Assembly (NCBI GenBank): GCA_003133025.1
Contig: PKZK01000196.1
Location: forward strand, 1 to 37,148
Direction: 5' to 3'
From: Vulcanimicrobiota bacterium
GTDB taxonomy: Bacteria; Vulcanimicrobiota; Vulcanimicrobiia; Vulcanimicrobiales; Vulcanimicrobiaceae
DNA: 37,148 nt
In this document: positions 1-37,148 of the stretch, in pieces
Layout of the letters: each line of letters opens with the position of its first letter
How positions within the stretch are numbered: the stretch's first letter is position 1
Notes under the pieces: model-generated
Told to the model about the DNA's origin: nothing
Databases searched by the model: none
The model's input: only the letters and a program-made list of their open reading frames with translations
Translations under genes and position numbers: made by a program

Positions 1-151
1 CGGCGAGGACGTCGCCGCAGGCACGCGCATGTTCAACGCGCTGGCCGAAGGCGGCAAAATAACGATGCCGCTCGAGAAGCAGTTTTGGGGCGCGACGTTC
101 GGTCAACTGATCGATCGCTTCGGTAACCAGTGGATGTTCAACCTCGGCTGA
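1..151 (+). CDS. PhnB/VOC (glyoxalase-like) family protein, 3' end (partial)
   Basis: Frame 2 reads GEDVAAGTRMFNALAEGGKITMPLEKQFWGATFGQLIDRFGNQWMFNLG*, with the F..LAEGG...MPL...FWG..FG...DRFG..W pattern of PhnB/YjdN proteins. Not in the ORF track. Confidence 0.9.
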   Translation, partial: GEDVAAGTRMFNALAEGGKITMPLEKQFWGATFGQLIDRFGNQWMFNLG

Positions 152-168
152 TCCGCGGGATCGGCAGG

Positions 169-561
169 CTAGCGCGTCTGGAGTAATTCGTCGGCCAGCG
201 CGCGCGCCTTCGCCTTGACCGCATCGCGAATCTCGCGTAGACGTTCGGGAGACTCTCCCTTCGGATCGGGCAGGCCCCAATCCGCGTCGATGCGCGGCAC
301 GCCTTCCACGTCGCAGCCCATCGTGACGATGTGCCGCGCACGGTCCACCGTCGACGCATCGAGCAACTTGGGACGCGCGGCCGCAATGTCTATGCCATCC
401 TCGGCCATCGTCGCGACGACGCCGGGATCGGGGCGATCGGCTGCGATCGTGCCCGCCGAGGCCACCTCGACGAGGTCGCCTGCGAACGCCCGCAGATACG
501 CTTCGGCCATCTGACTGCGGCCGGTGTTGTGTTTGCAGACGAACAGCACGAGCGGCTTCAT
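169..561 (-). CDS. arsC: Arsenate reductase, LMW-PTPase fold
   Basis: MKPLVLFVCKHNTGRSQMAE (CX5R P-loop), SAGT, TMGC, WGLPDP. ATG at 561 overlaps the upstream stop (ATGA). Last gene of the ars operon. Confidence 0.88.
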   Translation of the reverse strand: MKPLVLFVCKHNTGRSQMAEAYLRAFAGDLVEVASAGTIAADRPDPGVVATMAEDGIDIAAARPKLLDASTVDRARHIVTMGCDVEGVPRIDADWGLPDPKGESPERLREIRDAVKAKARALADELLQTR

Positions 562-1250
562 GCCGCGTCGCCGCGCACGAGCGCTGGTGCCGTCCGGTGC
601 GTTGCCGGAACCATCCACGCGAAGAGCAGCGCCGCCGCAACCGCACCGCCCAGTTGCGCCAACACGAACGGTACGACGTCGGCGGGCCTGATGCCCGAGA
701 ACGTGTCGGTCAACGCGCGCGCGAGCGTCACGGCGGGATTGGCGAACGAGGTCGAGGGCGTAAACCAATAAGCGGCGCCTATGTACCCGGCGACGGCAAA
801 GGGCGTGACGCCGGGACGCAGGTGCGTACCGCGAATGACGACGATCAGACCGAAGGTGGCGACCGCTTCGCTCAGCGCAAGCGCGCCGCCCGCGCGCACG
901 TGCTGCGACGGCGCAAAGGGCGCCAAGCCGAACATCACGTTGGCAAGCGCGACGCCGGCCAACGCTCCGGCAATTTGCGCCGCGACGTATGCGGCGCCGT
1001 CGCGCCGCGACGTGCGGCCCGACCACGCTTCGAGCAGCGTGACGACGGGGTTGAGGTGCGCGCCGGACACGGGACCGAAGGCGTAGATCAGTGCGGCCAG
1101 CGCACCACAAGTGGCCAACGTGTTGGCCAAGAGCGCGAGCGCGACGTTACCGCCCGCGAGCCGCTCGCCCGCGATCCCCGACCCCACGATCGTGGCGAGT
1201 AACAGGCCCGTGCCGGTCGCCTCCGCGGCGACGCGGCGCGCGAGCGTCAT
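558..1250 (-). CDS. MIP/aquaglyceroporin, AqpS-like arsenite channel
   Basis: SGAHLNPVVT and TSFANPAVT signatures, GSGIAGERL, YIGAAYWFT, multiple TM segments; located inside the ars operon. Confidence 0.9.
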   Translation of the reverse strand: MTLARRVAAEATGTGLLLATIVGSGIAGERLAGGNVALALLANTLATCGALAALIYAFGPVSGAHLNPVVTLLEAWSGRTSRRDGAAYVAAQIAGALAGVALANVMFGLAPFAPSQHVRAGGALALSEAVATFGLIVVIRGTHLRPGVTPFAVAGYIGAAYWFTPSTSFANPAVTLARALTDTFSGIRPADVVPFVLAQLGGAVAAALLFAWMVPATHRTAPALVRGDAA

Positions 1251-1251
1251 C

Positions 1252-1650
1252 TCAGCAGCACGCGGGCGCCGCATCGTCGCGCGCTTCGACGTCTTCGATC
1301 ACGAAATACGTCTCCCAGCGCCGACCCTCGGGATCGCTCGCCCAGACCTTCGTTTGCACGGCGTAGCAGCACGTCTCGCCGCGCTCGACGTCGATCGGAT
1401 ACCCCGCGGCTTCGAGACGCGCGATCGCGCGCTCGACTTCGGCCGCATCGTCGGCGGCGATGCCGTAGTGTTCGTGCGCCGGCGCTGCGGCCAGCGGATC
1501 GAGCTCGAGCACGAGTTCGAGCGGCGGGTTCGCGCTGACGAACAGCGCGTAGTCGTCGTAGTGCTTCGCCGGCGGCGCGGCCAGCAGCGTCTCGTAGAAC
1601 GCGACGCCGGCCGCGATGTCGCGCGTGGGCAGGCTCAGATGCGTTTTCAG
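1252..1650 (-). CDS. arsI: ArsI/CadI-family VOC enzyme (putative C-As lyase); probable CTG start
   Basis: KTHLSL...FYETL...PAK...HYG...TCCYAVQTKVWASDPEGRRWETY, carrying His/His/Glu metal ligands and the vicinal CC of ArsI. CTG at 1650 overlaps the arsR TGA and follows a GGAG SD. Confidence 0.85.
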   Translation of the reverse strand: MKTHLSLPTRDIAAGVAFYETLLAAPPAKHYDDYALFVSANPPLELVLELDPLAAAPAHEHYGIAADDAAEVERAIARLEAAGYPIDVERGETCCYAVQTKVWASDPEGRRWETYFVIEDVEARDDAAPACC

Positions 1651-1979
1651 GCCGGAACTCCGTCGGGAATAGCCAGCGCCACGGCGGCTTCGAGCCGCTC
1701 GCGCACGCCGGGCGTCAGAGAATAATAGCCCCAAGTGCCGCGTCGCACGGAGGCGAGCACGCCCGCATCCTTGAGGATCTTGAGGTGGTGCGAGATCGTG
1801 GACTGATTGAGGCCGAACCCCTCGACGAAGTCGCATACGCAGACCTCGTGCCCGGCCCGGGCGATCGTGGCCACGATGGCCAACCGTGTCGGATCGCCGA
1901 TCGCCTTGAACAGGGCCGCCTCGGCATCCACCGGACGTGGGTAGACCGCGGCCTCAGGGCAGCAACGTTGCATCGACAC
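1647..1979 (-). CDS. arsR: ArsR/SmtB family arsenic-responsive repressor
   Basis: FKAIGDPTRL, EVCVCD, QSTISHHLKILKDAG, RRGTWGYY, plus an N-terminal CC. Start is GTG 1979 (leaderless geometry) or ATG 1973. Confidence 0.93.
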   Translation of the reverse strand: MSMQRCCPEAAVYPRPVDAEAALFKAIGDPTRLAIVATIARAGHEVCVCDFVEGFGLNQSTISHHLKILKDAGVLASVRRGTWGYYSLTPGVRERLEAAVALAIPDGVPA

Positions 1980-2016
1980 CTGCCGATACTACTCGATTGA
2001 ATCAGCTTCTGTCAAT
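1972..2016 (-). promoter_or_regulatory. ars promoter/operator: TTGACA (2015-2010), 18 nt, TAGTAT (1991-1986), with inverted repeat ATCGACA-CC-TGCCGAT (1972-1987)
   Basis: Perfect -35 and TAnnnT -10 read directly from sequence. An imperfect 7-2-7 IR overlaps the start site, as expected of an ArsR operator. A second IR, ATTGA-N11-TCAAT, lies at 1996-2016. Confidence 0.7.
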
Positions 2017-2034
2017 GCAAGACGTAAAGGTCAT

Positions 2035-3570
2035 TCATGCGTCGCGTCCCGCGATGCCCAGGCGCGTCACGTAACGCTCCAAGGGCACAACGTCTTGATC
2101 GGGCTGCGCCAAGCCCACGTGACCGTCGGGCCGCACGAGGTACAGGGCATCTTCTTCGAGCCGCACGCGAATGGCCGCTTCGCTCGGTGCGAACTCGTGC
2201 AAGGCGATGCCGTGTCGCGCCGCAGCCTCGCGAAGCGCCGTTTCGGCTTTGCCGTAAACGTGGATCTGCCAATCGAGCGACGCGAGGGCCGCGAAGTTGC
2301 CGCCGCCGGGCCCGTCGACCCAGGGCAGCCGGTCGCCGCCGCGGATTTTGCCCGCCGCGCCCTCGCTCAATGCGCTCGTACGATACCGTATGCGCGTCTG
2401 CGAGATCGCGTCGAACCACCTGAGCCGGACAGCCTCGACGTTGAGCAGTTCGGGCACGATGCGCGGCACGAGCACCGTACGCAGGAAGCGATCGAAAAGC
2501 GAATCGCCGACGGCGCTCGCAAAGAGGCGATCGGTCGTTGCGACGAGCGACCGCGCAAAGGGAATGCGTTCGGACTCGTACGTGTCCAAAAGCGCGGGCT
2601 CCGCGCGGCGAGCGAGCACCGCGGCGATTTTCCACGCTACATTCGCCGCGTCGCCGATTCCCGTATTCATGCCCTGTCCGCCGGCCGGGCTGTGGATGTG
2701 CGCCGCATCGCCGAGCAAGAACGCGTTGCCTTTGCGGAAGGCGTCGGCCACCCGATGGTGGGCGCGATACGTCGAGAACCAATCGACGCCGGCAAAGCTG
2801 CCGCCCGTCAATGCCGCCGCCTCGGGTGCAACCGCGGCGAACTCGAGCTGGCGGTCGTCGCCGACGGATTGGATCACGGAACCGATGAGCCGGGTCGACT
2901 GCCCGTGACGCAGCGGCAGCGCTATGCAGAACGAGTTCGCGTCCACGCAGAAATTGAGTCTGCCGTCGAGGCCGCCGCCGCTGCCGCGCACGTCGGCGAC
3001 GTAGAACAGCCGGTCGTAGGTGCCGCCCGGAAAGCCGACGCCCATGCGGCGCCGCACGGAGCTGTGCGCGCCGTCGCAGCCGCACAGATACGCGGCCTCC
3101 ACGGTTTCGCGAACGCCGCCGGGACCGTTCAACACCGCGCGAATACCGTTGCCGAGATCGTCGTACTCGAGCAACTCCGTGCCGCGCTCGACCTCGACGC
3201 CCGCCTCGTGCAGCCGCTCTACGAGCATGCGTTCGTGTTCGTCCTGCGGCAGAATCAGGACGTAGGCGTAGGGACTTTGCGCGTGCACGGCGTCACCTCG
3301 ATCGCCGAAATCGAGTTCGCCGGCTTCCGTGCCGCGTAGCCGAACGCGGATCGAGTTCGCGATCGTACCGCGCTGCACGGCTTCCGCGGCGAAGCCCAAC
3401 TGACGATAAAATTCCAGCGTGCGCGCTTGCACGGCGATCGCTCGCGACGTCTCGCCCGGTCCCTCGCTCGTATCGACGATGCGCACGGAGACGCCCAAGC
3501 GAGTGAGCCACAAAGCGAGGTTCAGGCCCGTCGGGCCCGCACCGGCAACGAGCACCTCCGTTTGCGCCAT
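2035..3570 (-). CDS. FAD-dependent monooxygenase (PheA/TfdB-like aromatic hydroxylase family)
   Basis: VAGAGPTG, GCDGAHS and LLGDAAHIHSPAGGQGMNTG fingerprints; C-terminal LVRPDGHV. Confidence 0.92.
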   Translation of the reverse strand: MAQTEVLVAGAGPTGLNLALWLTRLGVSVRIVDTSEGPGETSRAIAVQARTLEFYRQLGFAAEAVQRGTIANSIRVRLRGTEAGELDFGDRGDAVHAQSPYAYVLILPQDEHERMLVERLHEAGVEVERGTELLEYDDLGNGIRAVLNGPGGVRETVEAAYLCGCDGAHSSVRRRMGVGFPGGTYDRLFYVADVRGSGGGLDGRLNFCVDANSFCIALPLRHGQSTRLIGSVIQSVGDDRQLEFAAVAPEAAALTGGSFAGVDWFSTYRAHHRVADAFRKGNAFLLGDAAHIHSPAGGQGMNTGIGDAANVAWKIAAVLARRAEPALLDTYESERIPFARSLVATTDRLFASAVGDSLFDRFLRTVLVPRIVPELLNVEAVRLRWFDAISQTRIRYRTSALSEGAAGKIRGGDRLPWVDGPGGGNFAALASLDWQIHVYGKAETALREAAARHGIALHEFAPSEAAIRVRLEEDALYLVRPDGHVGLAQPDQDVVPLERYVTRLGIAGRDA

Positions 3571-3574
3571 ATGG

Positions 3575-5443
3575 CTACATCGGCGTCTTGGGCAAGAACA
3601 CGAGCGAGATCCACGGTACGAGCGCTATGACGACGAGCGCGAGCACCAGTACGCCGAGATACGGTAAAATAGGTTTGACGGCAGCCTCGGGATCGGCCTT
3701 TCCAATGGCGCAGGCGCTGTAGTAGCCGATGCCCAAGGGCGGCGCAAAGAGGCCGACGCCCATCGCGAGCACCGCCACGATGGCGTAGTGCACTTCGTTG
3801 ATCCCTGCGGCTTTCGCAACGGGAAAGAGCAGCGGACCGAAGAGCACCATGGCGGGAATGCCTTCCAGCACAGAGCCCAAGACGATGAAGAGCACGATCG
3901 AGAGCAACATGATGCCGGTCGCGCCGCCCGGGGCGTGACCGAGGATGTCGGCGAGTTGCTGCGCGAAGCCCGATTGCGTCAGGGCCCAGCCCATCGCGGT
4001 GGCCGTCGCGATGATAAGCAGGATCGCGCCGCTCAGCGCGACCGTTTCGAGCAGCGTCGGATAGGCCTTGCGCCAATCGAACTCGCGATAGACGAAGACG
4101 CCCACGAGCAACGTGTAGACGATGCCCACCACGCTGACCTCGGTGGCCGTTGCGATGCCCTTTACGACGAAGTAGCGGATCAAGAGCGGCAAGAGCAGCC
4201 CGGGGATCGCGACCAGCAACGTCTTGGCGATCGCGCCTAGCGGCGCGCGGGGAACGGCGGCGAGCGACTCGCGCCGCGCTTGCACGAGCGCCACCGCGAT
4301 CAGCAAGACCGAACAGAACGCCGCGGGCAGTAAGCCCGCGGTGAACAGCGCGCCGATCGAGACGCCGGTCACCGAACCGATGATGATCAGGACGAGGCTG
4401 GGCGGAATGGTCTCCGCCATCGCGCCCGAGGTGGCCAGCAGCGCGATCATGCCGGTGCGTTTCTGACCCCGGCGTTCCATATCCGGAAAGAGCACGGGCG
4501 CCACGGCGGCCATGTCGGCGATCTTCGATCCGGAAATGCCGGAAACGACGAACATCGCGGCGACCAGCACGATGTTCAAGCCACCGCGGAAGTGCCCGAC
4601 CAGACTGGCCAACGCCTCCACCAGACGCCGCGCGATACCCGCATTCTCCATGATCAGGCCGAGGAAGATGAACAGCGGCACGGCGAGCAGCACCAGGCTA
4701 GAGATGCCCTCATCCATGCGGCTGACCACCGTATTGAGCGGCACCTGCGTGGTGATCGCCAGATACGAGAGCGTGCCGACGCCGAACGAAAACGCGATCG
4801 GCACGCCGATGGCGACACACGCGCCGACGATGCCCACGAAAAAGATGAGCAGGTTGAGGTTACCGAACGCCGCGAACGCGCCGCGCCCGAACCAGGCCGC
4901 CGCGCTGATCAGCAACGCGCCGACGATAACGCCTACGACCACCTTGGCGGGCATCTCGCTCAGGCGCAACAACGCCAGCACCAAAATCAGCGCGAGACCG
5001 ACCATGATCGCGAGCACCACGTACGAACGCGGGATGTTCAGAGCGGGCGTAAGGTCGATCTGCTCTTGCTGGAAGAACTTCAACGTCGCGGGCATCAATT
5101 CGATCACGAAGATCGCGACGACGACCGAGGAGATCGCTTCGAGCACGCGCTTGACGGGTTCCGACACACGCCGCAGCAGCGCGGTCATGCGAATGTGCTC
5201 GCCGCGCCGGTACGCCACTACGGCGCCGAGCATCGCAAGCCAAAGCAGCAGGATCGTGGCCAGTTCGTCGCCCCAGATCAAGGCGCTGTGCATCACGTAG
5301 CGCATGAACACGCCCGCAGCCAGCAACACGATTTCGGCGACGACCAATGCCGCGGCCGTGGGTTCGGTTACCCAACCTACCGCGCGATCGATCGCGGCCG
5401 CCCACGGCCGGCGATAGGTCAGCCGCTGCGCAGCACCGTGCAA
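3575..5443 (-). CDS. TRAP transporter fused DctQ-DctM permease
   Basis: DctQ part (GVFMRYV, WGDELA, GEHIRM) followed by DctM (LLAVPLF, GISGSKIAD, TIPPS, ATATE, PPLG). TTG start at about 5443 is inferred. Confidence 0.9.
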   Translation of the reverse strand: MHGAAQRLTYRRPWAAAIDRAVGWVTEPTAAALVVAEIVLLAAGVFMRYVMHSALIWGDELATILLLWLAMLGAVVAYRRGEHIRMTALLRRVSEPVKRVLEAISSVVVAIFVIELMPATLKFFQQEQIDLTPALNIPRSYVVLAIMVGLALILVLALLRLSEMPAKVVVGVIVGALLISAAAWFGRGAFAAFGNLNLLIFFVGIVGACVAIGVPIAFSFGVGTLSYLAITTQVPLNTVVSRMDEGISSLVLLAVPLFIFLGLIMENAGIARRLVEALASLVGHFRGGLNIVLVAAMFVVSGISGSKIADMAAVAPVLFPDMERRGQKRTGMIALLATSGAMAETIPPSLVLIIIGSVTGVSIGALFTAGLLPAAFCSVLLIAVALVQARRESLAAVPRAPLGAIAKTLLVAIPGLLLPLLIRYFVVKGIATATEVSVVGIVYTLLVGVFVYREFDWRKAYPTLLETVALSGAILLIIATATAMGWALTQSGFAQQLADILGHAPGGATGIMLLSIVLFIVLGSVLEGIPAMVLFGPLLFPVAKAAGINEVHYAIVAVLAMGVGLFAPPLGIGYYSACAIGKADPEAAVKPILPYLGVLVLALVVIALVPWISLVFLPKTPM

Positions 5444-5447
5444 GGCG

Positions 5448-6327
5448 TTACCCGAGCTTGTTGGCGTAACGCTCGAGCGCGCTCCACGCCTTCGGGCCGA
5501 ATTCCGCCTTCCAGCGGTCGTAATACTTCGCGTCGACCAACTTTTTCTTGAAGCCGGCGACCTCGACCGGATTGAATTGCATGCCGCGACGGCGCAGCTT
5601 GTCGGCCACGGAACTGTTGAGCCGGTCGGTGTCCTGGCGGGCCTTGAGCGCCGCCGCGTTGAGTTCGCGAGTGAAGAGCGCCTGGATGTCGGGCGGGAGG
5701 CGCTTCCANNGTCTGTAGCGAGGTGTAGAGTTCGCTCAGCGAAATCGGCGTGGGCGAAGCACCCAGCGACTGAAATGTGTCGATGCGGATCTTCCCGGGC
5801 GAGACGCGGATCTTCAACCCGGCCAAATCGTTGACCGTGCGGATCGGCTTGGTCGAGGTGGTGATCTCGCGGAAACCGTTCTCCCAGATCTTGTCGAACA
5901 CGACGATCTCGCGCGAACTGATCTCGTCGCGAATTACCTTGCCCAGGTCGCCGTCCATGGCGCGGAACACCGTGTCGCGATTGGGAAACGCATAGGCGAC
6001 GTTTTCGATCGAGGCCACCGGCACGACCGAATTGAGAAACGCACCGGGGAAGGCCAGCATCTCCAGGGCGCCGGTGCGCAGTTGCGAGAGCATGGCGGGG
6101 TCGCTGCCGAGTTGGCTCGCCGGAAAGGTCTTGATGTCGACGCGGCCTTTGGTGGCCGCCTTGATGCGCGCGAACGCCTCGACCGACCGGGTGCTGATCG
6201 GGTGGTCGGGCGGCACGTCGACGGCCCACTTGTATTCGAACTCCGCGGCTTGCGCGGGCTTGATGATGCCGATCGTCGCGAACGTCGCGGCGGCGCCGGC
6301 CAGAAGACCGGGGCGGGTGAGGGACAT
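5448..6327 (-). CDS. dctP: TRAP substrate-binding protein DctP, interrupted by assembly gap
   Basis: FPASQLGSD, WENGFREIT, DLAGLKIRV, ELYTSLQ before the nn. After it a different frame reads WKRLPPDIQ...AWSALERYANKLG*. AGGAG SD. Confidence 0.9.
5709..5710. other. Assembly gap (nn); others at 11274-11275, 24187-24188, 30759-30760, 36290-36291
   Basis: Literal n bases. At this site dctP loses its conserved G.VDGQEN.../NH segment and changes frame, so the true gap exceeds 2 nt. Confidence 0.9.
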
Positions 6328-6490
6328 GCGTTGCTCCTGGCTCGTGTTGTTCTAAGGTTGCCGCGGCGGGGCCGACAAATCCTCATCGGCCTTCTCGGCT
6401 ACCGGGCCAGGAACGCCATCTATCTGCAAATCGACACTATTGGACGTTCGGCTGAAGGAGGCGCGGGCGGTCGCTCAGGAAACCCGGCTC

Positions 6491-7168
6491 ATGAGACAGC
6501 GTTCGATTGCCATGCTCGTGCTGGCCGGCCTTTTCGCATTCGCTCCCGCCTTCGCGCCGCTCGCCGCAGGGGCCGACGGCTCGGTGCAAGTCGGGAATCT
6601 GTACACGAGCAGCCTGAAGTTTTCGCTGCGCTGCGTGGGCGATAGCGATTGGCACGAGTTCAGCCTCGACAGTGTCGCGTACAAGAACTATAGCGCGGCG
6701 AGCTGGAACGGTTCGTGCGACGGCGATTACCAACTGCGCATAGGTACGACGAAAAGCGACGGTTCGGTGAATGAAAACGTGGTACGCCTGAAGCCGGGCC
6801 ACGGATACGTGTTGGCCAAGCCCGGTGACACGATGGAGTACACCGCCTACGACGCGCGGACTATGGTCGTGATCCTCAATAAATCGTCACGCCAGCTGAA
6901 GTTCACCTACGGTTGCTCCGGCGTCGCCCAGCGCCCCTTGACCGTCGCAGCACGGAACTTCACGTGGATCCACTTCGGGTCTCCCCCGGAATGCTCGCCG
7001 TATATGGCTTCGATCGAGACCACCGCCAACGACGGCAGTTCCACGACCGTATCCAAACCGCTCGTTCCCGACAACGCCTATTCGCTGAGTTGGAACGACG
7101 CCCGTCAGGCCTGGGACATCCAGGTCGAGAAGCAAGGCGGCGGCCAGGCCAACGACGCCAATAACTGA
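6491..7168 (+). CDS. Secreted hypothetical protein with two tandem homologous beta-rich domains
   Basis: Signal peptide (…LAAGA|DG), SD-like CAGGA upstream, internal repeat LKF...C.G...C..Y...I.TT..DGS......L.P...Y.L. Confidence 0.75.
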   Translation: MRQRSIAMLVLAGLFAFAPAFAPLAAGADGSVQVGNLYTSSLKFSLRCVGDSDWHEFSLDSVAYKNYSAASWNGSCDGDYQLRIGTTKSDGSVNENVVRLKPGHGYVLAKPGDTMEYTAYDARTMVVILNKSSRQLKFTYGCSGVAQRPLTVAARNFTWIHFGSPPECSPYMASIETTANDGSSTTVSKPLVPDNAYSLSWNDARQAWDIQVEKQGGGQANDANN

Positions 7169-7191
7169 GCTCTTAGGAGCCCTGCAAGGCT

Positions 7192-8388
7192 CTACCGCGG
7201 ACCGAGGTCGGCGTCGAGTACCTCGTCCGTATCGGCGCCGACCTGCGAGGGGCCGCTACGCAACTCGGGCGCGCCGGAACGCTCAAAGCGCGGGATCGGG
7301 GCCACCATCGTCACCGAGCCGAGGTCGGGATCGGGAACGCGAACGAGGGAACCGCGCGCGACGACCTGCGGATTCGCGAATACCGAGTCGATCGTTTCCA
7401 GTGGCCCTGCGGCGCAGCCGGCGCGCGTGAAAATGTCGATCGCTTCGTCACGCGTGCGCGTGGCGCAGAAGGCTTCGATCTCGGCGTCGAGCGCCGCGCC
7501 GTTGCGCACGCGTTCGGCGTTGGTGGCGAAGCGCGGGTCGGCCACGAGGTGCGGGCCGCCGACGACGGCGAGCACGCGCTCGGCCACCGCCTGCGTGCTG
7601 CCCGAGAGCGCCAGATACGCGCCGTCGGCGCAGCGATAGGCGCCGCGCGGCGCGGTGTCTTCCATCCGATTGCCCGAGCGCTCGTGCAGGGTACCGTTGC
7701 TCGCGTACTCGGCGAGTTGCGACTCGGCGACCTTGAGCACGGCCTCGTAAATCGCCAAGTCGATGACCTCGCCTTCGCCGCCGCGCAAGCGCCGCGCGTA
7801 GGCCGCGCAGACGGCGGCGGCGCCGAGCTGCCCGGCCATCACGTCGGCCAGCGGAAACGCCGGCAGCAGCGGCGGACGGTCGGCATAGCCCGAGACCGAG
7901 GCAATGCCGCTCATCGCTTCGGCGAGCGTGCCGAAGCCGGCGCGCTCGCGATAGGGGCCGTACTGACCGAACGCGGTCACGCGAAGAATCACCAAATGCG
8001 GCGCCGCTTCGAGCAATCGCGCGGGCGCTAAATTCCATCGCTCGAGCGTGCCCGGTCTGAAGTTCTCGATGAGGATATCGAACCGCGGCAGCCAGCGAAC
8101 CAACAGATCCTGCGTTGCCTCATCGTGCAGGTCGAGCGCGACGCTCTTCTTGTTGCGCGACAGCGCTTTCCAGTACAGGCCTTGACCGCGGCGCTGGGCG
8201 CCGTATTTGCGCACCGGGTCGCCTGCGCCCGGACGCTCGAGTTTGATCACCTCCGCACCGAAGTCGGCGAGCGTCGCCGCCGTCGTCGGCGCGGCGATCA
8301 TGGTCGAACAGTCGAGAACGCGCACGCCGGCAAGCGGGCCGCGCGCTGCAGAGCTGCCGCCTATCGCGAAAGGGCCTCGTCGTACCAC
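7192..8388 (-). CDS. CaiB/BaiF family (class III) CoA-transferase
   Basis: GPLAGVRVLD, LADFGAEVIKLERP, RNKKS, ENFRPG, AFGQYGPY. Start uncertain (GTG 8388). Confidence 0.9.
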   Translation of the reverse strand: MVRRGPFAIGGSSAARGPLAGVRVLDCSTMIAAPTTAATLADFGAEVIKLERPGAGDPVRKYGAQRRGQGLYWKALSRNKKSVALDLHDEATQDLLVRWLPRFDILIENFRPGTLERWNLAPARLLEAAPHLVILRVTAFGQYGPYRERAGFGTLAEAMSGIASVSGYADRPPLLPAFPLADVMAGQLGAAAVCAAYARRLRGGEGEVIDLAIYEAVLKVAESQLAEYASNGTLHERSGNRMEDTAPRGAYRCADGAYLALSGSTQAVAERVLAVVGGPHLVADPRFATNAERVRNGAALDAEIEAFCATRTRDEAIDIFTRAGCAAGPLETIDSVFANPQVVARGSLVRVPDPDLGSVTMVAPIPRFERSGAPELRSGPSQVGADTDEVLDADLGPR

Positions 8389-9884
8389 CGCGCGAGATCG
8401 GCCTTGAACCGGGCGCGTGCGGTGGGGTTGAGGTACACCATGTGGCCGGACTCGTAGAAGCCGTACGTGATGTGCTTCTGCAATGCCGGCACGAGGTTGA
8501 GGTGCGAGAGCGTGTAGACCGTCGCGTAGTAGGGCGTCGCAAAATCGTAGCGGCCGTTTGCCGAGAAGACGCGCAGGCCCGGATTTTGGGCCATCGTCGC
8601 GGCGAGATCGGGCGCGACGTTCGCCGGCGGATCTTGGCCGTCGTGGTGCATGTCCCACGGCGCGCCGAGCTGACCGCCGTATGCCGTCGGGCGATATTGC
8701 GACTCGGTCACGTAGTGCAACGTCTGCCGGACGTAGCGATTGAACGAGCCGACGAATACGCCATTGATGCCCACGTCGGAGGGATCCCACGACGGATCGG
8801 TAGCCGTGCCGTCGAGGTCGTACGTGATGAAGCGTCCGTCGTAGCGGCCCGCGATCTGGTCGCTGCCCCGCAGCAACTCCTTGAGAAAGCGATCGTACGG
8901 CACGCGCAAGTTGGAATCGCGCAGATAGCTTTCCGGCAAGCCGGTGTACCCGTGCAGCGTGCGCACGACGCGATCGAACTCGGCGCGGTCGAGATCCGCG
9001 CCCTGGGCCAAGGCGTGCGTGTATTCGCCCGCCGCAAAGCGCTCGACCTCGGCCAGAAAACCGTTGAGGTCGCGCCCGGCGCCTGCCGGCGCCTTGTGGT
9101 GATACCACGCGGTGGCGGCCATCGTGGGCAGATAGCCCACGAACGAATGATCGCCGCCGGCGATGGCCCCCCCGCCCAAACCGAAGTTGAGAATCGACGA
9201 GAGCAGCACGACGCCGTTGAGTTGCGTGCCGGCTTCTTGCAGTTGCGCGGCGAGCACGCAGTCGCGCGTGGTTCCGTAGCTTTCGCCGAATAGGAATTTC
9301 GGCGAGTTCCAGCGATCGAACGTGGTGTCGTAACGCTCGATGAATTGACGGAAAGCGCGCGCGTCTTGATCGACGCCCATGAAGTCCTTGGGCTTGCCCG
9401 CATCGAGCACGCGGCTGAAACCGGTGTTGGGCGCATCGACGAACACGAGGTCGCTCTTGTCGAGCAGCGTGTCCGCATTGTCGACGAGCTGGAACGGCGG
9501 CGGGCCGGTACCCGTGCCGTTCGGCGTCACCACGCGCACGGGCGCGAAGGAGCCCATGTGCAGCCAGACGCTCGAGCTGCCCGGGCCGCCGTTGTAGAAG
9601 AACGTCACCGGCCGGCGACTGAGATTTGCACCGTCGGCGGTGTAGGCCACGTAGAATATCCGTGCCGTCAACGAACCCGCGTCGTCGTGGAGCGCGATCG
9701 TGCCGGCGCGCGCGGTGTAGGCGATCTGCTTGCCGCCGACGCGGATCGTGTGGTGCGTCACCGCATCGGGCACGGCCGGTTCGGGCTTGGGCGTCGCGCT
9801 CGGAGCCGCACTCGGCGCCGCGCCAAACATGGCAAACGCGGCGGCCAGGGCCAGGAAGCGCGAGAAAACGGTGTCGTGCTTCAT
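8361..9884 (-). CDS. Secreted serine carboxypeptidase, peptidase S10 family (copy 1)
   Basis: NGGPGSSS, FLFGESYGTTR (catalytic Ser), YDFATP (Asp), GHMVY (His); signal peptide. Confidence 0.92.
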   Translation of the reverse strand: MKHDTVFSRFLALAAAFAMFGAAPSAAPSATPKPEPAVPDAVTHHTIRVGGKQIAYTARAGTIALHDDAGSLTARIFYVAYTADGANLSRRPVTFFYNGGPGSSSVWLHMGSFAPVRVVTPNGTGTGPPPFQLVDNADTLLDKSDLVFVDAPNTGFSRVLDAGKPKDFMGVDQDARAFRQFIERYDTTFDRWNSPKFLFGESYGTTRDCVLAAQLQEAGTQLNGVVLLSSILNFGLGGGAIAGGDHSFVGYLPTMAATAWYHHKAPAGAGRDLNGFLAEVERFAAGEYTHALAQGADLDRAEFDRVVRTLHGYTGLPESYLRDSNLRVPYDRFLKELLRGSDQIAGRYDGRFITYDLDGTATDPSWDPSDVGINGVFVGSFNRYVRQTLHYVTESQYRPTAYGGQLGAPWDMHHDGQDPPANVAPDLAATMAQNPGLRVFSANGRYDFATPYYATVYTLSHLNLVPALQKHITYGFYESGHMVYLNPTARARFKADLARWYDEALSR

Positions 9885-9885
9885 C

Positions 9886-11352
9886 TTATCGTCCCTGCGC
9901 CGCATCGTACCAGCTCGAGAGGTCGCGCTTGAATTGCGCGAGCGCGGGCTCGCTCAAATACACCATGTGACCCGCCGGATAGAAGCCGAACGAGATGTTC
10001 TTCTGCAGTTCGGGCGCGATGTTGAGGTGCTTGAGCGTGTACACCGTCGCAAAGTAGGGCGTCGCAAAATCGTAGTACCCGTTGGCCGAGAATATCTTCA
10101 GGGCCGGATTCTGGGCCATCGTAGCCGACAGGTCGGGCGCGACGTTGGGATAGCCCCAACGGTTCGAGCGCATGTCCCAACTGCCGCCGTTTGCGTAAAT
10201 GATGCCGTAGACGTTGGTGCGATAGGTCAGGGGCGTATCGTACTTGAGGTCGTTGCGCAGGTAGGAATTGATCGCGGTCGTGTACGGCGCATCGATGGTG
10301 GCGTCGGTGGGATCCCAGCGCGGCTCGTCGGCGGTGCCGTCGATCGTCGTCGTTTCGTAACGCGAATCGAGCCGGCCGGTCACCTTGCCCTCGGAGCGCA
10401 ACAGTTCCACGCTCGAACGCGCGTAGTTGACGCGAATATTCGCCTCGCGGACGTACCGCTCGGAGAGGCCGAGATAGTATGCCAAGCGGCGTACGATAGC
10501 GTCCTTCTGCGCGCCCTGGAGCCGGTCGCCTTGCGAAAGCGCGTCGACGTAATCGTTCATGGCCCAGTGCTCGACGTCGCGCAGAAACGTGGGCAGGTCG
10601 GCCGGCTTGTTGGCGATCTTGCCGTGATACCACGCCGTCGCGGCCTGCGTCGGCAGGTTGAAGACGTAGGGCCAGTCGTTCCCGCCGATCGGATCGCCGT
10701 TGGCGTAGTCGAGCCCGAAGTTGAGGATCGACGAGAGCAGCACGATGCCGTTGAGCTGCACGCCCTGGCGTTGCAACACTGCGGAGAGCACCGCCGAACG
10801 CGTGGTGCCGTAACTTTCGCCGAAGAGAAACTTCGGCGAGTTCCAGCGGTTGAAACGCGTCAAGTAGCGCGTGATGAATTGCGCGAAGGCGTTCGCGTCT
10901 TGATCGATGCCGAAGAAATCTTTCGGTTGGCCGGCCTCGAGCAAGCGGCCGAAGCCGCTGGCGGGCATGTCGATGAACACCAGATCGCTCTTGTCGATGA
11001 GGCTGTATTGGTTGTCGACGATGCGAAACGGCGGCGGCCCTTGGGCCGTGCCGTCGGCGGCGATCACCCGCACGGGCCCGAACGAGCCCATGCGCAGCCA
11101 CATCGTGGAGCTGCCCGGACCGCCGTTGTAGATGAAGGTGACCGGCCGCGCCGTGCTCTCGCCGTCGACCGTGAAGGCCGTGTAGAAGATGCGCGCGGTG
11201 GGCTTTTCTTGCTCGTCGCGCAGCGTCAACGTGCCCGCGCGCGCGGTATAGGCGATGGGCCGGCCATCGACCGNNATGGGATGCGCGCTCTGGGCGAGCG
11301 TCGGCGCGCTTGCGAACGCCAGGAGCAACGAACAGGCGAAGAGCCTCTTCAC
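9886..11352 (-). CDS. Secreted serine carboxypeptidase, peptidase S10 family (copy 2; spans gap)
   Basis: Same triad motifs (GESYG, YDFATP, GHMVY). GTG 11352 with GGAGA SD and signal peptide; nn at 11274-11275. Confidence 0.9.
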   Translation of the reverse strand: MKRLFACSLLLAFASAPTLAQSAHPXXVDGRPIAYTARAGTLTLRDEQEKPTARIFYTAFTVDGESTARPVTFIYNGGPGSSTMWLRMGSFGPVRVIAADGTAQGPPPFRIVDNQYSLIDKSDLVFIDMPASGFGRLLEAGQPKDFFGIDQDANAFAQFITRYLTRFNRWNSPKFLFGESYGTTRSAVLSAVLQRQGVQLNGIVLLSSILNFGLDYANGDPIGGNDWPYVFNLPTQAATAWYHGKIANKPADLPTFLRDVEHWAMNDYVDALSQGDRLQGAQKDAIVRRLAYYLGLSERYVREANIRVNYARSSVELLRSEGKVTGRLDSRYETTTIDGTADEPRWDPTDATIDAPYTTAINSYLRNDLKYDTPLTYRTNVYGIIYANGGSWDMRSNRWGYPNVAPDLSATMAQNPALKIFSANGYYDFATPYFATVYTLKHLNIAPELQKNISFGFYPAGHMVYLSEPALAQFKRDLSSWYDAAQGR

Positions 11353-11430
11353 GAAGAGCGGTTCTCCAATCAGATGCCGGCTGCGAGGTATACCGTACAT
11401 CGAGCCCGTGGCGGCGCGCTCCTTCACGGC

Positions 11431-11480
11431 GTAAGGCGCCTTACCGCACCGCCGGACCGGCCTCGGGCATGATGCACGTA
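11431..11480 (+). promoter_or_regulatory. Putative class II Crp-type leaderless promoter of the crp gene
   Basis: Perfect palindrome GTAAGGCGCCTTAC (11431-11444), 23 nt, CATGAT (11468-11473), 6 nt, ATG 11480. Confidence 0.65.
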
Positions 11481-12232
11481 TGGAATCGGAGATCGGCGGC
11501 CGGGCACCCGGCGGGCAGGCTTACGCGGGAGGCCCGCAAACGGACAGTTTCATGAACGACGGGCCTGAGCCGGGCGAGTCGAACAAGGTCTGGTATCTCA
11601 AACAGAACCGCTTATTCGAAGACGTGCCCGAGGACGAGGTCGAGCAGAACGAAGGCCTCTTCACCATGAAGACCTTCGCGCGCAAAGCCTTCATCTTCGA
11701 CGAGTCCGACCCGTCGCGAACGGTCTACATGGTCAAGCGCGGCGCCGTGCGCCTGGCCCGGCTCACCGAAGACGGCAAGGAAGTCACCGTGGCCGTGCTC
11801 GGCCGCGGCGACCTCTTCGGGGAAGAATCGATCTTCAGCGACCGGCCGCGCAGCACGTTTGCGGTGGCGCTCGACGACACGCTGATCTGCATGGCCCGCG
11901 CCGAGGACCTCTTCGCGCTGCTCGAATCGCAACCGAAAGTCGCTCTCAACGTCGCCAAGGTGATGAGCGAACGGCTCGTCGAGTTGCAATCCACGGTCGA
12001 AGATCTGGCGTACGCACGCTTGAGCGAACGTCTGATCAATCTCTTCAACCGGCTCGCGATCGAACACGGCCGGCCCGTAGAGGGCGGTGTGGAGATTACG
12101 ATCCGGCTCACGCACGCCGACCTCGCCTCGCTCGTAGGCAGCACGCGCGAGACGGTCTCGCTCGAACTGGCCCGCCTGATGCGCAGCGGCCGCTTGCGCC
12201 AGCGCGGCCACGCGGTGATCGTTCCGGCCTAG
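11480..12232 (+). CDS. Crp/Fnr family transcriptional regulator
   Basis: cNMP-type beta-roll (VKRGAVRL, GKEVTVAVLGRGDLFGE) and HTH LTHADLASLVGSTRETVS. Alternative start ATG 11552. Confidence 0.93.
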   Translation: MESEIGGRAPGGQAYAGGPQTDSFMNDGPEPGESNKVWYLKQNRLFEDVPEDEVEQNEGLFTMKTFARKAFIFDESDPSRTVYMVKRGAVRLARLTEDGKEVTVAVLGRGDLFGEESIFSDRPRSTFAVALDDTLICMARAEDLFALLESQPKVALNVAKVMSERLVELQSTVEDLAYARLSERLINLFNRLAIEHGRPVEGGVEITIRLTHADLASLVGSTRETVSLELARLMRSGRLRQRGHAVIVPA

Positions 12233-12693
12233 GAACGTTCGGCGACGAGCGCCCGGACGGTGCGCTCGAGCTCGGCGTCGTTGCCCTCGCCGACGTACGT
12301 GGCGCGCAGCTTTCCATGGCGATCGAAGACGAGTTGCGTGGGCCAGGCGTCGACGCCGTATGCCTTCCAGATGGCGAAGTCGTTGTCGATCACCACGGGC
12401 CAGGTGATGTTCTGTTCGTGCAAGGCCGCACGCACGTTGGCGCCGTCGCGTTCGTAGGGCGTCTCGGGCGCGTGAACGCCCACGATCGTGAGATCGGCCT
12501 CGGGGATCGCCGCTCGAAGCCGGCGCAGTTCCGGCGCGACGTGCTTGCAGTTGATGCAACCGAACGTGAAGACGTCGACGACGGCGACCCGGCCGGCGGT
12601 CGCCGGTGCGTGCGTGGCGTTGAGCCAGCCCGCGGTCGAGGAGATGACCGGCGCCAGCGTGGTCGCCGCGGCCAGCAATAAAGCGTGCAACAT
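12229..12693 (-). CDS. Exported TlpA/DipZ-like thioredoxin (redoxin)
   Basis: WLN, DVFTFGCINC (CxxC), VGVHAPE, WPVVIDND, AWPT, GEG; short signal peptide. Confidence 0.88.
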   Translation of the reverse strand: MLHALLLAAATTLAPVISSTAGWLNATHAPATAGRVAVVDVFTFGCINCKHVAPELRRLRAAIPEADLTIVGVHAPETPYERDGANVRAALHEQNITWPVVIDNDFAIWKAYGVDAWPTQLVFDRHGKLRATYVGEGNDAELERTVRALVAERS

Positions 12694-12744
12694 ACGGCGA
12701 TCATAAACGAATCGAGGCGGCCCCGCCCGTAAGCCGCATTACGG
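12693..12744 (-). promoter_or_regulatory. Putative class II Crp-type leaderless promoter of the redoxin gene
   Basis: CCGTAA-N6-TTACGG (12727-12744), 23 nt from the TTAC, TATGAT (12705-12700), 6 nt, ATG 12693. Same geometry as the crp promoter. Confidence 0.7.
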
Positions 12745-12791
12745 ACCGGGCGCCCTGAAGGCGGCGACGGGCTGCCAACGAAGCACTCGCC

Positions 12792-13169
12792 GTGAACAAA
12801 ATCGGCGTTTCCGTTCTGTGCCTGACGACGCTTCTGCTCGGCGCGTGCCACGGCAGCACGACATCGTCGACGCCGCAGACGAACCCGGCGTCGACGACGG
12901 TGCTCTTCGAGACGCCGACCGGCACACCGGCCGCCGGGCTCGTGGTGACGCTCTCGACGGGCATCGCCGGAGGCAACACGCCCACGGGCGTGATCACCAC
13001 CAACACAACCGACTCGTCGGGCCAGGTTACGTTCAGCGGCTTGCCCGCGTCGGACACGCTCTGCGTCAGCGCGACGTTGAGCGTGCCGCCGAGCGGCTCG
13101 CTGTTCAAGGGCGATTGTTTCTTTCCGTTCCCCTCGACGCTTACACTCGAATTTCAAGCGACGCAATAA
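12792..13169 (+). CDS. Small lipoprotein with Thr-rich, prealbumin/Cna-like beta-sandwich
   Basis: Lipobox LLGAC; TTDSSGQVTFSGLP pattern typical of carboxypeptidase-regulatory/Ig-like domains. Confidence 0.7.
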   Translation: MNKIGVSVLCLTTLLLGACHGSTTSSTPQTNPASTTVLFETPTGTPAAGLVVTLSTGIAGGNTPTGVITTNTTDSSGQVTFSGLPASDTLCVSATLSVPPSGSLFKGDCFFPFPSTLTLEFQATQ

Positions 13170-13351
13170 CGTCTCTTGAAATAATTACATACTTGAAGCA
13201 CCGCGCGTTTGCGTAGCGCTATTGTGCGATGCAAAATGCCGAGTGAGTTCGCGCACGGAAAATCACGGACCCAATCCAGCAATCTACCATCGTCGTTTCG
13301 CGGTTAGACCCTCTAAGGGCACTCTAATCTCTCCAAGGACGGAGGCGAATC

Positions 13352-13825
13352 ATGCGTCCCATCCCCTCGTCAGTGAAGCTACTCTCTTCTCTCGTCGTAG
13401 CGTCCATGTTGGCCGCGTGTAGCGGCGCCGGAGGCAGTAACCAAGCCGGCGGCGTCATGCCGAACGGCGTCAGCCAGAGTTCCGTTTCGCACGTCGCGCC
13501 GCCGAGCGAGCCCGTGCAAGCGCAAGACGAAATCCGCGACGCGAGCTGCAAGTCGAACGGAAAAATGTCGGTCACTCCCTGCGCCGTGACCTTCACGCTT
13601 CTCGATTTCAACGCAGTCACGGTGTACGTCAAGGCGCCCAATAAGCAAGACATCAACGAGAGCAACAATTGCACGTCCGCCGGAATCGCTTCGATCAGCG
13701 GTGGCGACGGCGTGTTTACCGTGACGCCGGGCTTGCTCCCGGGCACCTGCACGGTACGGTTCACCGAGAAGAACAAAAAGGGCAAACAAGAGTCGGCGAC
13801 GCTCAGCGTCACCAACGATAACTAG
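13352..13825 (+). CDS. Hypothetical lipoprotein with Ig-like, Cys-containing C-terminal domain
   Basis: GGAGG SD, lipobox LAAC, four further Cys, PGTCTVRF. Confidence 0.75.
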   Translation: MRPIPSSVKLLSSLVVASMLAACSGAGGSNQAGGVMPNGVSQSSVSHVAPPSEPVQAQDEIRDASCKSNGKMSVTPCAVTFTLLDFNAVTVYVKAPNKQDINESNNCTSAGIASISGGDGVFTVTPGLLPGTCTVRFTEKNKKGKQESATLSVTNDN

Positions 13826-13843
13826 GAGTCAACTCCGGCTTGG

Positions 13844-13910
13844 ATACGCGGGCGAGATCGCGCTGGGGCGATCCGCCCGCGTATGAGCGTCGAACGGGGA
13901 TAGCCGTTCG
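13844..13910. repeat. Intergenic inverted repeats (17-bp stem with 1-nt bulge; 7-bp stem)
   Basis: ATACGCGGGCG-A-GATCGC-gctggg-GCGATC-CGCCCGCGTAT (13844-13884) and CGAACGG-ggatag-CCGTTCG (13891-13910). Confidence 0.75.
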
Positions 13911-13967
13911 TCTCGGCGTAGTCTGAAGGGCTAGCAGACCCTCGGCCGACTCGAACGGAGCCACCCC

Positions 13968-15227
13968 TTGCATAGTCGTCGGGACTTACCACGAACGGCA
14001 CGCCTCGATCTCGCGGTCGGGGCCCTTGCATTCTCCCTGGCGGCCGTTTTGTCTGCGAGCCGGCCGCTGCCCGCGCAAGCTTCGAGCACCGGGTTGCTCA
14101 CCCGTCCTCTGAAATCGTCGATGGGCATTACCGTCCTGTATTCGTTTGCCGGCCAGCCCGATGGGTCGACGCCGTATTCCGGCGTAACGTTGGATAAGAA
14201 AGGCGACATATTCGGGACGACGTTCGCGGGCGGTCAGAATTCGGTCGGCACCGTCTTCGAATTGACCCGCGCGGGATCGGGATATTCAGAGCGGCTGGTT
14301 CATAGTTTTACCGGGACCGACGGAAGCAGCCCCGTCGCCAACCCGCTGATCGCAAGCGACGGACGCATCTACGTCACCAGCATCGCGGGCGGACAGTACG
14401 GCGCTGGAACGGCCATCGAATTGGCGCCGTCCGGCGGACAGTATTCCGAGATGACGGCATATTCGTTCGGCAGCGGCTCCGACGGTGCTTCGCCCAATTC
14501 CGGTTTTCTGCAAGTGGGCTCGACCCTTTACGCGACGACCGCCTCAGGCGGGAAGTACGGATATGGGGCGATCGTCGCGATGGACACGACAAATTTTGCC
14601 GAGAGCGACGTCTACGATTTCAAAGACGGCAGCGACGGCGCGTTTCCGCTCTCGGGTCTGATCCCGGATTCGAGCGGCGCCTTGTACGGAACGACGGTCG
14701 GCGGCGGATCTGCAGGCAAGGGGACCGTGTACAAGTTCGTTCCCGCAAAGGGCGGAGGCGCGGAGACCGTGCTCTGGAGCTTCCAAGGCTCGAGCGACGG
14801 CACCGGCCCGAACGGCGGGGTTGTGATCGACTCGAGCGGCGATATCTACGGCACCACGCCGACGGGCGGGAACAGCAATAGCGGCGTGGTCTTCGAACTC
14901 AAGCCCGGCAAGGGCGGCTACCAAGAGACCATCCTGCACGCGTTCGCGGGCGGTGCGGACGGTGCCCAGCCCGTCGCCGGGCTCACCTTGAGCGGCAAGC
15001 TCTTGTACGGCGCCACCTCTTCGGGAAGCGGGAGCCTCTGCGTCGGTTGCGGCACGCTCTTTCGAATGAAAACTGCCGGCACGGGTTACGAAGTTTTGCA
15101 CACGTTCCAAGGTGCCGAAGGAGCTAACCCGCTCGGTAATCTCTACGTCACGGGCTCGTCGATCTACGGCACCACGTCTACCGGCGGGGCGAATAATGTG
15201 GGTGTCGTCTTCAAGTTCGAGATCTAG
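13968..15227 (+). CDS. Secreted choice-of-anchor GloVer-type tandem-repeat protein (7-bladed beta-propeller)
   Basis: Seven repeats of L(Y/H)SF.G..DG..P...L..D..G.LYGTT..GG....G.VF.L; signal peptide. Start uncertain. Confidence 0.85.
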   Translation: MHSRRDLPRTARLDLAVGALAFSLAAVLSASRPLPAQASSTGLLTRPLKSSMGITVLYSFAGQPDGSTPYSGVTLDKKGDIFGTTFAGGQNSVGTVFELTRAGSGYSERLVHSFTGTDGSSPVANPLIASDGRIYVTSIAGGQYGAGTAIELAPSGGQYSEMTAYSFGSGSDGASPNSGFLQVGSTLYATTASGGKYGYGAIVAMDTTNFAESDVYDFKDGSDGAFPLSGLIPDSSGALYGTTVGGGSAGKGTVYKFVPAKGGGAETVLWSFQGSSDGTGPNGGVVIDSSGDIYGTTPTGGNSNSGVVFELKPGKGGYQETILHAFAGGADGAQPVAGLTLSGKLLYGATSSGSGSLCVGCGTLFRMKTAGTGYEVLHTFQGAEGANPLGNLYVTGSSIYGTTSTGGANNVGVVFKFEI

Positions 15228-15236
15228 CCGGACCCG

Positions 15237-17345
15237 ATGAGCCGGGCGATTCGGGACGGGAAGCACCATCGGGCCTGCAATCTGTGCGAGGCTATTTGCG
15301 GCTTGACGATCACCGTCGAAGACGGGCGCGTGACCGACCTGCGCGGCGATCCGCTCGATCCGCTCTCGCGCGGCGCGATCTGCCCGAAGGGCACGGCGCT
15401 GCTCGATCTCTATGCCGACCCCGACCGCTTGCGCACGCCGATCCGCCGCGACGGCGCGGCGTGGGCGCCGATCGAGTGGGATGCCGCCTTCGATCTCGCG
15501 GTCGATCGGTTGCGCGAGATCGCGCGCGTGCACGGTAACGATGCGATCGCGGTGTATCTCGGCAATCCGACGGCGCATAACAGCGGCACGCTGCTGAGCA
15601 TGGGCGGTTTTCTCAACGCGCTGCAAACCAAGAACCGGTACAGCGCGACGAGCGTCGATCAGCTTCCGAGCCACGTCGCCGCGCTCGAAATGTTCGGACA
15701 CCCGGCGCTCATTCCGGTGCCCGACGTCGATCGAACCGACTACTTTCTGATCATGGGCGCCAACCCGCTGGTCTCCAACGGAAGCCTGATGACCGCGCCC
15801 GGCATGCGCACGCGCTTGCGCGAAATTCGCGAGCGCGGCGGCCGCGTCGTCGTGCTCGACCCGCGCCGGACGGAAACCGCCGCGGTCGCCGACGAGCACG
15901 TCTTCGTGCGCCCGGGCAGCGACGCAGCGTTGCTCTTAGCATTGCTCGACACGATCTTTTCGGAGGATCTCGTCCGGCTCGGCCGGCTCGAGCCGGTTTT
16001 CCGAAAACTGGACGTGCTCCGCGAAGCGGCGCGCGCTTTTCCCGCCGAGCGCGTCGCCGCGTTCACCGGCGTTGCCGCCGATACGATCAGGCGCATCGCG
16101 CGTGAGTTCGCCGCCGCGCGCCGGCCCGTCGCCTACGGTCGAATCGGCCTCTCCACACAAGCCTTCGGCGGCCTCTGTCAGTGGCTGGTGCTCGCGCTCA
16201 ACGCCGTCTGCGGACGGCTCGACGCCGAAGGCGGCATGATGTGGCCGCAGCCCGCATTCGATCTGATCCTCGGCGCGAAAGCCGGCGAAGCGCACTCGGG
16301 CCGCTGGCACTCGCGCGTTCGCGGCCTACCCGAAATTTACAACGAGCTTCCCGTCGCCGCGTTGATCGAAGAGATGCAAACCCCGGGCGAGGGCCAGATC
16401 CGCGCGCTGGTCACGGTGGCCGGGAATCCGGTGCTCTCCACGCCCAACGGCGGCCTGCTGGATCGCGTGTTGCCCGGCCTCGACTTCATGCTCTGCATCG
16501 ATCCGTACGTCAACGAGACGACGCGCCATGCCGACCTCATTCTGCCGCCGGCGCACGGGTTGGAGACCGAGCATTACGACGTCATCTTCCACCAGTTCGC
16601 CGTGCGGAATACGGCGCGGTACAGCGAGCCGGTGTTCGCCATCGACGAATCCCAGCGGTTCGACTGGCAGATTTTCGGCGCCCTGCGCGAACGGCTGACG
16701 GGAAAACGCGGCGCGACCCCGCGCGAACGGCTCGACACCGGTTTGCGCTACGGTGCGTATCGCACGAGCCTCGAGGCGGTGCGCGCGCACGAGCACGGCG
16801 TCGATTTCGGACCGCTCGCGCCGTGCATGCCCGAGCGTTTGCTCACCGGGGATGCCCGCATCGATCTCGCGCCCGCAACGTTCGTCGCCGACTTGAAGCG
16901 CCTCGATGCAGCGCTCGCGGAGCCCGTGCCCGAACTCGCCTTGATCGGGCGGCGTCAGTTGCGCGGCAACAATTCTTGGATGCACAATGCCCCGCGACTC
17001 ATGCGCGGCCCCGATCGCTGCACGTTGCAGATCGGCATCGCCGACGCCGCGGCGCGCGGCATCTCGAGCGGCGACGTGGTCGAGGTGGCGAGCGACGCTG
17101 GAGAGATCGCGGTGCTCGCCGAGGTCACCCCGGATCTGATGCCCGGGGTCGTCAGCCTACCGCACGGCTTCGGCCACGGCAACGCGGCCGTGCTCTTGAG
17201 CGTCGCCCACGATCGGCCCGGCGCGAGCTACAACGACCTGACCGACTCCACGCGCATCGACGAACTGACCGGCAACGCGGCTCTCTGCGGCGTGCCGGTC
17301 AGCGTGCGACTGCGCCGCGAAGCCGAGGTCGCGGCGGTTTCCTGA
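15237..17345 (+). CDS. Molybdopterin (bis-MGD) oxidoreductase, DMSO-reductase superfamily, uncharacterised clade
   Basis: CNLCEAIC...CPKG 4Fe-4S motif, MGANPLVSNGS, DPRRTETA, NETTRHAD, NSWMHN, PGVVSLPHGFG. Confidence 0.9.
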   Translation: MSRAIRDGKHHRACNLCEAICGLTITVEDGRVTDLRGDPLDPLSRGAICPKGTALLDLYADPDRLRTPIRRDGAAWAPIEWDAAFDLAVDRLREIARVHGNDAIAVYLGNPTAHNSGTLLSMGGFLNALQTKNRYSATSVDQLPSHVAALEMFGHPALIPVPDVDRTDYFLIMGANPLVSNGSLMTAPGMRTRLREIRERGGRVVVLDPRRTETAAVADEHVFVRPGSDAALLLALLDTIFSEDLVRLGRLEPVFRKLDVLREAARAFPAERVAAFTGVAADTIRRIAREFAAARRPVAYGRIGLSTQAFGGLCQWLVLALNAVCGRLDAEGGMMWPQPAFDLILGAKAGEAHSGRWHSRVRGLPEIYNELPVAALIEEMQTPGEGQIRALVTVAGNPVLSTPNGGLLDRVLPGLDFMLCIDPYVNETTRHADLILPPAHGLETEHYDVIFHQFAVRNTARYSEPVFAIDESQRFDWQIFGALRERLTGKRGATPRERLDTGLRYGAYRTSLEAVRAHEHGVDFGPLAPCMPERLLTGDARIDLAPATFVADLKRLDAALAEPVPELALIGRRQLRGNNSWMHNAPRLMRGPDRCTLQIGIADAAARGISSGDVVEVASDAGEIAVLAEVTPDLMPGVVSLPHGFGHGNAAVLLSVAHDRPGASYNDLTDSTRIDELTGNAALCGVPVSVRLRREAEVAAVS

Positions 17346-17921
17346 TTATTGTCCCGGCGGCTTGATGTGCGCCGGGAGCGAGTCCGGTGCGGGCGCGCCG
17401 GAATAGTGCGCGACGATGGCATTGATCAGCGCGATCGCATCGCGATTGATGCGGCCGGCGTCGGTGCGATATTGCGAGGGCTGGCCGCTGGCCCGGTACG
17501 TGCCGCGCTGATACGTGAACTTTACCAAGTCGGCGCCCCAGTTTTTGGCGTGGGTCGCGTCGCGCAACGCGGGCGCGGGGGGTTCGTGGCGCGCCGCGAG
17601 CAAGGCCGCTGCGGCGGCGCCGAACACGGCGGTGTTCCAGAGTGCTTGATGCGATTGCGCGTACGACGAATTGGCGCAGTCGACGATGTTGGCTCTCATA
17701 ATGCCGTGCAGCGTCTTGGGATCGGTCGTGGGATTGACGCGCATTTCACGCGCGGCCTGCCCCGACGCGCCGCACCAATTGGGATAGTTCGGCGCATAGA
17801 TGAAGCGCTGCAATTCCTCGTTGGAAACGCCGTGCGGCGCCGAGATGAAGGTGGCGGCGATGGTGAGCGAGGGTATCGCCATGACGAGCGCCGCGACCGC
17901 GGTACGCAGAAAAGTCTTCAA
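17346..17921 (-). CDS. Secreted hypothetical protein
   Basis: TTG start with GGGAGGA SD, signal peptide, one Cys pair; fills the space between flanking genes. Confidence 0.7.
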   Translation of the reverse strand: MKTFLRTAVAALVMAIPSLTIAATFISAPHGVSNEELQRFIYAPNYPNWCGASGQAAREMRVNPTTDPKTLHGIMRANIVDCANSSYAQSHQALWNTAVFGAAAAALLAARHEPPAPALRDATHAKNWGADLVKFTYQRGTYRASGQPSQYRTDAGRINRDAIALINAIVAHYSGAPAPDSLPAHIKPPGQ

Positions 17922-17945
17922 ACTGATCGTCCTCCCTGTGCGCTG

Positions 17946-18578
17946 CTAGTTGGACGCCCGCGGCCGGCCCACCCGGTAGACCGAGAGTATGCGGACCGCC
18001 GGATGAAGTCGCTGACCCTTCGCCGGGGCGTTCTGAATCCTCCGCACCACATCCATGCCTCCGATGACGTGCCCGAACGCGGCGTACCCATAGCGATCCG
18101 GACTGCGCTCGGCGTCGAGCACGCCGTTCGTGTTCCCGATGGAGATGAAGAACTCGGAGCCGCCGGTCCCGGGGTCTTTGTCGCGGGCGATCCCGAGCGT
18201 GCCGTCGCCAAAGTGTAGACCGCTCGTCAGCGTCGTTTCGAGCGGGATCCTTCCGAAGGGATAGGGCGCGGCGTCGGGCAGGTCGAGCCCGCCCTGGATC
18301 ACTTGGATCGGCCGGTGGGGAGCCTGATTTCCCGGCCGCACCGTACGATAGAAAGCGCTGCCGGCATACTTGTGAGTATCGACGTAGCGCAGGAAGTTGG
18401 CGACGGTCACCGGTGCTCGCGCCGCGTCGAGCCGCAGCACGATCGTGCCGAGCGTCGTCCGCATTGCGACATCGACGAAACGCGGCGCTGCCGAACCCGC
18501 CGCCGGGAAAGCGCACAGTGCGGCCAGCACCGCCGCGATTGCCGAGCGGCGCGCAGTCATCCGCAACGTACCGAGCAT
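17946..18578 (-). CDS. Exported cyclophilin-type peptidyl-prolyl cis-trans isomerase
   Basis: APVTVANFLRYV, FYR, VIQGG, SEFFI, GYAAFGHVIGGMDVV. ATG 18578 is preceded by TATTGT-N6 (leaderless geometry); alternative ATG 18560. Confidence 0.9.
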   Translation of the reverse strand: MLGTLRMTARRSAIAAVLAALCAFPAAGSAAPRFVDVAMRTTLGTIVLRLDAARAPVTVANFLRYVDTHKYAGSAFYRTVRPGNQAPHRPIQVIQGGLDLPDAAPYPFGRIPLETTLTSGLHFGDGTLGIARDKDPGTGGSEFFISIGNTNGVLDAERSPDRYGYAAFGHVIGGMDVVRRIQNAPAKGQRLHPAVRILSVYRVGRPRASN

Positions 18579-18693
18579 TGCGGCACAATATGCCGGAATT
18601 GCTCGCGACCCTGCGCTCCTCGTCGCGCCCGCTCGAGCGTTCCAGGAGATTGCACGGGCGCGCATAAGCGCTCGAACCCATGCGGATGGCGCG

Positions 18694-19605
18694 GTGAAGC
18701 ACCTCGAGCGTACGCAGACGCACGGCGTCTGGGACAACGCGATCGCGCCTGTGCTCCACGTCGCACCGGGCGACACGATCGAGGTCGAACTCGAAAACGC
18801 TTCGGGCGGTCAACTCGCGGCCGACTCCGCTGCGAGCGCGTTGTCTACCCTGGATTTTGCGCGCATCAATCCCGTGACCGGCCCCATCTTCGTCGAGGGC
18901 GCGAAGCCCGGCGACGCGCTCGTGGTCGAGATCCTGCATCTCGAGGTCGACGCCTGGGGCTGGACGGCCAACATCCCAGGCTTCGGGCTGCTGGCCGACC
19001 GCTTCACCGAACCCGCGCTGCGCATCTCGCGCATCGCCGGCGGCACGATCGAACTCTTTACGGGCATGCGTCTGCCGAGCGTCCCGATGATCGGAACGAT
19101 CGGCGTGGCGCCCGCCGAACCCGGCGCGTTCTCGGTGGTGCCGCCGACGCGGTACGGCGGCAACATGGACATCCGTCACGTCGGCGCGGGCGCGACGCTG
19201 TATCTTCCGGTGGGCGTCGACGGCGCGCTGCTCTCGCTCGGCGACGGGCACGCCGCGCAAGGCGACGGCGAGGTCTGCGGCACCGCGATCGAAACGACCG
19301 CCGTCGCGACGCTACGCATCTCGCTCGACCGCGACCGGCACCTGCCCGCGCCGATGCTGCTGACCGACGAGCGCTCCCAGCGCCGCGGCCGCGCGTTTGC
19401 GACCACCGGCGTCGGGCCCGACCTCTTCGCCGCCGCGCGCGACGCGACGAGCGCGCTGGTCGCGGAGATCGTGCGCCGCACGTCGCTCTCCGACATCGAT
19501 GCGTATCTGGTGGCGAGCGTCGCCGCCGATCTGAAAATCAGCGAAATCGTCGACGTGCCCAACTGGGTCGTCTCGCTGCACATCGACGCCGCCCTCCTCG
19601 ACTGA
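18694..19605 (+). CDS. Acetamidase/formamidase (FmdA/AmdA) family protein
   Basis: NPVTGPIFVEGAKPGD, GGNMD, GDGHAAQGDGEVCGTAIE. Confidence 0.92.
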   Translation: MKHLERTQTHGVWDNAIAPVLHVAPGDTIEVELENASGGQLAADSAASALSTLDFARINPVTGPIFVEGAKPGDALVVEILHLEVDAWGWTANIPGFGLLADRFTEPALRISRIAGGTIELFTGMRLPSVPMIGTIGVAPAEPGAFSVVPPTRYGGNMDIRHVGAGATLYLPVGVDGALLSLGDGHAAQGDGEVCGTAIETTAVATLRISLDRDRHLPAPMLLTDERSQRRGRAFATTGVGPDLFAAARDATSALVAEIVRRTSLSDIDAYLVASVAADLKISEIVDVPNWVVSLHIDAALLD

Positions 19606-19628
19606 ACGCAGCGGCCTCCGGCGGTGTC
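19603..19628 (+). promoter_or_regulatory. Candidate ECF autoregulatory promoter TGAAC-N16-GTGTC
   Basis: AAC -35 and GTC -10 motifs directly upstream of the ECF sigma gene. Confidence 0.45.
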
Positions 19629-19646
19629 ACCGTCCGTGAGAACCTA

Positions 19647-20144
19647 GTGGCACAATCTGCTTTCGACGACTTCGAGCGGCTCGTGCGGGAGAATCAGCGC
19701 GTGGTGTACCAGATCGCATTCGGCATGCTCGGCAACGCTTCGGACGCCCAAGACGTCACCCAAGACGCCTTCGTTCGAGCGTACGCCAAACGACACGAAC
19801 TGCGCGACCCCGAGCGCTTTCGCGCTTGGGTCTGCAGCATCGCCCGGCGGCTGGCCCTCAATTACCGGCGCGCCCATATCCGGGCGCGCAATCGGGAAGA
19901 GCGGGCCTCGAGCGTCCCGGCAGCCCGGGACGTGGAAGCCGAAGCCGAGGATCGCGCGTTTCTGCAAAGCGTCCGGCACGCCATCGACGCGCTGCCGCCC
20001 AAATTGCGTGAGACGCTCGTCTTGTGCGCCGTCGAGGGTTTGGAACCCGCGGACGTGGCCACGATGATCGGCATTCCACAAGGCACGGTACGCTCGCGAC
20101 TGCATCTCGCGCGGAAGGCGCTGCTCAGGGCGCTCTCCTCATGA
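19647..20144 (+). CDS. ECF RNA polymerase sigma-70 factor
   Basis: DAQDVTQDAF, FRAWVCSIARR (region 2); LPPKLRE...GIPQGTVRSRLHLAR (region 4). Confidence 0.92.
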   Translation: MAQSAFDDFERLVRENQRVVYQIAFGMLGNASDAQDVTQDAFVRAYAKRHELRDPERFRAWVCSIARRLALNYRRAHIRARNREERASSVPAARDVEAEAEDRAFLQSVRHAIDALPPKLRETLVLCAVEGLEPADVATMIGIPQGTVRSRLHLARKALLRALSS

Positions 20145-20632
20145 GCGAATGCCGCGTCCATGCACAGGAAATAAGCGACGTGGCGCTCGGCTCGGCAGCG
20201 AGCCCGCAGTTCGGCGCGCATCTCGAAACGTGCGCGGCATGCTCGCAGGCACTCGAGAGCCGGCGCGCGTTGGCGCGACGCCTCGGTGCGGCCGTCGATG
20301 CACTCGTCCGGCGGGATCCGCCGGCCGACTTGGCCGCAACGGTCGCGGCGCGCATGCGCACATCGACGCAATCGACGCGACGCTCGTTCGTACCGGCGTT
20401 GCGCGCCGGCCTCGCACTCGTCGCGGCCGTCGTCGCAACGTTCTTCATCGTCCGCGCGGTCGTGCCGCCGCCCACGCCCGCGACCTCGGTCGAAGCGCTC
20501 GACCACTGGCGTTCGCCGACGGCGTCGCTGCTCGAACCGCCGGCCGGCGTGCGCGTTCCGCCTCGCGGGTCCCGCGGGGAAACTCCACCATCCCATGCAG
20601 TCATACCGATTGGAGCACAGCATGTCTCGTAA
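20141..20632 (+). CDS. Zinc-binding (ZAS, HxxxCxxC) membrane anti-sigma factor
   Basis: HLETCAAC, single TM segment, WRSPTASLL tail; ATGA overlap with the sigma gene. Confidence 0.82.
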   Translation: MSECRVHAQEISDVALGSAASPQFGAHLETCAACSQALESRRALARRLGAAVDALVRRDPPADLAATVAARMRTSTQSTRRSFVPALRAGLALVAAVVATFFIVRAVVPPPTPATSVEALDHWRSPTASLLEPPAGVRVPPRGSRGETPPSHAVIPIGAQHVS

Positions 20633-21050
20633 CATTGCAGGCGCCGTCCTGGCCATCGTCCTGCTCGGCTCGCCCGCGCACGCGCAAACCGCGCCGGAAC
20701 CCGATCCGATCCACGACGCGCTCGTCTCACCCGACGTCGCGATGAAACACGCTCAAGAACTCGGCCTGAGTGAAGGTCAGATCAAGACGATCCAGACCGA
20801 CGCCGTCGATGCGCAACAACACTTCGTGCACCTGCAGTACCAATTGCGGGACGCGCGCGACAAACTGGTGGGCCTGCTCAAGGCGAGCAGGGTCGACGAG
20901 ACGCGTTCGCTCGAGCAGCTCGACACCATCCTCCACGTCGAGCGCGACGTCAAGCGCACCCAGTTGGGCCTGATGATCAAGATCAAGAACGTGCTGACGC
21001 CCGAGCAGCAGGCGCTCGCGCGTAAGTTCGCCGCCGACGACGGGAAGTGA
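20622..21050 (+). CDS. Spy/CpxP/ZraP-like periplasmic helical protein
   Basis: GGAG SD, signal peptide, ELGLSEGQ and VLTPEQ (LTxxQ) motifs. Confidence 0.82.
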   Translation: MSRNIAGAVLAIVLLGSPAHAQTAPEPDPIHDALVSPDVAMKHAQELGLSEGQIKTIQTDAVDAQQHFVHLQYQLRDARDKLVGLLKASRVDETRSLEQLDTILHVERDVKRTQLGLMIKIKNVLTPEQQALARKFAADDGK

Positions 21051-21062
21051 GCCGGCCGCCGC

Positions 21063-21587
21063 TTAGGCGAGCGGCGGTGCTTTGACCCCGGCCGACGCGT
21101 AGAGGGCGCGCGTGTCGTACAGCACGCCGCCCTTGATCGTGGTGCCCGCACGGCGCAGCGCGGAGATGTCGGCGAGCGGGTTCCCGTGGATGACGACCGC
21201 ATCGGCGATCTTCCCCGGCGCGAGCGAACCGAATTGATCGGCGACCTTCATGACGCGCGCAGGTACGATCGTCGCCGCCTGAAGCGCGGCCGCCGGCGTG
21301 AAACCGGCCTTGACGTAGAGTTCGAGCTCGCGCACGGTGTCGAAGCCGGGGAGCACGTTGTCGGTGCCCGCAACGATCCGAATGCCGCGCTCGTGCATGA
21401 TCCCCAGCAACTTCAGGAACGCGTCGCCGGAGGCACGATACGCCGCATCCTTGTCCGGCGGTACCGGGAACGCCGCCGAGAGCAAACCGCGCCGAACCTG
21501 CGGCGGCAACCAGTCCGCAACCTCGGCGAAGCCGCTCGATGCGAGGTCGCCCGAGCGCTGATACGCCGATTGATGAAATAACGCGAC
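21063..21587 (-). pseudogene. Amidohydrolase family, C-terminal fragment (5' truncated)
   Basis: IVAGTD, RELELYVKAG, ALQAATIVPA, GSLAPGKIADAVVIHGNPL. The frame closes at TGA 21588-21590, and the N-terminal HxH half is absent. Confidence 0.75.
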
Positions 21588-21640
21588 TCACGGCGAGCGG
21601 TAACGGGAAGTCGCCGCATCCACACCGAGAAGACCGTGAA

Positions 21641-22201
21641 ATGGGACAAATCGTCATCCTGTCGGGCCCCGTCGGCGCGGGGAAGAGTACGGTGGCGCGG
21701 GAGTTGATCGCCGCATCGGGCGAAGGCACCGCCTATATCGAGGGCGATACGTTCTGGTCGTTCATTGCGAAACCGGCGACGGGTCAGAGCTACCCGAAGG
21801 CCTTCACGATGATCATGCGCGCGATGACCGCGACCGCCCGGCACTTCGAACGCGACGGCTATGAGGTGTTGCTCGATTTTTCGATACCGCCGTGGTACCT
21901 GGAGGCTATAGGCAAACTTCTTCAGGGCAAGAGCTTCTCGTACGTCGTGCTGCGACCGAGCGAGGAGGTCTGCGCGGCGCGCGCGGCCGCACGCCCCGAG
22001 GGTACGATCGCCGACTACGAGCCGTACGCGGAACTGTACCGGGCCTTCGACGGAATGGAGCGCCATACGCTCGCCGACGATGCGGCGACGCCCGCGGCGA
22101 TGGCCGCACGCATGAGAGAAGGGCTCCGGGCGGGCGCGTTCGTGATCGACCCGGCGGCCGCAGGCGGATCGACAGCCGCGGTTTCCATCGAGCAACCGTG
22201 A
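21641..22201 (+). CDS. Small P-loop kinase (AAA_33/CPT/TmrB-like)
   Basis: IVILSGPVGAGKST Walker A, YIEGD, lid-like C.ARAAAR. Confidence 0.8.
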   Translation: MGQIVILSGPVGAGKSTVARELIAASGEGTAYIEGDTFWSFIAKPATGQSYPKAFTMIMRAMTATARHFERDGYEVLLDFSIPPWYLEAIGKLLQGKSFSYVVLRPSEEVCAARAAARPEGTIADYEPYAELYRAFDGMERHTLADDAATPAAMAARMREGLRAGAFVIDPAAAGGSTAAVSIEQP

Positions 22202-22322
22202 CTTCGATTGAAGAAGCGACGCATCACGCACCGGAAACCTCGTGCCCATGTCGACGGGCCTGCGCTCGGGTGCGATCGCTCGACTCATCGAAGCGGCGAC
22301 GCGCTAACGGCGCGCGGCCAGT

Positions 22323-23678
22323 CTAATAGCGAGCGCGGAGGGCGGGCAGCTTGAGCGCGCAGAGCGTGTAGCAACCGGCGTAGATCGCGCCGTTGACGAT
22401 CACCGGCGTCGCCGGTGCGGCGCCGTTGCCGAACGAACTCGCCCAGAGGAGCGCGCCATTTTTCTCGTTGAGCGCGGTGAGCCCATCATTGCCGTTGTTG
22501 CCGCCTCCACCGTCGGTGAAGACGATGCCGTCGGCCACGGAGAGCACGCCGCCGTTCGTGTAGTTGGCGTTAGCCGAATAGTTCCACAACTGCTTGCCGT
22601 TGCCGGTCGAGAGCGCGTACACGCCGGCCAGTCCGTCGTTCACGAAGAGACGGCTCCCGGCCAAGGCCAGCGAATCCACCGTTCGAGGCAGCGTCGTCGT
22701 CCATTCCTGGGCGCCCGTCTTTGCGTCGAACGCGACCACCTGGCCGTCGCTGCCCGCGTTTTCCGCAACGTATAGCATTCCGCCGCCGGCTATCAAGCCC
22801 TGAACGTAGACGCTTTCCGAGGCCGCGCACCACACGGACGCGCCCGATTTTGCGGACAGAGCGCAGATGTAGGTGCTGCCGGAGGGACCCTGACAGCCGA
22901 GTACTGCGAAGACGAGCCCGTTCGCGCCGGGCAACGGATTGCCGCTCGTATCGCCCGCATCCGGACAATGGTACTCGCCCGGGACATCCCAGAGTAGCGC
23001 GCCGGTCTTGGGATTGAGCGCCTCGGTATCCGGTTGCTCGTTGACGCCTTCGGTGGTCTGGAAGACGATGCGGCTATCGTAGAAGGTCGGCGACGTTCCG
23101 TTGACGATGCCCTCACATCCGCCACCTTGATATTGCGAGCATAGGTGCGTCCAGACGATCGCACCCGTCTTGCTGTCGACGCCGCAGAGCCCGGTGAGGA
23201 AACCGCTGCTCTGCCCGTTGCTGCACGGAGTAACGACGACGTTGCCGGCAACTGCGGCAACCGGATGAACGAAGTTTCCCCAAGAACCGTTGAGGTTGAC
23301 TTGCGCGAACCACTTCTGCGCGCCGGTCGTCGTGTCGAGCGCGTACAGGCCCGCATTCGACTGACCCTGGTCGTCAACGTAGGCGATGCTCCCATCCACC
23401 ACGATGCCGCCGGGTTGGACGATGCTCGAATCGTTCCAGAGAATCTGAAGCTTCGATACGTTCTTCGTCGTTATCGTCGTTTCCAAGGGATTATACGCGG
23501 TCTGGCCGGGGTCATACCCGAACTGCGGCCACTTTGCCGTGCCGTCCGTACCAGCGAACTGTTGCGGGTTGAGCACTTGCACGCCGGCGGCCGACGAGGG
23601 GGCCGCGACGGCAAAGGACGCGATGAACAGCAGAGCGCCGGCGGCGGCCGAAGCGCGACGAGAGTTTGGCACGGGCAT
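22323..23678 (-). CDS. Secreted PQQ-binding-like (BamB-type) beta-propeller protein
   Basis: AAGGAG SD, signal peptide, WPQFGYD...YNP.E, repeated ALD..TG...W motifs, 10 Cys. Confidence 0.85.
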   Translation of the reverse strand: MPVPNSRRASAAAGALLFIASFAVAAPSSAAGVQVLNPQQFAGTDGTAKWPQFGYDPGQTAYNPLETTITTKNVSKLQILWNDSSIVQPGGIVVDGSIAYVDDQGQSNAGLYALDTTTGAQKWFAQVNLNGSWGNFVHPVAAVAGNVVVTPCSNGQSSGFLTGLCGVDSKTGAIVWTHLCSQYQGGGCEGIVNGTSPTFYDSRIVFQTTEGVNEQPDTEALNPKTGALLWDVPGEYHCPDAGDTSGNPLPGANGLVFAVLGCQGPSGSTYICALSAKSGASVWCAASESVYVQGLIAGGGMLYVAENAGSDGQVVAFDAKTGAQEWTTTLPRTVDSLALAGSRLFVNDGLAGVYALSTGNGKQLWNYSANANYTNGGVLSVADGIVFTDGGGGNNGNDGLTALNEKNGALLWASSFGNGAAPATPVIVNGAIYAGCYTLCALKLPALRARY

Positions 23679-23750
23679 GACACTCCTTGGTGGCGGTGCG
23701 CCCGGTACGGGCGAACGTCCGGAGTGTAGCGCCCGCCGCCGCACGTCACC

Positions 23751-23784
23751 ATGGGGGGCGAAACCCCACCTTCGGGTAGGGGTT
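23751..23784. promoter_or_regulatory. Overlapping inverted repeats between the LuxR gene end and the propeller gene (terminator-like hairpin or operator)
   Basis: AACCCCACC-TTCG-GGT-A-GGGGTT hairpin (23762-23784) and ATGGGG-N7-CCCCAC (23751-23769). Confidence 0.4.
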
Positions 23785-23786
23785 GG

Positions 23787-26318
23787 CTATCGAAGGGCGC
23801 CGGGCAACTCGCCGGCGGACGCGCGAAGCTCGCGGCGCGAGCGCATGTCGAGTTTTCGATACGCGGCAGTGAGGTGTTTCTCGACCGTCTTGTACGTGAT
23901 GCCGAGCTGCTTGGCGATTTCGAGGTTCGATAACCCTCCCGCGGCCATGGCCACCACCTCCCGTTCGCGCGACGACAGCGGCGAGGTCTCCGGCTGCGCG
24001 CCGAGGCGACGCGCGTGCCAGGTGGCGCCGCAGCGCTCGTACAGGGCGGCCGCCGAGGCAATCTCGCCGGCGAGTTCCCTCGCCTCCGCCTCGAGGAGGG
24101 GATAGCGCAGCCGGTGGAATCCTTCGGCGGCAGCGCGCGCATGCTGAGCGGCCTCGGCGTCACGGCCGGCGCGGCGTTGTTCGAACNNATGCAGCAACGC
24201 TTCGGCGTCGCGCACGCGGCCGCGACGGACCATGAGTTCGGCGAACCCGGCTCCGGCTTCGATTTCGGGAGCCGGAGTAATCGCAGCTTCGCACGCATCG
24301 AACCAGGTCGCAGCCAGCGCATCGTCGCCGGTGTAGGCGGCGACGAGCGTACCGGCCGCGGATGCGAAGATCAGGTTGACGCGATTGTCGGTCGTCGCCG
24401 GAACGGCATCGAGAGCGGCGCGAGCGGCGCGCAGATCGCCTGCGGCGACGTAGCAGAGCGCCGCCGTCGCCTGCGTGCACTCCTCGGCGTGCCGGCCGCG
24501 CACTTCACGCGAGAGCCGCAGTCCCGCTTCGATCTGCGCTCGCGCCTCGTCGTGACACCCGAGTCCCGAAAAGAACTTCGCCCCGTTGTAGTGCACGCCG
24601 ATCACGGCCCCCGTGCTGAGTTCTCGCGCCGCGGCGAGCCACGATGCGTGCGCTGCATGCAAGGCGCGGACATCGCCGCTCAGCACCGCCACGCTGCTCC
24701 TGACGTTGTAGTAGCGCACCGCGATGTCGGTCGCTTGCATCGAAGCGGCGTCCACCTGCGCCAACTCTTCCAGTGCGACGGCCGGACGGCGCAGCGCGGA
24801 ATTGATCCAAGCGATGGCCAGATGCAATCGGCTGCGCGCCAGCCGTTCCGCCGGATCGATGCGGGCGAGCGCCTCGCGCAGCGGCGCGGTCGTATCGGTG
24901 AGGCTCATCGTGTACGCAGTCATCGCGGCGCGTGCCCGGCACGTCGCTTCGCGATCGGTCGCGCCGGCTTGCCGGAAGAGTTCGGCCGCGGCGACGAATG
25001 CCGCCATCGCTTCCTCGTTTGCCGCCAAGATGAGATGCCGGTCGGCCACCTTTTGCATAATCTGTCCGCGCCTGAGCGCGTCGAGTCCAGGCTGCGCCGC
25101 GGCGCGCTCGTAAAACGCAATTGCATCCTCGTGTGCGTACACGCGCGCCGCTGCGTCGCCGGCGCTCTCGTTGGCGCGGGCGGCCTGTGCGGCGTCTCCG
25201 GCCAGGGTCCAATGGTAGGCCAGCGCTTCGAGCGCGCGGCTCTCGGGCGGCGCCTTTTCGAGAATCTCCGCAATCGTGCGATGCTTGGCACGCGCTTCGG
25301 CGCTGAGAAAGCCGTCGTAGATCGCATCGCGCGTGAGGACGTGACGAAAGCGAAATTGCTCCGAGTCGAGTTCGTCGATCAGCTGCAGGTCGCGCGCGCG
25401 GCGCAGCGCCGGAAGCACGGCCTGCGCGGTCGTGCCGAGCGTCGCCACCAACAGGTCCAGGGAAAAAGAACGGCCGATGACCGCCGCCTGTTCGACGACG
25501 CGGCGTTCGTCGTCGCTGAGGGGTTCGAGCCGGTCGAGCAGCGTTGCGCGCAGCGTCGTGGATACGTCGGGCGTCAGTGCCGCTCGCGACGCGAGCTTGC
25601 GCGTGCGGGCGTGCTTCTCGACCGCGCTCTTCAGCAATTCCTCGACGAAGAACGGGTTGCCCTCACTGAGCCGGGCAACGGCGCGGCGCGTGTAGTCGGG
25701 TAATTCGATCTCGTCGAGCGCGCCGTCGATGAACGCGCGCAGTTCGGTGCCGTGCAGCGGCGGCACTTCGATCCGCGCCGCTCGAGCGACGCGCGCGATC
25801 TTGGCCACGAGTGCGGCGGCCCGACGGTCGATCTCGACCTCCGCCGCCCGCAGCGACGCGATCGTCAGAATGCGCGCGTTTTGCGTGCGCTCGCCGAAGT
25901 ATGCCAAAAACTCGAGGGTCGCGGCATCGGCCCAGTGGAGATCCTCGACGACGACCACGAGCGCCCGACGCTCCGCAATGTCGCGAAAGCGCGCGACGAT
26001 CGCCTCGGCCTGCTCGTGTTTCGACGCTGCGGCGCCGAGTGCGAAGGGACGGTCGTCGACGCGAGCGAGCGCCTCGAGAATCGGACCGTACGGCCGGCTT
26101 CCGAACTCCGGGCAAGCGCCCGTCGCAAAACGCCACCGCGTGTAGGCAAGCGACGCCGAGAATTCCCCGATCAGCCGCGACTTGCCGATGCCGGCATCGC
26201 CTGCGACCAGGACGAACGCGCCGTGCGACGCCGCGGCTTCGATGCGGCGCTCGTGCAGGTACGCCAGTTCCTCACGGCGCCCGATGAACGGCCTGCACAG
26301 TACGGGTCGGAGGATCAC
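23787..26318 (-). CDS. Large ATP-binding LuxR-family (LAL/STAND) transcriptional regulator; spans gap
   Basis: FIGRREEL, GDAGIGKS (Walker A), VVEDLHWAD (Walker B), GNPFFVEEL, C-terminal LSSREREV...GLSNLEIA...TVEKHL; nn at 24187-24188. Confidence 0.9.
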   Translation of the reverse strand: MILRPVLCRPFIGRREELAYLHERRIEAAASHGAFVLVAGDAGIGKSRLIGEFSASLAYTRWRFATGACPEFGSRPYGPILEALARVDDRPFALGAAASKHEQAEAIVARFRDIAERRALVVVVEDLHWADAATLEFLAYFGERTQNARILTIASLRAAEVEIDRRAAALVAKIARVARAARIEVPPLHGTELRAFIDGALDEIELPDYTRRAVARLSEGNPFFVEELLKSAVEKHARTRKLASRAALTPDVSTTLRATLLDRLEPLSDDERRVVEQAAVIGRSFSLDLLVATLGTTAQAVLPALRRARDLQLIDELDSEQFRFRHVLTRDAIYDGFLSAEARAKHRTIAEILEKAPPESRALEALAYHWTLAGDAAQAARANESAGDAAARVYAHEDAIAFYERAAAQPGLDALRRGQIMQKVADRHLILAANEEAMAAFVAAAELFRQAGATDREATCRARAAMTAYTMSLTDTTAPLREALARIDPAERLARSRLHLAIAWINSALRRPAVALEELAQVDAASMQATDIAVRYYNVRSSVAVLSGDVRALHAAHASWLAAARELSTGAVIGVHYNGAKFFSGLGCHDEARAQIEAGLRLSREVRGRHAEECTQATAALCYVAAGDLRAARAALDAVPATTDNRVNLIFASAAGTLVAAYTGDDALAATWFDACEAAITPAPEIEAGAGFAELMVRRGRVRDAEALLHXFEQRRAGRDAEAAQHARAAAEGFHRLRYPLLEAEARELAGEIASAAALYERCGATWHARRLGAQPETSPLSSREREVVAMAAGGLSNLEIAKQLGITYKTVEKHLTAAYRKLDMRSRRELRASAGELPGALR

Positions 26319-26394
26319 GTCATATCGATATTTCCGCGCGCGAAGCCGCGCTTCCGGCTGCCGGTCGCGCGCGGGCCGCATCCGTTTTCCATCG

Positions 26395-26422
26395 TCACGA
26401 TACCCATATCACGATACCCATA
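26395..26422 (+). repeat. Perfect 14-bp tandem duplication TCACGATACCCATA x2
   Basis: 26395-26408 and 26409-26422 are identical. Confidence 0.9.
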
Positions 26423-26623
26423 TTAAGTAAGAACGGCTCGTAACCGCCCGCTCCCGGGCAGGTTAGCTCGGTGGGCCTGCGCTGTAGGCCAGAGGGACCG
26501 AATTGCCCAGTTGCGGAAGAGGACGTCCTCGTACTGGAAACATTACCTGGGCAAACTCGGCGCGCCCGGAGCCGGGTTTCGTGCAACCGACCGGCGCAGC
26601 TGACATCGTGAGGAGTCCGGACA

Positions 26624-27532
26624 TTGAGACACCTACCAAAGTATGTTGCCTTGGCGGCGTTCGTTGCACTTGCCGGATGTAATAACGGCACCGCCGGGAC
26701 GCCCGTCCCGGTCAGCCCGCAATCGGTATCGCAATCCGGCGCCGTCGGCCCGCTGAAAAAGTCAGGCGGCTATACGACCAAATGGGTCCAACTCGTCATT
26801 TTCGAAAACGAGTCGTACGACGACATCATCGGCAATTCGTCGGCGCCGTACATCAACGGCTTGGCCAAATCGTGGGCGTTGATGACGCAGAGTTTCGCCA
26901 TAACGCATCCGAGCGAACCCAACTACTTGGCGCTGTTCAGCGGCTCGACCCAAGGCGTGACCTCCGACGAATGCCCGGTCTCGTTCAGCGCGAAAAACCT
27001 CGGCAGCGAACTGATCGCCAAGAAGATCTCGTTCACCGGTTTCGCCGAAAGCATGCCCAGCAACGGCTTCACGGGATGCCAGGCGGATCCCGATAAATTG
27101 CCCAGCGGCTACCTGTACATGCGCAAGCACGTGCCGTGGACCGACTTCACCAACGTTCCCGCAGCCGACAGCCAGGTGTACTCCAGCCCGCTCAGCCAGC
27201 CGCCTTCCCGATTCACCTGGATCACGCCCAATATGTGCGACGACATGCACGATTGCTCGATCGCCGACGGCGACACGTGGGCCTCGAAAAACCTCCCGGG
27301 CCTGATCGCGTGGGACACCGCAAACGACGGCCTCTTGATCCTGACGTTCGACGAAAACGATGGAAGCGCGGGAAATCAGATTGCGACGATCCTCATCGGC
27401 AACGTGAATCCGGGGCAGTACAGCCAAACGATCAATCACTACAGCGTGCTGCGTACGATCGAAGACATCTTCAAGCTCAAACCGGTCGGCAATTCGGCGA
27501 CGGCCACCGCGATCCAAGGGGTCGTGAAATAG
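26624..27532 (+). CDS. Lipoprotein phosphoesterase (AcpA/SapM/phospholipase C superfamily)
   Basis: AGGAG SD with TTG start, lipobox LAGC, FENESYD, THPSEPNY, DMHD, TFDE, NHYSVLRTIED. Confidence 0.88.
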   Translation: MRHLPKYVALAAFVALAGCNNGTAGTPVPVSPQSVSQSGAVGPLKKSGGYTTKWVQLVIFENESYDDIIGNSSAPYINGLAKSWALMTQSFAITHPSEPNYLALFSGSTQGVTSDECPVSFSAKNLGSELIAKKISFTGFAESMPSNGFTGCQADPDKLPSGYLYMRKHVPWTDFTNVPAADSQVYSSPLSQPPSRFTWITPNMCDDMHDCSIADGDTWASKNLPGLIAWDTANDGLLILTFDENDGSAGNQIATILIGNVNPGQYSQTINHYSVLRTIEDIFKLKPVGNSATATAIQGVVK

Positions 27533-27557
27533 CGCCGTTACCCTGAACGTCTCCAGG

Positions 27558-30500
27558 GTGGGCGGTCCGGCAACGCCGGCCGCCCACCACCTCGGCAGGG
27601 CGACACTCCTCGCCCTCTGTTTTCTGGCTTCGTTCGTTGCCGGGTGTGCCGGGAGCCATCACACGGTCGCCTACGACGGCAACGCTTTGGTGGTCGACGG
27701 ACAACGTACGGCGCTCGCCGCAACGCAGTTCCATTATTGGCGGCTGCCCAGTCCGGCGCTCTGGCTTTCTTCACTCGAGCGAATAAGAGCCGAAGGCTAC
27801 AACGCGGTGGCCCTGGATTTTTATTGGGGCTATCACTCCGCTCATCGCGGAGCGTTCGATTTCACCGGCGTGCGAGACGTCGACGCACTCTTGCAGGCCG
27901 CCGCGAAGGCGCACGTATACGTCATCGCCCGGCCCGGACCGTTTATCGACGGGGGAGCCGAGGCCGGCGGCGTTCCCGACTGGATGCTCGCGCGTAGCGG
28001 CCGGCCCGAAACGATGGCCGCACGCTACGCGCGCGAGTCGCGACGCTGGCTGCAACAGATCGATGCGATCATCGCACGCCATCAACTGACGGACGGCAGC
28101 GGGACGGTCGTCCTCTACCAAATAAGCGACCGGAATACGCCCGGACTTTCGGCTGCCCGTCAACGCGAAGCACGCGCCGACGGGGTCGCCGTGCCGTTCG
28201 CCGGCAGCGCACTCCCCAGCGCCGAAGACGGCACGCACTGGGGATGGACGGGCGATCCGCTGCACGCCTACGGGCCGCGAAACTCCGGCACGCAGGAGCC
28301 GGCGCCGCTCGCAGAAGCGGCTGCATCGCTGCCGGCGATCGTGCGGTGGCGCCGGCAAGACGACGACGCCGAGTCGCGCCGCGTCTTCGACGATCAAGCC
28401 TGGCCGCCGCTCATCGCCGGCCTGGCGATCGATCCCGACGAACCGACGACGGGAGCGCGCTACAAGCACGTTCCGCGATCGCCGCGGCTGGACTTTGCGA
28501 GCGTCAACGACTACGGGTTCGATCACGGCGCCGTTTGGTACCGCGGTCACTTCAGAGCAAACGGCACGGAACGCGCGCTGCGGCTACGCGGCTCGGCGGG
28601 GCGCAGGGGAGCGTGCTCGATCTGGCTCAACGGCCGCTTTCTCACAAGCGCGTCGGCGGACGACGCGGGCGAGATTTCCGTCACGGTGACGTTCGGCGCT
28701 GCGGCCTTACGCCGAGGCGCCGATAACGTGTTCTCGGTGCTCTTCGAGAACATGGGGCACAACGAGGATTTCGATCGCGACGTGAATCGCGCGCAGCCAC
28801 GGGGGATGCTCGGAGCGGTGCTAGCGGGATCGACGCAGCCGATTCAGTGGCACGTCCTCGGAAACGGCGTGTACAATACCGATCCCGTTCGCGGACCGCT
28901 CAACTCGGGCGGCCTCGCCGGAGAAATAGCCGGTTGGCAGCAACCGGCATTCCCCGACGCCGCGTGGCCCGCGACGACGTTACCGGCGCACGCGGGCAGG
29001 CCCGGCGTGACCTGGTATCGCGCGCGCGCTACCGTAAAACCGCCCGCCGATGCGGCGACATCCGACGCAGTGCGCATTCGCGACGCCGAGCCGGGTTCGT
29101 ACAGAGCGTTCGTCTACGTGAACGGATGGCTCGTGGGCCAATACGTCAGCGAAGGCGGCTCGCAAAGCGTGTTCCCGATTCCGAGCGGCGTTCTCTCCCA
29201 CGACGGCGACGCGACCATCGCCATCGCCGCCTGGAGCCTCGATGGACGCGGTGGGCTCGGCACCGTTTCATTCGAGACCGTGCGCGCGCCGGACGACCCA
29301 CACGTCGCGCTGCCCGACATTCCGGAAGTTCGGTCGAAGGACGGCGTTGCCCGGCTCAGTCTCGACGTCGCAAGCGGGAACAGCGGCGACCGGCCGCACT
29401 TCGTTTTCCACGGCCAGGATGCGACGCCCACGCTTCGCGTCAGGCCGGGCGATACGATCGCGATCGCGCTGCACAACGGCTTGCATCCGTCGAACGACAC
29501 GGCGAACGCCGTCAACCTCCACTTCCACGGGCTCGACGTCGCGCCGACCCCGCCGGGCGACGAGGTGCTCGAGACGCTCGCCCGGCCGGGGCAAACACTG
29601 CATTACCGGGTGCACGTCCCCGCCAATCAGCCGCCGGGTACGTATTGGTATCACTCCCATTCGCACGGCGAAACCTATTGGCAAGTCACGAGCGGCATGG
29701 GCGGAGCGATCGTCGTCGAGGGTCTGCAAGATCTCGTGCCCGATCTCGCCACGATGCGCGAGCGCACGATCTTCGTCCGCAACGTGCAAGACGCTCCCGG
29801 CATCATGCAGATTCCCTGGTACGCGCGGCCGCAGACGCGCGGCCGTGGGAGCGTGGATAGCGACGAAGCTCTCGGCGCGAACGAACCGTGCGCCGCCGAG
29901 TTCGGCACGCACGTCACCGTCAACGGAGCCTTCCAACCGCTCATTTCGATCGCGCCGGGCGAGAAGCAATTCTTCCGCCTGGTGAACGCCTCAGCGAGTC
30001 GCGTCCTCGACCTCGCGATCGATGACGAACCGATCGGGCTCGTTGCGGTCGACGGCTATCCGGTGGGGGACAGTCCCGGCAACGCGACGGTACTCTGGAC
30101 CGATCACATCCTCATCCCGCCTGCCGGCCGCGCGGAGTTCATCGCAACCGGCCCATCCCGCCCGGCGATGTTGCGCTCACGCTGCTACGACAGCGGCCCG
30201 GCGGGCGACCGGGACCCCGAGACCGTCCTCGCAATCCTTCAGCCAAGCGCTTCGGCGCGGCAAGTCGAAACGCCGAGCCCGAGCGCAACGGCTCGACCGG
30301 CGGACTCGGCTACGATCTCTCGTGCGGCGCCCGTACGTAAACGCATCATTCGGCTCAGCGAGGATGCGCGCGGCTTCTACATCAACGGAAAGGCTTTCCG
30401 CATGAGCGGCATGCCGAGCATGAGCGGCATGAACGCTGCACCGTCGCTCGTCGCACGCGCAGGCACGCTCGAGGAGTGGACCGTGCTCAACGAGACCGAC

Positions 30501-30755
30501 GAGGTGCACGATTTCCACATCCACCAGGTGCACTTCCAAGTCGAGTCGCTCGACGGCGCGCCGCTCCTCCCGCAGGTGTGGCGCGACACCGTGCTCGTGC
30601 CCGCGCAGACCCGTGCGGCAGGGCGGCGCTCCCCGGGCGTTGCGAAGATCCTCGTCGACTTCAGAAACCCGGGAATCCGCGGTACGTTCGTATTTCACTG
30701 CCACATGCTCGACCACGAAGACGGCGGCATGATGGCCACCATCAAGGTTATCTAA
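27558..30755 (+). CDS. Fusion lipoprotein: degenerate GH35 beta-galactosidase domain + two BetaGal jelly-roll domains + three-domain multicopper oxidase
   Basis: GH35 part FHYWRLPSP..W, FYWGYH, RPGPFI; jelly-roll parts WYRGHF, WLNG, ENMGH, YRAFVYVNGW; MCO copper motifs HFHG, YWYHSH, HDFHIH, HCHMLDHEDGGM. One uninterrupted ORF with no nn. Confidence 0.85.
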   Translation: MGGPATPAAHHLGRATLLALCFLASFVAGCAGSHHTVAYDGNALVVDGQRTALAATQFHYWRLPSPALWLSSLERIRAEGYNAVALDFYWGYHSAHRGAFDFTGVRDVDALLQAAAKAHVYVIARPGPFIDGGAEAGGVPDWMLARSGRPETMAARYARESRRWLQQIDAIIARHQLTDGSGTVVLYQISDRNTPGLSAARQREARADGVAVPFAGSALPSAEDGTHWGWTGDPLHAYGPRNSGTQEPAPLAEAAASLPAIVRWRRQDDDAESRRVFDDQAWPPLIAGLAIDPDEPTTGARYKHVPRSPRLDFASVNDYGFDHGAVWYRGHFRANGTERALRLRGSAGRRGACSIWLNGRFLTSASADDAGEISVTVTFGAAALRRGADNVFSVLFENMGHNEDFDRDVNRAQPRGMLGAVLAGSTQPIQWHVLGNGVYNTDPVRGPLNSGGLAGEIAGWQQPAFPDAAWPATTLPAHAGRPGVTWYRARATVKPPADAATSDAVRIRDAEPGSYRAFVYVNGWLVGQYVSEGGSQSVFPIPSGVLSHDGDATIAIAAWSLDGRGGLGTVSFETVRAPDDPHVALPDIPEVRSKDGVARLSLDVASGNSGDRPHFVFHGQDATPTLRVRPGDTIAIALHNGLHPSNDTANAVNLHFHGLDVAPTPPGDEVLETLARPGQTLHYRVHVPANQPPGTYWYHSHSHGETYWQVTSGMGGAIVVEGLQDLVPDLATMRERTIFVRNVQDAPGIMQIPWYARPQTRGRGSVDSDEALGANEPCAAEFGTHVTVNGAFQPLISIAPGEKQFFRLVNASASRVLDLAIDDEPIGLVAVDGYPVGDSPGNATVLWTDHILIPPAGRAEFIATGPSRPAMLRSRCYDSGPAGDRDPETVLAILQPSASARQVETPSPSATARPADSATISRAAPVRKRIIRLSEDARGFYINGKAFRMSGMPSMSGMNAAPSLVARAGTLEEWTVLNETDEVHDFHIHQVHFQVESLDGAPLLPQVWRDTVLVPAQTRAAGRRSPGVAKILVDFRNPGIRGTFVFHCHMLDHEDGGMMATIKVI

Positions 30756-30762
30756 ATCNNCT

Positions 30763-31707
30763 TCGCCGCACTTTTCCTCGAATGCGAGCATTTGGTTTCA
30801 TCCCATGCCCGCCGCTTCGCTTTGGTCGAGCGCGCCGCCGGGAGATCTCGGCTCGACGGATTACGCTGCGCTCTTCGCTCCGAATAACCAATGGCCGCAG
30901 GTCGCCGCGCACACCGGCACCTTCGGTTTGTACGCGGGGTGGGTGTTGGCGGCCGGGGATCCCGTGCTCGCCAGTACCGTGGCGTTCCTCAACGCACACG
31001 GCATGGGCATCGAACTCGAAGCGCCCGCGCTGCAGGCGCTCGCGACCTGCGGCTCGGGCGTGGAGGGCTACGTACCCGTGCACCAGACCGTCAAGGCCGT
31101 GACCCTCGCTTATCTGAGCCGCCTTCAGGCGCTGGGAGCGAAGGTCACGTACGTGAAGGTCGACGAGCCATATTTCTTCGGAAGCGTCGTCGCCGATCCG
31201 CGCGCGTGTCACTTCCCCGTCACCACGGTCGCCAGCGAAGTCAGCACCTACGTGCAGATCGTGCACGAGGTGTACCCGAACGCCGTCGTGGGCGATGTCG
31301 AACCCGTGATCACCGGTCCGTACGTCCCCGACGTCGTGACCGCGCTGACGCAGTGGCACCAAGCATACGCCGCCGCCAACGGTGCACCGTTCCCGTTTTA
31401 CATCGCCGACATCGATTTCAGCAATATCGGCTGGCCGCCGCTCGTGAAGAGCTTAGAAAGCGCGACGCATTCAGCGGGGATGCGCTTCGGCATCATCTAC
31501 ATCGGGGATCCGCAAGATACGTCCGACGCAGAGTGGACGGGCAAAGTTGTGTCGCGTTTCGAAACCTATCAGGGCTCGATCGGCGGTTCACCCGATATCG
31601 TGCTCTTCCAATCGTGGGAGTATCACCCGAAGCATTGCCTGCCCGAAACCTCGCCGCTCACCTTCACCGGCGCGATCTCGCGATACATCGCGGAGACATC
31701 GCCCTAA
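30763..31707 (+). CDS. Hypothetical glycoside-hydrolase-like TIM-barrel protein; N-terminus lost in gap
   Basis: Frame is open back to the nn (SPHFSSNASIWFHPMP...). VKVDEPYFFG, GDVEP and FQSW motifs. Fold assignment is inference. Confidence 0.6.
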   Translation, partial: SPHFSSNASIWFHPMPAASLWSSAPPGDLGSTDYAALFAPNNQWPQVAAHTGTFGLYAGWVLAAGDPVLASTVAFLNAHGMGIELEAPALQALATCGSGVEGYVPVHQTVKAVTLAYLSRLQALGAKVTYVKVDEPYFFGSVVADPRACHFPVTTVASEVSTYVQIVHEVYPNAVVGDVEPVITGPYVPDVVTALTQWHQAYAAANGAPFPFYIADIDFSNIGWPPLVKSLESATHSAGMRFGIIYIGDPQDTSDAEWTGKVVSRFETYQGSIGGSPDIVLFQSWEYHPKHCLPETSPLTFTGAISRYIAETSP

Positions 31708-31793
31708 TCCACGCGCGAGAGGGCGAGATGGGGCGCCGGGTAGACGCCGGCGAGTAGGCGAGGGCGCGCGTCTCCGAAGGCGAAGCCTCGAGC

Positions 31794-34559
31794 ATGGCGA
31801 GCGAGGCTCCGGCGGGCGTCCCTGGCCCGACGGCACCGACCGGAAACGTTACGTTTCTGTTTTCGGACATCGAGGGGAGCACGCAACGGTGGGAGCGCCA
31901 TGGAGAAGCCATGGCCGCCGCGCTGGCGCGCCACGATGTCGTCATGCGCCGGGCGATTACGGCACACGACGGCTTCGTCTTCAAAACGATCGGCGACGCA
32001 TTTTGCGCGGCCTTTGCCCGCCCGGGCGACGCGCTGGCCGCGGCAATCGATGCGCAGCGCGCGCTGAGGGCCGAGGATTTCTCGGCCGTCGAAGGCCTGT
32101 TCGCGCGCATGGGCCTGCACGCGGGCACGAGCGACGAACGCGACGGCGACTACTTCGGCGCCGCGGTCAATCGTGTCGCGCGGCTGATGTCGATCGGACA
32201 CGGCGGCCAGATACTGATTTCCGATGCGGTGCGCGAAGCGCTGCACCGCGACGCGTGTGCGGACGTGCGCCTCATCGACCTGGGCGAGCGGCGGCTCAAG
32301 GATCTCCTACAACCCGAGCGCGTTTGGCAAGTCGGCGTCGCCGAACTACCGGACCACTTTCCCCCGTTGAATTCGCTGGACGCGCGACCGAACAACCTGC
32401 CTATCCAGGTGACGTCGTTCATCGGGCGAGAGAGCGACGTGAACGATGTCAAAACGCTCTTGCACGCACATCGCGTCGTAAGTGTGCTGGGTTCGGGTGG
32501 CGTGGGCAAGACGCGCGTAGCACAACAGACGGGTGCCGATTTGATCGATCGCTTCGAGCACGGGGTGTGGTTTGCCGACCTCGCGCCGATTCGCGATCCC
32601 GCATTGGTTGCCACCGTCGTCGCTCAGGCATTGGGCGTCAACGCGCCCGCAGGCAGGCGGCTCGACGAGGCCATCCCGCAGCTCGTCAAATCGAAGCAAC
32701 TGCTGCTGATCCTCGATAACTGTGAACAGGTCTTGGACGCGGCCGCAGCTTTGGCCGATGCGATTCATCGGACTGCTCCAGGCGTGCGCATTCTGGCCAC
32801 CTCGCGCCAGGCGCTGGGGATTGAGGGCGAATACGCTCACCGCTTGCCATCTCTGGCCATGCCCGAGGCCGGACTTCGAAATCTCAGCGCACATGAAGCG
32901 CTGGAATTCGGTGCGATCGCGGTCTTCGTCGACCGCGCGTCGCTCGCCGGCGCCCGCTTCGAGCTTACCGACGACAACGCGCCGATCGTCGCCGACATCT
33001 GCCGGCGGCTCGACGGCATTCCGCTCGCGATCGAACTCGCCGCGGCGCGGGTCAACGTGCTGAGCGTACCCAACCTCGCGAAGCGGCTCAATGAGCGGTT
33101 CCGAATTCTCACCGGCGGCAGCCGCACGGCGCTTCCGCGCCAGAAGACGCTGAGCGCGCTGATCGACTGGAGCTACGACCTGCTCACGTTAGACGAGCAG
33201 AGACTCTTCAGTCGCTTGGGCGTTTTCGCCGGGAGCTTTTCGCTCGAGGCGGCCGAGACCGTGTGCGGAGACGAGGAGATCGATGCGGACCATGTGTTCG
33301 ATCTCGTCTCGTCGCTAACCGAGAAGTCACTGCTTCACGGCGACACGAGCGGGTCCGAGGAGCGCTACCTGCTGCTCGAATCCACCCGCGCGTACGCGTT
33401 GACGAAGCTCGCGGCGTTCGGCGAGCGCGAGCGCTTCACTCGTCGCCATGCCGCCTATTTCAACGATCTGGCCCTTGCCGCCGCCGCCCGCCATCAACCG
33501 GGCATCGCGTGGAACGAGAGCGTCGAGCGCGAGCTCGACAACTATCGCGCAACATTGGAGTGGGCGCTCACGGAGCAGAACCACGCGGAGCTAGGTGGCA
33601 CCATTACCGGCGCGCTCGCATGGTTTTGGCTCGAAGGCGGTTTTGAGGCGGAGGGGCGCTATTGGATCGGCCTCGGCCTCGAACGCATCAGCGAAGCGGA
33701 GCACCCCGCAATCGTGGCGACGTTGTGGCTCGCAGCCTCGGCGCTCTGGCACGGCCAGCACGCCTGTGATGCTGCCGCCCATGCCGTCAGACTCTATGAA
33801 GCCGTCGGGAACGAACGCCGGACCGATCTCGCCCGGCAATTCTTGGTGTTCGCGCTCATTAACGTTGGCCGCATCGAGGAAGCGCGCGACGTCAATGCGC
33901 GCGTGCTCGACCGATTTCGGGCACTTGGCGACTCAGACGGCATCGGCCGGTCGCTGAACAGGGAGGCCCTGTGCCTGCGCAAGCTCGGGAATCTTCAAGG
34001 CGCACGCGAACTCTACACCGAGGCCCTCGCCATCTTTCGCTCGCTCCAGAACCAGACGTGGTTGCCCATGACTTTGGATGACCTCGCCTTGTTGGAGTTC
34101 GAAGCCGGTAACGCCGAACTCGCCTTGCGCCTTTCCGGTGAGGCGTTAGAAATAAAGCTGCGCGGCAAACACGCGGTGGCGCTTGCCGCCAACTACACCA
34201 CCAGCGCAATCTATCGAATCGCACTGGGTGAGTACGAGGCCGCACGAGAGGCCGCATTGCAGGGTTTGCGCTGGTCCCAGCGGGCTCAAGATCGGATCCG
34301 CACGGCAGACGCCATTCAGCAGCTTGCGGCCTGCGCCGCAATCGCGGGCGACTTCACACGCGCGATTCGTCTCGTGGGCTACGTGGCCGCCCAATACGAC
34401 GCCACCGGACAGGAGCAAGATGCGACGGAGCGGGCGGGCTATCTGCACTTTACTTCCGCTGCCCGCGAGCGTCTGGGCGAGGCCGAGGTCGCGAGGCTGG
34501 CTGCAGAAGGCGCGCTCTGGACCGAAGATCAGGCCGTCGCGAACGCGTCGATCGTTTAA
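31794..34559 (+). CDS. Class III adenylate/guanylate cyclase - NB-ARC/STAND ATPase - TPR protein
   Basis: FLFSDIEGST, FKTIGDAF, DYFGAAVNRVARL, GSGGVGKT, LILDNCE, LDGIPLAIELAAAR, WSYDLL, TPR-like tail; no HTH. Confidence 0.93.
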   Translation: MASEAPAGVPGPTAPTGNVTFLFSDIEGSTQRWERHGEAMAAALARHDVVMRRAITAHDGFVFKTIGDAFCAAFARPGDALAAAIDAQRALRAEDFSAVEGLFARMGLHAGTSDERDGDYFGAAVNRVARLMSIGHGGQILISDAVREALHRDACADVRLIDLGERRLKDLLQPERVWQVGVAELPDHFPPLNSLDARPNNLPIQVTSFIGRESDVNDVKTLLHAHRVVSVLGSGGVGKTRVAQQTGADLIDRFEHGVWFADLAPIRDPALVATVVAQALGVNAPAGRRLDEAIPQLVKSKQLLLILDNCEQVLDAAAALADAIHRTAPGVRILATSRQALGIEGEYAHRLPSLAMPEAGLRNLSAHEALEFGAIAVFVDRASLAGARFELTDDNAPIVADICRRLDGIPLAIELAAARVNVLSVPNLAKRLNERFRILTGGSRTALPRQKTLSALIDWSYDLLTLDEQRLFSRLGVFAGSFSLEAAETVCGDEEIDADHVFDLVSSLTEKSLLHGDTSGSEERYLLLESTRAYALTKLAAFGERERFTRRHAAYFNDLALAAAARHQPGIAWNESVERELDNYRATLEWALTEQNHAELGGTITGALAWFWLEGGFEAEGRYWIGLGLERISEAEHPAIVATLWLAASALWHGQHACDAAAHAVRLYEAVGNERRTDLARQFLVFALINVGRIEEARDVNARVLDRFRALGDSDGIGRSLNREALCLRKLGNLQGARELYTEALAIFRSLQNQTWLPMTLDDLALLEFEAGNAELALRLSGEALEIKLRGKHAVALAANYTTSAIYRIALGEYEAAREAALQGLRWSQRAQDRIRTADAIQQLAACAAIAGDFTRAIRLVGYVAAQYDATGQEQDATERAGYLHFTSAARERLGEAEVARLAAEGALWTEDQAVANASIV

Positions 34560-34732
34560 GGATTACCGTCGGACGGTCCGCGGGAGCAGCTGCAACGCAC
34601 CCGACGCTCAGGGCGCCCGCATCGATCCCTCTCAGTGGGGCGTCGAAGGCTTCGAGCGAACTCATAGTGACATCTCCGCTCGGCCCCATGCTATTGGAGG
34701 GCGGCTGTGTGCAACAGCGCAAAGGAGAACGC

Positions 34733-35797
34733 ATGATCTTTCGCGCCGCCGGCCGGTGGGACGCCGTTGCTTCGATCGCGCTACTCTGCGCCTCCCTTAT
34801 CGCCGGGGTGGTCGCGCCTGCCGGCGCGGCGGGAACCCCGGCACTGACCGCGGTCGGCGTGAGGGAGATCGAGTACGTGAGCGGAGGCCGCACGCTTACG
34901 TTGAACCTGTTCTATCCGGCCGCGCCCACACCGGCAATGAAGCCGATGGTCACGCCGTTCTTCATCAATCTGAAGCTCTACCGCGACGCGCCGATTTCCG
35001 CTAGGTCGGAGCGCTATCCGCTGATCATGTTCTCGCACGGTCGCGGCAGCAACGGGTTCGTCTATGCGTGGTTCGCACAATATCTGGCTGCGCGCGGATA
35101 CGTCGTCGCCGCACCGAACCATTATCGCGCGAACTCATACGACTCGAACGTCGTCTATCTCGCGAATAAGCTTTGGCAGCGTCCGGTCGACATTGGTTTG
35201 GACATCACGCATCTGCTCCACGATCCGCTTTGGGGACCGCGCATCGATGCCGGCCGCATCGGCGTTGCCGGCCATTCGCAGGGCGGATTCACCGCACTCT
35301 GGGTCGGCGGCGCACGCGTGAATGCCGAAAAATATCTCGCATTTCAGCGCGGCTGGCGCGGAAATCTTCAGATCCCGGCGTCGCTCCGGGCGCAGTTGCC
35401 CGTGGATGCCGGTCCTGCGCTCGACGTCCGCGACCGGCGCGTCAAAGCCGTGTTCGCCATGGCTCCCGGCGTCGTGAAGGTCTTTGGAATGGACGAGCCG
35501 GGTTTGCGCGCGCTTACGGTGCCGACCTTCATCACCGTCGGCGCGGGCGACACCGTCACGCTACCGGCCGACAATGCCGAGTTTGCCGCGAAGTACGTTC
35601 CGAATGCGAAGCTACTCGTCATCCCCGGCCGCGCCGGGCACAACGTGTACGTCAACGAGTGCGACGCCGAGAGCAAAGCGGAATTGCCCGAGATGTGCGC
35701 CGACGATCCGGGCGTCGACCGCGCCGCCATTCACGCCCAAGTCGGCGCCGCCGCCTTGCAGTTCTTCAACGCAAGCCTGGCGGTACGGCCGCACTGA
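34733..35797 (+). CDS. Secreted alpha/beta hydrolase (PAF-AH/dienelactone hydrolase-like)
   Basis: AAAGGAG SD, signal peptide, FSHG, GHSQGG nucleophile elbow, GAGD, AGH. Confidence 0.88.
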   Translation: MIFRAAGRWDAVASIALLCASLIAGVVAPAGAAGTPALTAVGVREIEYVSGGRTLTLNLFYPAAPTPAMKPMVTPFFINLKLYRDAPISARSERYPLIMFSHGRGSNGFVYAWFAQYLAARGYVVAAPNHYRANSYDSNVVYLANKLWQRPVDIGLDITHLLHDPLWGPRIDAGRIGVAGHSQGGFTALWVGGARVNAEKYLAFQRGWRGNLQIPASLRAQLPVDAGPALDVRDRRVKAVFAMAPGVVKVFGMDEPGLRALTVPTFITVGAGDTVTLPADNAEFAAKYVPNAKLLVIPGRAGHNVYVNECDAESKAELPEMCADDPGVDRAAIHAQVGAAALQFFNASLAVRPH

Positions 35798-35800
35798 CGA

Positions 35801-36085
35801 CTACCCGTACTTCTGGATGAGACGCGCGGCGTACCACTTTGGCCAGGGATCGCTCGCGCCCGCGGCCTGGTACTCCTCGTCGAAACTGACCAGATCACGC
35901 GTGAGGCCGCTGCGAATCGGAACCCGGCCTAGGATGTGCGGGAACCGCGTCCGGTGCAGCAACCACTCCGAGTAAAACGTGGCCCAATCGTCGTCGACGC
36001 CGTCTACGTCGCCAAAATAGACGTGGTGGACCTCACCCGCCTCATGCAGAAGGTCTGCAATCTCTTGAACCCGGTCCTCGGCCAT
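35801..36085 (-). CDS. Small acidic hypothetical protein
   Basis: GGGAG SD; LLHEAGEVHH...DDDWATFYSEWL...WPKWYA reads as a natural protein. Confidence 0.7.
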   Translation of the reverse strand: MAEDRVQEIADLLHEAGEVHHVYFGDVDGVDDDWATFYSEWLLHRTRFPHILGRVPIRSGLTRDLVSFDEEYQAAGASDPWPKWYAARLIQKYG

Positions 36086-36241
36086 CTTCACCGCTCCCGT
36101 GACGTTCAGGTGATCACCAAAATTCGCCACAATGCGAACCGGACCTCGGGGGCTAAGCGTCTATTCCGCCAAAGCTTCGAAAGAGAGCCACAACCCGATC
36201 GGAAGCATTTGGCGCATCGAACATCGGTACGACAGCACTGA

Positions 36242-36262
36242 CGCGCCGTTCGCAGCGGCGCG
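36242..36262. terminator. GC-rich hairpin, possible terminator
   Basis: CGCGCCGT-tcgca-GCGGCGCG; no U-tract. Confidence 0.35.
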
Positions 36263-36266
36263 CAAG

Positions 36267-36289
36267 CTACCCGTACTTCTGGATGAGAC
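36267..36289 (-). repeat. Exact 23-bp copy of 35801-35823 (3' end of the small acidic gene), abutting gap
   Basis: CTACCCGTACTTCTGGATGAGAC occurs at both positions. Confidence 0.9.
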
Positions 36290-36291
36290 NN

Positions 36292-36702
36292 AAACGAGCC
36301 AATTCCGAGGAGCGGCCTTCGATTGAACTCCTTCCACCCCAGGCTCGTCGACGATGTGCGTACGGTGATCAGGGTCGGGAGACGCGCCCGCAACTCGCCA
36401 TCCAACAGAGCGTCGTAAGCGCCTTCTTCGGCTTGGCTCGTGCCCTCGTACCAAACGACGAGCTGTCCCGTTGGGTCGCTAGCGACGAAGACTCCGTGAT
36501 GCACGAGCTTCTCATCGGCATGCATCAATGCGAAATCAGATCCGCCGGCAACTCGCTTTTCCAAGCCGCTTCCGCTTACCGACCCTTTGACGATCCGCAT
36601 AGGTACGCAGACCGTGTCTCCGCTAGGTCCCACCGCTTCGGTCAGTCGCTCGAGTACGATGCGGATTCGACAAATTGGTGTGCACGAATATGGTTCGCGC
36701 AA
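36292..36702 (-). CDS. Hypothetical protein, DUF3237-like beta-barrel; 3' end lost in gap
   Basis: GGAGG SD with TTG 36702; VGP...IVKGSVSG...GGSD...WYEG...FNRRPLLGIG pattern recalls DUF3237 (inference). Confidence 0.55.
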
Positions 36703-37148
36703 AAGGACCTCCCGATTCGCCCCTGCCTCTTTACTGCGGCAGCCGCCGCAGGCTGCTCGCCCTCAGTTCTCAGTTTCCCGCTTTTCGTTACCGCGCGAAA
36801 GCGGCCCGGGGTCATGCCCACATGGCGTACGAACTGCCGAGTGAAATAGCAGAGGTCGTTGAATCCTACGGCTTCGCACGTCGCGGCGACATTCAAGTCT
36901 TGCTCCGCAAGTAGCGTCTGCGCAGCGAGAATCCTTCGCTTGATGATCCAATTCGTGATCGGCATGCCCATCGTTCTTGAAAAGACGCTGGTGAGATGGC
37001 ATGCCGAGTAGTTGAATGCCCGGGCAACATCGCGAAGACTTATCTGCTCCGAATAGTGGCGGTCGATGAACTTTACTACTCTTCCCACAACCGCCGCCTG
37101 CACTTGGCGACCGGCATTCCGCGCCGGCAGTTTGTCGTATTGGTCGAC
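36642..37148 (-). CDS. AraC/XylS family regulator (HTH domain; 5' end probably outside window)
   Basis: FIDRHYSEQISLRDVA...HLTSVF...VGFNDLCYFTRQF...GMTPGRFR; frame stays open to the window end. Confidence 0.88.
   Translation of the reverse strand, partial: VDQYDKLPARNAGRQVQAAVVGRVVKFIDRHYSEQISLRDVARAFNYSACHLTSVFSRTMGMPITNWIIKRRILAAQTLLAEQDLNVAATCEAVGFNDLCYFTRQFVRHVGMTPGRFRAVTKSGKLRTEGEQPAAAAAVKRQGRIGRSFCANHIRAHQFVESASYSSD

Follow-up and report, generated by a model that had tools for sequence, protein, structure and literature searches.

We propose that the remains of a family 35 glycoside hydrolase (GH35) may act as an adaptor that docks a phosphatase to a laccase-like oxidase, a reading that draws on sequence comparison and structure prediction and that we rate as slightly better than an even bet. 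The N-terminal half of the fusion protein would be a pseudo-enzyme, made of barrel strands 1-5 and the two C-terminal GH35 jelly rolls, with the glycosidase machinery gone. It would serve as a protein-protein adaptor for an AcpA-like phosphatase lipoprotein that is encoded upstream, and the fusion would keep this phosphatase beside an intact laccase-like multicopper oxidase. The outcome would be a complex of two enzymes, phosphatase and oxidase, on the outward-facing side of the membrane in peat-dwelling Eremiobacterota. The window (the whole stretch of DNA that we analysed, 37,148 nucleotides from a Vulcanimicrobiota bacterium) contains these features:

26624..27532, + strand: AcpA-like phosphoesterase (PF04185) lipoprotein, 302 aa, with the lipobox LAGC
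27558..30755, + strand: fusion gene, 1065 aa, GTG start, stop codon within the range
27558..27647, + strand: signal peptide with the lipobox VAGC (aa 27-30, Cys30)
27666..28202, + strand: GH35 half-barrel, strands 1-5 (aa 37-215), with YQISDR and GPFIDGG inside
28203..28328, + strand: poorly conserved linker (aa 216-257), with GTHWGW, a remnant of the GGTxWGW loop
28329..29282, + strand: two GH35 jelly-roll domains (aa 258-575), equivalent to domains 4-5 of five-domain GH35
29310..30752, + strand: three-domain multicopper oxidase (aa 585-1065), with HFHG, WYHSH, HDFHIH and HCHMLDHEDGGM

A preliminary description of this DNA had reported a single gap-free ORF of 1065 amino acids with the lipobox VAGC, a GH35-like N-terminus with two jelly rolls, and, from about aa 585, a multicopper oxidase with all four copper motifs. 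All of this stands. The ORF is uninterrupted over 1065 codons, the lipobox lies at aa 27-30, the GH35-like domains are recovered by Pfam and by alignment to the A. niger beta-galactosidase (5ifp), and the oxidase is recovered by Pfam and by the conservation of its motifs. The motif coordinates were exact, both on the GH35 side (TQFHY, aa 56-60; GPFIDGG, aa 127-133; YQISDR, aa 187-192 or nt 28116-28133; GTHWGW, aa 225-230) and in the oxidase (HFHG, 655-658; WYHSH, 697-701; HDFHIH, 984-989; HCHMLDHEDGGM, 1047-1058). With its signal peptide and its lipobox, whose cysteine is kept across 15 loci, the product is by its sequence a bacterial lipoprotein; no twin-arginine motif was seen in it. Gene callers mis-start the fusion proteins, and the sources label them as "beta-galactosidase," "suppressor of ftsI" or "FtsP/CotA-like," so these annotations need correction. 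Contigs from RNA libraries (X15 and X17) cover almost none of the fusion gene, except for 29747-29940 in X17, but contigs cannot show absence. Hairpins lie at 27558-27616. Downstream of the fusion, the ORFs at 30805-31707 and 30891-31757 have no family match and are not retained beside the fusion at other loci.

The GH35-derived half is truncated. Glyco_hydro_35 (PF01301) matches aa 44-191, which corresponds to positions 2-148 only of the 319 in the profile (E = 4.8e-37), and BetaGal_ABD2 (PF13364) matches in two stretches (E = 4.9e-29). Both the barrel start and the C-terminal jelly rolls are significantly homologous to GH35, so this half is GH35 by descent. In the alignment to 5ifp (E = 9e-64), aa 37-198 correspond to residues 46-206 and aa 258-567 to residues 669-973, so the fusion has about 60 residues where the intact enzyme has about 460. 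When aligned with intact actinobacterial GH35, the fusion family retains the barrel to its fifth strand (ARADGVAVPF). About 95 residues are then deleted, including the nucleophile motif EFQGG; the GGTxWGW loop is retained as DGTHWGW; and a second deletion covers the barrel end and domains 2-3. Both deletions map to the linker (28203..28328), and the conserved FDDQAWPP is the lead-in to the jelly rolls. The preliminary description was right that the second half of the barrel and domains 2-3 are gone and that GTHWGW is a remnant, but there are two internal deletions, not one. Instead of a complete (beta/alpha)8 barrel, the predicted structures show strands 1-5 only.

The same description had called the module apparently catalytically dead, and its residues agree. 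The acid/base glutamate of the ENE motif is absent: PENE of 5ifp lies opposite ISDR, which places R192 at the glutamate. Homologues of the fusion read GER, QDD or DDR here, whereas intact relatives read ENE. The sugar-binding glutamate of NAE is glycine (GPYINAE has become GPFIDGG), and the tyrosine at aligned position 87 is aspartate. The EFQGG stretch is missing from all seven aligned fusion sequences and is present in eight of nine intact GH35 proteins; the ninth (P0058) reads EFGGG and retains the glutamate. Given these losses, we conclude that the GH35 part of the fusion almost certainly cannot be a glycosidase. In the predicted fold, the GH35 domain arrangement is retained (TM 0.64-0.68 against fungal GH35), with pLDDT below 50 for the linker (aa 216-257) and for the loops of the former active-site face. 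The model of the whole protein has a pTM of 0.51, so domain packing is uncertain, and its best 50 Foldseek matches are all oxidases.

The C-terminal half is, as judged from its motifs, an intact three-domain laccase-like multicopper oxidase. Cu-oxidase_3, Cu-oxidase and Cu-oxidase_2 all exceed their Pfam cut-offs, and the 12 copper-ligand positions (10 His, 1 Cys and the axial Met: H655, H657, H699, H701, H984, H987, H989, H1047, C1048, H1049, H1053 and M1058) are invariant across 39 sequences. It does not belong to the CueO equivalog in NCBIfam (NF008205; 116 bits versus a cut-off of 525). We considered a Met-rich insert of 10 residues (aa 949-958) as a CueO-like copper site, and rejected it: no copy but that of the window has it, and it is missing from the family consensus.

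The same architecture is found in 19 of 401 Eremiobacterota genomes, from three genera, and the carriers come from peat and moss. Contigs from two peat studies span both junctions (28250-28330 and 29280-29320). Over 74 pairs, the half-barrel had a median dN/dS of 0.19 and the jelly rolls one of 0.23-0.26, compared with 0.17-0.21 in the oxidase domains and 0.57-0.60 in linkers (0.60 for aa 216-257). The dead half-barrel is under purifying selection that is as strong as that on the oxidase. The preliminary description had suggested examining the junctions, searching for homologues and estimating dN/dS; the junctions are bridged, the fusion recurs, and the half-barrel is not decaying neutrally. 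The fusions are monophyletic (support of 1.0 in a FastTree tree of 22 sequences, from which 6 near-duplicate fusion rows had been dropped), and this tree did not separate Eremiobacterota GH35 from actinobacterial GH35 as the source of the GH35 part. Two candidates were set aside. At L010 and L011, a stand-alone oxidase has a GH35-like gene 4-6 kb away; we dropped this as a pointer to how the fusion arose, as the gene matches positions 2-108 only of the profile and is not adjacent. L022 is not a fusion; its long match is two tandem oxidase genes.

The AcpA-like phosphoesterase lipoprotein gene is immediately upstream of the fusion, on the same strand, in all 19 fusion-bearing genomes (we checked the DNA at 16 loci), and this pairing is new here. 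It is also upstream in L002 and at the metagenome locus L113. The window, L001, L002 and L003 have no other flanking gene in common. Among 80 oxidase loci, a phosphoesterase lies within 8 kb of the oxidase only at three fusion loci, at L005 and, weakly, at L025. At seven sister-genus loci, the phosphatase and fusion genes overlap (GTAA), which is an arrangement typical of translational coupling, and both proteins of the pair carry lipoboxes. In this sister-genus arrangement, the signal peptide can lack an ATG, GTG or TTG ahead of it. The match to PF04185 is strong (109.6 bits versus a cut-off of 23; E = 2.5e-31), and the protein retains intact catalytic motifs (ENESYD, HPSEPNY, TPNMCDDMHD and FDENDG). 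E61, N62, S97, D243 and E244, which we take to be metal ligands and the nucleophile after AcpA and PLC, are invariant in 14 sequences. The phosphatase had no sequence match among solved structures and none in NCBIfam.

The GH35-derived half appears to dock this phosphatase. When we predicted the complex of the N-terminal half (aa 34-580) with the phosphatase (aa 20-302), the score was 0.72 (0.64, 0.72 and 0.72 across runs), and the best of three controls scored 0.00. Of 157 solved complexes, 116 attained the mark that this score passes, as did 2 of 215 mismatched pairs; both tallies are only approximate here because our own alignments served as input. Contact agreement between runs was at least 46%, and the partner's pLDDT was at least 86. 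We know of no solved complex of a GH35 protein with a member of the PF04185 family. Most of the predicted phosphatase contacts are in the jelly rolls (aa 278-286, 314-321, 434-439 and 457-459).

Conservation in the phosphatase, at positions 55-302 and in sequences that were absent from the model's input, points to the same surface. Six positions are invariant in the 13 fusion-linked copies and are kept in at most three of seven unlinked orthologues. Five of the six (D66, Q89, F91, S267 and T269) fall on predicted contacts, which number 29 (Fisher p = 9e-5). Non-interface identity to the window is alike in linked and unlinked phosphatases (0.75 and 0.76). All five interface residues are retained in L113, as are the two visible ones in the copy from genome G221. 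The linked phosphatases and the unlinked ones fall partly into different clades, so these substitutions represent few independent events. Of 25 aligned contact positions on the fusion side, 6 are family-specific; at the remaining positions, the figure is 32 of 492 (p = 0.007). L434 and I457 of the fusion are invariant and hydrophobic, and are mostly Q and R in intact GH35. Other contact residues (F277, D279, W282, Y319 and G320) are invariant in intact GH35 too, so these are structural rather than adaptations.

Oxidase tethering cannot be the module's sole role, because it also exists without the oxidase. Five stand-alone module proteins, of 448-548 aa, stop after the second jelly roll. The one copy with genomic context (G221, L111:644-2242) lies directly behind a phosphatase gene. 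In a search of the genus, the module was present in 4 of 15 genomes, with the stand-alone form in G221 only, and of 280 pattern matches in a metagenome scan for stand-alone adaptor loci, one was confirmed, and this locus (L113) is a fusion.

The survival of the module without any oxidase also weighs against a different explanation, which we consider improbable: the dead GH35 might be a carbohydrate-binding or tethering module that brings the oxidase to galactan, pectin or the glycans of moss walls, with the phosphatase gene a mere neighbour. The jelly rolls do fall in BetaGal_ABD2 and, below threshold, in BetaGal_gal-bd; and purifying selection, the retained GH35 arrangement and the peat and moss habitat would all fit. 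But no mappable residue of the -1 sugar site is left (the NAE glutamate has become Gly, the Asn-Glu of ENE has become Asp-Arg, and the Tyr has become Asp), the pocket has lost one half to deletion, the changes specific to the family run from polar to hydrophobic and so are ill-suited to a sugar site, and the complex prediction and the interface statistics indicate the phosphatase. The preliminary description had proposed a glycosidase scaffold repurposed for glycan targeting or tethering. That the scaffold is conserved and selected (dN/dS of 0.19) survives; glycan targeting has no direct support, and the evidence favours a phosphatase partner. The jelly rolls could still bind glycans alongside docking.

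We also doubt that the N-terminal half lacks a specific partner and is just an inert spacer or an aid to folding, in which case the gene pairing would be inherited synteny and the complex prediction a false positive. All fusion loci share one ancestor, so the pairing could in part be inherited synteny. Twelve genomes have the phosphatase at orthologue level (65-76% identity) but no fusion, so this enzyme can do without it. The two mismatched pairs that reached the mark, and our use of alignments outside the calibration, would also allow for a false positive. However, dN/dS of 0.19-0.26 across 540 residues is low for a spacer, given the values for the true linkers; the interface-specific conservation is in sequences outside the model's input; and the pairing persists even though all other neighbours differ. 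It is very unlikely that the truncated barrel retains residual glycosidase activity or gained a new activity at the former active-site face: within subgroups, D131 is conserved, as is R192 or D where the acid/base residue used to be, but the nucleophile segment is absent, only five of eight strands remain, and the loops of that face are those with pLDDT below 50. Single frame changes split a few homologous loci (L002, L003, G163, G302 and G386), but an assembly chimera or a pseudogene is hardly credible given 19 genomes with this architecture, junctions bridged in two studies, an open ORF and purifying selection.

If the module docks the phosphatase to the oxidase, what would this be for? We infer a functional link between the two enzymes. 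One possible purpose, which we offer tentatively, is phosphate scavenging in phenol-rich acid peat, with the oxidase removing or transforming phenolics at the phosphatase; alternatively, the oxidase might act on phenols from aryl phosphates, or on Fe(II), Mn(II) or Cu(I). A broader scheme, which is doubtful, would make the pseudo-glycosidase the organiser of a surface "phosphorus-mining" machine. Together with the jelly rolls, the loops that follow strands 2 and 3, on what was once the active-site face, would clamp the acid phosphatase beside its catalytic motifs and hold the phenol oxidase alongside. In polyphenol-rich, phosphorus-poor peat, phenolic inhibitors would be destroyed, or the phenols of aryl phosphates oxidised, at the phosphatase, as a single-complex version of the "enzyme latch" relation. 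The core would be the adaptor-phosphatase pair, with the oxidase added.

If docking is correct, this would be a natural case of a glycoside hydrolase barrel that was reduced to five strands and yet is strongly selected, which bears on the folding stability of half-barrels and on the scaffold roles that pseudo-enzymes gain. It would also physically link a phosphatase with a phenol oxidase in peat bacteria that are abundant and uncultured. Whether the interplay of phenol oxidase, phenolics and hydrolases controls carbon storage in peatlands is under debate. The excerpted text of PMC11153144 states the enzyme latch theory and describes Eremiobacteriota MAGs as rich in polyphenol metabolism. We did not find the fusion described in the literature on Eremiobacterota multicopper oxidases or on multicopper oxidase-GH35 fusions. 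Papers that combine multicopper oxidase, GH35 and fusion are, as far as their excerpts indicate, fungal or plant secretome, proteome or genome papers.

Among known systems, the closest solved relative of the oxidase half is the laccase of Thermus thermophilus HB27 (2xu9 and 6wcn; E = 1e-43, 28-29% identity, TM 0.78-0.79), which shares the three cupredoxin domains and all copper motifs. Unlike that laccase, the fusion lacks a Met-rich hairpin over the T1 site, where it has an invariant SGxxGDRDP stretch, and it is lipid-anchored and extended at its N-terminus by a module of 550 aa. The cuprous oxidase CueO has the same fold and copper motifs, but the fusion family lacks its Met-rich helix region or lid. 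The partner shares the invariant metal-ligand and nucleophile motifs of the AcpA/phospholipase C family (PF04185), but is only 300 aa and is lipid-anchored. With five-domain GH35 proteins (5ifp from A. niger, 1tg7 from Penicillium, actinobacterial enzymes, and the intact Eremiobacterota proteins L093 and L097), barrel strands 1-5 and domains 4-5 of the fusion are homologous, at 37-44% identity to the actinobacterial proteins and 41-47% to L093 and L097. Unlike them, the fusion lacks the acid/base glutamate, the nucleophile, strands 6-7 and domains 2-3, and has an oxidase attached; as an enzyme, it is not a member of the family. Finally, in the lysosomal complex of GLB1 with cathepsin A (protective protein; 7kdv, which ranks 22 among the fold matches), a GH35 fold holds an unrelated hydrolase in a hetero-complex. 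There, the GH35 enzyme is active and its partner is a serine carboxypeptidase; the analogy is one of principle only, and we claim no homology of the partner or of the interface.

The fusion gene lies directly downstream of the gene for an AcpA-like phosphatase:

26624-27532, forward strand: phosphatase gene (302 aa; PF04185, E 2.5e-31), 25 bases upstream of the fusion
27558-30755, forward strand: fusion gene, one uninterrupted frame of 1065 codons with a GTG start

The preliminary description had proposed that this frame joins a catalytically dead GH35 to an oxidase. The ORF, Pfam, and our alignments confirm this, and every motif that it listed is where it had been placed (for example, YQISDR is at nucleotides 28116-28133). 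In Pfam, Glyco_hydro_35 matches aa 44-191 and covers just positions 2-148 of the 319 in the profile; there are also two BetaGal_ABD2 jelly rolls and three multicopper-oxidase domains. When aligned to the solved enzyme from A. niger (5ifp), aa 37-198 correspond to residues 46-206 and aa 258-567 to residues 669-973. We mapped the deletions by aligning the N-half with nine intact GH35 proteins: the barrel is retained up to strand 5 (ARADGVAVPF), about 95 residues that include the EFQGG nucleophile stretch are absent, the GGTxWGW loop of the barrel persists as DGTHWGW, and the end of the barrel and domains 2-3 are missing after it. The position of the acid/base Glu is R192, and the Glu of the sugar-binding NAE motif has become Gly. 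The N-half is a GH35 by descent, and all three of the features that define a GH35 enzyme are lacking from it.

The oxidase had been described as intact, and all 39 aligned sequences share every ligand of its four copper motifs: ten His, one Cys, and the axial Met. Both sequence and fold are those of a three-domain multicopper oxidase, and the closest solved relative is the laccase of Thermus thermophilus (E 1e-43, TM 0.78-0.79). Where that laccase has a Met-rich hairpin, the fusion family instead has an invariant SGxxGDRDP and a variable, Met-free linker; a 10-residue Met-rich insert (aa 949-958) is found in the window's copy alone. We rejected an assignment as CueO (116 bits, as compared to a cutoff of 525). 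The oxidase appears to be laccase-like.

A search of 5.8 billion proteins found the same set of domains in 34 others, which are 900-1067 aa long and 52-61% identical (one of the 34 is cut at 800 aa and is 70% identical). Where a source is named, it is 'Candidatus Cybelea sp.', and related loci are labelled Eremiobacteraeota or Vulcanimicrobiota. These homologues are annotated as beta-galactosidase, as suppressor of ftsI, or as FtsP/CotA-like oxidase. Among 401 sampled genomes from the phylum, 19 contain the truncated N-half. They belong to three genera of a single family: that of the window, g4 (15 of 80 sampled genomes), and g19 (3 of 12). The N-halves of the fusions form one clade with support of 1.0 (FastTree, 22 rows, with 6 near-duplicates dropped). 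The same family also has intact five-domain GH35 genes (L093, 937 aa, profile 2-315; L097, profile 1-318). A chimeric assembly had been a concern, and both fusion junctions are bridged by contigs from two runs of different studies (28212-30755 in one; 27418-28725 and 28713-29924 in the other). Fourteen runs from 11 studies contain a near-identical copy of the stretch (at least 0.76 of sampled words); 12 of these runs are labelled as peat metagenome and two carry a coded organism name.

Other partial GH35s are present in the phylum. On another contig of the window's genome, a 904-aa ORF (L110:295-3009) combines an amino-acid permease (aa 12-413) with a GH35-like stretch that covers only profile positions 2-105 of 319. 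Well over 100 genomes of the phylum have short matches of this kind (query aa about 10-115, 35-41% identity) within open frames of 500-1600 aa. They may represent a second, widespread family, whose GH35 barrels would be partial or strongly diverged.

The dead half of the fusion is not decaying neutrally, which had been raised as a test. Pairs among 24 full-length fusions have a mean identity of 0.63 over the half-barrel and 0.61-0.63 over the jelly rolls; the oxidase domains are closer (0.69-0.75) and the linkers more diverged (0.35-0.50). The median dN/dS is 0.19 for the half-barrel, 0.23 and 0.26 for the jelly rolls, and 0.21, 0.20, and 0.17 for the oxidase domains, versus 0.60 and 0.57 for the two linkers (Nei-Gojobori; 13 coding sequences; the 74 of 78 pairs with dS of 0.05-1.5); these pairs are non-independent and dS is high, but the comparison is internal to one gene.

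The phosphatase is a phosphoesterase of the AcpA / phospholipase C family. A lipobox (LAGC) is present, and the motifs ENESYD, HPSEPNY, TPNMCDDMHD, and FDENDG are intact. In each of the 16 loci that we examined at the DNA level, a homologue (58-82% identity) is immediately 5' of the fusion; by coordinates, it is upstream in all 19 of the fusion-bearing sampled genomes and in a metagenome locus (L113). The window and three other loci (L001, L002, and L003) have no other flanking gene in common. Conversely, a phosphatase at the orthologue level (65-76% identity) is present without an adjoining fusion, in varied contexts, in twelve of the sampled genomes.

We propose that the N-half probably binds this phosphatase. 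We predicted the complex of aa 34-580 of the fusion (alignment A1) with aa 20-302, the mature phosphatase (alignment A2). The model supports binding: the score was 0.72 (0.64, 0.72, and 0.72 across runs), and the best of three controls scored 0.00. Of 157 solved complexes, 116 reach the mark that we used, as do 2 of 215 mismatched pairs; these counts are a rough guide, as we used our own alignments. Contacts agreed by at least 46% between runs, and the pLDDT of the partner was at least 86. On the fusion, the predicted contacts are in loops after strands 2 and 3 of the barrel, on the old active-site face (aa 95-99 and 142-148), in the FDDQAWPP lead-in (aa 278-286), and in the jelly rolls (aa 314-321, 434-439, and 457-459). 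On the phosphatase they are at aa 64-73, 88-91, 246-252, 267-274, and 290-295, which border the ENESYD and FDENDG motifs and exclude the presumed catalytic residues. The N-half itself was modelled as a barrel of four to five beta-alpha units plus two jelly rolls (pLDDT 71.9, pTM 0.73); confidence is low for the deletion linker and for the loops on the old active-site face. It superposes on fungal five-domain enzymes with TM of 0.64-0.68 (query-normalised), so the domains that remain are arranged in the model as they are in those enzymes. A model of the whole protein is weaker (pLDDT 66.6, pTM 0.51) and its placement of the oxidase is unreliable.

Conservation is consistent with this interface. 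Just 6 of 248 phosphatase positions are invariant in 13 copies beside a fusion and kept in at most 3 of 7 unlinked orthologues, which were absent from the model's input. Five of the six (D66, Q89, F91, S267, and T269) are among the 29 contact positions (Fisher p 9e-5), although this reflects few independent events, as the copies with and without a linked fusion fall partly into separate clades. T269, F91, and Q89 are also in the contact pairs with the lowest error. Outside the interface, linked and unlinked copies are similarly close to the window's (0.75 and 0.76 identity). L113 retains all five residues. Of the 25 aligned contact positions in the fusion, 6 are near-invariant in 15 fusions and rare in 12 intact GH35s, as compared to 32 of 492 other positions (p 0.007), with several contact residues conserved in intact GH35s too. 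L434 and I457 stand where intact GH35s mostly have Q and R.

The N-half also exists without the oxidase. Searching with the N-half alone, we found five proteins that share both deletions and terminate a few residues past the second jelly roll. They are 448-548 aa long, 45-47% identical to the window's copy, and 68-86% identical among themselves. One is from genome G221:

L111:644-2242: putative stand-alone adaptor, GH35 profile positions 2-147 of 319 plus ABD2, no oxidase (Pfam)

This gene adjoins a phosphatase gene, directly downstream of it, so the truncated GH35 has a role of its own there, with the oxidase as a module that is added or removable. The phosphatase of G221 is cut by the contig and retains S267 and T269. 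The adaptor's convergent neighbor (L111:2239-4038) is a GMC-family FAD oxidoreductase.

Other arrangements were seen as well. In g19, the phosphatase gene is in tandem duplicate upstream of the fusion (L003:6022-7947, L094:1181-3147); the copies are 75% and 58-59% identical to the window's, and both keep the interface residues. Just downstream in g19 is a second, stand-alone multicopper oxidase (42-45% identity), which is convergent (L003:11664-13214, L094:6378-7826). On another Eremiobacterota chromosome (L005:7857-13672), two PF04185 genes, for proteins of 443 aa and 289 aa, lie 2-3.5 kb from a stand-alone oxidase of the same subfamily, which hints that the association of oxidase and phosphatase may predate the fusion.

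The start of the fusion is unusual in a sister genus. The lipoprotein signal peptide is conserved, with mostly synonymous differences, and is not preceded by ATG, GTG, or TTG (L001:7983-8050; L002, L083-L087); in all seven loci the frame opens with GTA, overlapping the TAA stop of the phosphatase (GTAA). L003 and L094 also have no canonical start ahead of the signal peptide. Gene callers therefore place the starts of these proteins past the lipobox, or late by about 70-120 residues. The arrangement is suggestive of translational coupling in the sister genus, in which re-initiation would occur at a non-canonical codon. In the window, the GTG at 27558 is at the junction of two GC-rich hairpins (27525-27625; MFE -49.7 kcal/mol, z -4.5, with none of 200 shuffles as stable), and a terminator-like hairpin with a T run lies within the signal-peptide codons (27597-27616). 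These hairpins may throttle translation or transcription between the two genes. Between the phosphatase gene and a divergent AAA_16/LuxR-type regulator gene (23787-26381, reverse strand), a 14-base unit is perfectly duplicated in tandem (26395-26422) and may be a regulator site. Two other neighbors are not kept beside the fusion in other genomes: downstream, a 921-aa adenylate/guanylate cyclase-NB-ARC-TPR protein (31794-34559), and upstream, a 613-aa ECF sigma factor that has a long extension at its N-terminus, with a Metal_resist-domain ORF after it (18303-21050).

The phosphatase gene is covered, with 0-2 differences, by contigs from two RNA libraries (one peat, one moss), and in one of the two, coverage includes 29747-29940 of the fusion; such libraries may hold DNA, and the contigs yield no expression levels.

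In the best-supported reading, the GH35-derived half would be a pseudo-enzyme adaptor for the phosphatase, which it would dock and, in most lineages, link to the laccase-like oxidase, with both proteins lipid-anchored on the same membrane face. We lean slightly towards this reading as a whole. As for its purpose, we tentatively favor, as a possibility, that the oxidase removes or transforms phenolics locally at the phosphatase, because peat is rich in phenols and poor in phosphorus. Passages of PMC11153144 describe the enzyme-latch theory, which links phenol oxidases, phenolics, and hydrolases in peat. Alternatively, the oxidase might act on phenols released from aryl phosphates, or on metal ions.

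In the literature that we searched, we found no description of this fusion architecture or of a phosphatase-oxidase pair on a dead glycosidase. Oxidases with extra domains do exist (P0051 and P0069 in our protein search), and the use of pseudo-enzymes as scaffolds, as we propose for the adaptor, is a known principle.
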